Assembly: GCA_905233585.1 (NCBI GenBank)
Contig: CAJOFD010000004.1
Location: 14,374-78,373, forward strand
Length of the DNA stretch: 64,000 nucleotides
DNA from: an uncultured Bacteroidales bacterium
GTDB lineage: Bacteria; Bacteroidota; Bacteroidia; Bacteroidales; WCHB1-69
Direction: 5' to 3'
Numbering within the stretch: the stretch's first letter is position 1; the number at the start of each line of letters is the position of its first letter. The notes beneath the pieces were generated by a model. It had not been told where the DNA came from, searched no databases, and worked only from the letters and a program-made list of their open reading frames with translations. Shown piece by piece: positions 1 through 64,000 of the stretch. Both the position numbers and the translations under genes were made by a program.

Positions 1-1782
1 GGGTCAGAAAATCATGATTATTTAAATGCCCAATGGTTTCTTGATGGTATAGCCGCAGATAGCGGATATTGGTCGGAACCATATTTGGACAATGAAGGAG
101 CGGAGGGAATGATATGTTCCTATACATTACCGGTACATGATGCTGATGGCAAAACTATAGCCTTGATAGGAGTGGATATTTCGCTTAACTGGCTGGTAGA
201 TATGTTTATTACCAAAGATAATAACAAACAATCTTCTGTTTTGGTGAGTCGGAATGGATATATATTGGCGTGTCCTGATAAAACACTGGTGATGAAAACC
301 ACCATTAATGAAATAACAGACCAAATGAATGACACTACTGTAGATAGAATTACTAATTCTATGCTACAGGGTGATAGTGGACATGCTGAGGTGAGAAACG
401 ATAGAGGAGAAAAGAGTTATATTTATTATAGTCCTGTTGAAGGCGGAACAGGTTGGTCAATGGCTGTTGTATTTGCAGATAAAGAAATTTATCGCGGTTT
501 GCATACAGTGGCATTTCAATTGACATTATTAATGATTTTGGGGTTAGCGTTAATGAGTTTTATTATGTATCGTGCCGCACGCGGTTATATGCGTTTACAA
601 ACTATTAATGCAGAAAAAGAACGTATTGGTAGTGAACTTCGTATCGCTAGTAATATTCAAATGGGTATGCTTCCCAAAACTTTTCCGCCATATCCCGATA
701 GAGATGAAGTTTCAATGTTCGGCAGTCTTGTTTCAGCCAAAGAAGTTGGCGGCGACCTATATGACTTTTATATTCGTGATGAACAATTATTCTTTTGTAT
801 TGGAGATGTTAGCGGGAAAGGAGTCCCCGCCTCATTGGTAATGGCTGTAACTCGTAGCTTGTTCCGTATGGTGTCTGCACACGAATATGCTCCCGATAAG
901 ATGATAATGCAAATGAACAATGCCATGTCAGAAATGAATGAAAGTTCGATGTTTGTAACTCTTTTTGTAGGGGTGCTTAATCTTCGTAGCGGCTTGTTAA
1001 GATATTGTAATGCAGGTCACTGTCCTGTAGCATTGATGAATAAAACAGTAGAATTGTTACCCGTTGATGCCAATATACCTGTCGGGTTGATGCCTGATTG
1101 GAAGTATTCTATACAACAAACTTTTTTACAACCCAATGATACTATTTTCCTTTATACAGACGGACTTACAGAAGCGGAAAATCTAACCCATGAACTTTTT
1201 GGGGAGGCACGTATGATGAAAGTTCTTCAAACGGTATCACGTTCTCCACAAGAACTTATCGCCAATGTTACAGATGCTATACATGCTTTTGTAGGCAATG
1301 CAGAACAAAGTGATGATATTACTTTGCTTGCTATTCAATTTAATAAATATTTAAATGACACAACAAAAACAAACGATATTCAAACGCTTACTCTCCCCAA
1401 TAACGTGGAAACAGTGCCGCAATTGTCTTCTTTTATCGAAGATATGGCTGAAAAACATGGCGTGGATCCATCTGTTATCATGAATATCAATCTTGCCATA
1501 GAAGAAGTTGTTGTAAATGTGATGAATTATGCCTATCCTAAAGACATAGTGGGAGAAGTAAATATCACTGCCACTTATGAAAATAGAATGCTTATTTTTA
1601 CTATCAGAGATTCTGGTGTTCCTTTTGACCCGACTAGTGCGACTTCACCTGATATTGATTTGTCTGTAGATGAACGCCCAATTGGTGGTTTGGGAATTTT
1701 TCTTGTCCGACAAATTATGGATGAAATAAGTTATTCTTATGAAAATAATCAAAATGTTTTGACCTTAAAGAAGAAAATATAA
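1..1782 (+). CDS. Sensor phosphatase/kinase fusion: Cache-like extracytoplasmic domain (5' end cut by window) - TM - PP2C/SpoIIE phosphatase - RsbW/SpoIIAB-like HATPase
   Basis: Frame 1 is open from nt 1 (GSENHDYLNAQWFLDG...), so the TTG at 85 is not the real start. TM segment LTLLMILGLALMSFIMY. PP2C motifs GGDLYDF, GDVSGKGVPASL, YTDGLTEA, SDDITLL. C-terminal kinase-like N/G boxes EEVVVNVMNYAY, RDSGVPFDP, GGLGIFLVRQ. Confidence 0.8.
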   Translation, partial: GSENHDYLNAQWFLDGIAADSGYWSEPYLDNEGAEGMICSYTLPVHDADGKTIALIGVDISLNWLVDMFITKDNNKQSSVLVSRNGYILACPDKTLVMKTTINEITDQMNDTTVDRITNSMLQGDSGHAEVRNDRGEKSYIYYSPVEGGTGWSMAVVFADKEIYRGLHTVAFQLTLLMILGLALMSFIMYRAARGYMRLQTINAEKERIGSELRIASNIQMGMLPKTFPPYPDRDEVSMFGSLVSAKEVGGDLYDFYIRDEQLFFCIGDVSGKGVPASLVMAVTRSLFRMVSAHEYAPDKMIMQMNNAMSEMNESSMFVTLFVGVLNLRSGLLRYCNAGHCPVALMNKTVELLPVDANIPVGLMPDWKYSIQQTFLQPNDTIFLYTDGLTEAENLTHELFGEARMMKVLQTVSRSPQELIANVTDAIHAFVGNAEQSDDITLLAIQFNKYLNDTTKTNDIQTLTLPNNVETVPQLSSFIEDMAEKHGVDPSVIMNINLAIEEVVVNVMNYAYPKDIVGEVNITATYENRMLIFTIRDSGVPFDPTSATSPDIDLSVDERPIGGLGIFLVRQIMDEISYSYENNQNVLTLKKKI

Positions 1783-1788
1783 TAAAAT

Positions 1789-2091
1789 ATGAATACTATA
1801 ATTAAAGAACAAAATGGCGAACTTATCGCCATATTCGATGGCCGTCTTGATACAGCAGCGGCTGTACAAACCGAAAAAGATTTGGCTCCTCTTGCTAATT
1901 GTGCTGGCAAAAATATAGTTTTGGATTGCAATGCTTTGGATTATATCTCATCAAGTGGATTACGCCTTTTCCTGACTATACTAAAAAATGCTAAAGTCCA
2001 AGGTAGTAAGGTGTTTATTGCAGGTATGAACAATGATATTCGCAATGTGTTTTCAATGACGGGATTTACCCAATTGTTTGAATTCCGTTAG
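1789..2091 (+). CDS. STAS-domain anti-sigma-factor antagonist (RsbV/SpoIIAA-like)
   Basis: 100 aa, starting 6 nt after the phosphatase/kinase gene. Typical STAS pattern: LDCNALDYISSSGLRLFL with the conserved phosphorylatable Ser context, then GMNNDIRNVFSMTGF. Confidence 0.85.
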   Translation: MNTIIKEQNGELIAIFDGRLDTAAAVQTEKDLAPLANCAGKNIVLDCNALDYISSSGLRLFLTILKNAKVQGSKVFIAGMNNDIRNVFSMTGFTQLFEFR

Positions 2092-2120
2092 AATTATTCA
2101 AAAATAACTGATTTCAAAAT

Positions 2121-2144
2121 AAGTGTTTTTCGAAAAAAACACTT
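2121..2144. terminator. Bidirectional hairpin between convergent genes
   Basis: AAGTGTTTTT-cgaa-AAAAACACTT is a 10-bp perfect stem. It lies between the STAS stop (2091) and the stop of the minus-strand membrane protein (2147). Confidence 0.55.
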
Positions 2145-2146
2145 GT

Positions 2147-3448
2147 TTATTGCTTGTTATTTTGTGTGTGCGATAAAATCGGGCGGAACGAGTTTTGTGT
2201 GTTGAGTGATAAATAAAATAAGAAAGGAAGACAAACGGATTTATAGCGACATAAGGCTCCAACGTTTGGCGTACAAAGCCCTATTAAAATAAATGATAAT
2301 AGACAAAATAAGAGCAAAAACAACGAATCGTTATCAATTTTTCTTTTAAACAAACGAATACACAGATTTATCGATAACCCGATAAACAATAAAGTTTCCA
2401 TGCCCGCAAAAAAATGATATATATCTGTTGTTTGTATGGCAGGATAATAAATAACATTAAATAAAGCGATGGGAATTGCATTAAAAATTGACAAAAAACT
2501 ATCTTCTAGAAACGGCAGATATATATCTGTTTGCCCGTCAGGGTGCAAATGTTGTTCCAATCCGATAAAGCAGTTGTTTTGATATTGAATGGCATACCAT
2601 ATATCAAAATAGGAGTCGTAGGCAAAAAATCGTACCACGACTGAAATAATAAACAGAATAAATAATCCGCAACCATATTTTATCAGCCATTTGTTGTTGT
2701 TATAGTAACAAAAGATATAAATGAACATCAGGGGTATAAATATAATTGCCAAATGTAATTTTGAATACATCATACCCGCTAAAGATAAACAAAGTATTAC
2801 AATGTATTTGATACCCCATTTTTGATAAATACATTGGTGTAAAACAAACAATGTTAAAGATATAAAAAAGAAAAATAATACTTCTTTGGAAATGCCAGAT
2901 GCCCAAAATATGGTAGAAGGTATCATAAAACAGGCAATAATAGATATTACTTGGTTTTTCTTGTCTTGTGGAGCAAAATATTTATATAGAAATACGCTGC
3001 CGCAAAAAGCAAAAAACGCATATATTAACAATAGTACCAGGTAATATGGTCCGCTAAAAAACATCAACAAAGCGGTAAGATGTACAACAAAACGGCTTTC
3101 GTGTGTGTAGTCTGTGCCATAGGGTATCTCATCTTCGGGAATAATACCGAAAATTCCAGAAGATTGAGTTTGGCGTCCGAAGGATACATTGCTGATAATA
3201 TTAAAAAATTGTCGTGGATTATCAAAACTTTTTTGATACAAAGTTTTGGCCTGGGTGAAAAATCTTTGGGTGTCTGAAGGTCGGTCAGCGTTTTTATAAT
3301 ATGCAAAATAGAATCCACTGAAAAGTATTTTTATAACAAAAAGTCCAATGAGAATTTTTTTGCTCATTTGTGTGGATTGGAAAAATTTTCCATTGACAAT
3401 AATTGCTATAAAAACAATAAAATATATAGAAAAGATAAGGTATTCCAA
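2147..3448 (-). CDS. Polytopic integral membrane protein, function unknown
   Basis: 433-aa ORF with more than 10 hydrophobic segments. It resembles large glycosyltransferase or polymerase-type membrane proteins, but I recognise no diagnostic motif. Confidence 0.6.
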   Translation of the reverse strand: MEYLIFSIYFIVFIAIIVNGKFFQSTQMSKKILIGLFVIKILFSGFYFAYYKNADRPSDTQRFFTQAKTLYQKSFDNPRQFFNIISNVSFGRQTQSSGIFGIIPEDEIPYGTDYTHESRFVVHLTALLMFFSGPYYLVLLLIYAFFAFCGSVFLYKYFAPQDKKNQVISIIACFMIPSTIFWASGISKEVLFFFFISLTLFVLHQCIYQKWGIKYIVILCLSLAGMMYSKLHLAIIFIPLMFIYIFCYYNNNKWLIKYGCGLFILFIISVVVRFFAYDSYFDIWYAIQYQNNCFIGLEQHLHPDGQTDIYLPFLEDSFLSIFNAIPIALFNVIYYPAIQTTDIYHFFAGMETLLFIGLSINLCIRLFKRKIDNDSLFLLLFCLLSFILIGLCTPNVGALCRYKSVCLPFLFYLSLNTQNSFRPILSHTQNNKQ

Positions 3449-3510
3449 AATGATATTATTTATGAAATTTTAAAATAATCTTTCTTTTTAGGATTCAATG
3501 GCAATTGGTT

Positions 3511-4509
3511 TTATGCGGTTAAATCTTCGTCTGAAGTATTATCATCTGTGGTGTTTTCGTTTTCTATTTTTATAATAGGCATTTCAAAGAAAAGCATGGC
3601 TTTGTTAAGCACATTTTGTGGTGAATTGTATGGAACAAACAATGGATCTTTGTCTTTTTGTAAGATAATAAATCCCTTGTCGGCTGTAGAAATAAAATTA
3701 GATATATCCACAATGTCCACTTCTTCGCCTTGATAATTGTAGATAGATATTTTATCAAAATCAGAATAAACTTCTTTGAATAAAATATTCAAAGACTCTA
3801 TGTTTTCTTGAATAGTAATGGCATTCCATATCCATTGGTCATCTAAAGGATTTAACAATTTTTCTTTGTCGGCAAACATTACAATTGCCTTGTAATCAAC
3901 ATTAAAAATATTTTTTTCTACATAAACAAAAGTTCCATCATCGGTTATATAATATTCATCTTCAGCTTTTTTAGAATAACTTTTGCCCGATTCGTAACCT
4001 TCATCTGATAAAGAATAGAGTTTGTCATATTTTTTTGTGATAATAATGCGATATTCTTCATCAATTTGTGTTTGCCAATATTCACTTTCTACATATTTTG
4101 TTTTTTCTGTTCCAACATTGCAGGCAATAGGAATTGCATCAATGAAAGTGCCATTTTCATCAATAGTTGCCAACAATTTAATGTATTGTTCGCCCTCGTT
4201 GGCAATTATCCAGATGTCAAAATTAGGCGAAAAACTTTCTATTTTGCTTTCTACAATCCAATTCTCTCTAATGTTAATTTTTGTGAAGAAACTTTTTTCA
4301 ACTTTTTTCAATTGTTTGATAATAAAACTGCTTTGACTGTCGTCTAAAACTTGTGTGTTCTCGTTTTGATTTGTTTCACAAGTGATAGTGGTCGGGAGTT
4401 GTTGTTCATTTAGTATGATTTCCGCAACCTCATTGTCTGAAGAATGACAAGCAACTAACAATAACATTATCAAACTTAAAAATAATATTCGTTTTTTCAT
4501 TTTATCCAT
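3511..4509 (-). CDS. Hypothetical lipoprotein
   Basis: Signal peptide with lipobox LLLVAC. Acidic C-terminal tail. A TATCTTTG -7 box lies on the minus strand just upstream (about 4520-4535). Confidence 0.6.
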   Translation of the reverse strand: MDKMKKRILFLSLIMLLLVACHSSDNEVAEIILNEQQLPTTITCETNQNENTQVLDDSQSSFIIKQLKKVEKSFFTKINIRENWIVESKIESFSPNFDIWIIANEGEQYIKLLATIDENGTFIDAIPIACNVGTEKTKYVESEYWQTQIDEEYRIIITKKYDKLYSLSDEGYESGKSYSKKAEDEYYITDDGTFVYVEKNIFNVDYKAIVMFADKEKLLNPLDDQWIWNAITIQENIESLNILFKEVYSDFDKISIYNYQGEEVDIVDISNFISTADKGFIILQKDKDPLFVPYNSPQNVLNKAMLFFEMPIIKIENENTTDDNTSDEDLTA

Positions 4510-4605
4510 TTTTTAGAATCGTGCAAAGATATAAAAAAAAAGAATGGGAGAATACGAAGTACAATAAATCAATATATTTTACGTATTAATATAATAAGCA
4601 GTTGT

Positions 4606-7059
4606 ATGAGTAAAAAAATCATATTTATTATTTATATATGTTTGTGCTTTCCGATATTAAAAGGTCAGAATTTGGCAAAAATATATGGAATTGTAACAGA
4701 TATTACAGGTTTACCCATTGAAAATGCCACTGTTGTATTGAAAAACAATGCTACATTAGGGACCTCAACCAACCAAAACGGACGTTTCGATTTGCTTATT
4801 CCTCACGACAAAGATTTGGTTATAGAAATATCTTGTGTGGGGTACCAATCAGTAGAACAGACTATTAATGTGCCTAAAGGCAAGCGTAAAGAATTTAATT
4901 TTCAACTGAAAGAATCCGTTACTCATATTCGTGCATTTACCCTTGATGAACGATATGTAATAGACAATGAAGACCTAAAACCAATCAATCCCAAGGTGCT
5001 GACACATATTCCCGGTGTGAATGTGGGGGTAGAAAGTTTGGTTAAATCGGCTGGTTTAGGTGTTTTTGCAAATAATGAATTGACTTCGCAATACAATGTA
5101 AGAGGGGGAAATTATGATGAAAATCTGATATATTTAAATGATATAGAAGTATTCCGTCCTTTTTTGATTCGGTCTGGCAATCAAGAGGGTTTGAGTTTTA
5201 TTAACCCGGATTTGGTTTCAGCGGTGCATTTTTCTTCTGGAGGTTTCGATGCGTGCTATGGCGATAAAATGTCTTCGGTGCTGAATGTAAAATACAAAAC
5301 TCCGACACGTTGGGCTGGTAGTTTATCTGGTAGTTTGCGTGGTGCAAGCGGACATTTGGAAGGGGTATCCAAAGATAAAAAACTATCGTTTCTATTAGGG
5401 GTTCGTTATCAATCGAATGCTTCTGTGTTCAAAAAAACACAAGATTCGGGTTATTATCGTCCCAATTTCTGGGACGGGCAATTTCTTTTGAATTATACGC
5501 CCAATAAAAAATGGACACTTTCGCTATTCGGCAATTATGCAAATAATATTTACAAGTTCCGTCCTGCAAGCAGAAATACGATAATGGGGGCGATGAACAA
5601 TGCCAAAAGTTTGACCATTTATTTTGAAGGACAAGAAGTTGATGCCTATCAAACCGTATATGCTTCTTTATTGACAAAATACCAAGCAGATTCCAACCAT
5701 ACTTTCTCTTTTAGTGCAGCCTATTTTAACTCAATTGAAAAAGAAACTTTTGATATTTTGAGCGAATATTATCTGTCTGATGTGAATAGTTCTTTCGGAA
5801 GCAATGAGTTTGGGGAACGGTACAATTCGCGTTCGGTGGGTTCAGATTTGCATCATGGTCGTAATTTTTTGGTTTCTAATATTTTCTATGGAGGCTTCAA
5901 TGGAGAACATCGTTTGCCTAAACGGAACACATTGTCTTGGGGACTGAAATTGCAAGGAGAGTTTATTGCTGATAAATTAACGGAATGGCGTGCAATAGAT
6001 TCTTCTGGATACACGCTACCGTTTCACCCGAATACTCCAGGCGATTCTGTTGCTATAGACGATTCACTTAGATTATTCGCTCTTGATGATAATATGCTAA
6101 AAGTAAATAATACCTTGGCAACCTTTCGTTTAACTGGTTTTGTAATGGACAAATGGCAGTTTGGAAACGACAAGCATCTTTTTACTTTGGTAGGAGGCAT
6201 ACGATTCGGTTTTTGGTCGTTCAACAAAGAGTTTTTGTTTTGTCCACGGTTACGCTTGGTATATATACCCCAACATCTAAAACATGATATTTCGTTTTAC
6301 CTGGCCACGGGTATGTACGCACAACCTCCTGTCTATAAGGAAATGAGACAAAAAGACGGTACTTTGAATAATCGTATTAAATCGCAATTGTCCTATCATT
6401 TTATTACGGGATTAAATTTGGCATTTGAAATAGCCCGCCGTCCATTTCAATTTTCTGTGGAGGTTTATTACAAGTATCTGGATAATATAATCACATATAG
6501 TGTTGATAACGTTAGGATTACTTATTCCGGTAGAAACGATGCTGTAGGTTATGCTGTGGGAATAGATGCTAAATTGAGTGGCGAAATTGTCCATAATTTG
6601 GAATCTTGGTTGGCCGTTTCCTTAATGAAAAGCATGGAAAGTATTGACCATGATATTTATACTCCTAGACCCACAGATCAACGATTTAGTGTCAATTTGT
6701 TTTTCCAAGACAGAATTCCTCGCTTACCGATGATAAAAGCACATCTCAATTTGGTATATGCAACGCCTTTGCCTTATAGTTTTAAAGACAAAAGGGTATA
6801 TGACAGACGTTCAAAAGCATATTTCCGTACAGATTTGGGAATTTCTTGGCAATTTTTAAATCAGGCAACGCATGTAGGCAAAAAAAATCCCTTCAAATTT
6901 ATCAATGCCGCTTTTTTGTCGTTTGAAATTACCAATCTCTTCAATTATTATAATATATTGTCTTATCTTTGGGTATCGGATATTGACAATCAATATTATG
7001 CAATACCTAATTATATGTTGCCCAGAATGTTTAATGTCAAATTGCGTTTTGAATTTTAA
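4606..7059 (+). CDS. TonB-dependent outer-membrane receptor with N-terminal carboxypeptidase-regulatory-like domain
   Basis: 817 aa. N-terminus is IYGIVTDITGLPIENATVVLKNN...GRFDL (CarboxypepD_reg fold). A plug-like region follows. The C-terminal beta-barrel ends in an aromatic residue (...KLRFEF). Confidence 0.8.
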   Translation: MSKKIIFIIYICLCFPILKGQNLAKIYGIVTDITGLPIENATVVLKNNATLGTSTNQNGRFDLLIPHDKDLVIEISCVGYQSVEQTINVPKGKRKEFNFQLKESVTHIRAFTLDERYVIDNEDLKPINPKVLTHIPGVNVGVESLVKSAGLGVFANNELTSQYNVRGGNYDENLIYLNDIEVFRPFLIRSGNQEGLSFINPDLVSAVHFSSGGFDACYGDKMSSVLNVKYKTPTRWAGSLSGSLRGASGHLEGVSKDKKLSFLLGVRYQSNASVFKKTQDSGYYRPNFWDGQFLLNYTPNKKWTLSLFGNYANNIYKFRPASRNTIMGAMNNAKSLTIYFEGQEVDAYQTVYASLLTKYQADSNHTFSFSAAYFNSIEKETFDILSEYYLSDVNSSFGSNEFGERYNSRSVGSDLHHGRNFLVSNIFYGGFNGEHRLPKRNTLSWGLKLQGEFIADKLTEWRAIDSSGYTLPFHPNTPGDSVAIDDSLRLFALDDNMLKVNNTLATFRLTGFVMDKWQFGNDKHLFTLVGGIRFGFWSFNKEFLFCPRLRLVYIPQHLKHDISFYLATGMYAQPPVYKEMRQKDGTLNNRIKSQLSYHFITGLNLAFEIARRPFQFSVEVYYKYLDNIITYSVDNVRITYSGRNDAVGYAVGIDAKLSGEIVHNLESWLAVSLMKSMESIDHDIYTPRPTDQRFSVNLFFQDRIPRLPMIKAHLNLVYATPLPYSFKDKRVYDRRSKAYFRTDLGISWQFLNQATHVGKKNPFKFINAAFLSFEITNLFNYYNILSYLWVSDIDNQYYAIPNYMLPRMFNVKLRFEF

Positions 7060-7120
7060 TATAAAATAAAATTTTCAAAAAAAATTAGGTCAAAATATTC
7101 AATAGTATTTTTTTTTGTTA

Positions 7121-7128
7121 TACTTTTG
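7121..7128 (+). promoter_or_regulatory. Bacteroidota -7 box TACTTTTG
   Basis: Matches TAnnTTTG about 65 nt upstream of the ATG at 7193. Confidence 0.5.
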
Positions 7129-7192
7129 CACCAAAATTTGAATAATCTTAAAAAATAATAAAATTTAGTACTAATTTAAAATTTATCAAAAA

Positions 7193-7846
7193 ATGAAAAA
7201 ATTATTTTTATCAACAATCGCGTTAGCAATGGTTTTTGCTTTTACAAGTTGTAAGGACGATGTAACCCCTCCTGAAATTACCTTACCTACAGATGCTTCT
7301 GTTCCTGTATTCCAATTGGGAGACAAAACCGCTGCTCTTAATGGTGTTACTGCAAAAGATAAAAAAGACGGGGATGTTACCTCAAATCTTGGTGTAGAAG
7401 GTTTGGAATATGTTGATTCTGCAGCTACTTTGATTTATAGCGTAAGTGATGAAGCCGCTAATATGGCTGTTGCAAACAGAACAGCAACTATCTCTGCTGA
7501 AAAATTATTCGGCAACTATGGTGTAAGTGAAATTGTAGTAGGTGGAAGTGGTAATCCTGACACTTATAACGTAACAGTTGGAGCTTCTCAAGTAAAAGGT
7601 AAAGCCGCTTTGATTATAGATAATTTCTATGAATCATGGCAAGCAACCTTTGTAGGAAAAGCAGGTGAAGCCACTTTAGAGATGATACCTTTTACTGTAA
7701 CTAGTGACGGTGGTGCTACAGCAACCGTATCTGGTCAATGTACTTATAGCAACAATGGAACTTATACTTTGGTAAAAGCTACATGGAAACTTGCTGAAGC
7801 AAATAAACCAGACATTGAAATGGAAGCAACTTACACAGTAAGATAA
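7193..7846 (+). CDS. Lipoprotein with Ig-like (DUF5011/HYR-like) domain
   Basis: Lipobox AFTSC. The motif GVTAKDKKDGDVTSNL...LIYSVSDEAANMA is typical of bacterial Ig-like surface domains. Confidence 0.6.
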   Translation: MKKLFLSTIALAMVFAFTSCKDDVTPPEITLPTDASVPVFQLGDKTAALNGVTAKDKKDGDVTSNLGVEGLEYVDSAATLIYSVSDEAANMAVANRTATISAEKLFGNYGVSEIVVGGSGNPDTYNVTVGASQVKGKAALIIDNFYESWQATFVGKAGEATLEMIPFTVTSDGGATATVSGQCTYSNNGTYTLVKATWKLAEANKPDIEMEATYTVR

Positions 7847-7868
7847 AAATAGTCAAAAAGTAAAAAAA

Positions 7869-7896
7869 AGGTCGTTCATTTGAACGACCTTTTTTT
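7869..7896 (+). terminator. Rho-independent terminator
   Basis: AGGTCGTTCA-tt-TGAACGACCT followed by TTTTTT. Confidence 0.8.
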
Positions 7897-7897
7897 G

Positions 7898-7968
7898 TTG
7901 TCCTACTAGGATTCGAACCCAGACAAACAGAACCAGAATCTGCTGTGCTACCATTACACAATAGGACA
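7898..7968 (-). tRNA. tRNA-Gln (anticodon CTG)
   Basis: Reverse complement TGTCCTATTGTGTAATGGTAGCACAGCAGATTCTGGTTCTGTTTGTCTGGGTTCGAATCCTAGTAGGACA folds as a cloverleaf. Acceptor TGTCCTA/TAGGACA, anticodon loop TTCTGGT, T-loop TTCGAAT. Confidence 0.85.
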
Positions 7969-8031
7969 GAATTGAGTTGCAAAAGTACAAAAAAATAATA
8001 TACAAATTCCATTTTTTTTATTTTTTATTTA

Positions 8032-8039
8032 TATCTTTG
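8032..8039 (+). promoter_or_regulatory. Bacteroidota -7 box TATCTTTG
   Basis: TAnnTTTG 19 nt upstream of the ATG at 8058. Confidence 0.5.
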
Positions 8040-8057
8040 TAAAAAAACATTTTATCA

Positions 8058-9272
8058 ATGAAAAATATCTTGATTTTTGTCTTATGTTTGTTTCTGTGTG
8101 GGTCATTAAATGCACAAATTTATGGCTGTACCGATATTCGGGCAAATAATTTTAATCCGCAAGCCCGTATTAACAATGGCACTTGTACATACGATGCTAC
8201 AACTGTTACACCCTTTTATACCTGTAACTTGCCTGTACAATTGAATGGCACATCTGGACTTGTCTTTTTTGACAATAAATTGTTCTCACACAATGACCAT
8301 TACGATAAAACTTTGTATCAAATATCCACCGATAGCGGACAAATTGTTGATAGTATATTGCTTGAGAATGTAGTTTATCAAGATGTGGAAGATATGGACC
8401 AAGATAGCCTGTATCTTTATTTGGGCGATTTGGGAAATAATGGTACTGGAAATAGAAACAACTTGCATATTCTTCGTATATCGAAAAGTTCTATGTTCAC
8501 GGGAAATATAGAAATAGATACAATTTGGTTTTCGTATGCAGACCAAGATGATTTCTCTGCAACCAACAGCAATGCCACTGATTTTGATTGTGAAGCCTTT
8601 GTAGTTGCAGGTGATAGTATCTATTTGTTTACCAAACAATGGAATACCTATGGCACTTCTTTGTATGTTTTACCCAAATTTCCTGGTCGTCATCAAGCAC
8701 AGTTTATTACCCATTATCATGTGGAAGGTTTGATAACATCAGCAAATTATAATGCTGAAACCAAACAAATTGTCCTATGTGGGTATTCCTCACTATTACA
8801 ACCTTTTTTACTCTTGCTCTATGATTATCAAGACAATGATTTTTTTTCAGGCAACAAACGAAAAATAAATCTGAATTTGCCTTTTCATCAAGTGGAGGCT
8901 ATTGCAGGTTTGGGCAATTATCAATATTATTTGACCAATGAATATATTTCACGTTATGAAGTTACTATTCCAGCCAAATTTCATAAAATTGACTTGTCAG
9001 AATTTTTATCTCCTGAAACTGTAAATGTTTTGGACAAAGACAAAAATACGGGTCATTTCCTTATTTATCCTAATCCGGCCAAAACAAACCTGTTTTTAGA
9101 TGGAGAAATAGAATTTAGTGATATTTATGTTTATGATAATTGTGGTAAATTGGTGAAAACAAGCAATAATTGTCAACAAATTGCCCTTGACAATTTGGTC
9201 TCAGGACATTACTGGTTAAATATATGCCATAAAAATAAGATTATATCAATCAAACATTTTATTAAAGAATAG
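8058..9272 (+). CDS. Secreted protein with T9SS type-A C-terminal sorting domain
   Basis: Signal peptide ending LNAQ. The C-terminal ~75 aa (LIYPNPAKTNLFLDG...IYVYDNCGKLV...SGHYWLNI) match the Por/T9SS CTD pattern. Confidence 0.7.
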   Translation: MKNILIFVLCLFLCGSLNAQIYGCTDIRANNFNPQARINNGTCTYDATTVTPFYTCNLPVQLNGTSGLVFFDNKLFSHNDHYDKTLYQISTDSGQIVDSILLENVVYQDVEDMDQDSLYLYLGDLGNNGTGNRNNLHILRISKSSMFTGNIEIDTIWFSYADQDDFSATNSNATDFDCEAFVVAGDSIYLFTKQWNTYGTSLYVLPKFPGRHQAQFITHYHVEGLITSANYNAETKQIVLCGYSSLLQPFLLLLYDYQDNDFFSGNKRKINLNLPFHQVEAIAGLGNYQYYLTNEYISRYEVTIPAKFHKIDLSEFLSPETVNVLDKDKNTGHFLIYPNPAKTNLFLDGEIEFSDIYVYDNCGKLVKTSNNCQQIALDNLVSGHYWLNICHKNKIISIKHFIKE

Positions 9273-9472
9273 TTGGAAAAGAAGATTTTTTTTGATAATC
9301 TTTAGCTTTAAGATATTTGATATATGATTGAAAATGATGTGTGTATGTTCTTTTTATAGAGAAATAAATAAGATAAAGTTGATTTTTTCGGCATAGTTGT
9401 CAATAAAATATGAAATCTTATTAGATTTTTTTGTATTTTTGCAAATTAAATTTTTAGGAAAAATTGAGTGAA

Positions 9473-10156
9473 ATGAATAAAGAAGTAAACAAACAGAGTG
9501 AGTTGCAGCAAAACGAAAATTTTTTGGTAAGAATTATCAATGCTTATCGTACAAATGAAAAGGTTGTCAATATCACAACAGGTGCAGTATTGGTGCTGGT
9601 TGTGGTAATATTGGGCTATTTTTTATGGTGGAGTCCCAAGAGACAAGCCAAAGCAGAACTTGCTATTTATAAGGCAGAACAATATTTTGCCATAGATTCA
9701 ACAGCGTTGGCTCTAAATGGAGATGGTAGTTGTGTGGGCTTGATAGATGTTATTAAGCAATATCCTTGTACTAAAACAGCCAAAAGAGCACGTTTTATGG
9801 CAGGTGCATGTTATCTGAAACAAGGTCAATATGATGAAGCAATTTCTTATTTGAAAAAATTTAGTTCAAAAGATAAAATACTTCCGGGACAAGCTTTGTG
9901 TATGATAGGCGATGCCTATATGGAAAAGAATGATATTAGTCAAGCGGCTAAATATTATCATAAAGCAAGCAAAAAAAATCCTAACGATTTATTGACTTCT
10001 TTGTATTTGTATCGTTATGCTTTGGCTTGTGAAATGCAAGGCAATTGGAAAGATGCTATCGTTGCATATGAACAAATTCAAAAAGAGTATCCTCAATCAT
10101 ACGAGGCAACCTCTTTGGTTGAAAAACGCATAGAATACGCCAAAACACAAAAATAA
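9473..10156 (+). CDS. Tetratricopeptide-repeat membrane-anchored protein (YfgM-like)
   Basis: One N-terminal TM segment (TGAVLVLVVVILGYFLWW), then TPR-like AxxYxxxGxYxxA repeats. The ATG at 9473 is preferred over the TTG at 9464. Confidence 0.7.
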   Translation: MNKEVNKQSELQQNENFLVRIINAYRTNEKVVNITTGAVLVLVVVILGYFLWWSPKRQAKAELAIYKAEQYFAIDSTALALNGDGSCVGLIDVIKQYPCTKTAKRARFMAGACYLKQGQYDEAISYLKKFSSKDKILPGQALCMIGDAYMEKNDISQAAKYYHKASKKNPNDLLTSLYLYRYALACEMQGNWKDAIVAYEQIQKEYPQSYEATSLVEKRIEYAKTQK

Positions 10157-10167
10157 AGTTTGTTTTT

Positions 10168-10647
10168 ATGGAAAAAAAAAGGAATTTATCTCAATATAAA
10201 GAGGAAGAAATCCCTTTTAGTGATGATAAACACCATACTATTGCTATTGTTGTAGCGGAGTGGAATAGTGAAATCACTTATTCCATGAAAGATGCTTGTA
10301 TTGATACATTGTTGCAACATGGTGTCAAACGAAATCAAATTATAGTAAAGCAGGTTGCTGGTAGTTTTGAGTTACCTTTTGTCGCCAAACAAGTGATATT
10401 GCATCAAAATGCCGATGCTGTTATTTGTATTGGCTGCATTATTCAGGGAGAGACCCGACATTTTGATTTTATAGCCCAAGCAACCGCCAATGGCATTATG
10501 AATGTTGGTTTGGAATGTAATGTGCCTGTTATTTTTGGTGTTTTGACAACCAACAATATGCAACAAGCCATTGACAGAGCTGGTGGCAAGCATGGAAACA
10601 AAGGAACAGAAGCCGCTGTTACGTGTTTGAAAATGCTTTCTTTGTAA
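10168..10647 (+). CDS. ribH: 6,7-dimethyl-8-ribityllumazine synthase
   Basis: IAIVVAEWNSEIT, VAGSFELPF, IGCIIQGETRHFDFI, and VPVIFGVLTT...A.DRAG are hallmark RibH motifs. Confidence 0.9.
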   Translation: MEKKRNLSQYKEEEIPFSDDKHHTIAIVVAEWNSEITYSMKDACIDTLLQHGVKRNQIIVKQVAGSFELPFVAKQVILHQNADAVICIGCIIQGETRHFDFIAQATANGIMNVGLECNVPVIFGVLTTNNMQQAIDRAGGKHGNKGTEAAVTCLKMLSL

Positions 10648-10670
10648 ATTTTTATAAAACAGAAATTACT

Positions 10671-11630
10671 ATGCGTATTGTTTTTATGGGAACCCCTGAT
10701 TTTGCCACAGGAATATTGTCGGCTATTGTTGAAGATGGTTCTCATGAAGTTTGTGCAGTGGTTACAGCTACAGACAAACAAGCGGGTAGGGGTATGCATG
10801 TGCAATATTCATCGGTGAAACAATATGCTTTGTCTAAAAATCTGCCTATTATTCAGCCTACAAAACTAAAAGATGCGGATTTTGTAGCTCAACTCAAGCA
10901 GTTAAATGCGGATATGTTTGTTGTTGTTGCCTTTAGAATGTTGCCTGAGGTTGTATGGTCTATTCCACCCAAAGGGACATGTAATCTGCACGCTTCGCTT
11001 TTGCCGCAATATCGTGGTGCCGCACCAATCAATTGGGCTATTATAAATGGTGAAACAACTACAGGGGTTACCACATTTCTTATTAATAGTGAAATAGATA
11101 AAGGTAAGATTATTCTTAAACAAGAGGTCGAAATTTTACCACAGGATACGGCCGGAACTTTGCATGATAAACTTTTAGACCAAGGCAAAATATTGATGTT
11201 GAAAACCTTAAATGATATTGAAAGGGAGATAGTGGTTTTGCAAGAGCAACCAGAAATAACTGAAAAACCTGCCCCTAAAATATATAAAGAAGATTGTTTA
11301 ATCAATTTTTCGTGGACTGTCAAACAAGTGTATGATTTTGTGCGTGGTATGTCTCCATATCCTGCTGCCCATTTGTTCTATCTTGATGATAAAAATGAAC
11401 CCAAAATGATGAAAATTTTTGAGTGTACTTATCAAGAAGAAGAAGTCAATGTTGCCCCCGGTATTATGCAGTCAGATGACAAAAATATGCTATCTATTTC
11501 ATGCACAAATGGCTATGTTTTTATCAAAAATCTGCAATTAGTTGGAAAAAAACGCATGAATATCATGGATTTTTTGCGTGGAAATAAGGGATTTAATGGT
11601 AAAAAATGCCTAAATAGCAACAATTTATAA
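10671..11630 (+). CDS. fmt: Methionyl-tRNA formyltransferase
   Basis: MRIVFMGTPDFA..., VVVAFRMLP, NLHASLLPQYRGAAPINWAIINGE. The ATG at 10671 is preferred because the ORF-track start at 10623 overlaps ribH. Confidence 0.9.
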   Translation: MRIVFMGTPDFATGILSAIVEDGSHEVCAVVTATDKQAGRGMHVQYSSVKQYALSKNLPIIQPTKLKDADFVAQLKQLNADMFVVVAFRMLPEVVWSIPPKGTCNLHASLLPQYRGAAPINWAIINGETTTGVTTFLINSEIDKGKIILKQEVEILPQDTAGTLHDKLLDQGKILMLKTLNDIEREIVVLQEQPEITEKPAPKIYKEDCLINFSWTVKQVYDFVRGMSPYPAAHLFYLDDKNEPKMMKIFECTYQEEEVNVAPGIMQSDDKNMLSISCTNGYVFIKNLQLVGKKRMNIMDFLRGNKGFNGKKCLNSNNL

Positions 11631-11690
11631 TTGATAATCAATTATTTGTATTTTTTTTGCGAAAAAAGTTGCAAATAATAAAAAAAATTA

Positions 11691-11698
11691 TATATTTG
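11691..11698 (+). promoter_or_regulatory. Bacteroidota -7 box TATATTTG
   Basis: TAnnTTTG 30 nt upstream of the hup ATG. Confidence 0.5.
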
Positions 11699-11727
11699 CG
11701 ATATAAAACTTTCAAAATTTTTTAGAT

Positions 11728-12006
11728 ATGAATAAAGCAGAATTAATTGACGCAATGGTAGCTGAAACAGGCTTAATGAAAAAAGATGTAAAAGCTGTTG
11801 TTGAATCTTTTGTTAATGTAACAACAAAAGAATTGAAGAAAAAAGATGGTAGAGTATGTATCCCAGGTTTTATTACCGCAACTGCAATTCAACGTCCTGC
11901 TCGCAAAGGTAGAAACGTTCGTACTGGTGCTGTTATCAAAGTGCCTGCAAAAAGAGTTGTTAAATTCAAAGCTGGTTCTACTTTAGCAGAAGCAATAAAA
12001 AAATAA
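11728..12006 (+). CDS. hup: HU-family DNA-binding protein
   Basis: MNKAELIDAMVAETGL...GF..F......AR.GRN..TG..I.VPAKRVVKFKAG is the canonical HU/IHF fold signature. Confidence 0.9.
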   Translation: MNKAELIDAMVAETGLMKKDVKAVVESFVNVTTKELKKKDGRVCIPGFITATAIQRPARKGRNVRTGAVIKVPAKRVVKFKAGSTLAEAIKK

Positions 12007-12032
12007 TTATTGTTTCCGAATTTTTATCACAA

Positions 12033-12070
12033 AAATCTGCTTCAATACTCAAGAAGCAGATTTTTTTTTG
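12033..12070 (+). terminator. Rho-independent terminator of hup
   Basis: AAATCTGCTTC-(9 nt)-GAAGCAGATTT followed by a T-run. Confidence 0.8.
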
Positions 12071-12097
12071 ATAGAATAAAGATTTATTTGTTAAAAT

Positions 12098-12769
12098 ATG
12101 AATGATTTAATTGCTTCTTTAAAAGAATATATTTCAGAAGAGCGTTTTAAAAAGATTGAAATGATTAGTGCCAATCGCACTAATCATGTAACCATAGCCG
12201 TTGAAAACCTTTATCAAAGTCATAATATGAGTGCTGTGCTACGCACCGCAGAATGTTTGGGTATTCAAAATGTACATATTATAGAAAACAGTTTTCAATA
12301 TCAGATAAACAAAGAAGTGTCAATGGGTTCTGACAAATGGTTAACTATTCATCGTTATAATGGTAAACCCGACAATACGCAGGCATGTCTGCAACACTTA
12401 AAACAACAAGGGTATAAATTGGTAGCAACAATGCCATCGGAAAAGGATACAATGATAGATGATATTGATATTTCAATGCCGACAGCCTTTGTTTTTGGAA
12501 CAGAATTATTGGGGCTGAGTCAAGAGGCGATAACTATGGCCGATGAATTTGTGAAAATACCTATGTATGGATTTACGGAAAGTTACAATATTTCTGTTTC
12601 TGTTGCCTTGACAATGATGAATGTTTGCCAAAGATTGCGAAAATCGGATATAAATTGGCGTTTGTCAGACAATGAAATTATGGCATTGCGTTTGGAATGG
12701 GTGAAAAAAAGCATAAAAGATGTTGATGGGATTTTGAAACGATACAGTGAGCAAAATGTACCAAAATAA
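12098..12769 (+). CDS. SpoU/TrmH-family tRNA/rRNA 2'-O-ribose methyltransferase
   Basis: NHVTIAVENLYQSHNMSAVLRTAECLG, FVFGTELLGLS, IPMYGFTESYNISVSVAL (SPOUT motifs 1-3). Confidence 0.8.
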   Translation: MNDLIASLKEYISEERFKKIEMISANRTNHVTIAVENLYQSHNMSAVLRTAECLGIQNVHIIENSFQYQINKEVSMGSDKWLTIHRYNGKPDNTQACLQHLKQQGYKLVATMPSEKDTMIDDIDISMPTAFVFGTELLGLSQEAITMADEFVKIPMYGFTESYNISVSVALTMMNVCQRLRKSDINWRLSDNEIMALRLEWVKKSIKDVDGILKRYSEQNVPK

Positions 12770-12941
12770 AAGTGAATTTTTCTCTAAAAAGATATAAAAA
12801 AGGGAGTTGTTTTTTTTAAAAAAAGTCCATATTTAATCATATAATTATATTGTTAAAGATATTAAATAGTTGATTTTTATTTGTTTATATGTTTTTTTGA
12901 AAAAAAAGATAAAAAAAGGCAAAAGGATAAGAAAAAAATTG

Positions 12942-12949
12942 TACCTTTG
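12942..12949 (+). promoter_or_regulatory. Bacteroidota -7 box TACCTTTG (tRNA-His / rpmE2 promoter)
   Basis: TAnnTTTG 16 nt upstream of the tRNA-His 5' end. Confidence 0.55.
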
Positions 12950-12964
12950 CACCACAGAAATCAC

Positions 12965-13039
12965 GGTGGGTATAGCTCAGCTGGTTAGAGTGCCGGATTG
13001 TGGTTCCGAAGGTCGTGGGTTCGAATCCCACTTCCCACC
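12965..13039 (+). tRNA. tRNA-His (anticodon GTG)
   Basis: GGTGGGTATAGCTCAGCTGGTTAGAGT...CCGGATTGTGGTTCCGA...GTGGGTTCGAATCCCACTTCCCACC. Anticodon loop TTGTGGT. The extra 5' G (G-1) opposite discriminator C is the tRNA-His hallmark. Confidence 0.9.
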
Positions 13040-13091
13040 CAAAAGGTTCTCTTTCAAGGAGAGCAAACAAACACTTAAAAATATAAAAATA

Positions 13092-13361
13092 ATGAAAAAA
13101 GGAATTCATCCAAAAGAGTATAGATTTGTAGTTTTTAAAGATATGTCTAATGATGTGGCTTTTTTGAGTAAATCCACCATCAATACAAAAGACACTATTG
13201 TTTGGGAAGATGGAAACGAATATCCATTAGTAAAATTGGAAATATCCAACACTTCACATCCTTTCTTTACAGGAAAAATGAAATTGGTGGATACTGCAGG
13301 GCGTGTGGATAAATTTATGAATAAATATAAAAACCACCTGCAAAAGAAAAATCAAAAATAA
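13092..13361 (+). CDS. rpmE2: 50S ribosomal protein L31 type B
   Basis: [15 protein letters not shown]...SHPFFTGK...[10 protein letters not shown]. It lacks the CxxC zinc motif, so it is type B. The upstream part of the ORF-track ORF (12870-13091) runs through tRNA-His and is spurious. Confidence 0.85.
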
Positions 13362-13392
13362 GGTAAGTAGTAGTTTTTTTTCATAGTTTTTT

Positions 13393-13425
13393 ACCATCCT
13401 ACTCTCGTAGGGTGGTATTTTTTTA
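13393..13425 (+). terminator. Rho-independent terminator of rpmE2
   Basis: ACCATCCTAC-tctc-GTAGGGTGGT followed by ATTTTTTT. Confidence 0.8.
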
Positions 13426-13460
13426 TTAATGGTTATCAGAAACCTTTGAAATAAGAAATA

Positions 13461-14558
13461 TTATTTAGGGCTGATATAAATGAGTACTCCCGACAAGGCG
13501 GCATAAAGAATGTTGGGGGTCCATGCTGCCCAAAATGGAGAAAAACCGCCATAAATGGCAAACATCTGTGAAATTTGCAACAGCATGATAAATGAAAATG
13601 CGATAACAAATCCCATTAATAAATGTAATCCTGTACCTTGTCTGGATTTGCGGCTGGAAACGCAAAAACCGATTATGGTTAAAATTATTGTGGCAAAGGG
13701 AAAGGCTATTCGCCTATGTTTTTCAAATTCGTAACTTTTGACCATTGGAGAGCCTTTGGCAATTTCTTCATTGATAAATTGGCGGAGTTCTTGGGAGTTC
13801 ATCAAAGCGATTCCATCTTTAATATAAACAAAATCAGATATTTGTATGTTTAACGAGGTGTCTAAAGTTTCGCCTTCCAACAAACGTTCTTCTTTGCCGT
13901 CAAACCATCGGATAAGGTAGGTCCCCAATTGCCATTGTTGGTTGGTTGAATCCCATTGTATAACCTGTGAACGCAATTTGTATGATATGCCATTGGGAGA
14001 TATGGTTTCATACCAAAAATTAAATCCCATATTGTTTTTATTGTCCCAATAGTGTATATATGCATAGGTGTTTTTGTCTAATTTGATATGATTGTCCACT
14101 TCTTTGCTTCTGATTTGTCGGGAAACATATTTTTCTTTGAACAGCATCATATTTTTGGAGGTTTGGGGAATAAGAGAATTTGTTAAATACAATGAGAATA
14201 AACCAATACAAATTGCTGAAAAAACATAGGGGACCATTAGCCTGTAAAAACTAACTCCCGCATTGAGAATGGCAACAATTTCTGTATTGACAGATAAGCG
14301 TGAAGTAAAATAAATGACTGCTACAAATGTAAATAAGGGGCTGAATGTGTTTGCAAAGTAGGGGATAAAATTGAGATAATAATTGAAAAATATATCTTTA
14401 AAAGGAGCATTCCCATCTAGAAAATCTTGAATATTTTCCGCTAAATCAATAACAACTACAATCAAGAGTAGGAGGGAAAGAACGACAAAAAAAGTCCCTA
14501 AAAACTTTTTGACAATGTATAAATCTATCAAATAGGGGTGTCTTTTGAGGTGATTCAT
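13461..14558 (-). CDS. LptF/LptG-family (YjgP/YjgQ) permease
   Basis: 365 aa. N-terminal LIDLYIVKKFLGTFF motif, three TM segments, a periplasmic beta-jellyroll region, then three more TM segments. Confidence 0.8.
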   Translation of the reverse strand: MNHLKRHPYLIDLYIVKKFLGTFFVVLSLLLLIVVVIDLAENIQDFLDGNAPFKDIFFNYYLNFIPYFANTFSPLFTFVAVIYFTSRLSVNTEIVAILNAGVSFYRLMVPYVFSAICIGLFSLYLTNSLIPQTSKNMMLFKEKYVSRQIRSKEVDNHIKLDKNTYAYIHYWDNKNNMGFNFWYETISPNGISYKLRSQVIQWDSTNQQWQLGTYLIRWFDGKEERLLEGETLDTSLNIQISDFVYIKDGIALMNSQELRQFINEEIAKGSPMVKSYEFEKHRRIAFPFATIILTIIGFCVSSRKSRQGTGLHLLMGFVIAFSFIMLLQISQMFAIYGGFSPFWAAWTPNILYAALSGVLIYISPK

Positions 14559-14575
14559 GTCGTTGTTAAGTTTGT

Positions 14576-15226
14576 TTAAATAATCACTCCGTCTTGTAGG
14601 TGTAAAACTTTATCAGCGATATTTACCAACGATTGACTATGGGTAACAATGACAAAGGTTTGTTTAAACTGTTTTTTCAGGGTAACGAACAATTGGTGTA
14701 ATTCTGCGGCATTTTCAGCGTCAAGGTTTCCCGAAGGTTCATCGGCAAAAATGACAGATGGTTTGTTTATCAAAGCACGAGCAACAGCAATACGTTGTTG
14801 CTCGCCTCCCGATAATTCCAATGGTTTGTGGTTTGCCCGATTGGTCAATGAAAATATTTCCAATAATTGCATAGCCTCTTTTTCGGTTTCTTTTTTTGAT
14901 TTTCCGCTTATCAAGGCTGGCAAACAAATATTTTCAATGGCCGTAAATTCCGGCAAAAGATGGTGAAATTGAAAGACAAATCCAATGTGTTGATTTCGAA
15001 ATTTAGATAATTTTGTATCTGACATTTTAAAAACATCTTCACCGTTAATCAAAACTTGTCCGCCATTAGGTTTGTCCAAAGTGCCTAAAATGTGCAACAA
15101 AGTAGATTTGCCTGCTCCCGATGCACCTGTTAGGCAAACAATAGTTTCTGCCTCTACTTGAAGATTTATGCCTTTTAAAACCGCTAATTCTCCATAAGAT
15201 TTTATGACATTGTTGGCAACAATCAT
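14576..15226 (-). CDS. ABC transporter ATP-binding protein, LolD-like
   Basis: Walker A GASGAGKST, signature LSGGEQQRIAVARAL, Walker B VIFADEPSGNLD, and FVFQFHHLLPEFTAIEN typical of the LolD/MacB clade. Confidence 0.85.
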   Translation of the reverse strand: MIVANNVIKSYGELAVLKGINLQVEAETIVCLTGASGAGKSTLLHILGTLDKPNGGQVLINGEDVFKMSDTKLSKFRNQHIGFVFQFHHLLPEFTAIENICLPALISGKSKKETEKEAMQLLEIFSLTNRANHKPLELSGGEQQRIAVARALINKPSVIFADEPSGNLDAENAAELHQLFVTLKKQFKQTFVIVTHSQSLVNIADKVLHLQDGVII

Positions 15227-15231
15227 TTCAG

Positions 15232-16506
<1,275 letters not shown>

Positions 16507-16529
16507 TTAGATTTTTTATGTTAATGTTT

Positions 16530-17924
16530 TTAATGATTTTCTTGCATAAGTGTTTCAATCTCGGCAACAGATTTTGCCAAAGGTTGTCCTAAAACGCGAC
16601 AGCCATTGTCTGTGATAAGAATATCGTCTTCAATACGGATGCCGCCGAAATTGAGATATTCCCTTACTTTTGAATAATTGATATATTGGGTGAATTTTTG
16701 TTCACGCTCCCAAATGTCAATTAATTGAGGAATAAAATAAATACCGGGTTCAACGGTTACAATGAATCCCTTTTGTAATTTTCTACCACACCTGAGACTT
16801 GCATGTCCGAAAATATTGCTTCTTTGTGTTTGTTCGTCATAGCCGACAAAATTTTCGCCTAAATCTTCCATGTCATGTACATCAAGACCGAGCATGTGTC
16901 CTAAACCATGAGGCATAAACAAAGCATGAGCCCCTTCTTGGGCAGCGGCTTTGTAGTCGCCTTTCATGAGACCAAGTTGTGTTAAGCCTTCGGAAATAAT
17001 GGTAGTAGCATTCAAATGTATGTTCCAATAGGGTATGCCCGCTTGGGCTGTTCTAATACTTTCCATATTGGCTTTAAGAACAATTTCGTATATTTCCTTT
17101 TGTTTTTGTGAAAATTTCCCATTAACGGGTATTGTTCTTGTATAGTCAGATGAATAGCCACTCACGCTTTCGGCTCCCATATCCGTCAGTAACAATCTGC
17201 CATCGGTGAGTATTTGTTCATGATTGTGATTGTGTAGTGTTTGTCCGTCTTGCGAAAGGATAACAGGAAAAGAATAACCATTGCCGTACGACAGAGATAT
17301 GCCCTCTGCAATGCCCGCTAATTCCCGTTCTGTTTTTCCAATGCGACAGTCTTTCATTACAGCCGTATGCATCATGACACCGATGTCGCAAATTTTGTCC
17401 ATTTCTTTGATTTCCTCTTCGCCTTTTATCGCACGAAGTGCAACAATGGCCTTGATTAATTCTGTAGAAACCTGTGCTGGTATGTTTTCTATGGCAATGC
17501 CTGTGATAAGGCTTAAAAATATCTTGTTGTCAGCACGATAAGGAGGCAGAAAATGTACCTTCCGACCGCTTTTTTGTACTTGGGAAATATAAGTGGTCAG
17601 TTTGTCCATACCTTGCACGTTGGCAACACCGCAACGTGCCGCCAAATCACCGATTGTAGGTTGATTGCCCATCCAAATAATATCATCAATGGTAAAATCA
17701 TCGCCGAAAATAAAGTCTTTATCTTCATCGAAATCGATTACTCCAACCATACCCGGCATTTGAAGTCCGAAAAAATAAATGAAATTGCTATCCTGTCTGT
17801 AACGATATGTGTTTGAAGGATAGTTCATTGGAGCTTCATTGTTGGTGAGAAAAACCGCTATGCCATGTTTTATTTGTTGGCGAAGTTTGTTTCTTCTTTC
17901 AATATAAATGTCTTTTGTAAACAT
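16530..17924 (-). CDS. Xaa-Pro aminopeptidase (M24B family)
   Basis: M24 metal-ligand motifs DMGAE...GYSSDYTRT, HGLGHMLGLDVHD, VTVEPGIY, IRIEDD. The start at MFTKDIY (17924) lies downstream of a TATCTTTG -7 box on the minus strand at about 17950. Confidence 0.85.
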   Translation of the reverse strand: MFTKDIYIERRNKLRQQIKHGIAVFLTNNEAPMNYPSNTYRYRQDSNFIYFFGLQMPGMVGVIDFDEDKDFIFGDDFTIDDIIWMGNQPTIGDLAARCGVANVQGMDKLTTYISQVQKSGRKVHFLPPYRADNKIFLSLITGIAIENIPAQVSTELIKAIVALRAIKGEEEIKEMDKICDIGVMMHTAVMKDCRIGKTERELAGIAEGISLSYGNGYSFPVILSQDGQTLHNHNHEQILTDGRLLLTDMGAESVSGYSSDYTRTIPVNGKFSQKQKEIYEIVLKANMESIRTAQAGIPYWNIHLNATTIISEGLTQLGLMKGDYKAAAQEGAHALFMPHGLGHMLGLDVHDMEDLGENFVGYDEQTQRSNIFGHASLRCGRKLQKGFIVTVEPGIYFIPQLIDIWEREQKFTQYINYSKVREYLNFGGIRIEDDILITDNGCRVLGQPLAKSVAEIETLMQENH

Positions 17925-18113
17925 ATTCTTCTTTTTTTTGCACTCAACTTGCAAAGATAGCATAAAAAAATGAAATTGTCAAAGATTTCTTTTGAAGTGA
18001 AATTTTGGAAATTCAAATTTTTTTGAAAATTTAATGTATATATATAATGTATATATAATCTGCAGTGAAGTGGAGGTGGTTAGGAGTAGTCTGTGTATGG
18101 CTCTATCGGCTAA

Positions 18114-18278
18114 TGGTTTTTGTGTCAATCCAGCATGTCCGTACAATTAGGCAGCATTTTCAAAATAGAAGAAATGGAAGCCGACCACATAACACCGTGG
18201 TGCAAAGGCGGGCGTACTACGTGTGATAATTATCAGTTGCTTTGTCAAGATTACAATAGACGAAAGTCCAACAAATAA
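18114..18278 (+). pseudogene. C-terminal remnant of an HNH endonuclease domain
   Basis: A short stop-bounded frame reads ...IEEMEADHITPWCKGGRTTCDNYQLLCQDYNRRKSNK*. This is the (E)xDHIxPxxxGGxxxxxNxQxLCxxCNxxK HNH signature, but the upstream part of the protein is missing. Confidence 0.55.
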
Positions 18279-18335
18279 AAATAAAGAATGGCACTGAAAT
18301 AAATGATTATTCAAGTGCCAATTTATTTTATTCCG

Positions 18336-18409
18336 TACTACATGCGGGATTCGAACCCGCGATCTTCAGAATGAGAATCTGATGTCCTAGACCTCTAGAC
18401 GAATGTAGC
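18336..18409 (-). tRNA. tRNA-Glu (anticodon CTC)
   Basis: Reverse complement GCTACATTCGTCTAGAGGTCTAGGACATCAGATTCTCATTCTGAAGATCGCGGGTTCGAATCCCGCATGTAGTA. Anticodon loop TTCTCAT. Glu-type D-arm TCGTCTAGAGG. A TACTTTTG -7 box lies upstream on the minus strand (about 18433-18440). Confidence 0.85.
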
Positions 18410-18572
18410 GTATCTCAAAACGAGATTGCTGCAAAAGTAGCATTTTTTTTTATACCAAATGGCTTTATGCCACTTTATTTTTTTCAATAAAAACCTTGGG
18501 CAAAATGGGCAAACAATAATAAAATTTATGCTATCTTCGCAATATTGTTTTGAATTTTAAAATTGATTGAAA

Positions 18573-20822
18573 ATGAAGAAAAAAGTTGTAAAAATTATGC
18601 TTATCATCGTTGCAAGTTTGATAGCCTTGCTTGTACTTGTGGCTATTATTGCCCCTCCAATCGCACACCATTATATCGAAAAACATAGCAAAGAGTTGTG
18701 CAATCGTCAGGTGAAAATGGATAAGTTGAAAGCCAATATTTTTACCGGTCGGGCTAAAATCATCAACTTCTGTTCGTGGGAAGAAAACGATAAAGATGTT
18801 TTTTTTACCTTTGATACGTTGTCGGTTCAAATCAATTTGTTCAAGTTGCTTGCCAAAGAAGTGCGTTTGAACGAAATCACGCTTGTCGGTCATGATTTGC
18901 CGATATTGCAAGACGGCAGTCGTTTTAATTTTACCGATATGATAGAATTTTTCTCGACAGACGAACCTGATACAACACCATCGCAATGGGCGGTCAATTT
19001 GCGGAATATAAACATTAGAGACGGGCGGATATTGTATAAGGATATGCAACGAAACAGTCAATTTGACCTGAAAGATATTGCCATTTATATTCCGGGTGTG
19101 TATTTCGGTACGGAAAATACCCACGTCGGTTTGGATTTGAAATTTAACGATGGGGGGGCATTGAGCATGAAACTCTTGTATGCCTTGGAAAACAAGACAT
19201 TTGATTTATATGTTAATCTGCAAAAATTTGATATTGCCTCAATACAGCCTTATCTTCAAGAGGTGATGAATGTTAAAGATTTGCATGGCAAACTGACTAC
19301 AGACTTGCACCTGCAAGGCAATACAGAACATATTTTGGATATTTTGGCCGATGGTAGCATCAATTTGGAACAAATGCAGATAAGCAACGGCTATGGTGAA
19401 CAAATGGCTGCTTTTGACGATTTGACCATTCAAATAGGGCAAATCGATTTGCCGAAAAACAAATTCCATATCGATTCCATTGCTTTGAACGGTTTGGTGG
19501 TGAATATGGATATTTATCAAGACCATCAAACCTTTTCCAATTTGATGAAATTTACGGAAGCACAACCTCAAGACGAATCGGTAGGCGAGCAAACTCCTGT
19601 TGCCAAAGATACCAACAAGAGCCCGATGGATTTCAGGATAAACCGTATCAATTTGAACGACGGGGCTATCAGTTATAATGATTATACCTTGAAAACAGCC
19701 TTTAAATTTCCTGTCCGTCAAATCAGGCTCAATGCCACCGATGTGGATTTGAATACCTTGTCGCGGATGAATTTGGCGGCCACTCTGCCCGATGGCGGAA
19801 AGGTGATGGCCAATTGGCACGGCATACTCAACGGTTTGGCTTCGCATGAGTTGATATTACATATCAGCAATCTGAATTTGCGGCACGTTTCCCCTTACAG
19901 TGAACATTATTTAGCCTATCCGATAACCGATGGTATTTTTGCCTTTACGGGTTCTTACATTATCAAGAATGAATATCTGAACAGCAAAAACGAGATAGAC
20001 ATTCATAATTGTATGGTGGGTAAAAAAATGCCCGACCTGAAACCCGAATACAATATCCCCTTGCGGGTGGGCTTGTTTTTGCTGAAAGACAGAGAAGACA
20101 ATATCAAAATAGAACTGCCTGTAACGGGGCATATCAAAGACCCCAATTTCTCGTTCAGAAAAGTGATATGGAAAGCCTTTGTCAATTTGTTGGTAAAGGT
20201 GGCGACCGCTCCGGTAGATTTGGTGGCAAATGCTTTTGGCTTGAATGCCGATAATTTTAAAGATATGCCTTATGATATTTTTGCGGTGGATTTTACTTCC
20301 GAACAATATGAACAGTTCAAGAAAATGGCAGAAAGTCTGATAGACAAACCTTCATTTTCATTAACTCTTGTCCAACATTATGATTTGGAAAAGAACGCAA
20401 GAGATTTGTCGGTATTTTTGTTGAAAAAAGATTATTATTACACCCAAGTGGCTACCGACAAAGATGCCCAAAAGATGATTGTCTCGGATATAAACGAGAT
20501 AGAAAAAATATCTCTGAAATCCAAGGGTATGTCCGATTACCTGCGAGCCAAAGGCATAGACCCCGACAAAGACATCGCCCGACAGGCTCTTATGCAGGAT
20601 AGCGTGAAAATAACCCAAATGGCACAACAAAATGCGTCCATGAAAGCCGAACTTGTCCGCAAGGTGTTTGTGGAGACATACAGTTTTCCCGCCGACAAGT
20701 TTGAAATGACCACTTCCAACGAAAAACAAGCCAAAGAAGGACAAAATATTTTTGCTTTTGAGGTACATCATAACCCTTCAGATGAAGAAATAGACCGTTC
20801 AGCGGCACAAACAGAAGAATAG
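18573..20822 (+). CDS. DUF748/AsmA-like large membrane-anchored protein
   Basis: N-terminal TM anchor. Repeated modules of the type I.I.DG.I.Y.D......F.L.DI.L (for example NINIRDGRILYKDMQRNSQFDLKDIAIYI and INRINLNDGAISYNDYTLK) are characteristic of AsmA/DUF748 proteins. Confidence 0.65.
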   Translation: MKKKVVKIMLIIVASLIALLVLVAIIAPPIAHHYIEKHSKELCNRQVKMDKLKANIFTGRAKIINFCSWEENDKDVFFTFDTLSVQINLFKLLAKEVRLNEITLVGHDLPILQDGSRFNFTDMIEFFSTDEPDTTPSQWAVNLRNINIRDGRILYKDMQRNSQFDLKDIAIYIPGVYFGTENTHVGLDLKFNDGGALSMKLLYALENKTFDLYVNLQKFDIASIQPYLQEVMNVKDLHGKLTTDLHLQGNTEHILDILADGSINLEQMQISNGYGEQMAAFDDLTIQIGQIDLPKNKFHIDSIALNGLVVNMDIYQDHQTFSNLMKFTEAQPQDESVGEQTPVAKDTNKSPMDFRINRINLNDGAISYNDYTLKTAFKFPVRQIRLNATDVDLNTLSRMNLAATLPDGGKVMANWHGILNGLASHELILHISNLNLRHVSPYSEHYLAYPITDGIFAFTGSYIIKNEYLNSKNEIDIHNCMVGKKMPDLKPEYNIPLRVGLFLLKDREDNIKIELPVTGHIKDPNFSFRKVIWKAFVNLLVKVATAPVDLVANAFGLNADNFKDMPYDIFAVDFTSEQYEQFKKMAESLIDKPSFSLTLVQHYDLEKNARDLSVFLLKKDYYYTQVATDKDAQKMIVSDINEIEKISLKSKGMSDYLRAKGIDPDKDIARQALMQDSVKITQMAQQNASMKAELVRKVFVETYSFPADKFEMTTSNEKQAKEGQNIFAFEVHHNPSDEEIDRSAAQTEE

Positions 20823-20826
20823 AATT

Positions 20827-22956
20827 ATGGATATAGTAACAAAGATAGCCCAAAGGCTGAATTTACAGCAGCCTCTTGTTCAAAATGTGTTGGATTTGTT
20901 GGCGGAAGGTGCCACCGTTCCTTTTATCGCCCGATACCGCAAAGAGGCAACAGGCAGTATGAACGAAGTGCAGATAATGGCTGTCAGAGACCAATACAAA
21001 CAGTTGTTGGAATTGGAAAACAGACGGCTGTTTGTGCTCAACGCCATCAAAGAGCAGGAAAAACTGACACCACTGTTGCAAGAGCAGATAGAAAAAGCCG
21101 AAACCATGTCGGAGATAGAAGACCTGTATCTGCCCTACAAACCCAAACGCAAGACCAAAGCAACGATGGCAAAGGAAAAAGGCTTGGAACCTTTGGCCAA
21201 ATGGCTCTACAAACAATTGCCGCAACCGGTGGAGGCGTATGCCCGACAGTTTGTTGATGAACAAAAAGGAGTCTCTTCGGTGGAAGAAGCCTTGGCGGGA
21301 GCACGGGATATTGTCGCCGAATACATTGCCGAACATTTGCAGACAAGGGAAAAAATAAGACAACTGTTCATGCATAGCGGGGTGGTTGTCTCCAAGGTTG
21401 TCAAAGGCAAAGAAGCAGACGGCGATAAATACAGAATCTATTTTGACAACCAAGAACCTATAAAAAGAATCGTTTCGCACCGTATCTTGGCGATGTTCCG
21501 TGGAGAAGAGGAGGGTTATCTCAGGCTGAAGGTCGCCCCCGATGAGATTACTGCCTTGGAAACCATTGACGATATTCATCTCAAAGCCGACAACGAGGCG
21601 GCAGACCACATTGCCGATGCCATTGAAGATTGTTACAACCGTTTGCTGCAACCCCAAATGGAAACGGAAATGCGGCAGATGATGAAAGAAAAAGCCGACA
21701 AGGAGGCGATAGACATTTTTGCCAATAATGTCCGTCAGTTGCTGTTGGCTTCACCGTTGGGACAAAAGGTGGTGATGGCCATCGACCCGGGATTCAGAAC
21801 GGGCTGCAAGGTGGTGGTGCTGGACAAACACGGCAATCTGCTGGAAAATGACACCATCTATCCGCACCCGCCTCAAATAGATGTTCACCAAGCCAACGAT
21901 TGTTTGAAAAATTTAGCCAAAAAATATCACGTGGAAGCCGTTGCTATCGGCAACGGGACGGCAGGACAAGAGACGAAAAACTTTGTCCAACATGTAGATT
22001 TTGAACAAAAGCCGCTTGTGGTCATGGTGAACGAAAACGGTGCCTCGGTCTATTCGGCTTCGGAGGTGGCAAGAGAAGAGTTTCCCGATTACGATATTAC
22101 CGTTCGAGGGGCGGTGTCTATCGGCAGAAGACTGATGGACCCGCTGGCAGAATTGATAAAAATAGACCCCAAATCCATTGGTGTGGGGCAATATCAGCAT
22201 GATGTCAATCAAAAACAACTGCAAAACAGTCTGGCGGAGACGGTGTCATTGTGTGTAAACGCTGTGGGCGTAGAAGTAAATACCGCCAGCAAGGAGTTGC
22301 TGGCATACGTTTCGGGCATTGGTGCGGGCTTGGCAAAAAACATTGTCGAATACCGCAAGGCAAACGGGAGTTTTAAAACCAAAGCCGACTTGAAAAAAGT
22401 GAGCCGTTTCGGCGACAAAGCCTTTGAACAGTCCGCCGGATTCATCAGGATTGCAGACGCCAAGAACCCTTTGGACAGGAGTGCTGTCCACCCCGAAAGT
22501 TATGCCATCGTGGAAAAAATGGCACAACAAATGCACTGTTCCATTGAGGATATGGTACAAAACGAGACTATCCGCCGACAAATCCGTCTGGCCGATTTCG
22601 TTACCGACAAGGTGGGTATGCCTACCTTGAATGACATTATGAAAGAATTGGCGAAACCCGGACGCGACCCCAGAGAACAATTCGACTTGTTTGAATTCGA
22701 CCAAAACATAACGGATATATCCGATTTGCAAGTGGGCATGGTGCTCAAAGGGGTTGTGGTCAATATCACGGCATTCGGCTGTTTTGTGGATATAGGTGTC
22801 CATCAGGAGGGGCTGTTGCACGTGAGCCGTATGGGCAAGAAATTCGTCAAAGACCCCGGCAAGGTGGTTAAACTCAACCAGAAAATACGCGTAAGGGTAG
22901 AGGAGGTCGATGTGAGACGCAAACGTATCGCCCTTGCGATGGTGTTTGACCAATAG
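20827..22956 (+). CDS. tex: Tex-like RNA-binding transcription accessory protein (YqgF/HhH/S1 domains)
   Basis: VPFIARYRKE near the N-terminus, a YqgF-like region VMAIDPGFRTGCKVVVLD, HhH repeats, and a C-terminal S1 domain GMVLKGVVVNITAFGCFVDIG..EGLLHVS. Confidence 0.95.
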   Translation: MDIVTKIAQRLNLQQPLVQNVLDLLAEGATVPFIARYRKEATGSMNEVQIMAVRDQYKQLLELENRRLFVLNAIKEQEKLTPLLQEQIEKAETMSEIEDLYLPYKPKRKTKATMAKEKGLEPLAKWLYKQLPQPVEAYARQFVDEQKGVSSVEEALAGARDIVAEYIAEHLQTREKIRQLFMHSGVVVSKVVKGKEADGDKYRIYFDNQEPIKRIVSHRILAMFRGEEEGYLRLKVAPDEITALETIDDIHLKADNEAADHIADAIEDCYNRLLQPQMETEMRQMMKEKADKEAIDIFANNVRQLLLASPLGQKVVMAIDPGFRTGCKVVVLDKHGNLLENDTIYPHPPQIDVHQANDCLKNLAKKYHVEAVAIGNGTAGQETKNFVQHVDFEQKPLVVMVNENGASVYSASEVAREEFPDYDITVRGAVSIGRRLMDPLAELIKIDPKSIGVGQYQHDVNQKQLQNSLAETVSLCVNAVGVEVNTASKELLAYVSGIGAGLAKNIVEYRKANGSFKTKADLKKVSRFGDKAFEQSAGFIRIADAKNPLDRSAVHPESYAIVEKMAQQMHCSIEDMVQNETIRRQIRLADFVTDKVGMPTLNDIMKELAKPGRDPREQFDLFEFDQNITDISDLQVGMVLKGVVVNITAFGCFVDIGVHQEGLLHVSRMGKKFVKDPGKVVKLNQKIRVRVEEVDVRRKRIALAMVFDQ

Positions 22957-22958
22957 GC

Positions 22959-23264
22959 TTATTCTTCTATCCGTTCCAGCAAAAAACTCACAGGCCGGAA
23001 GCCGTCATTGCAACTAATCATCGCCGAGTGGGGGTTTTGCATCCAGCCGTCAAAGAAATTGCCGTTGCCTTTGGACAATTCTTCAACGAAGTAACGCATA
23101 CTTTCCCAAGCGCTGTCGCAGAGTCCTTCGGGTTGCCTGCCCTGATGGGCGATATAGACCATACCCTCGGCGATATCGCAGGCGTGGGCGATGGGATTTT
23201 CGTATCGGGCTTGCAGGTCGCTGTAATCGGCCTTGCGGATTACGGTGATTTTTACGTCGTACAT
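22959..23264 (-). CDS. Small conserved protein, TIGR04076-like
   Basis: 101 aa: MYDVKITVIRK...EGLCDSAW...ISCNDGFRPVSFLLERIEE. This matches my memory of the TIGR04076 family (KITV start, C..AW, C.DG.RPV.F.LERI). The upstream ORF-track extension to 23510 crosses repeats and has no support. Confidence 0.6.
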   Translation of the reverse strand: MYDVKITVIRKADYSDLQARYENPIAHACDIAEGMVYIAHQGRQPEGLCDSAWESMRYFVEELSKGNGNFFDGWMQNPHSAMISCNDGFRPVSFLLERIEE

Positions 23265-23282
23265 CTTGTTTGGTTTGGTTTG

Positions 23283-23290
23283 CAAAGGTA
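23283..23290 (-). promoter_or_regulatory. Bacteroidota -7 box TACCTTTG (minus strand)
   Basis: The reverse complement of CAAAGGTA is TACCTTTG, 19 nt upstream of the ATG at 23264. Confidence 0.5.
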
Positions 23291-23300
23291 ATAAAAAAAA

Positions 23301-23326
23301 TTGAGAGTTGAGAGGTGAGCGTTGGG
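23301..23326. repeat. TTGAGAR heptamer block, inverted relative to the blocks at 26723-26751 and 26826-26861
   Basis: TTGAGAGTTGAGAGGTGAGCGTTGGG matches the reverse complement of 26836-26861 (TTGAGAATTGAGAAATGAGAATTGAG) at 20/26 by hand alignment. All mismatches are G/C versus A. Confidence 0.6.
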
Positions 23327-23344
23327 AAAAAACCTCAGCCCCGA

Positions 23345-23367
23345 CCCCTCTCCACACTGGATAGGGG
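23345..23367. repeat. GC-rich stem-loop (CCCCTCTCC-acact-GGATAGGGG)
   Basis: 9-bp stem with one mismatch in an otherwise AT-rich spacer. It resembles the GGAGAGGGG/CCCCTCTCC hairpin repeats common in Bacteroidota and cyanobacterial intergenic DNA. Confidence 0.5.
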
Positions 23368-23535
23368 AGGATGTGAAAAATAATTTTGTTACCATATATT
23401 ATATTAATATAATGTAATAATAATTTTTTTGTATGGATAACCCCCTTTTTGATATTATACAACTTTCTTTGATGACCCCAAAGAAAGTATTGAAACCGTA
23501 TTTTTTTCATATTTATTCCATACGAATAAGAATAA

Positions 23536-23649
23536 CTCTCAATTGGCTTCGCCCATTTTGCATCGTGTCTCGGAGTAGTTTAGCCTTGTTAAAACAAGTT
23601 TAAGCTCTCCACTTGACATTGGCAAATTTATAAACACTCAATTCTCATT
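23536..23649 (+). repeat. ~110-nt intergenic repeat, copy A
   Basis: CTCTCAATTGGCTTCGCCCATTTTGCATCGTGTCTCGGAGTAGTTTA...AACAAGTTTAAGCTCTCC...ATTGGCAAA...CTCAATTCTCATT aligns by eye at roughly 85% with 26745-26835. Copy A carries an extra GCCTTGTTA that completes a CTTGTT/AACAAG hairpin. Confidence 0.7.
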
Positions 23650-23665
23650 AATTAATATAAGGTAT

Positions 23666-24016
23666 AAAAATTTTATTCCGCAAATATATTTTTCTATTAT
23701 TTTATACTTGCGGAATGTTCCGCAAATACCAAATTTTGTATTTTTTTGCTTGCGGGCGACCCGCAAATACTACTTTATATATTTTTGTACTTGCGGGCGA
23801 CCCGCAAATGGTACTTTTTATATTTTTGTACTTGCGGAGAGTTCCGCAAATACTACTTTATATATTTTTGTATTTGCGGGCGACCCGCAAATACTACTTT
23901 TTATATTTTTGTACTTGCGGAGAGTTCCGCAAATACTATTTTATATATTTTTGTACTTGCGGGCGACCCGCAAATCATATTTTTTATTTTTTTTATACTT
24001 TTATAAAATTCCGTAA
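23666..24016 (+). repeat. Tandem array of 41/42-bp units (7 intact plus 2 degenerate), each with a 7-bp-arm GC-rich palindrome and a TATTTTTG box
   Basis: Palindromes lie at 23708-25, 23750-66, 23791-807, 23832-49, 23874-90, 23915-32 and 23957-73. In-register degenerate units lie at 23666-83 and 23999-24016. The consensus unit is TTGCGG(G-CGA-C / A-GAGT-T)CCGCAAATACTACTTTATATATTTTTGTAC. Confidence 0.9.
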
Positions 24017-24037
24017 AGATTATATTAAAAAAAATTA

Positions 24038-24045
24038 TATCTTTG
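24038..24045 (+). promoter_or_regulatory. Bacteroidota -7 box TATCTTTG (promoter of the 24094 gene)
   Basis: TAnnTTTG 49 nt upstream of the ATG. The surrounding TTATATCTTTGCA is homologous to the spacer TTATATATTTTTGTA of the array units. Confidence 0.55.
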
Positions 24046-24093
24046 CAAAGTTAAAAAAATATAATTATTCACTAATTTAAAATTACTAAAAAA

Positions 24094-24957
24094 ATGTCAG
24101 AATTTACAAAATTTGATAAGACAAGACTTACAAATGCTTTACACGTAGAATTTATGTTTTTGTTCAAAGAAAAATTGTCCGCAACTGACCCAGCAGGCAA
24201 TGAGGAACTCGAAAATTTTTTTTCTGCTTTCAGTGAAGCATACGATGAAGAAAACCGTTGCTACAAAGTCTCTCAAGGTAGCGATTTGACACCAACTATC
24301 AACCAAATTGATGATGACAGAGACCATGTTTATTCCTGTTTTCGCAATATCGTCAATGCTTGGGCAAATAACAGTGTTCATGCAGAAGAACAAGCCTCTG
24401 CTTTGAAGCTTAGGAGTGTCATCAATCTTTACAAGATAGACAACAATCAACAAAAAGATGAGCAAACAAGCCGTATCCGCAATCTGATTGAAGATTTGCA
24501 GAATGCTGAAATGCAACCCCATCTTACCAAATTGCACCTTGAGGCACTTATGCTGACTTTAGAGGACAAGAATTTGGAGTTTGCGTCCCTAATTGAACAG
24601 CGCAATACCGAAAACGGTCTCAAACAGAAAGGTGCTTTACGTCAGGCAAGGCTCAATATTGACGCTATATACGATGAACTTTTGGATTATATGGAAGCAG
24701 CCGAACGTTTTACTCACGCGGTGGCTTACACCAATTTCATTGACAGCTGGAACAATACCATTAATTATTATGTGAATATACTCGACCGCAAATCGTATAA
24801 CTATTCAGATAATAATGATGACAATAACAATCAAGATGATAACAACGAAGACGAAACTGATGACCAAAACGGTAATGGCGGTACCACTTCAGTAGACAAT
24901 CAAATTGTTACTGATCTGGATAATGGAACCGTTGTTTTTGATGGAAGTAATCAATAA
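24094..24957 (+). CDS. Hypothetical protein with helical N-terminal body and Asp/Asn-rich C-terminal tail
   Basis: 287-aa ORF with its own -7 box and a strong terminator. The start (KTRLTNALHVEFMF...) and the RD/NL..DL pattern resemble a Bacteroidota-restricted uncharacterised family (possibly DUF6261, unverified). The tail reads NYSDNNDDNNNQDDNNEDETDDQNGNGG. Confidence 0.6.
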   Translation: MSEFTKFDKTRLTNALHVEFMFLFKEKLSATDPAGNEELENFFSAFSEAYDEENRCYKVSQGSDLTPTINQIDDDRDHVYSCFRNIVNAWANNSVHAEEQASALKLRSVINLYKIDNNQQKDEQTSRIRNLIEDLQNAEMQPHLTKLHLEALMLTLEDKNLEFASLIEQRNTENGLKQKGALRQARLNIDAIYDELLDYMEAAERFTHAVAYTNFIDSWNNTINYYVNILDRKSYNYSDNNDDNNNQDDNNEDETDDQNGNGGTTSVDNQIVTDLDNGTVVFDGSNQ

Positions 24958-24986
24958 GAGTTTATTCATAAATAATTTTATCTTTT

Positions 24987-25022
24987 TGTAGAGATACAAT
25001 TAATTGTGTCTCTACATTTTTT
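24987..25022 (+). terminator. Rho-independent terminator
   Basis: TGTAGAGATACAATT/AATTGTGTCTCTACA long palindromic stem followed by TTTTTT. Confidence 0.85.
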
Positions 25023-25049
25023 GAACTTGTATCTTTTTAAAAAAAGTAT

Positions 25050-25057
25050 TACCTTTG
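25050..25057 (+). promoter_or_regulatory. Bacteroidota -7 box TACCTTTG
   Basis: TAnnTTTG 15 nt upstream of the ATG at 25073. Confidence 0.55.
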
Positions 25058-25072
25058 CAAAATAAAATAAAC

Positions 25073-26314
25073 ATGATTATGAACTCATTTAAAACATTTT
25101 TTACCATGAAAAGACTATTTTTATTATTAATGATGTTCGTGTTGTGCCGCGCAAATGCCCAAACAGCCATATACACGATAAAACACGACGGAATAGACAG
25201 AGAATATGTGCTGTTTGTCCCTCAAAACTACAACAATACTCCCACACCGCTGATGTTTGTGCTGCATGGCATGAACCAAGATATCAGAAGTTGGTGCAAT
25301 ATGTTCGATTTTCAAACATTAGCCGACAGCTCCAATTTTATCATTGTCTTACCGCAAGCGATGGAAGACAGCGCCACCTTTCCGATGGTCGGTGTCTATC
25401 ATTTGGGACCCGTTTGGAATACAGGGATAAGCATTGATACAAGTATTTTTTCCTTTCCGATAAAATTTACACCCGGTGAACATACCGATGATGTCGGTTT
25501 CCTCTTTAACTTGGTCGATACGATAAAAGCAGGCTTCAACATAGACAACAGGAAGGTTTGTTTTGCAGGATTTTCTTTAGGTGCGTTTATGTGCCAACGT
25601 CTTGCGATGGAACAAACATCCAAAACCATCAGTTATATAGCCTCTGTCAGCGGAACGTTAGCCAAATCGTTCAATAATCAGACCCCTCATGTGCCTGTTT
25701 CTGTCCTGCACATACACGGAACGGCAGATGAAATTGTAAACTACAATACCGGAAATCTCACTTTTACCTATAATAATTTTAACTTGGATGTCTCTGTGGG
25801 CTTGTCGGCACCCAATCTCGTCAATTTTTGGGTTGTCAACGACTATTGCGGACGTACCCCAAAACAATCAAGCTATCCAAACACTTGTGAGGATGGTATA
25901 ACTTTTGAACGCTACGACTATTCCAATGGCAGCAGCGGCAACAAAGTTTCGTTTATCGTCGCCAACCAAGGACAACACGCTTGGTACGAAAAACCGGACA
26001 ACGATATAGACTATTTTGAGGAAATATTTGCCTTTATCAACGATAGCGGTATGCCAACTGCTATCTCCGAAGCGGCGCAAGAAGATATTTTTGTCTATCC
26101 CAATCCCGTCAGAGACAAAATATATGTCCACGGCGACAATATCGATAAGGTTGAATTGTTCAACAGCCTCGGTCAATGCCAACAGCAGACCTCTGCAAGC
26201 GGACAAGACCTTATTTTGACAGACCTTCAGGCTTTGCCTGCAGGCATTTACCTGCTGAAAGTTACCTGTCGGAACGGAAAAATCATTACAAAGAAAATAT
26301 CGCTGACAAAATAA
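25073..26314 (+). CDS. Secreted alpha/beta-hydrolase esterase (PHB-depolymerase/LpqC-like family) with T9SS C-terminal sorting domain
   Basis: Signal peptide MKRLFLLLMMFVLCRANAQ (alternative start 25106). LMFVLHGMNQD, nucleophile elbow GFSLGAFM, HIHGTADEIV. C-terminal IFVYPNPVRDKIYVHG...LPAGIYLLKV...GKIITKKISL matches the T9SS CTD. Confidence 0.8.
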   Translation: MIMNSFKTFFTMKRLFLLLMMFVLCRANAQTAIYTIKHDGIDREYVLFVPQNYNNTPTPLMFVLHGMNQDIRSWCNMFDFQTLADSSNFIIVLPQAMEDSATFPMVGVYHLGPVWNTGISIDTSIFSFPIKFTPGEHTDDVGFLFNLVDTIKAGFNIDNRKVCFAGFSLGAFMCQRLAMEQTSKTISYIASVSGTLAKSFNNQTPHVPVSVLHIHGTADEIVNYNTGNLTFTYNNFNLDVSVGLSAPNLVNFWVVNDYCGRTPKQSSYPNTCEDGITFERYDYSNGSSGNKVSFIVANQGQHAWYEKPDNDIDYFEEIFAFINDSGMPTAISEAAQEDIFVYPNPVRDKIYVHGDNIDKVELFNSLGQCQQQTSASGQDLILTDLQALPAGIYLLKVTCRNGKIITKKISLTK

Positions 26315-26346
26315 TTCCTGCCTTTGTCAGTTCCGATATTAAATGT

Positions 26347-26378
26347 GGAGACGTCATACGTGCGTCTCCCTTTTTTTT
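26347..26378 (+). terminator. Rho-independent terminator
   Basis: GGAGACG-(9 nt)-CGTCTCC followed by CTTTTTTTT. Confidence 0.85.
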
Positions 26379-26383
26379 ATAAT

Positions 26384-26726
26384 TCATATTTCTAAATTCA
26401 TCAGCGTTCGTCCGATTTTATACAAAACTATCTTTGATAACACCAAGGATTGTTTTGCAAAGAAATGGTTTCGCAGTGAGCAACATTTTCTAAAAATGGG
26501 GAAGCGTCTCGCTAAAACTGCGACACCATTATTTGTTTCGTCGGCTGTATGGATTTGTATTGCGAATATTGTTTTTTCAAATCAAGTTAATATGGAACTT
26601 GTCCGCCCATTCTTTCATGCAGTTTTTATACGCTTCAAGTTTCACATTTTTGTACGGAAATATTTCTAAACCGCATTCTTTTTCTCTACGTTTTACATCA
26701 ATATGGAAAATTTTAATTCCCAATTC
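26384..26726 (-). pseudogene. Frameshifted remnant of an unidentified gene
   Basis: Two consecutive minus-strand open frames with no ATG start. Frame one, 26726-26577: ELGIKIFHIDVKRREKECGLEIFPYKNVKLEAYKNCMKEWADKFHINLI*. Frame two, 26563-26384: IQIHTADETNNGVAVLARRFPIFRK...MNLEI*. Both fall below the ORF-track cutoff. Confidence 0.35.
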
Positions 26727-26861
26727 TCAACTTTCAACACTCATTTCTCAATTGGCTACGCCCATTTTGCTTCATGTCTCGGAATAGTTTAAACAAGTTT
26801 AGCCTCTCCGCTCGCTATTGGCAAAATTCTCATTTCTCAATTCTCATTTCTCAATTCTCAA
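26719..26861 (+). repeat. ~110-nt intergenic repeat, copy B, flanked by TTCTCAA/TTTCTCAA heptamer runs
   Basis: ATTCTCAACTTTCAACACTCATTTCTCAATTGGCTACGCCCATTTTGCTTCATGTCTCGGAATAGTTTAAACAAGTTTAGCCTCTCC...ATTGGCAAAATTCTCATTTCTCAATTCTCATTTCTCAATTCTCAA. Confidence 0.7.
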
Positions 26862-26880
26862 TTGGCTCGTGTTTCGGGAA
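26857..26880 (+). repeat. Truncated third copy of the repeat 5' end
   Basis: CTCAATTGGCTCGTGTTTCGGGAA corresponds to CTCAATTGGCTACGCCCATTTTGCTTCATGTCTCGGAA with an internal deletion. Confidence 0.45.
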
Positions 26881-26898
26881 CAATATCATAAAAAAATA

Positions 26899-26906
26899 TA
26901 ATTTTG
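26899..26906 (+). promoter_or_regulatory. Bacteroidota -7 box TAATTTTG
   Basis: TAnnTTTG 29 nt upstream of the tag ATG at 26935. Confidence 0.5.
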
Positions 26907-26934
26907 CAGCAGTAATTTTTTGTATATCCACACA

Positions 26935-27480
26935 ATGAAAAGGTGCAAATGGTGTAATGAGAAAAACGACCTCTACGTCAAATATCATGATGAGGAGTGG
27001 GGCAAATTAAATCTTGATGAACAATATTTGTACGAAATGCTTTTGCTGGAATCTTTTCAGGCGGGGCTTTCGTGGGAGTGTGTCTTGAACAAAAGGGAGC
27101 ATTTCAGGCAGGCATACGATAATTTCGATATAGATAAAGTCTGCCGTTACGATGAACGGAAGATAAACGCCTTGCTGAACACCCCCGGCATTATCCGCAA
27201 CAAGCGCAAGGTGCGGGCGAGCGTGGACAACAGTATCATTTTTCGCCAGATTGCTCAGGAGTTCGGCTCTTTTGCCAACTATTTGCACACTTTCACCGAT
27301 GGTGCGATTGTCTATGAAACAGGTCTGACAACCAGCCGCCTCTCTGATGTCTTGTCAAAAGATTTGCAGCGGAGGGGTATGAAATTTGTGGGAAGTACGA
27401 TTGTCTATTCCTATCTGCAGGCAGTCGGAATTATCAATTCCCATGACAAAGATTGTGATTGGTTTGCCGCCAACGATTGA
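26935..27480 (+). CDS. tag: DNA-3-methyladenine glycosylase I
   Basis: RCKWC...YHDEEWG, LESFQAGLSW, IIRNKRK, and a C-terminal H.K.C zinc-ligand pattern. Confidence 0.9.
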   Translation: MKRCKWCNEKNDLYVKYHDEEWGKLNLDEQYLYEMLLLESFQAGLSWECVLNKREHFRQAYDNFDIDKVCRYDERKINALLNTPGIIRNKRKVRASVDNSIIFRQIAQEFGSFANYLHTFTDGAIVYETGLTTSRLSDVLSKDLQRRGMKFVGSTIVYSYLQAVGIINSHDKDCDWFAAND

Positions 27481-27496
27481 GTTTTTGGCAGCCGTG

Positions 27497-28954
27497 TTAG
27501 TCTTGCTGCTTGGGGCTGCTGATTGCCCAAAGCCCGACAAAGGTCAAAAATCCATTGACCAACAACAATTCAAACCCGAATTGGTAGCCATGGAACCATA
27601 CCGCCGAATATTTGTTGAGTATGAAACACAATATGGGCGACAATATGGCTATAAACGGAGTGAGGTGCTCGTATTTTAAGGTACGTTTGGTAAACAAGCC
27701 GAAGGAAAACAACCCCAACAAAGGTCCGTATGTATAACTTGCCACATTGAATATGATGCGTATGAGGGCATCGTTGTGAAAATTGGAGAAAAACAGAATA
27801 ATCAACAGGAACAAAAGGCTAATGCCCACATGTATCCATCGTCTGATGCGGATTTTTTCTTCCTGTGTTTTCTGCATTTTTTCCATATCCAAAAAATCAA
27901 TGCATATCACCGTTGTCAGCGAGGTGAGCGTGCCGTCCGCACTGGAATAGCCTGCCGCTATCAGTCCCAACACAAAGGTGATGCCGGCAACGGGCGGCAG
28001 ATAGTCAAAGGCTATTGTGGGAAATATCCTGTCGGTTTGCATGGCGGACATATCTATGCCTTTTTCGGTGGCATATACGCAAAGCATACCGCCAAGAATG
28101 AGAAATAAAATATTTATGACTAACAAAATGGCGGAAAATGAAAACATATTGCGTTGGGAGGAGGGGAGATTTTTGCAACTCAAATTCTTTTGCATCATGT
28201 CCTGGTCCAAACCGGTCATCGTAATGGTGATGAACATGCCGCTGACAATTTGTTTGAGGAAAAAATTGGAATCGTGCCAATTGGTGTTAAACATTTTGGT
28301 ATAACCCATACTGCTCATCTTGTCCCACATATTGCCCAAGGTGCAATGCAGGTCTCGGGGAATGTATATAATCATTAATACAAGTGCCAACAATAGGAAT
28401 GTGGTTTGTAGTGTGTCGGTCCATACGATAGTTTTTATCCCCCCTTTGAATGTATATAACAGAATAATGACAATAAACACCACCGATGTAGCCCATAGGG
28501 GTATATGCCAGTATGAAAAAACAAATTCTTGCAGGACAAATATCACCAAATACATTCGCAAGGCTGAACCCAACATTCTGGAGATGATAAAAAAGAATGA
28601 GCCTGTCTTGTGGGAATATCTGCCGAAACGTTGTCCCAAATAGGCATAAATGGAGGTTAGTTGCAATTTGTAATACAAGGGCAACAGCACCAAAGCAATT
28701 ACGGCATAGCCCAGCAGATAGCCGATGACAATGCCGTAATAGGTGAATTGGGTCTTATAAACATCGCCGGGTACCGACAACAAGGTTACCCCCGACAATG
28801 AAGCCCCTATCATACCGTAGGCAACAATAAACCATGGTGATTTCCTGTTGCCTACGAAATAAGTTTCATTATTGGCTTTTTTTGATGTCATACGCATTAC
28901 TGCAAAAAGCAGTACAGTATATACCACCAAACACAAAACCATAATAATGTGCAT
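27497..28954 (-). CDS. Sodium:solute symporter family transporter
   Basis: 485 aa with about 13 TM segments. N-terminal YFVGNRKSPWFIVAYGMIGASLSGVT is typical of the SSF family. Confidence 0.85.
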   Translation of the reverse strand: MHIIMVLCLVVYTVLLFAVMRMTSKKANNETYFVGNRKSPWFIVAYGMIGASLSGVTLLSVPGDVYKTQFTYYGIVIGYLLGYAVIALVLLPLYYKLQLTSIYAYLGQRFGRYSHKTGSFFFIISRMLGSALRMYLVIFVLQEFVFSYWHIPLWATSVVFIVIILLYTFKGGIKTIVWTDTLQTTFLLLALVLMIIYIPRDLHCTLGNMWDKMSSMGYTKMFNTNWHDSNFFLKQIVSGMFITITMTGLDQDMMQKNLSCKNLPSSQRNMFSFSAILLVINILFLILGGMLCVYATEKGIDMSAMQTDRIFPTIAFDYLPPVAGITFVLGLIAAGYSSADGTLTSLTTVICIDFLDMEKMQKTQEEKIRIRRWIHVGISLLFLLIILFFSNFHNDALIRIIFNVASYTYGPLLGLFSFGLFTKRTLKYEHLTPFIAILSPILCFILNKYSAVWFHGYQFGFELLLVNGFLTFVGLWAISSPKQQD

Positions 28955-28970
28955 TGTGAAGTCTGTTTTT

Positions 28971-29807
28971 TTATTTGATGTCTAACAATTCAACGTCAAA
29001 TACCAACGAAGCGTATGGCGGTATAACATTACCTGCACCGTTGCTGCCGTAACCCAATTCGGAAGGGATTATCAATGTGGCTTTGCCGCCTTTTTTCATC
29101 AGGGCAACGCCTTCGTCCCAGCCTTTTATCACTTGACCTTGTCCTAAGGTAAATTCAAACGGTTGGTTGCGTTCCACCGAAGAGTCAAAAACGGTTCCGT
29201 CCAACAACTTGCCGGTATAGTGCATGACGCAGGTTTGTCCTGTTTTGGGGTTGTTACCTTTGCCCGCTTTGGTTTCGATATATATCAGGCCGCTTTCTCT
29301 GGCTTCTTCATCAATGTTGTTGGCCAACAGATAGGCTTCCAATTCTTGGCTTTCTTTTTCGGCTCTTTCTTTGGTTATTTTAGCAATATATTCAAGATAG
29401 CCTGTAATATCTTTTACTTTGAGGGTGAACCACAACATGGTTTTGTCATCTACAAATTCGGGAATTTGGTTGTAGTTGTAAACTTCAAAATATTTTTTTG
29501 CATCTAAAATGAATGTAGCCGAATCGCCGATGTGCATCATGGACAAACAATCGAAAATGTCGCCTTCGTATTGGGATTCTTGCATAAGAATAGGCACTTC
29601 CGCCAAGTCATTGAGCACGGAATCTTTGGTGGCAATTTGCATGGATATTAAGAGAACATCGTTATTCTCTGCCAAACGTGCTGTTTCGTTTTGTTCAAAA
29701 AAGCGATAATACATTTTACCTTTTCCTTTTTTGAAACCCGAATAAGGATTGCAAGCGATGCATAAAAGTGCCATCGCAACGATGCTTAGTGATTTGATAA
29801 GTTTCAT
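28971..29807 (-). CDS. FKBP-type peptidyl-prolyl isomerase lipoprotein
   Basis: Lipobox LLCIAC. C-terminal FKBP domain VMHYTGKLLDGTVFDSS...FTLGQGQVIKGWDEG...IPSELGYG...IPPYASLVFDVELLDI. Confidence 0.85.
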   Translation of the reverse strand: MKLIKSLSIVAMALLCIACNPYSGFKKGKGKMYYRFFEQNETARLAENNDVLLISMQIATKDSVLNDLAEVPILMQESQYEGDIFDCLSMMHIGDSATFILDAKKYFEVYNYNQIPEFVDDKTMLWFTLKVKDITGYLEYIAKITKERAEKESQELEAYLLANNIDEEARESGLIYIETKAGKGNNPKTGQTCVMHYTGKLLDGTVFDSSVERNQPFEFTLGQGQVIKGWDEGVALMKKGGKATLIIPSELGYGSNGAGNVIPPYASLVFDVELLDIK

Positions 29808-29827
29808 AATATCTAATAATGGTTTGT

Positions 29828-30685
29828 TTATTTAATAATATCTATAAGTTCAATTTCAAAAAGCATAGGCGTACACAATGGAATGTTTGGATATTTGCCT
29901 TGGTAAGCCATTCTGTCCGGACAGATAACTTTGTATTTGCCGCCTTTTTTCATCGTGGCAATCGATTTATCCAAAACAGGCAACAAAGGTTGTTGTCCAT
30001 AGATGAATTTCAATGGTTCACCTGTACCCATCTCTGCGGACGAATTGATGATGGTGTCTGTTTTGAGGTCTTTGAGTGTGATGTTTACGAGAATGGTATT
30101 GTTGCTGTCCACAACATTTCCTGTTCCTGCTTCTATTTCTTCAATATACAATCCGTCTTCGGTAGGTGTTGCGGTGATGTTGTTGTCTTGAACATATTTG
30201 GCTATAATATCGGCTTCTTCTGTCATTAATTCTTCTATAGTAGCCACTCTGTTCAATTTTAATTTGATATACAAAACATCTTCGGAAGAAACAACACTTG
30301 GAATAGAGGTGGGGTCGAAACCAACCAAGAAAAACGAGTCGGCTTTCAGTATAAATTCTTTTTCTTCGCCTTCTTTCATCATAGCATAGGCCTCTTGAAG
30401 GTCATGGGTATAATATGATTCTCCAAGCATATCGGTCATATCTCTGTTTTCAAAACTTTTGAAAAATTCCGAATTGTTGATAGAATCATTGTTGGAATGA
30501 CACGATACCGTCAAGAATAGAATGTCGCCCATTTGGGGTACCTGACCGTCTGCGTTTTTGGTAATTGTCCGGTAATACATACCGCTGTCCGATTTTTTAA
30601 ACCCTTTGTAAAGACCGCCTTTACAAGCAGAAAGCATAAGGCTTCCGATAATCATCATTGTTGCATAGAATGCTATTTTTTTCAT
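29828..30685 (-). CDS. FKBP-type peptidyl-prolyl isomerase lipoprotein (divergent)
   Basis: Lipobox MLSAC. C-terminal LKFIYGQQPLLPVLDKSIATMKKGGKYKVICPDRMAYQ...PMLFEIELIDI keeps the FKBP topology with weaker motifs. Confidence 0.75.
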   Translation of the reverse strand: MKKIAFYATMMIIGSLMLSACKGGLYKGFKKSDSGMYYRTITKNADGQVPQMGDILFLTVSCHSNNDSINNSEFFKSFENRDMTDMLGESYYTHDLQEAYAMMKEGEEKEFILKADSFFLVGFDPTSIPSVVSSEDVLYIKLKLNRVATIEELMTEEADIIAKYVQDNNITATPTEDGLYIEEIEAGTGNVVDSNNTILVNITLKDLKTDTIINSSAEMGTGEPLKFIYGQQPLLPVLDKSIATMKKGGKYKVICPDRMAYQGKYPNIPLCTPMLFEIELIDIIK

Positions 30686-30689
30686 TTTA

Positions 30690-31217
30690 CTATTTATTTA
30701 TGTTTATTAATTTTATTTTACAAATCAAACTTGTTGCCCCATCAATTTTGTCTCCATCACCCGAAATGCCGTAGGCTAAAAAAGAAGGAATAATAGCGTT
30801 GATGGAATCTCCTTCGTGCATCAGTTGTACCAATTCGTGTAATCCGACAAAATCGTCAGAGCGATTTACCTGAAAAGTTTTCTTTCCGTCTTTTGGGCTG
30901 TCAAAAACCGCTACCCCTGCAGGGGTGGCAATAGTGCCTGTTATGGTTACCATATCGCCTGCTGTGGGCATGGAATTTTGATGCTCTTTTACTATTTCAT
31001 ACATCAATCCGGAAGATGTTTGTGTCAAATGCCAATTGTATCGTTTGGCGATAAGTTGAATGTCTGCCATTTCCCGTCTTGCTATTTCACGGTGTACATC
31101 AACGGGCATTTCCGTAGAGAGGTGTTGTTCTGTTGGCGATACAATGTCTGAAGTTTTTGGGCTATTGCAAGCAAAGCACAACAAGATGGATAGTATGCAA
31201 AGTATTCTTAATCCCAC
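30690..31217 (-). CDS. Small FKBP-type PPIase lipoprotein (GldI-like size and architecture)
   Basis: Lipobox LLCFAC. GDMVTITGTIATPAGVAVFDS...FQVNRSDDFVGLHELVQLMHEGD...IPSFLAYG...LICKIKLINI. Confidence 0.7.
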   Translation of the reverse strand: MGLRILCILSILLCFACNSPKTSDIVSPTEQHLSTEMPVDVHREIARREMADIQLIAKRYNWHLTQTSSGLMYEIVKEHQNSMPTAGDMVTITGTIATPAGVAVFDSPKDGKKTFQVNRSDDFVGLHELVQLMHEGDSINAIIPSFLAYGISGDGDKIDGATSLICKIKLININK

Positions 31218-32317
31218 GGTGTAAGCAGTTCTTGTTGATATCGTTTTAATAGGGCTTCAAACTTGGCTATGGTTGTGACCATATCATCGTATGAATTGCC
31301 ACCTGAGGCATTTTTATGTCCCCCGCCATTGAAGTGTTGTCTCGCAAAACGATTGACGTCAAAATTGCCTTTTGAACGGAACGAAATCCGTATTCTATCG
31401 TCTCTTTCGGTGAAAAATGCCGTAAAACGAATAGTCTTTATAGACAAGCCATAATTGACAATACCTTCTGTATCTCCTTGTTGATAATGGAAAGTATTCA
31501 AATCTTTTTGGGTGAGAAATATGAATGAAGTGGCATATTCTTCTCTTATATGCAATCTGTTGGACAAACAATAGCCCAACAATCTGATTCTGCTTTCCGA
31601 AAAAGTGTCATAGACAAGTCGGTGTATTTGTTCGCAATCAATTTGTTGTGCCACCAAAGCACTGACAACACTGTAGGTTGAAGGGTGATTGCATGAATAA
31701 CTCAATGACCCCGTGTCGGTAATTATACCTACATATAAACATTCTGCAATGGCTTTGTTTATGGCTTCGGGCTCTTGCATTTTGTCTGCAATAAAACGAT
31801 AAACCAATTCACAAGTAGAAGAGGTTTGTTCTGAATTGGAGTAGGAGATGTCAAAGTAGGGCATAGGGTCGATATGGTGATCTATCAATACTTTGAATTT
31901 TTTAGTGTCCGTTAATAAATTTTCTAAAACACCAATGCGATTAAATGCGTTGAAATCCAAACAAAAAATCATATCGGCAAGCTCGATAATCTTTTGACAA
32001 GTGTCAAATTGTTGTGTGGCTATGTAAATAGTTTCACTTTGAGGCATCCAAGACAGATAAGTCGGAAAATTGTTTGGGGATAAAATGTCCGCTTGATGTC
32101 CTTTTTGTTGGAAAAACATTTTCAAAGCCAAAGCAGAACCTATGGCATCACCATCGGGATTGTAATGAATAACGATGGCAATTCTTTGTTGTGTTGCCAA
32201 TCTCCGCTTTATTTCCAAAATATCTTCCGTCTTCAATGTGCCTTTGTTTTGATTGATAATGTGCAAAGGTAGCATAATTCTTTTAATTAACGGCAGAAAC
32301 GGCAAAATAAAATTCAA
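31208..32317 (-). CDS. DHH/DHHA1-family phosphoesterase (NrnA-like oligoribonuclease/pAp phosphatase)
   Basis: HYNPDGDAIGSALAL (DHH motifs I-II), LIDHH, GIITDTG, and C-terminal GGGHKNASG (DHHA1). The start codon is uncertain. The stop overlaps the next gene by 10 nt. Confidence 0.8.
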   Translation of the reverse strand: MNFILPFLPLIKRIMLPLHIINQNKGTLKTEDILEIKRRLATQQRIAIVIHYNPDGDAIGSALALKMFFQQKGHQADILSPNNFPTYLSWMPQSETIYIATQQFDTCQKIIELADMIFCLDFNAFNRIGVLENLLTDTKKFKVLIDHHIDPMPYFDISYSNSEQTSSTCELVYRFIADKMQEPEAINKAIAECLYVGIITDTGSLSYSCNHPSTYSVVSALVAQQIDCEQIHRLVYDTFSESRIRLLGYCLSNRLHIREEYATSFIFLTQKDLNTFHYQQGDTEGIVNYGLSIKTIRFTAFFTERDDRIRISFRSKGNFDVNRFARQHFNGGGHKNASGGNSYDDMVTTIAKFEALLKRYQQELLTPWD

Positions 32318-32348
32318 TATATTGATGTTTTATTGTCGTGTATCTGTA

Positions 32349-33788
32349 TCAGGATTTCTTTGGTTTTAATGGATTGAGGTTTGATAACTTGTTAAACCAT
32401 TGTTTTAACAAAGACAAATCGCTCAATCCCGCTTCGGTAGAGGCTTTGTAGAGCAGGAATATTCCCAAGGGCAATAGTATCATGGAAGCAAACCAAACGC
32501 CTAAAAAAGGAGAGATGGTTCCAATACGTGCCATGCGTTCTCCCGTTGTTGTAACTACCCAATAAACCACAAAGATAAAAACAGAAACTGTTAGCGGAAT
32601 GCCTAAGCCGCCTTTTCTGATAATGGCACCAAGGGGGCAACCCACAAAGAAAAGCAGTAAACATGCCAAAGATAATGAGAATTTTTTGTGCCATTCTATC
32701 TCATAACGCCATTTGTTGCTTGCAATGGATTCATACTCCATTAAATCAAATTCGGTTATTCCTGTTCCGTCTCTAAGGGTTTGTATGGCCGTAGCATACA
32801 TGTTTATTTGTTCTGGCAAAGTCAATTTCCGTATATTGTCTTGGGTGGTGGGATATGTTGCTGCCATGCTGTCTTGATAATCTCTGTTTATATAGATAAT
32901 GCGTTCCAATAAGTTGTTGCCTCTGCATTTGCCCATTGCGGACAATTCTTGTTGCATGGTGTCTATAAAACGATTGAGTTGTAATACATTCAGCATTTCG
33001 TAATTGTCTTTGTAAAAGTCTTCCCCAATCGATTGCCGTTGGAAAGACGATAAGTCGAAACACATTTGTTGACTTTTGAAAGTTCCTCTGGTTAAAGGCA
33101 TTTCGGAGGCTTTTAATGATGGATCGTAGTTGCGGTTTTCGTCATAAATGAACCCATTTTCCAAAGTGAACAACAGATATTGTTTGTCTTTTGTCATTTC
33201 CATTGTTCCTTTTTCTGCATAGGTCATTGTTGTATAGCCTGTGTTTCTCGTATGGTCATAAATAATAATGTCATGAATGGTTTTGTTGTCCTTGTCTTTT
33301 TCTCCGATACGAATAATATAATTGTCAATTTCTCTGTAAAAGATACCTTCTTCAATATTCAGAGCAGGTTTTTGTGCTTGAATGTCATGCAATAGAGTTG
33401 TGAATTTCAGACTCATATAGGGTACAACATTGTTGGTAAACACAAAGGCAACACATGTGATGGCAACAACGAATATTAAAATAGGTTGTATGATTCTATA
33501 TAATGATATGCCTGCCGATTTCATGGCAGTCAATTCATTCCGTTCTGCCAAATTGCCGAATGTTATTAGCGAGGATAGCAAAACTCCAAGCGGTAAGGCC
33601 ATGGGAACAAAAGTAAAAACGCTGTAAAAAAATAATTTTCCCAGCGTTAGAATATCCAAGCCTTTTCCAACCAAATCGTCTATATATTTCCATAGGAATT
33701 GCATGATAAATACAAACAAAACCACAAGGAAAGTCAAGAAAAAAGGTCCTATATAGGTTTTTAATAGAAATTTGTCATTGACTTTCAT
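32349..33788 (-). CDS. LptF/LptG-family (YjgP/YjgQ) permease, long form
   Basis: N-terminal LLKTYIGPFFLTFLVVLFVF motif and a 3+3 TM layout around a large periplasmic insert. Confidence 0.8.
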   Translation of the reverse strand: MKVNDKFLLKTYIGPFFLTFLVVLFVFIMQFLWKYIDDLVGKGLDILTLGKLFFYSVFTFVPMALPLGVLLSSLITFGNLAERNELTAMKSAGISLYRIIQPILIFVVAITCVAFVFTNNVVPYMSLKFTTLLHDIQAQKPALNIEEGIFYREIDNYIIRIGEKDKDNKTIHDIIIYDHTRNTGYTTMTYAEKGTMEMTKDKQYLLFTLENGFIYDENRNYDPSLKASEMPLTRGTFKSQQMCFDLSSFQRQSIGEDFYKDNYEMLNVLQLNRFIDTMQQELSAMGKCRGNNLLERIIYINRDYQDSMAATYPTTQDNIRKLTLPEQINMYATAIQTLRDGTGITEFDLMEYESIASNKWRYEIEWHKKFSLSLACLLLFFVGCPLGAIIRKGGLGIPLTVSVFIFVVYWVVTTTGERMARIGTISPFLGVWFASMILLPLGIFLLYKASTEAGLSDLSLLKQWFNKLSNLNPLKPKKS

Positions 33789-33808
33789 GACAGAAGCAAA
33801 AAATCGGC

Positions 33809-34663
33809 TTAATAATCGCCTAAAGTTTCTTCTAACTGACTTAAAGCATTGGCTAATTGCTCATCGTTAGGAGCAGAACCGTGCCATTTGTTGTTCCCTT
33901 GCATAAAATCAACGCCATATCCCATTTCAGTGTGCATCAAAAATGCAATAGGTTTGCCTTTGCCGATGAATGTTTTGGCTTTTTGCAAATTTTCCAACAA
34001 AAGTTCCATATCGTTGCCTTCGCCCACGATAACTTCCCAGCCGAATGCTTTGAATTTGTCTTCCAAATTGTCCAACGAAAGCACTTGTTCTACCGAACCG
34101 TCAATTTGTTTGTGGTTGTAATCAACGGTAAGAATGATATTGTCCACATGTTTGGCACCTGCATACATAAATGCTTCCCACAATTGTCCTTCTTGCAGTT
34201 CGCCGTCACCTGTTAGTACATAAACCAAAGATGTGTCATTGTTAAGTTTTTTGGCTTGAGCCACACCCAAGGCAACTGAAGCACCTTGCCCCAATGAACC
34301 TGAAGCCATTCTTATGCCGGGCAAATTATGTTGATTAGAGGGGTGTCCTTGCAATCTTGTGCCCAATAGCCTGAAAGTACTTAATTCTGATACCTCAAAA
34401 TATCCTCTACGTGCCATTGTGGAATACAAACATGGGGTGATATGACCGTTGGATAAGAAAAATACATCTTCATTATGTCCTTCAAAAGTGAAGTTTTCAG
34501 GATTGATGTTCATTTGTTCAAAAAACAAGGCAACCATAAAATCGGCACAGCCTAACGAACCGCCTGGATGTCCTGATTGTACACCATGAACCATTCTCAA
34601 TGCATCTCTTCTAATCTGTGTTGCAATTTTTTGCAATTGTGTAACTCTTTCTTTTTGTATCAT
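33809..34663 (-). CDS. Transketolase, N-terminal (thiamine-diphosphate-binding) subunit of a split enzyme
   Basis: GHPGGSLG, FFLSNGH, GSLGQG, and the TPP motif LTGDGELQEGQ.WEA. Its length of 284 aa equals only the PP domain. Confidence 0.9.
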   Translation of the reverse strand: MIQKERVTQLQKIATQIRRDALRMVHGVQSGHPGGSLGCADFMVALFFEQMNINPENFTFEGHNEDVFFLSNGHITPCLYSTMARRGYFEVSELSTFRLLGTRLQGHPSNQHNLPGIRMASGSLGQGASVALGVAQAKKLNNDTSLVYVLTGDGELQEGQLWEAFMYAGAKHVDNIILTVDYNHKQIDGSVEQVLSLDNLEDKFKAFGWEVIVGEGNDMELLLENLQKAKTFIGKGKPIAFLMHTEMGYGVDFMQGNNKWHGSAPNDEQLANALSQLEETLGDY

Positions 34664-34725
34664 TTTTATATTGTTGTTATAAACGTTGCAAAGGTAGCAT
34701 AAAAACCAATATATTTACACCTATT

Positions 34726-35580
34726 TCAATAAATTTTATCGTAGGGCTTCAATTCATTGGGCAATTGATATACTTTTTGTTTGATAGATTGGGCTATGGC
34801 GAAATCTGAACGTTTGTCTGCCAACAACTCTTCATTTTTGATAACATGGCTTACGATGACATTAAATTCAGAGTTGCGTTGTTTGAAAAATTCATTAGGC
34901 AAAAATATTTGTTCAATATTGGCTTTGATATGCAATGCTGTACGCAGTTTGGCCAAATTGTAGAAAAAATTTGAATTTTTGCCTTCAAAATAAATCGGTA
35001 AAATATCATGTCCATATTGTTTGGCTTTGCTGATAAAAGTTTTTTTCCAATCTAAATCAATAATTTTTCCTTTTATTTTTCTCGAGCATAAACCTGCTGG
35101 AAAATATAAAATAGTATCATTCTCGGCAAACAATTTATCAAAATTTTTGGCCAATTCTATGGTGTTTTTTCCTGTTTTGTTGATAGGTACAAAAATTGAT
35201 TGGAAATTAGATAAATACATTAAAATATCATTGACAGGACATTTGACATTGCTTCTTATATTGCCCAACAAACTGATGAGTGCAGTGCCGTCAAAACCTC
35301 CCAACGGGTGGTTGCTGACAATAATTAATTTATTGTCCAAAGGAATTCGCTCTTGATGTATAAGGTTGATTTTGACGTTGAAATCACGAATGATAAAGTC
35401 TGCAAAATCAACGCCATAGTATTTCTGATAGGCACGAGTTAAGATATCGTTTACCTCATTTTGATGGACAATATGTTTAATATATCTTACCACAAAACGA
35501 GGTAAATATTTGTATAGTTTTTCATTTTTGTTTTTGATGATTGCATCAATATCAACTAATTGTAATTTTTGCTCTTCCAT
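34726..35580 (-). CDS. Lysophospholipid (PlsC-like) acyltransferase family protein
   Basis: IIVSNHPLGGFDG acyltransferase catalytic block and YFPAGLCSRK (FPxG-type block III). It resembles the O-acyltransferases of Bacteroidota amino-lipid synthesis, but no GNAT partner gene is adjacent. Confidence 0.7.
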   Translation of the reverse strand: MEEQKLQLVDIDAIIKNKNEKLYKYLPRFVVRYIKHIVHQNEVNDILTRAYQKYYGVDFADFIIRDFNVKINLIHQERIPLDNKLIIVSNHPLGGFDGTALISLLGNIRSNVKCPVNDILMYLSNFQSIFVPINKTGKNTIELAKNFDKLFAENDTILYFPAGLCSRKIKGKIIDLDWKKTFISKAKQYGHDILPIYFEGKNSNFFYNLAKLRTALHIKANIEQIFLPNEFFKQRNSEFNVIVSHVIKNEELLADKRSDFAIAQSIKQKVYQLPNELKPYDKIY

Positions 35581-35581
35581 T

Positions 35582-36568
35582 TTAGCAGACTTTGTTTTCT
35601 ATTTCCGAAAAAATATTTTCTATTTCTCCAACATTATCGCAAGTGAGTAGTCGTATGCGGGTTTCTTTAAAATTTTTGATATCTTTAAAATAGTTTTTAT
35701 AGTGCTTCCTCATTTCTAAAACGGCTTGTTTTTCATTTTTGTATTTCAATGCGAGATGAAAATGTTGTCTGCACTCCTCCAAACGTTCTGCATTGCTTGG
35801 CAGTTGCATTTGAACATTATTATTAATAAGGCTTTTGCATTGTTCAAAAATCCAAGGATTGCCTATGGCGGCTCGACCAATCATAATGCCGTTTATAGGG
35901 TAGTTATTTTTTGCTTGAAGACATTCTTTATCGCTGCAAATATCTCCGTTGCCAAAAATTGGAATGTGGATATTGGTATTTTGGGCTACTTGTCCTATCA
36001 AATTCCAATCTGCCAGACCATGATACATTTGCGAGCGGGTTCTGCCATGTATGGTTAGGGCAGCAATGCCTATGTCTTGAAGTTTTTGCGATAAATCGAC
36101 AATAATTTTATGGTTGTCGTCCCAGCCGAGACGGGTTTTTACTGTTACAGGAATATGTACAGCCTTGATAATTGCTGCTGTGATTTTTACTAACAAATCC
36201 GGATTTTGCAACATTCCGCTGCCCGCACCTTTTAAGGCTACTTTTTTGACGGGGCATCCCCAATTGATGTCAATAAAATCTGGCTGATAACTTTCTATAA
36301 TTTTTGCGGCTTCCACCATCACCGCTTCGTCATTGCCAAAAATCTGAATACCGAATGGTCGTTCACATTCTTCAAAACGAAGTTTGTTCTTTGTTTTTTC
36401 AACATTTCTAATAAGGGCGTCTGAGGCGGCAAATTCGCTAATTAAAATATCAGCTCCATGTTTTTTGCACATCAAACGGAATGAAATATCTGTAATGTCT
36501 TCCATGGGAGCCAACAGAATAGGAAATTTTGGAAGATTTATATTGCCGATTTTAAGTTGTTTATCCAA
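35582..36568 (-). CDS. dusB: tRNA-dihydrouridine synthase
   Basis: LAPMEDITD, DINWGCP, VTVKTRLGW, LTIHGRTR. Confidence 0.9.
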   Translation of the reverse strand: MDKQLKIGNINLPKFPILLAPMEDITDISFRLMCKKHGADILISEFAASDALIRNVEKTKNKLRFEECERPFGIQIFGNDEAVMVEAAKIIESYQPDFIDINWGCPVKKVALKGAGSGMLQNPDLLVKITAAIIKAVHIPVTVKTRLGWDDNHKIIVDLSQKLQDIGIAALTIHGRTRSQMYHGLADWNLIGQVAQNTNIHIPIFGNGDICSDKECLQAKNNYPINGIMIGRAAIGNPWIFEQCKSLINNNVQMQLPSNAERLEECRQHFHLALKYKNEKQAVLEMRKHYKNYFKDIKNFKETRIRLLTCDNVGEIENIFSEIENKVC

Positions 36569-38660
36569 TTTGATAATAATTTTTTCTTTGTGATTTCAAA
36601 CACTCTATTTGTAGTTTCAGCAGTTGATTTTTTTCTTTTTCCAAATTAGGGTCATCATTCAAGATATTTTTGGCTATATCTCTTGCAGCTGATATAATTC
36701 TTTCATCTTCAATAAGATTAAGCAATTTGAAATGCAGTATTCCGCTTTGTTGGGTTCCAGATAAATCGCCGGGACCTCTCAACTTTAAATCAACATCTGC
36801 AATTTCAAAACCATTGTTGGTGTTCACCATAGCCTCCATTCGTTTGCGGGCATCGTTGCTAAGTTGATAATCGGTAATTAAAACGCAATACGATTGTTCA
36901 CTTCCCCTACCTACACGCCCTCGCAATTGATGGAGTTGAGACAACCCAAACCTTTCAGCATTGACAATCACCATCACTGACGCATTGGGAACGTCAATGC
37001 CCACTTCTATAACCGTAGTGGCTAAAAGAATATGGGTTTCTCCTTGTTTGAATTTCAGCATTTGAACGTCTTTTTCTTCGGCAGACATTTTGCCATGTAC
37101 ATAACTGACACGATATTTAGGCTCTGGATAGGTCTGTTTAAATTCTTCGTATCCGTCGAGCAAATTACTCAATGTCAATTTTTCTGATTCCTCTATCAAA
37201 GGGTAAACAACAAATACTTGTCGTCCTTTGTCTATTTCCGCTCTTAAAAATTGATTGATTTTAGCACTATCTTTTTTATAGAAATGTATTGTTTTTACAG
37301 GTTTTCTGCCTACGGGCAATTCATCGATAACCGATAAATCAAGGTCGCCATATACTGTCATGGCTAAGGTACGTGGTATTGGAGTAGCGGTCATTACCAA
37401 AACATGGGGTGCAATCAGGCTTTTTTTCCACAATTTGGCTCTTTGTTCCACTCCAAAACGATGTTGCTCATCAATAATAGCCAATCCCAATTTTTGGAAA
37501 ACAACGGTGTCTTCGCATAGGGCATGAGTGCCGATCAGAATTTGAATGTTGCCATTGGCTGTTTGGGGCAACAAGTCTTTTCTTTCTGCCATTTTGGTGG
37601 AACCCGTTAGCAACCTGACTGCAATAGGCATATCTGCCAATAATTTTTGAATGGTATTGTAGTGTTGTTGTGCCAGAATTTCGGTAGGAGCCATCAAACA
37701 ACATTGAAAACCATTGTCTATAGCCAATAGCATAACCAATAGTGCCGTAATGGTTTTGCCGCTACCGACATCGCCCTGCAACAAGCGGTTCATTTGTTTG
37801 CCCGTGAGAAAATCTGCACGTATTTCTTTGATTACGCGTTTTTGGGCGTTGGTGAGCGGAAAGGGCAGATGTTGGTGGTAAAAGGTATTGAACAATGTGC
37901 CAACCTTGGAAATAAGATAACCTTTGTTTTTAGAATTGTGATTATATATTTGTAACAGAAATATTTGCATAAAGAATATTTCTTCAAATTTTAATCGGCG
38001 AGTGGCTTGTTTTATATCTTCTGCATTGTGTGGAAAATGTATTTGTTTGATAGCATTCTGTTTGTCAATTAGTTGTAACTTTTCTCTAATATAGTCGGGC
38101 AATGTTTCTTGTACCTCATTTATGTGATTGTCTATTAGTGTTTTGCATAGTTTTTCAATGCCGCGACTATCCAAGCCGTTTTTTTTGCATTTATCGGTAG
38201 AATTATACATAGGCATAAAAGGGATTTGATTCCATGTATAACTTTTTTCCTCCAAAGTAATTTCAGGGTGCGACATATTTATTTGCATATTAAACAAGGT
38301 CGGTTTGCCAAAAACGATATAGACCTTGTCTGTTTCTATCATGGTTTGGAAATATTTGATATTGTTAAACCATACCAATAATATCGTACCAGTATTGTCT
38401 GCCAATTCGCAAACCAAGCGTTTGCTTCTGTTTTCGCCTAAAATTTGTTTGCTGATAATTTTGCCTTTGCATTGAACATAAATATTTGTATGTGTGTGCA
38501 ATTCGCCAATGCAATAGAATTTGGATTTGTCTATATAACGATAGGGATAATAATTTAAAAGGTCATTAAGGGTGAAAATATCAAGTTCCGTATTAAAGAC
38601 TTCAGATTTTTTTTCACCGACACCTTTCAGATAAACAATGGGTTGGTCCAAATAATTCAT
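36561..38660 (-). CDS. recG: ATP-dependent DNA helicase RecG
   Basis: Wedge domain, Walker A GDVGSGKT, DEQHRFGV, MTATPIPRT, QLHQLRGRVGRG, and a TRG-type C-terminus. It overlaps dusB by 8 nt. Confidence 0.95.
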   Translation of the reverse strand: MNYLDQPIVYLKGVGEKKSEVFNTELDIFTLNDLLNYYPYRYIDKSKFYCIGELHTHTNIYVQCKGKIISKQILGENRSKRLVCELADNTGTILLVWFNNIKYFQTMIETDKVYIVFGKPTLFNMQINMSHPEITLEEKSYTWNQIPFMPMYNSTDKCKKNGLDSRGIEKLCKTLIDNHINEVQETLPDYIREKLQLIDKQNAIKQIHFPHNAEDIKQATRRLKFEEIFFMQIFLLQIYNHNSKNKGYLISKVGTLFNTFYHQHLPFPLTNAQKRVIKEIRADFLTGKQMNRLLQGDVGSGKTITALLVMLLAIDNGFQCCLMAPTEILAQQHYNTIQKLLADMPIAVRLLTGSTKMAERKDLLPQTANGNIQILIGTHALCEDTVVFQKLGLAIIDEQHRFGVEQRAKLWKKSLIAPHVLVMTATPIPRTLAMTVYGDLDLSVIDELPVGRKPVKTIHFYKKDSAKINQFLRAEIDKGRQVFVVYPLIEESEKLTLSNLLDGYEEFKQTYPEPKYRVSYVHGKMSAEEKDVQMLKFKQGETHILLATTVIEVGIDVPNASVMVIVNAERFGLSQLHQLRGRVGRGSEQSYCVLITDYQLSNDARKRMEAMVNTNNGFEIADVDLKLRGPGDLSGTQQSGILHFKLLNLIEDERIISAARDIAKNILNDDPNLEKEKNQLLKLQIECLKSQRKNYYQIG

Positions 38661-38844
38661 ATCTGTTATATAAACGTAAAATACAATGCAAAATTATAAA
38701 AAAGATGCTAAAGTTTTTGTTCAAGGGGACATAAAAATATATATTCAATTTGGAAAGTTATAAAATTTAGGAGAAAACATATCACCGCCCTACAGCGGTG
38801 ATATTAGGAAAAATGCTACATTTTCGGTCTCTAAAAAAATGAAT

Positions 38845-38975
38845 ATGGCACATTTAAATACACAAATTATAGAATGCAAAGAGCAGGAAAAACACAGACA
38901 GAAATAGCCTTAACTATAGGCACTTCACAGGCTACCGTTAGTCCCGAGGCTGAATATTATGTCATGAATATGTAA
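38845..38975 (+). pseudogene. N-terminal remnant of an IS30-family transposase (HTH region), frameshifted and truncated
   Basis: MAHLNTQIIE..., then in the next frame MQRAGKTQTEIALTIGTSQATVSPE. This matches the IS30-family N-terminus (MxHLTxEQRxxIExxxxxGxSxxxIAxxxGxSxSTxSRE). No catalytic DDE region follows. Confidence 0.55.
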
Positions 38976-39009
38976 AAAAATACAAGGATAAAAAATCCTT
39001 GTATTTTTT
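38974..39009. terminator. Bidirectional rho-independent terminator (serves trxB on the minus strand)
   Basis: AAAAAAA-ATACAAGGAT-aaaaa-ATCCTTGTAT-TTTTT. Confidence 0.8.
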
Positions 39010-39030
39010 GTATGTTATAAAAGAGGTCTT

Positions 39031-39975
39031 CTATTCTTGTTCCAACAAAAAATGTTCGGCATCAATAGCGGCTTTGCAACCGCCGGCAGCTGCCGTAATG
39101 GCTTGTTTGTAGGTTTTGTCTTGCACATCACCTGCGGCAAACACACCTTTTATGTTCGTGCAAGCACTGCCGTTATAGGTAATAATGTAGCCCATTTCGT
39201 CTAATTCCAGTTGCCCTTTGAAAATTTCGGTGTTAGGGTGGTGTCCTATGGCAATAAAAATACCGTCCACATCAAGGGTAGATGTTTGGTTGTCTATGAT
39301 GTTTTTTAACAATATGCCTGTGACACTTTTGCTGAATTTGGATTCTTGTCCTAATATTTCTATAGGAATGCTGTTCCAAATCAGTTCAATATTAGGGGTG
39401 TTAAAAATACGTTGTTGCATGGCTTTGCTTGCTCTGAGCTCTCCTCTGCGGTGTATAAGATATACTTTTTGACACAATTTTGCCAAATAGGTGGCTTCTT
39501 CTGCGGCAGTATCTCCTCCGCCAACAACGGCAACCGTTTTGTTTTTGTAGAAAAATCCGTCACAGGTGGCACAAGCAGAAACACCGTAGCCATTGAATTT
39601 TTGTTCTGATTCCAATCCCAACCATTTGGCTGATGCTCCCGTTGCCACAATCACTGTTTCTGCTATAATAGTAGTGCCGTCGTCGGCTATGCAAGTGAAT
39701 GGTCTGTGGCTGAAATCCACTTTTACAATTTCGCCTTGTCGTATATCTGTTCCAAATTTTAGGGCTTGTTCTCTAATTTCGTCCATCATGGCAATGCCAT
39801 GTATGCCTTTGGGGTAACCGGGAAAATTTTCCACTTCGGTAGTAATTGTCAATTGTCCACCCACTTGCATACCTTCATATAAAATAGGTTTCAGGTCGGC
39901 TCTTGAAGCATATATTCCAGCCGTATAACCTGCAGGTCCCGAACCTATTATCAAACATTTTGTGTTGCTTTCCAT
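39031..39975 (-). CDS. trxB: Thioredoxin-disulfide reductase
   Basis: IIGSGPAGYTA, redox CATCDG, VVGGGDTAAEEA, GVFAAGDV. Confidence 0.95.
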   Translation of the reverse strand: MESNTKCLIIGSGPAGYTAGIYASRADLKPILYEGMQVGGQLTITTEVENFPGYPKGIHGIAMMDEIREQALKFGTDIRQGEIVKVDFSHRPFTCIADDGTTIIAETVIVATGASAKWLGLESEQKFNGYGVSACATCDGFFYKNKTVAVVGGGDTAAEEATYLAKLCQKVYLIHRRGELRASKAMQQRIFNTPNIELIWNSIPIEILGQESKFSKSVTGILLKNIIDNQTSTLDVDGIFIAIGHHPNTEIFKGQLELDEMGYIITYNGSACTNIKGVFAAGDVQDKTYKQAITAAAGGCKAAIDAEHFLLEQE

Positions 39976-39979
39976 TTTT

Positions 39980-40726
39980 TTATTTGGTTTGTTCTTGATT
40001 ATCTTGTTTTAGGGGATGTTCAGTTTGTAGTTTTTCCTCTTGTTTTTGAGGTTTGTTTTGTTGTTTTGCTTGTTTTTGTTGTTGGTTTTGTTGATTATTG
40101 ACAGTATCCTTTTTCTTTTTCTTTTTTTTCTTTCCATTATTATTTGTATTGACTTGAAGTTTGGTATTGACTTCTGTCAATATTTTCTTGGAACTCGGAA
40201 AAACAAAATCAGGGGATAATTGCAGCTTGTTGTCAGACAAAACTGCCAAATGTTCGCGTATCAACTCATCGTTTACAGAATCTCTATTCCAAATCAGATA
40301 TTGTCTTTTCAGGTGTCTGGCCATATCTTTCACCACTTCTGTTTTTTCGGGACAATCTTCCGTTTCTGCTACAGAATGAATGGCATTTTCCATTAAATTT
40401 CCGTATGGTCTGAATTTTATATTATGCTTTTGATAGCCAATATGTTGAGGCTTTTCTTCCGCAACAGGTTTGGACGGTTTGGGGTATGGGCTGTCAATAT
40501 CAAGTCTAAAGTCTGAAATTACAAAAAGCAAATCCCAAAGTTTGTGCCAAAAATCATCAGAATCTTTAGGACCTTGGGTCATAAATGCCATGGTTTTTAC
40601 AATGACTTTGGCTTGTTCATTCCGCAATTGCCGACTTTTGATATTGATAGTATATTCTATCATTTTTTGAATATGGCGACCGAATTCGCCATTTATTAAT
40701 TTAGATTGTTGTGTATTATATTCCAT
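39980..40726 (-). CDS. DUF4290-family protein with Lys/Gln-rich C-terminal tail
   Basis: MEYNTQQSKLINGEFGRHIQKMIEY...DFWHKLWDLLFVISDFRLDIDSPYP matches the DUF4290 pattern as I recall it. The tail reads GKKKKKKKKD...QQNQQQKQAKQQNKPQKQ. Confidence 0.7.
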   Translation of the reverse strand: MEYNTQQSKLINGEFGRHIQKMIEYTINIKSRQLRNEQAKVIVKTMAFMTQGPKDSDDFWHKLWDLLFVISDFRLDIDSPYPKPSKPVAEEKPQHIGYQKHNIKFRPYGNLMENAIHSVAETEDCPEKTEVVKDMARHLKRQYLIWNRDSVNDELIREHLAVLSDNKLQLSPDFVFPSSKKILTEVNTKLQVNTNNNGKKKKKKKKDTVNNQQNQQQKQAKQQNKPQKQEEKLQTEHPLKQDNQEQTK

Positions 40727-40880
40727 AAAAATCTGCAAATATTCCGTTTCCAGCGGTATTTTTTATCTTTTTATTTCTATCAAGAAAACTTATTTTGCCT
40801 GTTTGTTTGGTTTTAAATAATTGTATAACAAATGTTTACAATAAATTTTTCAAAAATAATTGTTTTAATCTATAAAAAAC

Positions 40881-40901
40881 ATAACTTTGCAGCAAAGTTA
40901 T
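40881..40901. promoter_or_regulatory. Perfect palindrome ATAACTTTGC-A-GCAAAGTTAT carrying a TAACTTTG -7 box on both strands
   Basis: It lies in the divergent intergenic region between the DUF4290 gene (minus) and the carboxynorspermidine dehydrogenase gene (plus, ATG 14 nt downstream). Confidence 0.5.
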
Positions 40902-40914
40902 AAAAAAAATCAAT

Positions 40915-42114
40915 ATGGGAAAAGTATTAATTATTGGTGCCGGTGGCGTAGGTGCGGTAGTTGCTTTTAAATGTGCAATGTTACCCGAAGTTTTTGAAGA
41001 AATTATGTTGGCAAGCAGAACCAAATCCAAATGTGATAAAATTGCTGCCGCTATAGGTAATAATCGTATAAAAACTGCACAAGTTGATGCGGACAATGTT
41101 GAAGAAACTGTTGCTTTAATAAATAGTTTTAAGCCTGATTTGCTTATCAATGTGGCTTTGCCTTATCAAGATTTAACTTTAATGGAAGCCTGTTTGAGAA
41201 CCCAAACAAACTATTTGGATACGGCAAACTATGAACCGAGAGATGTTGCTAAATTTGAATATAGTTGGCAGTGGGCATACAAAAAACGTTTTGAAGATGC
41301 GGGCATTTTAGCGGTATTGGGTTGTGGTTTTGACCCGGGCGTAACAGGGGTTTATACGGCATACGCTGCAAAACATTATTTCGATGAAATTCACTATTTG
41401 GATATTGTAGATTGTAATGCAGGCGACCATGGTAAGGCTTTTGCCACCAATTTTAATCCCGAAATCAATATTAGAGAGATTACACAAAAAGGACGCTATT
41501 ATCAAGATGGGCAATGGGTGGAAACTCAACCGATGGAAATTCACAAATCGGTGGAATATCCAAATATCGGGAAAAGAGAATCCTATCTTTTGTATCATGA
41601 AGAATTGGAGTCTTTGACAAAAAATTATCCGACAATCAAAAGAGCAAGATTTTGGATGACCTTTGGTGAAAAATATCTCAATGTGCTGAATGTTTTGCAA
41701 GAAATAGGCATGACAAGCATTAAACCTATATTATATGAAGGTAAGGAAATAGTTCCTTTGCAATTTCTTAAAGCCGTTTTGCCTGAACCTTCATCTTTAG
41801 GGGTTGGTTACAAAGGGCAAACTTCTATTGGTTGTCAAATAAAGGGTATAAAAGACGGCAATGAACGCACCTATTATGTTTGGAACAATTGCGACCATGC
41901 CGAAGTGTACAAAGAATGTGGGGCTCAAGCCGTTTCTTATACAACAGGTGTGCCTGCAATGATTGGGGCAATGATGGTTTTAACCAAACAATGGACAGGT
42001 GTTGGGGTTAAAAATGTTGAAGAGTTTAATCCAGACCCATTTATGGAAAAACTAAACCAATATGGTTTGCCGTGGAATGAACAAATTGACAAAATTTTAC
42101 CGATAGAACAATAA
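40915..42114 (+). CDS. Carboxynorspermidine/carboxyspermidine dehydrogenase (saccharopine dehydrogenase family)
   Basis: MGKVLIIGAGGVGAVVA Rossmann start, YLDTANYEP, GCGFDPGVT. The ~400-aa length is typical of CASDH. Confidence 0.8.
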   Translation: MGKVLIIGAGGVGAVVAFKCAMLPEVFEEIMLASRTKSKCDKIAAAIGNNRIKTAQVDADNVEETVALINSFKPDLLINVALPYQDLTLMEACLRTQTNYLDTANYEPRDVAKFEYSWQWAYKKRFEDAGILAVLGCGFDPGVTGVYTAYAAKHYFDEIHYLDIVDCNAGDHGKAFATNFNPEINIREITQKGRYYQDGQWVETQPMEIHKSVEYPNIGKRESYLLYHEELESLTKNYPTIKRARFWMTFGEKYLNVLNVLQEIGMTSIKPILYEGKEIVPLQFLKAVLPEPSSLGVGYKGQTSIGCQIKGIKDGNERTYYVWNNCDHAEVYKECGAQAVSYTTGVPAMIGAMMVLTKQWTGVGVKNVEEFNPDPFMEKLNQYGLPWNEQIDKILPIEQ

Positions 42115-42124
42115 AAAGAAGGAA

Positions 42125-42155
42125 AAAACGTTAGTATTTCGCTAACGTTTTTTTT
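42125..42155 (+). terminator. Rho-independent terminator
   Basis: AAAACGTTAG-(7 nt)-CTAACGTTTT followed by a T-run. Confidence 0.8.
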
Positions 42156-42162
42156 GTTTTTT

Positions 42163-42801
42163 ATGTTACTAAAAAAAATATATTTCATTTTATTGTTGGG
42201 TATTTTACCAACAATGGCGGTTTTTGCACAAACCGATGATGTTGATGTGTCTTATTTTAAATCCAATCAGAATAGGGATATTACCCAACAAGCGACAGAA
42301 TTGCGGCAAGACAGGGCTGTGAATAGTTTTCTTTCCAAAATGACAGTTGGGGGGACACTGGGTTTTAATTTTAATAGATATAATACCAATATAGAAATAT
42401 CTCCTGAAATTGCCTATCATTTCAACGATTGGGTATGTGTAGGTGTAGGGGCTACGTATATGTTTTCTCGTTACAACAATAAATCAAGTTTTGAAGAGCC
42501 AATTAATTCGCATGTTGGAGGGGCCAGGGCTTTTGTCGAAGGGCATTTGTTTAATTATGTAGCATTACATGTAGAATACAGATGGTTGAATTATGATTTA
42601 TATACCTATAATATACATAATTCACTAGAAAAAAGTCGCACCAATTCTCATAATATATTACTGGGAGGAGGTTTCTATCGCAAAATAGACCGATTTGCTG
42701 TTTATTTCCAAATATTTTATAATATTAGCAACAAACCTCGTAATGAAAATAGATTAGACGATGTTGTTTATAAAGCAGGTTTTTGCTTTTTCCTAAGATA
42801 A
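42163..42801 (+). CDS. Putative outer-membrane beta-barrel protein, function unknown
   Basis: Signal peptide MLLKKIYFILLLGILPTMAVFAQ. Alternating hydrophobic strands. C-terminal aromatic-rich YKAGFCFFLR. Confidence 0.5.
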   Translation: MLLKKIYFILLLGILPTMAVFAQTDDVDVSYFKSNQNRDITQQATELRQDRAVNSFLSKMTVGGTLGFNFNRYNTNIEISPEIAYHFNDWVCVGVGATYMFSRYNNKSSFEEPINSHVGGARAFVEGHLFNYVALHVEYRWLNYDLYTYNIHNSLEKSRTNSHNILLGGGFYRKIDRFAVYFQIFYNISNKPRNENRLDDVVYKAGFCFFLR

Positions 42802-42807
42802 AATATA

Positions 42808-44028
42808 GTGAATCTAAGTTTTTATTTTGCCAAACGATTATTACATAAAGACAAATGGACATTGTCGGCTACTATTGCAAAAATTGCCATTGTCGGTGTT
42901 AGTTTGGGCGTAATTGTATTGATACTTTCATTTGCTATTACAACGGGCTTCCGTCAAGAAATTCAAAACAAGGTTGTGGGTTTTGGTTCTCATATCAATA
43001 TTGTACATTATGATAACAACAATTCTTACCAACAAATGCCTATAGAGGCTGATGAATCTGTAAAAACAGCCATTGCCGCTTTGCCTAATGTAAAAAACAT
43101 ACAAGCATTTTCCACTATCGCGGGTATTGTTCGTGGAACTGAAGATATTGAAGGTCTTGTTTTCAAGGGTGTTGGAACAGATTATGATACCACATTTTTC
43201 GCTAAAAATATTGTTCGTGGGCGATTTTTGTCTGTGAATGATTCTTCATTTAGCAACGAAATTTTAATTTCGGAAACATTGTCCCGAAAATTGCAAATAG
43301 ACATAGGAGATAAAATAGAGGCTTTTTTTATTCAAAATACCTTAAGACAACGCAAATTTACTATTGTCGGCATTTATAATACGGGTTTGGTCAATTATGA
43401 TGAAACGTATTTGGTGTGTGATATAAATCAAGTACAAAAGTTGCACAATTGGACTGCTAATAAAATAGAAGGCTGGGAAGTGCTTATCAATGATTTTGAT
43501 GAATTGGAGAATACAGCGGCTGTTGTCAATAAACTCGTCAATTTTGATATGCAGGTGCTTACGGTTAAAGAAATATCACCAATGATATTTGATTGGATAG
43601 ATTTGGTTAATCAAAATGTGTTCATACTTATCATTCTTATTGTTGTAATAACATCAATTTCGTTGATTTCAACACAATTAACGTTTATTTTGGAGAATAT
43701 TGCAACTATTGGTATTATGAAAACAATGGGTTGCCCAACAAAAACAATCGCCAATATTTTCTTGTATATTTCAACAAACATTCTCTTGAAAGGTTTGCTG
43801 GTGGGCAATATTGTTGGTTTGTTGTTTTGTTTTGTACAACAACACTTTCATCTGATAAAACTTAATCCAATGTATTATTATATGTCTTACGTGCCTATAC
43901 AAGTAGAGGTCGGACATATTTTTCTTATCAATGTTGGTGTGTTTATTATCAGTTTGTTGGCATTGGTTCTGCCTGCTTATTGGGTTGCGCAAAGAATAAG
44001 TGCAATCAAAGCGGTAGCAATGAAATAG
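42808..44028 (+). CDS. FtsX-like ABC permease, LolC/LolE family
   Basis: GTG start. Four TM segments with a large periplasmic MacB-like domain between TM1 and TM2. C-terminal FtsX motif IGIMKTMG, and the protein ends in the RISAIKAVAMK context. Confidence 0.85.
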   Translation: MNLSFYFAKRLLHKDKWTLSATIAKIAIVGVSLGVIVLILSFAITTGFRQEIQNKVVGFGSHINIVHYDNNNSYQQMPIEADESVKTAIAALPNVKNIQAFSTIAGIVRGTEDIEGLVFKGVGTDYDTTFFAKNIVRGRFLSVNDSSFSNEILISETLSRKLQIDIGDKIEAFFIQNTLRQRKFTIVGIYNTGLVNYDETYLVCDINQVQKLHNWTANKIEGWEVLINDFDELENTAAVVNKLVNFDMQVLTVKEISPMIFDWIDLVNQNVFILIILIVVITSISLISTQLTFILENIATIGIMKTMGCPTKTIANIFLYISTNILLKGLLVGNIVGLLFCFVQQHFHLIKLNPMYYYMSYVPIQVEVGHIFLINVGVFIISLLALVLPAYWVAQRISAIKAVAMK

Positions 44029-44034
44029 CCTTGT

Positions 44035-45333
44035 TTATACTATATCACCAAACAATGTAGCGGCACTACAAGAAGTGATTTTGACTTGTACATAGTCGCC
44101 TTTTTGTAGATTACCCTTTGGGAATATCACCACTTTGTTTTGGCTATTGCGTCCAAAAAGATGTACTTGACTGCGTTTTGATGTTCCTTCAATAAGTACT
44201 TCAAAAGTTTTGCCGATGTCTTTTTGGTTGCTTTGTAAGGATAGTTGTTGTTGCAAGGTGATAATTTCTTCCAAACGTCTTGTTTTAATGTTCTCAGCAA
44301 TATTGTCAATTAAATGTTTATGGGCATAAGTGCCTTCACGCATAGAATACTTAAACATAAAAGCATATTCATAACCGACTTCTTGCATAAGAGAAAGCGT
44401 TTCTTTGTGTTCTTCTTCTGTTTCTCCGCAAAAACCGGCGATAATATCTGTGCTGATAGCACAATCCGGTATATGTTTGCGAATGCTCTCAACTCTGTCC
44501 AAATACCATTCTCTGGTATATTTTCGATTCATTCTTTTTAAATTAGTACTGCTACCTGATTGGGCTGGCAGGTGAATACTTTTGCAAATATTGTTGTATT
44601 TTGTCATCACTTGTAGCAGTTCATCTGACAAATCTTTAGGGTGAGAAGTGGCAAATCGTACCCGTAATAGTGGATTTATTTCTGCTACCTTTTGTATAAG
44701 ATATGCAAAATTTTTTCCTTCGAAGTTATATGAATTAACATTTTGTCCTAACAAGGTAACTTCTCTATATCCTTTTTGGAACAAATCTCTTATTTCATCA
44801 AGAATAGATGTTATATTTCTACTGCGTTCTCTACCACGTGTGTAAGGAACAACGCAATATGAGCAAAAGTTGTTACAGCCTCGCATAATGGAAACAAATG
44901 CTGATATGCCATTGCTGTCGTAGCGAATAGGGGAAATGTTTTCATAGGTTTCTACTTCTGACAAAATTACATTGACATTGGGGGTGTGATTTCGTAACAT
45001 GTCAGGTAAATTTCTATAAGCGTCAGGGCCTACCACCAAATCCACTTTCATTGTATTAAGCAATTCCTCTTGTAATCGTTCTGCCATACAACCAATTAGC
45101 CCGACTTTAAGATTTTTGTTTGACTTTTTTAATCCGATAAGTTCTTTCATCCGATTAAAGACGCGTTGTTCGGCATTGTCTCGAATAGAACAGGTATTCA
45201 CTAAAATTAAGTCGGCTTCTTTTTCTTGGCTTGTTATTTCAAAATCATCGGAAAGAATCGAGGCGACAATTTCACTATCGGCAAAATTCATTTGACAACC
45301 GTAGGTTTCTATATATAATTTTTGCTTATTCAC
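44035..45333 (-). CDS. miaB: tRNA (N6-isopentenyl-A37) methylthiotransferase
   Basis: YIETYGCQMN, radical-SAM CNNFCSYCVVP, and a C-terminal TRAM domain. Confidence 0.95.
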   Translation of the reverse strand: MNKQKLYIETYGCQMNFADSEIVASILSDDFEITSQEKEADLILVNTCSIRDNAEQRVFNRMKELIGLKKSNKNLKVGLIGCMAERLQEELLNTMKVDLVVGPDAYRNLPDMLRNHTPNVNVILSEVETYENISPIRYDSNGISAFVSIMRGCNNFCSYCVVPYTRGRERSRNITSILDEIRDLFQKGYREVTLLGQNVNSYNFEGKNFAYLIQKVAEINPLLRVRFATSHPKDLSDELLQVMTKYNNICKSIHLPAQSGSSTNLKRMNRKYTREWYLDRVESIRKHIPDCAISTDIIAGFCGETEEEHKETLSLMQEVGYEYAFMFKYSMREGTYAHKHLIDNIAENIKTRRLEEIITLQQQLSLQSNQKDIGKTFEVLIEGTSKRSQVHLFGRNSQNKVVIFPKGNLQKGDYVQVKITSCSAATLFGDIV

Positions 45334-45581
45334 TATACATTTATATTAATTATTGAATTGTGCAAAGGTATCATTTTCTTCTGTATGTTCTAATAAAAAC
45401 TGAAAAATACATTACGGAATCAGGAAATTTTATGTGTAAAAATCAAAAATGCTTATATATTATAGTATCAAATGCCCTTAAAATGTTTTCGTTTGCATAT
45501 TTTATTGTATTGAGAATCAAAATTATTTACATTTTTTGTTAAAAAAAATAAAAAAATGTGGTTTGATTGAAAAAAAAGTTG

Positions 45582-45589
45582 TACATTTG
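45582..45589 (+). promoter_or_regulatory. Bacteroidota -7 box TACATTTG (tRNA-tuf cluster promoter)
   Basis: TAnnTTTG 36 nt upstream of the first tRNA. Confidence 0.5.
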
Positions 45590-45624
45590 CATTCCACTTT
45601 GAAGATGCATTTCGCAAGGTGAAT

Positions 45625-45698
45625 GCCACTGTAGCTCAGTTGGCCAGAGCAGCTGATTTGTAATCAGCGGGTCGGGGGTTCGAATCCCTCTAGTGGCT
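45625..45698 (+). tRNA. tRNA-Thr (anticodon TGT)
   Basis: GCCACTGTAGCTCAGTTGGCCAGAGCAGCTGATTTGTAATCAGCGGGTCGGGGGTTCGAATCCCTCTAGTGGCT. Anticodon loop TTTGTAA. Confidence 0.9.
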
Positions 45699-45721
45699 CA
45701 GTTCTTTGTTTTTTGTTGAAT

Positions 45722-45803
45722 GGGGGGATACCAGAGCGGTCAAATGGGGCAGACTGTAAATCTGTTGGCGCAGCCTTCGGAGGTTCGAATCCTCCTCCCC
45801 CCA
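45722..45803 (+). tRNA. tRNA-Tyr (anticodon GTA)
   Basis: GGGGGGATACCAGAGCGGTCAAATGG..CAGACTGTAAATCTG plus a long variable arm, then GGAGGTTCGAATCCTCCTCCCCCCA. Confidence 0.9.
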
Positions 45804-45866
45804 CGATAATAAAGAAATGGAACGGCAATAAAAGTATATTTTTGTTGCGGTTTTTTCTTATTGTTT

Positions 45867-45939
45867 GCGGAAGTAGCTCATTTGGTAGAGCGAAAGCCTT
45901 CCAAGCTTTAGGTGGCGGGTTCGAGCCCCGTCTTCCGCT
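45867..45939 (+). tRNA. tRNA-Gly (anticodon TCC)
   Basis: GCGGAAGTAGCTCATTTGGTAGAGCGAAAGCCTTCCAAGCTTTAGGTGGCGGGTTCGAGCCCCGTCTTCCGCT. Confidence 0.9.
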
Positions 45940-45948
45940 CAGGCAAAA

Positions 45949-46020
<72 letters not shown>

Positions 46021-46079
46021 CATGACATTAAATAAATGTGAATTAAAAGTATAATTATAACCTTAAAATTTTAAGAAAA

Positions 46080-47267
46080 ATGGCCAAAGAGAAATTTGAA
46101 AGGACCAAAAACCATGTAAATATTGGTACAATTGGTCACATTGACCACGGTAAAACTACATTAACAGCAGCAATTACTCAAGTGCTTGCTAAAAAAGGTT
46201 GGTCAGAATTCAGAAGTTTTGATTCTATAGACAATGCTCCTGAAGAAAAAGAACGCGGTATAACTATTAATACTGCACACGTTGAATATCAAACAGAAAA
46301 TCGTCACTACGCTCACGTAGATTGCCCGGGACACGCTGACTATATTAAAAACATGGTAACAGGTGCTGCTCAAATGGACGGAGCTATCTTGGTGGTTGCT
46401 GCTACTGACGGTCCTATGCCACAAACAAGAGAACACATTCTTTTGGCAAAACAAGTTGGTGTGCCAAGAATGGTTGTTTTCATGAACAAATGTGACATGG
46501 TTGATGACCCAGAATTGTTAGACCTCGTTGAAATGGAAATTCGTGAATTATTATCATTCTACGGATTTGATGGTGATAACACTCCAGTTATTCGCGGTTC
46601 TGCTTTGGGTGGTTTGAATGACGATCCAAAATGGGTAGAAAAAATCGTTGAATTGATGAATGCCGTTGATACTTGGATTGAAATGCCTCAACGTGCTGTT
46701 GATAAAGATTTCTTAATGCCTATCGAAGACGTGTTCTCTATCACTGGTCGTGGTACTGTTGCTACAGGTCGTATTGAAACAGGTGTAATCAAAACTGGTG
46801 AACCTGTTGAAATTATCGGTATGGGTGCTGAAAAATTGAAATCAGTTGTTACTGGTGTTGAAATGTTCCGTAAAATATTGGACGAAGGTGAAGCAGGTGA
46901 TAATGCTGGTTTGTTATTGCGTGGTATTGACAAAGATGAAATCCGTCGTGGTATGGTTATCGCAAAACCAGGTTCCATCAAACCTCACAAACATTTCAAA
47001 GCTGAAGTTTATGTTTTGAAAAAAGAAGAAGGTGGACGTCATACTCCATTCCATAATAAATATCGTCCTCAATTCTATTTCAGAACAACTGATGTAACAG
47101 GTGAAATTACTTTACCAGAAGGCGTAGAAATGGTTATGCCAGGCGATAACTTGACAATCGAAGTTAATTTGATTGCTGAAATCGCATTGAATCTTAATCT
47201 ACGTTTTGCTATCCGTGAAGGTGGTAGAACTGTTGGTGCTGGTCAGGTAACTGAAATATTAGATTAG
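46080..47267 (+). CDS. tuf: Elongation factor Tu
   Basis: [25 protein letters not shown]. The EF-Tu pattern holds over the full length. Confidence 0.98.
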
Positions 47268-47289
47268 TGATTTAATTGTTAATAAGATA

Positions 47290-47318
47290 AAAAAGAGACT
47301 CTTTTGAGTCTCTTTTTT
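47290..47318 (+). terminator. Hairpin plus T-run after tuf (likely partial terminator or processing site before tRNA-Trp)
   Basis: AGAGACTC-tttt-GAGTCTCT followed by TTTTT. tRNA-Trp starts at the next base. Confidence 0.7.
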
Positions 47319-47389
47319 AGGAGCATAGTTCAAGGGTAGAATAGAGGTCTCCAAAACCTTTGATGTGAGTTCGAATCTTACTGCTCCTG
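47319..47389 (+). tRNA. tRNA-Trp (anticodon CCA)
   Basis: AGGAGCATAGTTCAAGGGTAGAATAGAGGTCTCCAAAACCTTTGATGTGAGTTCGAATCTTACTGCTCCTG. Confidence 0.9.
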
Positions 47390-47412
47390 CTGTAAATAAT
47401 AATAATTATTAT

Positions 47413-47637
47413 ATGAAAATAGGTAATTACATACGAGAATCTTACGATGAATTGATGCATAAGGTATCTTGGCCGACATGGGCAGAACTGCAAAATAGTA
47501 CGGTGGTTGTTTTTGTCGCATCGTTGATTATTGCATTAATCGTATTCTTAATGGACTTTCTTTTTGGAGTGCAACATATTTCGTTTGGATCTTTCATTTG
47601 GAAAGGTTTGTTAGGTTTTTTGTATGGGGTTCAATAA
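47413..47637 (+). CDS. secE: Preprotein translocase subunit SecE
   Basis: MKIGNYIRESYDELMHKVSWPTWAELQNSTVVVFVASLIIALIVFLMD has a single TM segment in the conserved position between tRNA-Trp and nusG. The ORF-track GTG start at 47365 lies inside the tRNA. Confidence 0.85.
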   Translation: MKIGNYIRESYDELMHKVSWPTWAELQNSTVVVFVASLIIALIVFLMDFLFGVQHISFGSFIWKGLLGFLYGVQ

Positions 47638-47724
47638 AAGAAAGAATATATTGTAGAAATAATAACATCTTGCTTCCATAAGTTTTTCTTATATGAGATG
47701 TTAATAATAAAAAAGGTAATTTAA

Positions 47725-48285
47725 ATGGATAGTATGAGCGAAACAAACAGCAATTTACGTTGGTATGTGTTACGGACCGTTACGCAGCAAGAAAGGAAAG
47801 TGAAACTTCATATCGAAAGTGAGGTGGTAGCTTCTGGCCTTCAGGCTTTTGTGTCGCAAGTACTTATACCAATAGAAAAAGTTTTTCAGATTCGTAATGG
47901 TAAAAAAGTTACGAAAGAAAAAATTTTCTATCCGGGTTATGTATTTGTGGAAGCCGATTTAACTCAAGGAGAAGTAAAGCATTTGCTTAGACAAACTCCT
48001 GGGGTTTTAGGTTTTTTAGGCAATAATGATCCAGAACCATTACGTCAGACAGAAGTGATGCGTTTGTTAGGTAAGGTTGATGAACTTATTGAAAACGAGG
48101 AAGAAGTTGTCGGCACGTTTATGGTTGGTGAATCTATTGTAGTTACCGATGGTCCTTTTAATAGTTTTACCGGAGTGATTGAAGAAGTCAACAACGAAAA
48201 GAAAAAACTGAAAGTTACGGTGAAAATTTTTGGTAGAAAAGCCCCTTTGGAATTGAGTTTTTATCAAGTAGCCAAAGAGTCTTAA
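47725..48285 (+). CDS. nusG: Transcription termination/antitermination factor NusG
   Basis: WYVLRT..QERKV, FPGYVFVEA, and the C-terminal KOW motif GESIVVTDGPFNSFTGVIEEV. Confidence 0.95.
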   Translation: MDSMSETNSNLRWYVLRTVTQQERKVKLHIESEVVASGLQAFVSQVLIPIEKVFQIRNGKKVTKEKIFYPGYVFVEADLTQGEVKHLLRQTPGVLGFLGNNDPEPLRQTEVMRLLGKVDELIENEEEVVGTFMVGESIVVTDGPFNSFTGVIEEVNNEKKKLKVTVKIFGRKAPLELSFYQVAKES

Positions 48286-48341
48286 GTTCTTAAAATTATT
48301 GAAAAGATCAGTTAATAATTAATTTTTTAATCAATAAAAAA

Positions 48342-48791
48342 ATGGCAAAAGAAGTAGCAGGACTTATTAAATTACAGATTAAGGGCGGTGCTGCAAATCC
48401 ATCTCCTCCTGTCGGACCTGCATTGGGTGCAAAAGGCGTGAATATCATGGAATTCTGCAAGCAATTCAATGCTCGTACGCAAGTTCCGGAAATGGCAGGT
48501 AAGGTTATTCCGGTAATTATTACCGTGTACTCTGACAAGTCTTTCGATTTTATTGTTAAGACGCCGCCTGTTGCTGTTCAAATTATGGAAATGTCCAAAG
48601 CCAAAAAAGGTTCCTCTGAACCAAACAGAACAAAAGTAGCATCTATTACTTGGGATCAAGTTCGCCAAATAGCCGAGGGTAAAATGGTGGATATGAATTG
48701 CTTTGAAGTAGAAGCCGCAATGAGAATGGTGGCAGGAACAGCACGCAGTATGGGTGTAACGGTTAGTGGACCTAATCCATTTGAAAAATAG
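48342..48791 (+). CDS. rplK: 50S ribosomal protein L11
   Basis: [32 protein letters not shown]. Confidence 0.97.
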
Positions 48792-48819
48792 TCGTTTAAA
48801 TTAAAAAAAGAATCAAAAA

Positions 48820-49515
48820 ATGGCAAAAGTATCGAAAAAACGCAAAGAGGCAGAAGCAAAACATGACCTTCGTCAAATTTATTCTCTCTCTGATGCAGTT
48901 CAAGTAGTAAAAGACATTACCTTTACAAAATTTGATGCTTCTATTGATATTGATGTACGTTTAGGCGTAGATCCACGAAAAGCCAATCAAATGGTAAGAG
49001 GTATTGTAACATTACCGCATGGCACAGGTAAAGTTGTGCGAGTTTTAGCATTAGTTACTCCTGATAAAGAAGAAGAAGCTAAAGCAGCGGGAGCCGAATA
49101 TGTTGGTTTAGACGATTACATCCAAAAAATTAAAGAAGGTTGGACCGATGTTGATGTAATCATCACAATGCCAAGTGTAATGCCTAAAATTGGTGCATTA
49201 GGAAAAATTTTAGGACCGCGTGGCTTAATGCCTAACCCTAAAACTGGTACCGTTACCATGGAAATAGGTAAGGCTGTAAATGAAGTTAAAGCGGGTAAAA
49301 TAGATTTCAAAGTAGATAAATATGGTATTATTCATACCTCTGTTGCAAGAATGTCTTTTTCAAAAGAGGCTATTCTTGATAATGCAAGAGAAGTGATTCA
49401 AACCATTATCAAATTGAAACCAACTGCAGCAAAGGGAACTTACATTAAAAGCATTTATATGTCTAGTACAATGAGTGCGGCTGTACAAATTGATCCAAAA
49501 TCAGTTACATTATAA
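48820..49515 (+). CDS. rplA: 50S ribosomal protein L1
   Basis: [24 protein letters not shown]...[21 protein letters not shown]. Confidence 0.97.
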
Positions 49516-49530
49516 AAATTGTAGTTAGTT

Positions 49531-50049
49531 ATGAGAAAAGAAAATAAAGCGATTATTATCGAAGAGATTGCAAATATCATCTCTAGTTACAACACGGTTT
49601 ATGTAGCTGATATTTCGGGTTTGACTGTTGAAAAGAGTAATGAGTTGAGAAAACTCTGTTTTAAGAAAGGTGTGCGTTTGAAAATGGTAAAAAACACTTT
49701 CTTGAAAAAAGCTTTGGAACAGTTAGATACTGATTATTCGGAATTGTATCCCGTGTTGCACGGAACTTCTGCAATTATGGTGTCTGAAACGGGAAATCTT
49801 CCGGCTCGCATCATTAAGACTTTCCGTGGAAAAAATCCTATTCCTGCAATTAAAGCAGCACATATTGATCAATGTGTGTATGTAGGAGATCAAGTGGACT
49901 TCTTAAGTAGTCTAAAATCGAGAGAAGAACTTATCGGCGATATTATTACTCTATTGCAATCACCTGCTAAAAATGTTGTTTCAGCATTGCAATCGGGTGG
50001 CAATAAGTTGTCTGGTATAGTAAAAACACTCTCAGAAAAAAATAATTAA
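49531..50049 (+). CDS. rplJ: 50S ribosomal protein L10
   Basis: Conserved position and L10 pattern (LR..C.K.GV.LKMVKNT). Confidence 0.93.
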
Positions 50050-50081
50050 ATAATTGTATAACATTAAAAAAAGTAAATAAA

Positions 50082-50462
50082 ATGGCAGATTTGAAATCAT
50101 TTGCAGAACAATTGGTTAACTTAACCGTAAAAGAAGTTAATGAGTTAGCTCAAATATTGAAAGATGAATATGGTATTGAACCAGCCGCTGCAGCCGTAGC
50201 AGTAGCAGCAGGTCCAGCCGCTGGCGGTGCAGCCGAAGCAGCTGAAGAAAAAACATCTTTTGATGTAATTTTGAAAGAAGCTGGTGCTCAAAAATTGGCA
50301 GTTGTTAAATTGGTAAAAGAATTAACTAGTCTTGGTTTGAAAGAAGCTAAAGAATTAGTGGATTCAGCTCCTAAAGCTGTTAAAGAAGGCGTTTCTAAAG
50401 AAGAAGCTGAAGGCTTGAAAAAATCTTTGGAAGAAGCTGGTGCTAGCGTTGAAATAAAATAA
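50082..50462 (+). CDS. rplL: 50S ribosomal protein L7/L12
   Basis: An Ala-rich hinge followed by [48 protein letters not shown]. Confidence 0.97.
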
Positions 50463-50477
50463 CATAACGCTATTTTT

Positions 50478-50523
50478 ACGCATAAGATTCTCTATTTTTA
50501 TAGGGAGTCTTATGCGTGTTTTT
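50478..50523 (+). terminator. Strong hairpin plus T-run between rplL and rpoB (attenuator or partial terminator)
   Basis: ACGCATAAGATTCTCT-(8 nt)-AGGGAGTCTTATGCGT forms a 16-bp stem with 2 G:U pairs, followed by GTTTTT. Confidence 0.75.
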
Positions 50524-50577
50524 ACAAACAAACGACGTTCTTAAATTTTTTTCAAAAACATTTTAAAACCTAAAGCT

Positions 50578-53500
50578 TTGGTTAAAAATAACAAACGAAT
50601 AAGTTTTGCTACTGTAGATTCAGTAGAATGTCCCGATTTTTTAGATATACAATTAAAATCTTTTAGGGACTTTTTTCAAGTGGATACTAATCCTGAATTG
50701 AGATGTCAAGAAGGACTCCACAAGGTATTCATGGAAAATTTTCCAATTTCTGATACAAGAAATAGTTTTGTATTGGAATTTATGGATTATTTTGTAGATG
50801 CACCTCGTTATTCTATAGAGGAATGTATTGAAAGAGGTTTGACCTATAGTGTACCTCTTAAAGCAAAATTGCGTCTATATTGTACAGATGTTGAACACGA
50901 GGATTTCGAAACCATTATTCAAGAAGTTTATTTGGGATTGGTTCCATATATGACTCCCAAGGGAACTTTTATTATTAATGGTGCTGAACGTGTAGTTGTT
51001 TCCCAATTGCATCGTTCTCCTGGTGTATTCTTTGGTACCTCATATCATACCAATGGAACACAGTTGTATTCTGCTCGAATTATTCCTTTTAAAGGTTCGT
51101 GGATAGAATTTACAACAGATATTTCTAATGTTATGTATGCTTACATTGACAGAAAGAAAAAATTACCCGTAACGACTTTATTGCGTGCTATCGGATATGA
51201 AACCGATAAAGATATTTTGACTATTTTTGATATGGCCAATGAAATTAAGGCCAATAAAACCAATTTGAGAAAATATTTGGGTTCCAAATTGGCAGCAAGA
51301 GTCGTTAGAACTTGGAACGAAGATTTTGTTGATGAAGAAACTGGTGAAGTGGTAACAATTCCTCGTATCGAAGTTTTAATTGAACGGGAAGAAATTTTGG
51401 AAGAAAAACATATTAATTTGATTGTGGACAATGGTATTAAAACCATATTGATACACAAAGATGATCCAAGTCAAATTGATTATTCTATTATATTTAATAC
51501 TTTACAAAAAGATCCTTCAAATTCAGAAAAAGAAGCAATTGAATATATTTATATCCAGTTGCGTAGCACCAATCCACCTGATGAAGAAACTGCTCGTCAA
51601 GCATTGGATAAATTGTTCTTTTCTGATAAACGATACGATTTAGGAGAAGTTGGTCGTTATCGTATTAATAAAAAACTGAATTTGAACATTCCTCCTGATG
51701 TAAGAGTACTTACTAAAGAGGATATTATTTCTATTATCAAGCATTTGGTTGAATTAATCAATTCTAAAGCAGAAGTTGATGATATTGACCACTTGAGCAA
51801 CAGAAGAATTAGAACCGTTGGAGAACAATTATCATCTCAATTTGGTATTGGTTTGATGAGAATGACACGAACTATCAAAGATAGAATGAATGTTCGTGAT
51901 AATGAATTGTTTACGCCAATAGATTTGATAAATGCAAAAACATTAGCATCAGTTATCAATTCATTTTTTGGCACCAACCAACTTTCTCAATTTATGGACC
52001 AAACCAATCCTTTGGCAGAAGTTACTCACAAGCGAAGAATTTCTGCATTAGGTCAAGGTGGTTTGTCAAGGGATAGGGCAGGTTTTGAAGTTCGAGACGT
52101 TCATTATACGCACTATGGACGTTTATGTACAATTGAAACTCCTGAAGGTCCTAATATTGGTTTGATTTCATCATTGTGTGTATATGCAAAAATCAATAAT
52201 TTAGGATTTATAGAAACACCATATCGAAGAGTTGTTGATGGAAAAGTTGCTTTGAATGAACCATTGGTATATATGGGGGCAGAAGAAGAAGAAAACTTAA
52301 CCATTGCACAAGCAACAACACCATATGACAAAAAAACAGGTGAATTTAAAACGGATAGAATCAAGGCACGTAGAACCGCTGATTATCCTATTGTCGCACC
52401 AGACCAATTAGATGCCGTTGATGTTGCTCCAAACCAAATTGCATCAATTGCTGCTTCTTTGATTCCTTTTTTGGAACACGATGACGCAAACCGTGCTTTG
52501 ATGGGGTCAAACATGATGCGTCAAGCGGTGCCATTGTTGAAACCCGAGGCTCCAATTGTTGGAACTGGTATAGAAGAAAGTGTTGCTCGTTGTTCTCGTT
52601 CTCAAATATATGCAGAAGGAGAAGGTGAAGTTGATTATGTTGATGCAACACAAATAAGAATAAAATATGATAGAACGGAAGTTGATGATTTGGTAAGTTT
52701 CGATAATAATTTGAAAACTTATCATCTGATAAAACATCAAAGAACCAACCAAAGTACCTCTATTAATATTCAACCGATTGTACGTAGAGGGCAACGGGTT
52801 ACCAAAGGTCAGATTTTGACAGAAGGTTATGCTACTAAAGATGGTGAATTGGCATTAGGACGTAATCTTAAAGTTGCGTTTATGCCTTGGAAAGGGTATA
52901 ATTTTGAAGATGCTATTGTAATTTCCGAAAAAGTAGTAAAAGAGGATTGGTTTACTTCTATTCATGTAGATGAATATACTTTGGAAGTAAGGGAAACCAA
53001 ACGCGGTGCTGAAGAACTTACAAACGATATTCCTAATGTCGGTTTAGATGCAACCAAAAATCTTGATGAAAACGGATTGGTCTGCGTTGGTACTCATATT
53101 AAAGAAGGTGATATTCTTATCGGAAAAATTACACCTAAAGGCGAATCTTATCCGACACCGGAAGAAAAATTGCTTAGAGCGATATTCGGAGACAAAGCTG
53201 GTGATGTGAAAGATGCTTCATTAAAAGCACCACCATCAACAGAAGGCGTGGTTTTGGACAATAGATTGTTTTCACGTATTATGAAAATGAAAACAAGAAA
53301 AGGCAAAATCAAGGAGAAAGAAACCGTTAAAGATGTAGAAAATCAATTTGAAAAAGATGCAGATGCATTGAAAGACAAATTGGTACAGAAATTATATAAA
53401 ATACTTGAAGGTAAATTATCACATGGCGTTCAAGACAATATGGGTAACATATTGATACCAAGAGGACCGAAATTTTCACAAAAAGCATTATCAGCCATAG

Positions 53501-54387
53501 ATTATAATTGTGTGAATTTGACAAAATGGACAACTGATAACAAAGTAAATGCTTTGGTAGAGCGTGTCGTTCGCAATTATAGTGAAAAATATCGTGAATT
53601 GGTAGCCGTAACAACACGTAAGAAATTTGCGATTACCGTTGGTGATGAACTTCCATCTGGCATTGTTCAAATGGCAAAAGTTTATTTGGTTAGCAAACGT
53701 AAATTGCGTGTAGGTGATAAAATGGCAGGTCGTCATGGTAACAAAGGTATTGTTGCTAAAATTGTAAGAGAAGAAGATATGCCATTTATGGAAGATGGAA
53801 CTCCGATGGATATTGTATTGAACCCTCTAGGTGTGCCTTCTCGTATGAATATTGGGCAGATATATGAAACCATATTGGGTTGGGCAGGTAAAATATTGGA
53901 CAAAAAGTTTGCTACCCCAATTTTTGATGGTGCTACTATTGATGATGTTAATCGTTATTTAAAAGAAGCAAATTTGCCTGAAAATGGTAGTGTATATTTA
54001 TACGATGGTGGTACTGGTGATAGATTTGAACAACCTGTAACAGTTGGTTATATATACATGTTGAAATTGCATCATATGGTTGATGATAAGATGCATGCCC
54101 GTTCAATTGGACCGTATTCTTTGATAACACAACAACCATTAGGTGGTAAGGCTCAATTTGGTGGACAACGTTTTGGAGAAATGGAGGTTTGGGCATTAGA
54201 AGCATTTGGTGCTGCCAATATTCTTCGTGAAATATTGACCATAAAATCTGATGATGTGAATGGACGTGCAAAAACCTATGAAGCAATTGTGAAAGGTGAA
54301 GTTGCACCAACCCCAGGTTTACCAGAGTCGTTCAATGTATTAGTAAATGAATTACGTAGTTTATGTTTAGAATTAACATTTGACTAA
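50578..54387 (+). CDS. rpoB: DNA-directed RNA polymerase subunit beta
   Basis: Full-length RpoB pattern, for example [22 protein letters not shown], the rifampicin-region [21 protein letters not shown], and [19 protein letters not shown]. The TTG start is provisional. Confidence 0.97.
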
Positions 54388-54433
54388 TACAGAGTAGTTA
54401 ATATAATTTTGAATTTGTTTATACAAGAGAATC

Positions 54434-57400
54434 ATGGCTTTCAGAAAAGATAATAATGTACGAAAAGATTTTTCAAAAATTACGATAAGTTTGGCTTCAC
54501 CTGAACTGATATTAGAACGATCCAAAGGAGAAGTAACTAAGCCTGAAACCATTAATTATCGTACCTATAAATCAGAACGTGATGGTTTGTTCTGTGAAAG
54601 AATATTTGGTCCGATAAAAGATTGGGAATGTCATTGCGGAAAATACAAACGGATTCGTTATAAAGGTGTTATTTGCGATCATTGTGGTGTAGAGGTAACA
54701 GAAAGGAAAGTACGTAGAGAACGTATGGGACATATTCAATTGGTAATACCTGTTGCCCATATTTGGTTTTTCAAATCTTTGCCTAATCGTTTGGGCTTGT
54801 TTGTCGGTTTGCCTTCAAAAGCATTAGAAGCAATCATTTATTATGAAAGATATGTGGTTATTCAACCGGGAGCAGCAGCTGAATTGGGGGCATCTCGTTT
54901 GGATTTGCTTCAAGAAGAAGAATATATGGACTATTTGGACAAACTTCCAAAAGAAAATCAATTGTTGGAAGATTCTGACCCCAATAAATTTATTGCCAAA
55001 ATGGGGGCAGAAGCCATTCAAGATTTGATTTGCCAAATAGATATAGACAAAGAATCTTACGAATTAAGAGATAAAGCAAATAAAGAGACATCTCAACAAC
55101 GTAAACATGAAATTTTAAAACGTTTGCATGTTTTTGAATCATTTAGAGACAGTCGCAAACGTATGGAAAATAAACCGGAATGGATGATTGTTAAAGTTAT
55201 TCCGGTTATTCCACCAGAATTAAGACCCTTGGTACCATTAGATGGTGGACGTTTTGCTACATCAGATTTAAATGAATTGTATCGTAGGGTTATTATTAGA
55301 AATAATCGGCTAAAACGTTTGATTGAAATCAAGGCTCCTGATGTAATTATGCGTAATGAAAAACGTATGTTGCAAGAGGCTGTTGATTCATTGTTTGATA
55401 ATTCAAAGAAATCAGTATTTAAATCAGAGGCTCGCCCGTTGAAATCATTGTCTGATAGTTTAAAAGGTAAACAAGGTCGTTTCCGTCAAAACTTATTAGG
55501 TAAACGTGTGGATTATTCAGGTCGTTCTGTAATTGTTGTAGGTCCTGATTTAAAATTAAACGAATGTGGTTTGCCAAAAGAAATGGCTTCTGAATTATTC
55601 AAACCATTTATAATCAGAAAGTTATTGGAGAGAGGTATTGTGAAAACGGTAAAATCGGCCAAGAAAATAGTTGATAGAAAAGATCCTGTTGTTTGGGATA
55701 TTCTGGAAAATATATTAAAAGGTCATCCAGTTTTGTTAAACCGTGCTCCGACCTTGCACCGTCTTGGTATTCAAGCATTCCAACCTAAGTTGGTTGAGGG
55801 TAAAGCTATTAGATTGCACCCCTTGTGTTGTACCGCTTTCAATGCCGACTTTGATGGTGACCAAATGGCTGTACACGTTCCTCTTGGCAATGCTGCTATA
55901 TTGGAAGCACAAATGTTGATGTTGGCTTCTCATAATATATTAAATCCAGCTAACGGTGCTCCTGTTACAGTGCCTTCTCAAGATATGGTACTTGGGTTGT
56001 ATTACATTACCAAACCTTTGCGTTCTACTGAAACAATGAAAGTGAAGGGAGAAGGTATGGTATTTTATTCTCAAGAAGAAGTTGTAATGGCACATGCTGA
56101 AAACAAAGTGCATACCAATGCTGTTATCAAATGTCGTGTAAATAAAGACGGAGACGGCAAAATGCAGTTGATAGAAACAACAGTCGGTAGAGTTTTGTTC
56201 AATAGAGTAGTGCCTGATGAATTTGGTTTTATTAATGAATTATTGACCAAAAAAGCATTAAGAAATATTATCGGTGAAGTTTTGAAAAAGACAGGGACTG
56301 CAAAAACTGCCAAATTCCTTGATGATATAAAAGACTTGGGATATTTGATGGCATTTAAAGGCGGTTTGTCTTTTAATTTGGGTGATGTTATTATCCCTGA
56401 AGAAAAAGCCAATTTGATAAAAGAGGCTAACGACCAAGTAGATGAAGTTACGATGCATTATCATGGCGGTTTGATTACTGACACCGAAAGATACAATAAA
56501 GTAATTGATATTTGGACACATACAAATGCTAAATTGAGTCGGATTTTGTTAGATAAATTATCTAAAGACAGACAAGGATTCAATTCAGTATATATGATGT
56601 TGGATTCTGGTGCCCGTGGTTCTCAAGAACAGATTCGTCAGTTATCAGGTATGCGTGGTTTGATGGCAAAACCAACCAAAGCAGGTGTTTCTGGTGGTGA
56701 AATTATTGAAAACCCCATTCTTTCTAACTTTAAAGAGGGTTTGTCAGTGTTGGAATACTTTATTTCTACACACGGTGCTCGTAAAGGTTTGGCCGATACC
56801 GCTTTGAAGACTGCCGATGCAGGTTATTTGACAAGACGTTTGGTTGATGTGGCTCATGATGTAGTTATTACAGATGAAGATTGTGGTACATTGAGAGGTC
56901 TATTGGTTACTGCATTAAAGAAAAATGATGAAGTGGTTGAATCCTTGTACGATAGAATTCTTGGACGTACTACCTTGCATGATGTTTATCATCCGGAAAC
57001 AGGTGAACTCATTGTTAAAGAAGGTGAAGAATTGACCGAAGAAATTGCAAAACAAATCGAAGATGCAGGCGTGGAAGAATTGGAAATACGTTCCGTACTT
57101 ACCTGTGAATCCAAACATGGTGTTTGTGCAAAATGTTATGGTCGAAACTTGGCAACTTCAAAAATGGTTCAAAAAGGTGAGGCTGTTGGTGTTATTGCCG
57201 CTCAATCAATTGGTGAACCTGGTACACAGTTAACATTGAGAACATTCCACGTGGGTGGTGTTGCAGGTAACTTGAGTGTTCAGGCAGATGTAAAAGCAAA
57301 AGTTGATGGTCAAATCGAATTTGATGAATTGAGAACAGTTGCTGTTGTTGCTGAAGATAAAGATACAGGTGAAACTATAAATTGCGATAGAGTAATCGGT

Positions 57401-58714
57401 CGTTCCGCTGAAATGAAAATTGTGGATAAGACTGGATTGATCTTGATGACGGCCAACATTCCTTATGGCTCATTCTTGTATTTCAAAGAAGGCGATTATG
57501 TGAAAAAAGGAAGTGTAATTGCTGCGTGGGAAGCATTTAACGCATTGATTATTTCTGAAGTTTCAGGACAGGTTGTTTTCAATGATATTATAGAAGCGGT
57601 TACCTATAGAACCGAAACCGACGAACAAACGGGTATGACTTCTAAGATTATTATGGAAAGTCGTCAAAAAACCAAGAGCCCATCAATGAGAATTGTTGAT
57701 AAAAACGGAGATGTATTAAAAGAATACGATATTCCTGTTGGTGCTCGTTTGGAAGTAAATGATGGTGATATGGTAGAAGCTGGTGGTATCTTGGTAAAAA
57801 TACCAAGAACATTTGGAAAAACAGGCGATATTACTGGTGGTTTGCCACGTGTAACCGAATTGTTTGAAGCCAGAAATCCTTCTAATCCTGCTGTTGTTGC
57901 TGAAATTGACGGTGTTGTTTCGTTCAGCAAAAAATTGAAGAGAGGTAATCGTGAAGTTATTATCACCTCCAAAACAGGAGAAGAAAAGAGATACCTTATC
58001 TCTACTTCCAAACAAATTTTGGCACAAGAAAATGACTTTGTTAGAGCCGGTACCCCATTGTCGGAGGGTTCTTTGACTCCTGCAGATATTTTGGCTATCG
58101 GCGGACCTATGAAAGTTCAAGAATATATTGTAAATGAAATTCAAGAGGTTTATCGTTTGCAAGGTGTGAAAATCAATGACAAACACTTTGAGGTAATTGT
58201 TCGCCAAATGATGAGAAAAGTGGAAATAGAAGATCCAGGTGATACTCGTTTCCTTGAAGGAGAATTGATTAATAAAGTTGATTTCCATGAAGAAAATGAC
58301 GAAATTTGGGATAAGAAAGTCGTTGTCGAAACTGGAGATTCAACACGTTATCAAAAAGGTCAGATTTTGACAGCCAGAGAAGTAAAAGAAGAAAATTCTG
58401 CTCTTAAACGTCAAGACAAACAATTGATGGAAGTAAGAGACGCTTCGCCTGCAACGGGGAAACAAGTGCTTCAAGGTATAACAAGAGCATCGTTACAAAC
58501 ACGCAGTTTCATTTCTGCCGCTTCATTCCAAGAAACAACAAAAGTATTGACAGAAGCCGCTATCAATGCTAAAATTGATGATTTGGAAGGGTTGAAAGAA
58601 AATGTTATAGTAGGTAAACTTATTCCATGTGGAACAGGCTTGAAAGATTATAATAATATTATAGTGGGTTCTGCAGAAGAATATGCAAATTTGATGGCAT
58701 CTAAACAAAAATAA
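54434..58714 (+). CDS. rpoC: DNA-directed RNA polymerase subunit beta'
   Basis: Zinc-finger [23 protein letters not shown], catalytic NADFDGDQM, and trigger-loop and bridge-helix regions. Confidence 0.98.
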
Positions 58715-58716
58715 TT

Positions 58717-59034
58717 ATGGCAGACGAAGATAACAAAGGGCAAAAAATTGACATTACTTTAGGTGAAGATGTTGCTGATGGTGTTTATGCCAATTTGGCA
58801 ATAATAACGCATTCGCATTCGGAATTTATTGTGGATTTCGTTGCATTGATGCCGGGAGTAACCAAAGGTAAAGTTAAATCAAGAGTAATCTTAACTCCTC
58901 AGCATGCAAAAAGATTGTTGCTTGCTTTAGATGAAAATATCAAGCGTTACGAAAGTATGCACGGACAGATTCAAGATTATGACGACCCAAGAGCTTTGCC
59001 CCTAAATCTTGGTAGAACCAAAGGTGATGCCTAA
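58717..59034 (+). CDS. DUF3467-family protein
   Basis: YANLAIITHSHSEFIVDFVALMPG...KSRVILTPQHAKRLLLAL. It sits directly after rpoC, which is the conserved Bacteroidota position. Confidence 0.75.
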   Translation: MADEDNKGQKIDITLGEDVADGVYANLAIITHSHSEFIVDFVALMPGVTKGKVKSRVILTPQHAKRLLLALDENIKRYESMHGQIQDYDDPRALPLNLGRTKGDA

Positions 59035-59045
59035 ACAATAAAAAA

Positions 59046-59071
59046 AGCGTGTGTTAAACACGCTTTTTTTT
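59046..59071 (+). terminator. Rho-independent terminator of the rpoBC operon
   Basis: AGCGTGT-gttaa-ACACGCT followed by TTTTTTTT. Confidence 0.85.
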
Positions 59072-59183
59072 ATTTAAAATAGCCTTATTTATTTTTCATG
59101 AAAAATAATAAACTTCCTATTATTATACTCATAAAAAAATTGTACTTTTGTATTTACAAATATGATTTGATACCGATAAATTT

Positions 59184-60602
59184 ATGTCTAAAAATTTCAC
59201 TATGCGATACCTAAAAATATGTGTTGTTTTTATAGGCTTGGTCTCAACATTGTTGGCACAGCCTATGAAACTGAATTTTAATTGTTTGAGTTTTGAATAT
59301 ACGACAGATTCTGCATATGCCGAATTGCAATTTTTATTTTTAGGCAAAACCATGTCTTATGTTGCTATAGCAAATGGACAATATCAAGGAGAAGCTATTG
59401 TGGATATTGATTTTCAATCACAAACAGATGGAAGTCGTCATTTCTTCTTTCAAAGACATTTTACAACAGAAGTTTATGCCGATACTATTGTAGCAAACAA
59501 AAGCAATACCTATCATTTGTTGCGATTGCCCCTGCCTAAAGATAAATATGTGTTGAAACTCAAGGTTGCAGATGCCAATGATACGGCGAATAATATCATC
59601 AAACACAGCCAAGCGGTTGATATGGTATTTAATAATAATATTGTTGCTCTTTCGTCTATACAATTGCTATCGGAGTTTGAACCATCGACTTCGCCTTCGT
59701 ATTATAGCAAACATGGTTGGGAATATTTTCCTTATTTTTCTAATTTTTATCCTGAATATGTCAATTCATTATCTTTTTGGACGGAAGTTTATCATACAAA
59801 TATTATAGGTGAAAATATGGATTTTGTCGCCGATATTGCTATTGTTCCAAGCAATCAATTGGAGGTCTTGCCCAAAGAATATCATAGCACAAAGACCATG
59901 AAAACATTGCAAAATGCCTTGTTGATGAATACTTTTGATATATCGGATTTACCATCAGGTAATTATTTGTTAAAGATAGAAATTAAGGATACACAAAATA
60001 TTATTTATGCCTATTCTTCATTGTTTTTTCAACGGAGCAATCCTTCTGTAATGCAAGTTCAAACACAATCGGTGGAAAATGTTCCATTTGATACCTTAAA
60101 ACGCTATTTGGATTATATGCATGTAATTGCCAATGAACAAGAAAGGGCTTTTATTGATAAGTTTAAATCGGAAGAACAATATGAAGACGGTTTGAATTTT
60201 TTCTATCGTTTTTGGAATACACGAAATCCTGAAGATCCACAAGCGGCATGGGCAGAATATTACAATAGGGTATTACAAGTGAATTACAATTATTCCACAT
60301 TACGTTTTAAAGGCTATAAAACAGATAGGGGAGTTTGTTATTTGAAATATGGTCCACCGGCAGAGATAGAACCCCATAATTTTGATGGAACAAGGTATCC
60401 CTATGAAATTTGGCGTTATTATAACGTTCCCAATGGGCAAGTGAATGTGTATTTTGTATTTTATAATCCTGATAAAGTATCCAAAAATTACCGTCTTTTA
60501 CATTCAACGGTTAAGGGAGAACTGCAATTCCCCAATTGGGAACAAGAAGTTCAGAGTGGCGGCGCTATCTTAAATTCAGAAGACGAGGAGGAAACTTATT
60601 GA
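59184..60602 (+). CDS. GWxTD-domain protein
   Basis: Signal-like N-terminus. C-terminal GYKTDRGVCYLKYGPPAEIE...YPYEIWRY matches the GWxTD domain signature (here GYKTD). A TACTTTTG -7 box lies at 59143-59150. Confidence 0.75.
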   Translation: MSKNFTMRYLKICVVFIGLVSTLLAQPMKLNFNCLSFEYTTDSAYAELQFLFLGKTMSYVAIANGQYQGEAIVDIDFQSQTDGSRHFFFQRHFTTEVYADTIVANKSNTYHLLRLPLPKDKYVLKLKVADANDTANNIIKHSQAVDMVFNNNIVALSSIQLLSEFEPSTSPSYYSKHGWEYFPYFSNFYPEYVNSLSFWTEVYHTNIIGENMDFVADIAIVPSNQLEVLPKEYHSTKTMKTLQNALLMNTFDISDLPSGNYLLKIEIKDTQNIIYAYSSLFFQRSNPSVMQVQTQSVENVPFDTLKRYLDYMHVIANEQERAFIDKFKSEEQYEDGLNFFYRFWNTRNPEDPQAAWAEYYNRVLQVNYNYSTLRFKGYKTDRGVCYLKYGPPAEIEPHNFDGTRYPYEIWRYYNVPNGQVNVYFVFYNPDKVSKNYRLLHSTVKGELQFPNWEQEVQSGGAILNSEDEEETY

Positions 60603-61207
60603 TGTACAAACATTTTTTTAAACGTTTTTTCGATATTTTATTTTCCTTAGCAGGATTGTTGTTCCTTGCTCCTATTTTGTTTATTATAGCCATTTTGATA
60701 AAGACTACCTCAAAAGGAAGAATATTTTATCGGCAAATACGTGTTGGAAAAGACAATAAGGATTTTTACTTGTTGAAATTTAGAACCATGAAAGAAAATG
60801 CAGACAAAAGCGGTTTGCTTACCGTCGGTAATCATGATAACAGAATTACCAAAATAGGTTATTACCTACGCAAAACAAAAGCAGATGAATTGCCACAATT
60901 GCTGAATGTTTTGAAAGGGGAAATGAGCATTGTAGGTCCAAGACCCGAAGTGCGGAAATATGTGAATTATTATACCGAACAACAACGGAATGTTTTGCTT
61001 GTCCGTCCCGGTTTGACCGATATAGCCTCAATTGCTTATATTGATGAAAACGAGATTCTGGCACAAGCAGAAAATCCAGAACAAACTTATATTGAAAAAA
61101 TTATGCAAGAAAAACTAAGTCTGAATTTTGAATATATTGCACATATCTCTTTGCGATATGATGTGCGTATTGTTTGTGAAACATTATTTAGGATAATTTG
61201 GAAATAA
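60602..61207 (+). CDS. Monotopic phosphoglycosyl (undecaprenyl-phosphate sugar-phosphate) transferase
   Basis: [49 protein letters not shown]. The ATG overlaps the upstream TGA (TGATG). Confidence 0.88.
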
Positions 61208-61212
61208 AAGGT

Positions 61213-62193
61213 ATGAAAATTTTGACCAATAAAAGGATTGTTATAACAGGAGGAGCCGGATTTATCGGGTCTAATCTTTGTGATTTTTTTGTTCAACACG
61301 ATAATTTTGTTGTGTGTATGGATAATCTTTCCACGGGGAAGAGAGAGAATATAGCCCCCTTGGAAACATTATCCAATTTCCAGTTTTTTTTGGCGGATAT
61401 TCGTAATTTAGAGCAATGCAGAGAGGCTTGCAAAGGGGCTGATATTGTTTTTCATCAGGCGGCATTAGGGTCGGTTTCCCGCTCTATAGACGACCCCATA
61501 ACAACAAATGCTGTCAATATAGGCGGACAATTGAATATGTTGGTGGCCGCTCGAGATGCTGGCGTGAAAAGATTTATTTCGGCTTGCAGCTCTTCGACTT
61601 ATGGAGATTCAAAAACATTGCCCAAAGTGGAAGAAAATATCGGAAAACCACTTTCACCATACGCGGTAACAAAATATGTGAATGAATTGTATGCCAAACT
61701 TTTTCATGATTTGTACGGATTGGATTATATTGGCCTGCGATATTTTAATGTATTTGGTTATAAGCAAGATACAGAAAGTACATATGCTGCCGTTATCCCT
61801 ATTTTTGTCAAAGAATTGTTGAATTTGCGTTCTCCCAAAATAAATGGAGATGGAGAGTATTCCCGAGATTTTACTTTTATAGAAAATGTCGTGCAGATGA
61901 ACAATTTAGCGGCAACAACAGAAAATAAAGAAGCCTTGAATACCATTTATAATGTGGCTTGCGGGGAAACGACTACATTGAATCAGTTGGCATCGCATTT
62001 AAAAGAGATTTTGTCTAAGTATAATCCTAAAATTGCGGATATATCGTTTCAGTATGGTCCCAATCGTGCCGGTGATATACCTCATTCTTTGGCTTCCATA
62101 GAAAAAGCAGAACGTTTGTTGGGCTATTGTCCACAATATAAAATAAAAGAAGGCTTGGAAAAAGCCTGTCAATGGTATGTAGAACATTTATAG
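61213..62193 (+). CDS. NAD-dependent nucleotide-sugar epimerase (WbpP/TviC-like SDR)
   Basis: ITGGAGFIGSNL, SSSTYG, and catalytic PYAVTKY (YxxxK). Confidence 0.88.
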   Translation: MKILTNKRIVITGGAGFIGSNLCDFFVQHDNFVVCMDNLSTGKRENIAPLETLSNFQFFLADIRNLEQCREACKGADIVFHQAALGSVSRSIDDPITTNAVNIGGQLNMLVAARDAGVKRFISACSSSTYGDSKTLPKVEENIGKPLSPYAVTKYVNELYAKLFHDLYGLDYIGLRYFNVFGYKQDTESTYAAVIPIFVKELLNLRSPKINGDGEYSRDFTFIENVVQMNNLAATTENKEALNTIYNVACGETTTLNQLASHLKEILSKYNPKIADISFQYGPNRAGDIPHSLASIEKAERLLGYCPQYKIKEGLEKACQWYVEHL

Positions 62194-62203
62194 AAACAAG
62201 TGA

Positions 62204-63025
62204 TTATAAAACAGAAATTTGGGAGGAGGCGACAAAATAGTCTTTCTCCCAATTTATATTTGGCGGGGTTTGTCGAAAAATGCCAAAAACAGTAGCTCCG
62301 CTACCTGATAAGGACGCATAAACGGCTCCGTGGTGATAAAAAATATTTTTTACTTCTTCCAATTGGGGATAAAGAGGAAAAAGCGTTTTTTCAAAATCGT
62401 TTATTAATAAATTTTTCCATTGTTCTATAGGCAAGGCAAGTATTTCGGCAATAGATATTGTCGGTTGTTGGGGACGGCAATTGTTGTAGGCATCAGCGGT
62501 GGATATAAACAGATTGGGTTTGACTAACATAATATAACAATTTTGCAGTTGCGGTATTGTTATCGGGTTAAGTTCGTTGCCAAGGCCTTTGCCTATTGAC
62601 GGTTGGTTTTGAATGAAAAAAGCACAATCGCTACCCAGTTGAGATGCCATGACGACTAATTGGGCGACTGATAAGTGGGTTTTAAACAAATCGTTGAGCA
62701 GCAAAAGAGTGAATGTCGCATCTGCACTGCCACCACCAAGTCCGGCTCCGGTGGGAATACATTTGTGTAGACTTATATTTACATTGCCACAATGGGTGTG
62801 CTGTTGAAACAATTTAAATGCTTTTACCACCAAATTGTTATCCTCATTACCCTGAATAGGAATGCCTGTTTGAAAAAATGCAAAATGTTTGTTAGGAACA
62901 ATTTCCAAAACATCGGATAAACTTGTAATAGGGAAAAAACACGTTTCTATATTGTGAAAACCATCATTGCGTTTAGCAACAATGTTAAGTCCTAAATTGA
63001 TTTTACAAGAAGGAAAAACAATCAT
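62204..63025 (-). CDS. ispE: 4-(cytidine 5'-diphospho)-2-C-methyl-D-erythritol kinase
   Basis: KINLGLNI..KR.DGFH.IET and the GHMP motif IPTGAGLGGGSADA. The start MIVFPS at 63025 is preferred because the ORF-track extension overlaps tRNA-Gly. Confidence 0.9.
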   Translation of the reverse strand: MIVFPSCKINLGLNIVAKRNDGFHNIETCFFPITSLSDVLEIVPNKHFAFFQTGIPIQGNEDNNLVVKAFKLFQQHTHCGNVNISLHKCIPTGAGLGGGSADATFTLLLLNDLFKTHLSVAQLVVMASQLGSDCAFFIQNQPSIGKGLGNELNPITIPQLQNCYIMLVKPNLFISTADAYNNCRPQQPTISIAEILALPIEQWKNLLINDFEKTLFPLYPQLEEVKNIFYHHGAVYASLSGSGATVFGIFRQTPPNINWEKDYFVASSQISVL

Positions 63026-63055
63026 ATCAACATGTTTATGATTGAATAAAAAGAG

Positions 63056-63128
63056 AGCGGAAAACGAGACTCGAACTCGCGACCCCAACCTTGGCAAGGT
63101 TGTGCTCTACCAACTGAGCTACTTCCGC
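63056..63128 (-). tRNA. tRNA-Gly (anticodon GCC)
   Basis: Reverse complement GCGGAAGTAGCTCAGTTGGTAGAGCACAACCTTGCCAAGGTTGGGGTCGCGAGTTCGAGTCTCGTTTTCCGCT. Anticodon loop TTGCCAA. Confidence 0.9.
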
Positions 63129-63141
63129 TTGTTTTGATTTG

Positions 63142-63149
63142 CAAAAGTA
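63142..63149 (-). promoter_or_regulatory. Bacteroidota -7 box TACTTTTG (minus strand) for tRNA-Gly/ispE
   Basis: The reverse complement of CAAAAGTA lies 14 nt upstream of the tRNA 5' end. The same GCTACTTTTGCA context precedes tRNA-Glu at 18409. Confidence 0.55.
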
Positions 63150-63766
63150 GCATTTTTTTTAATACAAAAATCATTTTTGTCGATTTTTTTATGCAAAGAC
63201 AATAATAGAATTTGATAAATATGTTGTAAATAAGGTATTTAATATTGTTTAAAAAGGGTAATCGAAAGTTTGCTTTTTGTTGTGTTTACTCCTTTTTGTT
63301 TTCACTATAAAAAATAGATTCGTAAATTGTTTGTAATTATTTAAAAATAAATGTTTTATGAAAATGATAAACAAGAATCGAATAAAAAGATAAAACCAAT
63401 GCAAAAAAGTGTTATCTTTGCAATATTATTTTGCAGTTGTAGAGCGGAAGATAAAAACAAAGAAAAACAAGATAGAAAAAATGAGATTTTTTGGAGGGAA
63501 CAGCCTTGTATTTTTTGCGAAGAACATGCCGTTTTTCGCCCTTGGAAAACGTAAGTGCTTGATTACTTCTCTCTCTCACACTCTCTCTCTAATATAATCC
63601 TATATACATTTTTTACTGGCAGAAAAAATGTTTTTTCTGCCAACGGTTGCTTGCTTGTCTTATTTTTGTTGTTTTTATCATTTCTTTTCTATGTATATAA
63701 CAAGAAAGGAAATGGGCTTTTTTTTGTGTCTTTCGAGGGGTATCATTTAAGATAAGAACAAAATAT

Positions 63767-64000
63767 ATGAAAAAGGAAATCAAACAATGCAGAAATATGA
63801 ATAATCGATTAGGTCGAGAATCAAATGCAGAATTACTCCGTATTATTTGTATTTTCATCATACTATTACACCATTTTTGTGTACATGCATTGTATCCTGA
63901 AGTATTACCATTAGATATTATTGACAAAGGCTGGGATAGTCATCTCTTGCTATTTATTCATGCATTTTTGTATATTGGGGTAAATTGTTTCGTGCTCATT
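63767..64000 (+). CDS. Acyltransferase-3 family (OafA-like O-acyltransferase) membrane protein, 3' end cut by window
   Basis: Not in the ORF track because no stop falls before the window end. Translation MKKEIKQCRNMNNRLGRESNAELLRIICIFIILLHHFCVHA...FIHAFLYIGVNCFVLI shows the R..ELLR...M..I...H N-terminal signature of acyltransferase family 3. Confidence 0.7.
   Translation, partial: MKKEIKQCRNMNNRLGRESNAELLRIICIFIILLHHFCVHALYPEVLPLDIIDKGWDSHLLLFIHAFLYIGVNCFVLI

Follow-up and report, generated by a model that had tools for sequence, protein, structure and literature searches.

The window, as we call the whole 64,000-nucleotide stretch of DNA from an uncultured Bacteroidales bacterium analysed here, contains a tandem array of short palindromes followed by a gene of the DUF6261 family (PF19775). 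An exact search with the pattern TTGCGGR-N3/4-YCCGCAA located seven palindromes of the form TTGCGG(G/A)-loop-(C/T)CCGCAA. Their positions and their division into two classes agree with a preliminary description of this DNA, which had also correctly placed the array upstream of the gene at 24094. That description had called the gene an orphan; it belongs instead to a family with ~1,300 representative clusters. The features of the locus are as follows.

23381..23388, + strand: TAATTTTG, a possible promoter box 320 nt upstream of the array, proposed by inference only.
23537..23640, + strand: dispersed repeat of ~90-100 nt, unrelated to the array and just left of it (sequence comparison).
23676..23993, no strand: tandem array of seven intact units with degenerate ends, period 41/42 (TRF, repeat search).
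23676-23683: left degenerate in-register unit, right arm only, TTCCGCAA (sequence).
23708..23725, no strand: palindrome 1, A-type, TTGCGGA-ATGT-TCCGCAA (sequence, pattern search).
23750..23766, no strand: palindrome 2, G-type, TTGCGGG-CGA-CCCGCAA (sequence, pattern search).
23791..23807, no strand: palindrome 3, G-type (sequence, pattern search).
23832..23849, no strand: palindrome 4, A-type, TTGCGGA-GAGT-TCCGCAA (sequence, pattern search).
23874..23890, no strand: palindrome 5, G-type, with an 11-pair stem when the flanks are included, GTATTTGCGGG..CCCGCAAATAC (pattern and hairpin search).
23915..23932, no strand: palindrome 6, A-type (sequence, pattern search).
23957..23973, no strand: palindrome 7, G-type, followed by a T-rich run, with a terminator-like score on the + strand (pattern and hairpin search).
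23999..24016, no strand: promoter-proximal degenerate unit, right-arm remnant only, TTCCGTAA at 24009-24016 (sequence).
24038..24045, + strand: TATCTTTG, -7 box of the putative DUF6261 promoter, of the Bacteroidota TAnnTTTG type (motif search, orthologue comparison).
24094..24957, + strand: DUF6261 (PF19775) gene of 287 aa, with an all-alpha product ending in an acidic D/N-rich tail (Pfam, predicted model).

All sites matching the palindrome pattern lie within the array; the chance expectation is 0.01, and seven were reached in no shuffle. No second copy of the palindrome or of the spacer was found in the other 63.7 kb of the window. TRF described the array (span 23676-23993) as 7.6 copies of a period of 41 (score 372) or 3.8 copies of a period of 83, and the repeat search returned spacings of 41, 42, 41, 42 and 41. 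From start to start the palindromes are 42, 41, 41, 42, 41 and 42 nt apart. Consecutive palindromes are always separated by 24 nt, whereas the loop is either 3 or 4 nt, and the unit therefore alternates between 41 and 42. The G-type palindrome (TTGCGGG-CGA-CCCGCAA, 17 nt) and the A-type palindrome (TTGCGGA-GAGT/ATGT-TCCGCAA, 18 nt) differ in the innermost arm pair (G:C versus A:T) and in the length of the loop (3 versus 4 nt), and they follow one another in the order A,G,G,A,G,A,G. Folding of unit dimers showed that the right arm of one unit can also pair with the left arm of the next, enclosing the spacer; this alternative pairing is an ambiguity inherent to such arrays and is evidence for neither fold.

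The gene to the left (TIGR04076 family) is on the opposite strand, divergent from the array side. Since its ORF matches the family only through residues 83-183, the true non-coding interval is probably ~830 bp. The ~90-100 nt dispersed repeat has a second copy at 26745-26845, and it was not found in the orthologous region of L028, one of the loci (L027-L029) that encode a DUF6261 protein 85% identical to the window's. A block downstream of the possible promoter box TAATTTTG is conserved in this orthologue. According to Pfam and NCBIfam, the ten genes around the array comprise AsmA/DUF748, Tex, TIGR04076, DUF6261, an esterase with a T9SS tail, Tag, an SSF transporter and FKBP isomerases. The preliminary description was right that no par, rep or recombinase gene is among them.

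Several known kinds of element were considered and rejected for this locus. A plasmid centromere of the sopC/parS/parC type is not supported, as neither parA/sopA nor parB/sopB/parR occurs among the ten genes. An iteron origin was discounted because there is no rep gene nearby, no PHROG match and no match among viral contigs; phage DNA was dismissed on the same PHROG and viral-contig searches. With differences at only 0-3 of 30 compared positions, the five internal spacers are too alike for a CRISPR array, and no Rfam CRISPR-DR family reached threshold within the array. Across the window, only tRNAs reached the gathering score with Rfam 15, and a permissive scan of the array returned hairpin noise. 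A canonical type III toxin-antitoxin locus was set aside because array and gene are separated by the TAnnTTTG box TATCTTTG, in the window as well as in both the 85% and the 70% orthologues.

This -7 box is 48 nt upstream of the DUF6261 ATG, and the promoter-proximal degenerate unit ends 21 nt before it. The preliminary description had placed a similar box in every spacer, homologous to the genuine one, and had read the array as the serial duplication of an operator-plus-(-7) module. Each unit would then be a promoter, and the transcripts would begin with a hairpin. In favour of such a stack, TATTTTTG, a TAnnTTTG match on the gene's strand, is present in spacers of the window; however, it occurs in only five of the seven, and TAnnTTTG is found about once per kb per strand anyway in this AT-rich window. 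None of the spacer boxes is preceded by a TTTG -33 element within 30 nt upstream, where a repeated sigma-A promoter (-33 TTTG/-7 TAnnTTTG) would demand one at a distance of about 20 nt. Relative to the spacer boxes the real one is shifted 8 nt out of register, and its homology to them is weak. The spacer of the 85% orthologue, ATGCTACTTTTTACAATTTTATGC, lacks TAnnTTTG, the box is shifted by 10 nt in the 70% orthologue (L030), and GC-richer families have no such box at all. The duplicated module does not withstand these comparisons, and we regard tandem promoters as a very improbable explanation of the array.

The two orthologues are the only close relatives of the window's DUF6261 protein, and both have arrays. 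In the 85% orthologue five TTGCGGG-TCG-CCCGCAA and two TTGCGGA-ACAC-TCCGCAA units are separated by spacers of 24 nt, and the loops are approximately the reverse complements of the window loops. The array of the 70% orthologue contains at least four A-type units with a spacer of 23 nt, and its last intact palindrome ends 21 nt upstream of its own TATCTTTG box. Relative to the window, the loops have changed from CGA to TCG and from GAGT to ACAC or GTAT. Orthologous arrays thus keep the arms, the unit length (spacer 23-24 nt), the promoter and the position relative to that promoter, while the loops and the spacer sequence are free.

The window's DUF6261 protein is present on seven metagenome contigs. 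Among independent assemblies of the same species, L001 has seven units in the order A,G,A,G,A,G,G and L002 has four, while three other contigs with the same protein break inside the array. The array is therefore no assembly artefact as such, a concern that the preliminary description had raised. That description had also proposed a variable copy number: unit number and order do differ between assemblies, and variation is likely but not proven, as repeats commonly disrupt short-read assemblies. In L001 a spurious 121-aa 'gene' was predicted across the array.

A scan of metagenome contigs with a two-palindrome pattern recovered at least 120 loci with TTGCGG…CCGCAA arrays. Each locus listed has between 2 and 9 palindromes at a spacing of 41/42 nt, which rises to 82-84 nt across a degenerate unit. 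In 526 units from 124 arrays the innermost arm pair is G..C in 339, A..T in 116, A..C in 32 and G..T in 28, covariation that bears out the compensatory change seen in the window. Of 402 adjacent pairs in the 124 arrays, 339 are separated by a 24-nt spacer, irrespective of loop length, and yet the spacer consensus sequences fall into at least 14 mutually unrelated groups. Constant spacer length with unrelated spacer sequences indicates that constraint acts on the arms and on unit length and not on the unit in its entirety. The twelve arm bases appear to be kept while all else drifts, an invariance that is partly ascertainment because every TTGCGG locus was retrieved by a pattern requiring the arms. 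T-richness of the spacer was an unreliable guide to array orientation, and in L075 the spacer orientation relative to the DUF6261 gene appears reversed. In a genome-contig scan, ATTTGCGGRN{3,4}YCCGCAARTAC gave 21 single matches in unrelated taxa versus ~17 expected, with flanks too narrow to reveal relatives.

The largest spacer group accounts for 75 of the 120 loci listed. Most of its members have ACGTGAGTTCGA ~105-205 nt to the left of the array and TCGAACTCACGT ~85-175 nt to the right, which match the terminal inverted repeats (TIRs) tabulated for ISPg3, MITE239 and MITE700 of P. gingivalis (PMC4596501). To judge from these ends, the array in this lineage is carried within an IS5-type MITE with ISPg3-type TIRs. 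This explains the presence of several copies on one contig, with three arrays on BNJS01001910.1 (L039, L076, L087) and two on BNJU01002603.1. The other 45 of the 120 loci, the window included, have no ISPg3-type ends and adjoin ordinary genes, and the window array was rejected as a MITE with an internal minisatellite because neither an ISPg3- nor an ISPg1-type TIR was found within 700 nt of it. Genes adjoining the non-MITE loci include a DegT aminotransferase, a MurF-Alr fusion, GluRS, a patatin, an OEP, ThiD and a CLC channel; the array of L121 is separated from thiD by a TPP riboswitch. With a riboswitch in this position, and with a promoter box between array and gene elsewhere, the array would lie upstream of the transcription start in these cases.

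The period extends well beyond the TTGCGG family. TRF applied to 1.14 Mb of fetched Bacteroidales DNA found 162 arrays in 54 unrelated sequence families, with 5 arrays at a period of 40, 55 at 41, 77 at 42 and 12 at 43, and almost none at periods above 27 outside the range 40-43. About 56 of the 162 are entirely without TTGCGG. A dyad with arms of at least 6 nt is present in 30 of the 54 family consensus units, as against 8% of shuffled units; in 19 of 35 families, as against 27% of shuffles, there is a second, weaker dyad at a distance of about half a period. The period of about four helical turns noted in the preliminary description is upheld here: the period of 41-42, close to four turns of B-DNA, is the strongly conserved property of the class. 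Both neighbouring genes could be seen for 34 non-ascertained arrays: they are co-directional at 20, convergent at 9 and divergent at 5, close to the random expectation, and so the class as a whole shows no promoter preference.

With multi-array contigs and 162 arrays in 1.14 Mb, there are many copies at unrelated loci, as in a dispersed intergenic palindromic repeat, and the arrays as a class behave like repeats of the REP/BOX/MITEPgRS type: numerous, family-specific, hairpin-capable, length-variable and sometimes mobilised. A REP/BIME element with its RAYT was rejected for the array itself, as the units are strictly head-to-tail and no transposase occurs among ~40 scanned neighbours. In the sampled Bacteroidales, tandem repeats of 40-43 nt appear to be a major and essentially unannotated part of intergenic DNA, one that disrupts short-read assemblies and creates spurious ORFs.

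These observations invite the view that the array is a selfish or near-neutral minisatellite, of the REP/BIME, BOX, BrickBuilt or MITEPgRS kind. Its hairpin-prone units would grow and shrink in number through slippage or unequal crossing-over, would be kept alike by concerted evolution and would now and then be mobilised inside MITEs, and the array would have no dedicated role at DUF6261. The number of TTGCGG loci and the contigs with several arrays, the inverted repeats that flank most of a group of 75 among the 120 loci listed, the existence of 54 unrelated families of one period, the near-random orientation of neighbours and the variation of unit number and order between assemblies are all consistent with it. 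However, it leaves unexplained why the period of 40-43 nt is shared by unrelated sequences, why identical arms persist amid spacers that have diverged beyond recognition, why the array keeps its position in species whose DUF6261 proteins are 70-85% identical, and why DUF6261 genes are linked to arrays as described below. On balance we consider a purely selfish array somewhat unlikely. The preliminary description had set its functional reading against a common dispersed repeat with no positional preference; the class is indeed dispersed and largely fits that picture, but a preference for DUF6261 genes remains.

We sampled eight DUF6261 genes, picked only by protein homology and by the size of the contig, without reference to the repeat. 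Seven of the eight were preceded by an array of period 41/42, with 6.7-10.2 copies and an array end 40-135 nt before the ATG, and the palindrome was different at each of the seven. Three further paralogues, met by chance in the flanks of fetched loci, also had an upstream array of the same period, with the palindromes TTTTGAG-g-CTCAAAA (L122), CGATATAC-a-GTATATCG (L140) and CCCCG-t-CGGGG (L078). Against a background density of ~56 non-ascertained arrays per 1.14 Mb, the association cannot be chance; by our own arithmetic the binomial probability of seven in eight is ~6e-9 at a base rate of 5%. At DUF6261 genes the array is near-always present and abuts the promoter, and its unit length is kept across lineages that do not share a repeat sequence.

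The TTGCGG family shows the same arrangement. In about seven lineages of non-MITE loci, with differing spacer types, the 5' end of a DUF6261 gene faces the array at 45-160 nt. TTGCGG arms also occur upstream of DUF6261 genes only ~24% identical to the window's, and a neighbour-joining tree places the genes with TTGCGG arrays in two DUF6261 clades at the same low identity to the window protein, a correlation that is suggestive only, the loci having been found through their arms. DUF6261 genes with other array types have no common TTGCGG..CCGCAA operator upstream. At L152 a single solo TTGCGGG-cttga-CCCGCAA lies upstream of DUF6261.

An array directly 5' of a gene throughout a family, with fixed unit length and paralogue-specific sequence, could also encode a repeat RNA. 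By analogy with type III toxin-antitoxin systems, the units would be transcribed, each forming one or two hairpins, and the RNA would be bound or processed by DUF6261. The varied genomic contexts of DUF6261 genes fit such a module, as do the consensus promoter boxes of the window, L152 and L153, which are oriented toward the array from 240-410 nt upstream, the short distance between array and ATG at some loci (only ~40-50 nt) and the terminator-like score of the last window unit with its T-run. Against it, a conserved promoter separates array and gene in the window clade. Stem mismatches on the gene-sense strand show no excess of the G.U type (54, versus 40 of the A.C type), in a count where fuzzy short-arm matching admits some spurious sites. 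Many arrays are orphans, and no DUF6261 remnants were found in the DNA adjoining the TTGCGG orphans. The array matches no Rfam family, the helical bundle of DUF6261 is unlike ToxN-type toxins, and PADLOC gave no credible match. We judge an RNA module of this kind distinctly unlikely.

The hairpins could alternatively act at the ends of other transcripts, as an array of terminators or insulators that stops or pauses read-through or stabilises the 3' ends of upstream transcripts. Four of the array hairpins are terminator-like on the + strand, with seven such sites in the region versus 1.5 expected; several family members lie 86-200 nt past the stop codon of a co-directional upstream gene, such as murF-alr, DegT and OEP, and arrays between convergent genes exist. 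In the window, however, the left neighbour is divergent, leaving nothing obvious to terminate, and most families have 5-7 nt between stem and T-run, while GC-rich ones lack the T-run. Moreover, one terminator would be enough, yet about seven units are kept. A terminator array seems to us an improbable account.

Our preferred reading, to which we assign a probability of roughly one in three (0.35), is a phased row of dyad sites on which a protein is loaded beside the DUF6261 promoter. The window array would be a local copy of an old repeat family whose 41/42-bp units carry the dyad TTGCGG(R)-N3/4-(Y)CCGCAA, whose home position may be the 5' flank of DUF6261 genes in Bacteroidales, and which would itself belong to the larger class of 40-43-bp palindrome-bearing minisatellites. 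It would act at the DNA level and would not be a series of promoters: identical dyad-symmetric sites, recurring about every four helical turns and ending near the -33 position of the single real DUF6261 promoter, could cooperatively load a sequence-specific dimeric or oligomeric protein and thereby set DUF6261 transcription, and unit number would be free to vary through unequal recombination.

What the sequences establish is the layout of the array, its preserved arms, 24-nt spacing and location, the freedom of loops and spacers and the tie to DUF6261; we infer the reading of the arms by a protein, the identity of that reader and the effect on transcription. The arm sequence is constant beyond what mere complementarity needs, which argues for a sequence-specific reader. 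Double-stranded DNA is weakly favoured as the substrate by the lack of a G.U-over-A.C bias, by the promoter downstream of the array and by the period of about four turns. Two points are the main weakness of the protein-loading array. Sites of 17 and 18 bp within one array are unusual for a rigid dimer and would fit a hairpin better; and the window's DUF6261 product is strongly acidic (pI 4.4) and predicted to be all-helical, with no match to a DNA-binding fold. In addition, arrays of this family and of others occur in MITEs and between convergent genes, positions in which they serve no promoter.

The AF2 model of DUF6261, of high confidence (pLDDT 87.5), is a nine-helix bundle with a disordered tail. 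Foldseek searches of PDB and BFVD returned no match at E<0.001, only generic helical bundles; searches of PDB sequences, PHROGs and NCBIfam were uninformative, and PADLOC gave only weak coiled-coil-like matches at E 2e-4 or worse. A toxin of the ToxN/AbiQ, CptN or TenpN kind was rejected, as Pfam gives only DUF6261 and the model is all-alpha. The core of the window protein has a pI of 4.9, and members with lysine/proline-rich tails reach a pI above 9. On these grounds DUF6261 does not look like an obvious binder of nucleic acid, though it may be one.

If the family does bind nucleic acid, DUF6261 and its upstream 41/42-nt array may form a cognate module, in which each paralogue recognises its own unit as DNA or RNA, the geometry of the protein assembly sets the unit length, and orphan and MITE-borne arrays are dispersed secondary sites. 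We hold this to be rather unlikely. The coupling to an array provides a first handle on this uncharacterised family and on what fixes the unit length. Should the coupling be functional, it would represent either a new pair of cis-element and protein or a copy-number-variable control of expression in a dominant group of gut bacteria.

The preliminary description knew of no Bacteroidota element with this layout, but precedents exist. Tandem direct repeats of 41, 23 and 22 nt have been noted in the genome of P. gingivalis W83 (PMC2575886, PMC4596501), and Repeat C of MITEPgRS (MITE464) consists of 41-nt tandem direct repeats in up to 14 copies (Naito 2008, PMC2575886; Klein 2015, PMC4596501). Repeat C, compared here by its published description, is the closest published relative of the array: it occurs in Bacteroidales, is intergenic, has a 41-nt unit and variable copy number, and can sit in a MITE with IS5-family TIRs. 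MITEPgRS differs in having ISPg1-type TIRs, whereas the MITEs found here have the ISPg3 type and the window array has none. No function, palindrome or gene association has been reported for Repeat C (PMC2575886, PMC4596501), in contrast to the dyad and the DUF6261 link of the window array. The BrickBuilt MITE of P. gingivalis, for which promoter activity has been reported, likewise contains an intergenic minisatellite (PMC4596501), but its unit is 23 nt and is unrelated in sequence to the window array. Literature searches on the repeat sequence, on DUF6261 and on 41/42-bp Bacteroidetes repeats retrieved no relevant work other than the two P. gingivalis papers. No account was found in the searchable literature of the breadth of the class, its sharp period of 41-42 nt across unrelated sequences, the conserved TTGCGG…CCGCAA family, its capture by ISPg3-type MITEs or its near-obligate coupling to DUF6261.

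Further afield, the array shares individual traits with three well-known kinds of repeat. REP/BIME elements of enterobacteria and BOX elements of pneumococcus are short imperfect intergenic palindromes that are dispersed and family-specific, sometimes in tandem clusters with alternating palindrome types. Within BIMEs, REPs occur in alternating orientations and are linked to RAYT transposases, whereas the arrays described here are head-to-tail with a fixed period of 41/42 nt, have no RAYT in sight and are associated with DUF6261. The centromere sopC of plasmid F and those of the parC type also consist of tandem units of ~43 bp with a short inverted repeat and serve as a cooperative protein-binding platform; unlike them, the array has no parA/parB-like or rep genes nearby, lies in a chromosomal housekeeping context and belongs to a class with many loci per genome. 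In type III toxin-antitoxin systems (ToxIN, CptIN, TenpIN), tandem direct repeats of a few tens of nt immediately precede a protein gene; in ToxIN, 5.5 antitoxin repeats of 36 nt lie directly upstream of toxN. As in DUF6261 arrays, repeat length is fixed within each family and the sequence is locus-specific, but here a promoter separates array and gene, the protein is a helical bundle rather than a ToxN-like endoribonuclease, and orphan arrays are abundant. The 40-43-nt repeat class had thus been glimpsed before in P. gingivalis, while DUF6261 and its array may pair as a new kind of module. If the two do form a cognate module, Bacteroidales would possess a new repeat-plus-gene system whose logic resembles that of REP-RAYT, ParB-parS and type III toxin-antitoxin.

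Among the units of one TTGCGG array (L075 1500-1640, read on the - strand), variant arms TTGCGC...GCGCAA stand in place of TTGCGG...CCGCAA: arm position 6 has changed on both sides, in a compensatory way. Another locus has two adjacent period-41 arrays with related units, both upstream of a single DUF6261 gene, and the first of them is the longest array seen in the analysis:

L156 3-948: period-41 array, 23 copies
L156 988-1405: period-41 array, 10 copies

One DUF6261 paralogue was found with arrays on both sides (L071 1268-1581, L149 1261-1395, L070 4380-4879, L134 10289-10461), a period-42/43 array lying ~515 nt upstream of the gene and, 68 nt past the stop codon, an array of period 43 that differs from the first. 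A perfect (CA)29 microsatellite occupies positions 336-393 of the 803-nt segment upstream of the DUF6261 gene in L153, where it separates the 41-nt array from a consensus promoter box.

At four of the fetched Bacteroidales loci, the 'hypothetical proteins' of 121-202 aa that gene callers have placed over tandem arrays are almost certainly spurious ORFs produced by the repeats:

L001 (same species as the window) 9622-9987
L152 933-1541
L154 182-673
L159 10-456

Two further features lie on the left of the array in the window, the second of which has another copy elsewhere:

22959-23510, - strand: 183-aa ORF with a TIGR04076 match
23537-23640: dispersed repeat of ~90-100 nt, copy adjoining the array
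26745-26845: dispersed repeat of ~90-100 nt, other copy

The ORF has probably been annotated too long: the TIGR04076 match is confined to residues 83-183, and a promoter-like box, TACCTTTG, lies within it on the - strand at 23290. Even so, the 85% orthologous locus shows good conservation of a block upstream of this box (23385-23520). The two repeat copies (~80% identity) follow the pattern CTCAATTGGCTnCGCCCATTTTGC...AAACAAGTTTA...ATTGGCAAA with CTCAATT(C) motifs at their borders, and have no relation to the palindrome array. The 85% relative (L028) lacks the array-side copy in its orthologous region, so this copy looks like a small mobile or MITE-like element that inserted recently.

Short tandem motifs with a 7-nt unit (AATTCTC / CTCAACT type) were found repeatedly in intergenic DNA near arrays in several loci, the window form being AATTCTCATTTCTC (2.6 copies):

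Window 26825-26863 and 23301-23324
L028 150-185
L154 654-720

The window also contains nine tRNA genes, four of them clustered within 400 bp (45625-46020).

Tandem repeats of other periods were present in the fetched DNA:

L070 554-3116: 129-nt tandem repeat, 19.9 copies
L146 436-684, L126 778-1010 and L066 12085-12353: true tandem arrays of period 21-22 nt, 8-11 copies

The 129-nt repeat is probably a repetitive coding region. The 21-22-nt period is about half of the dominant period of 41-42 nt, and these arrays recall published P. gingivalis repeats of 22/23 nt.
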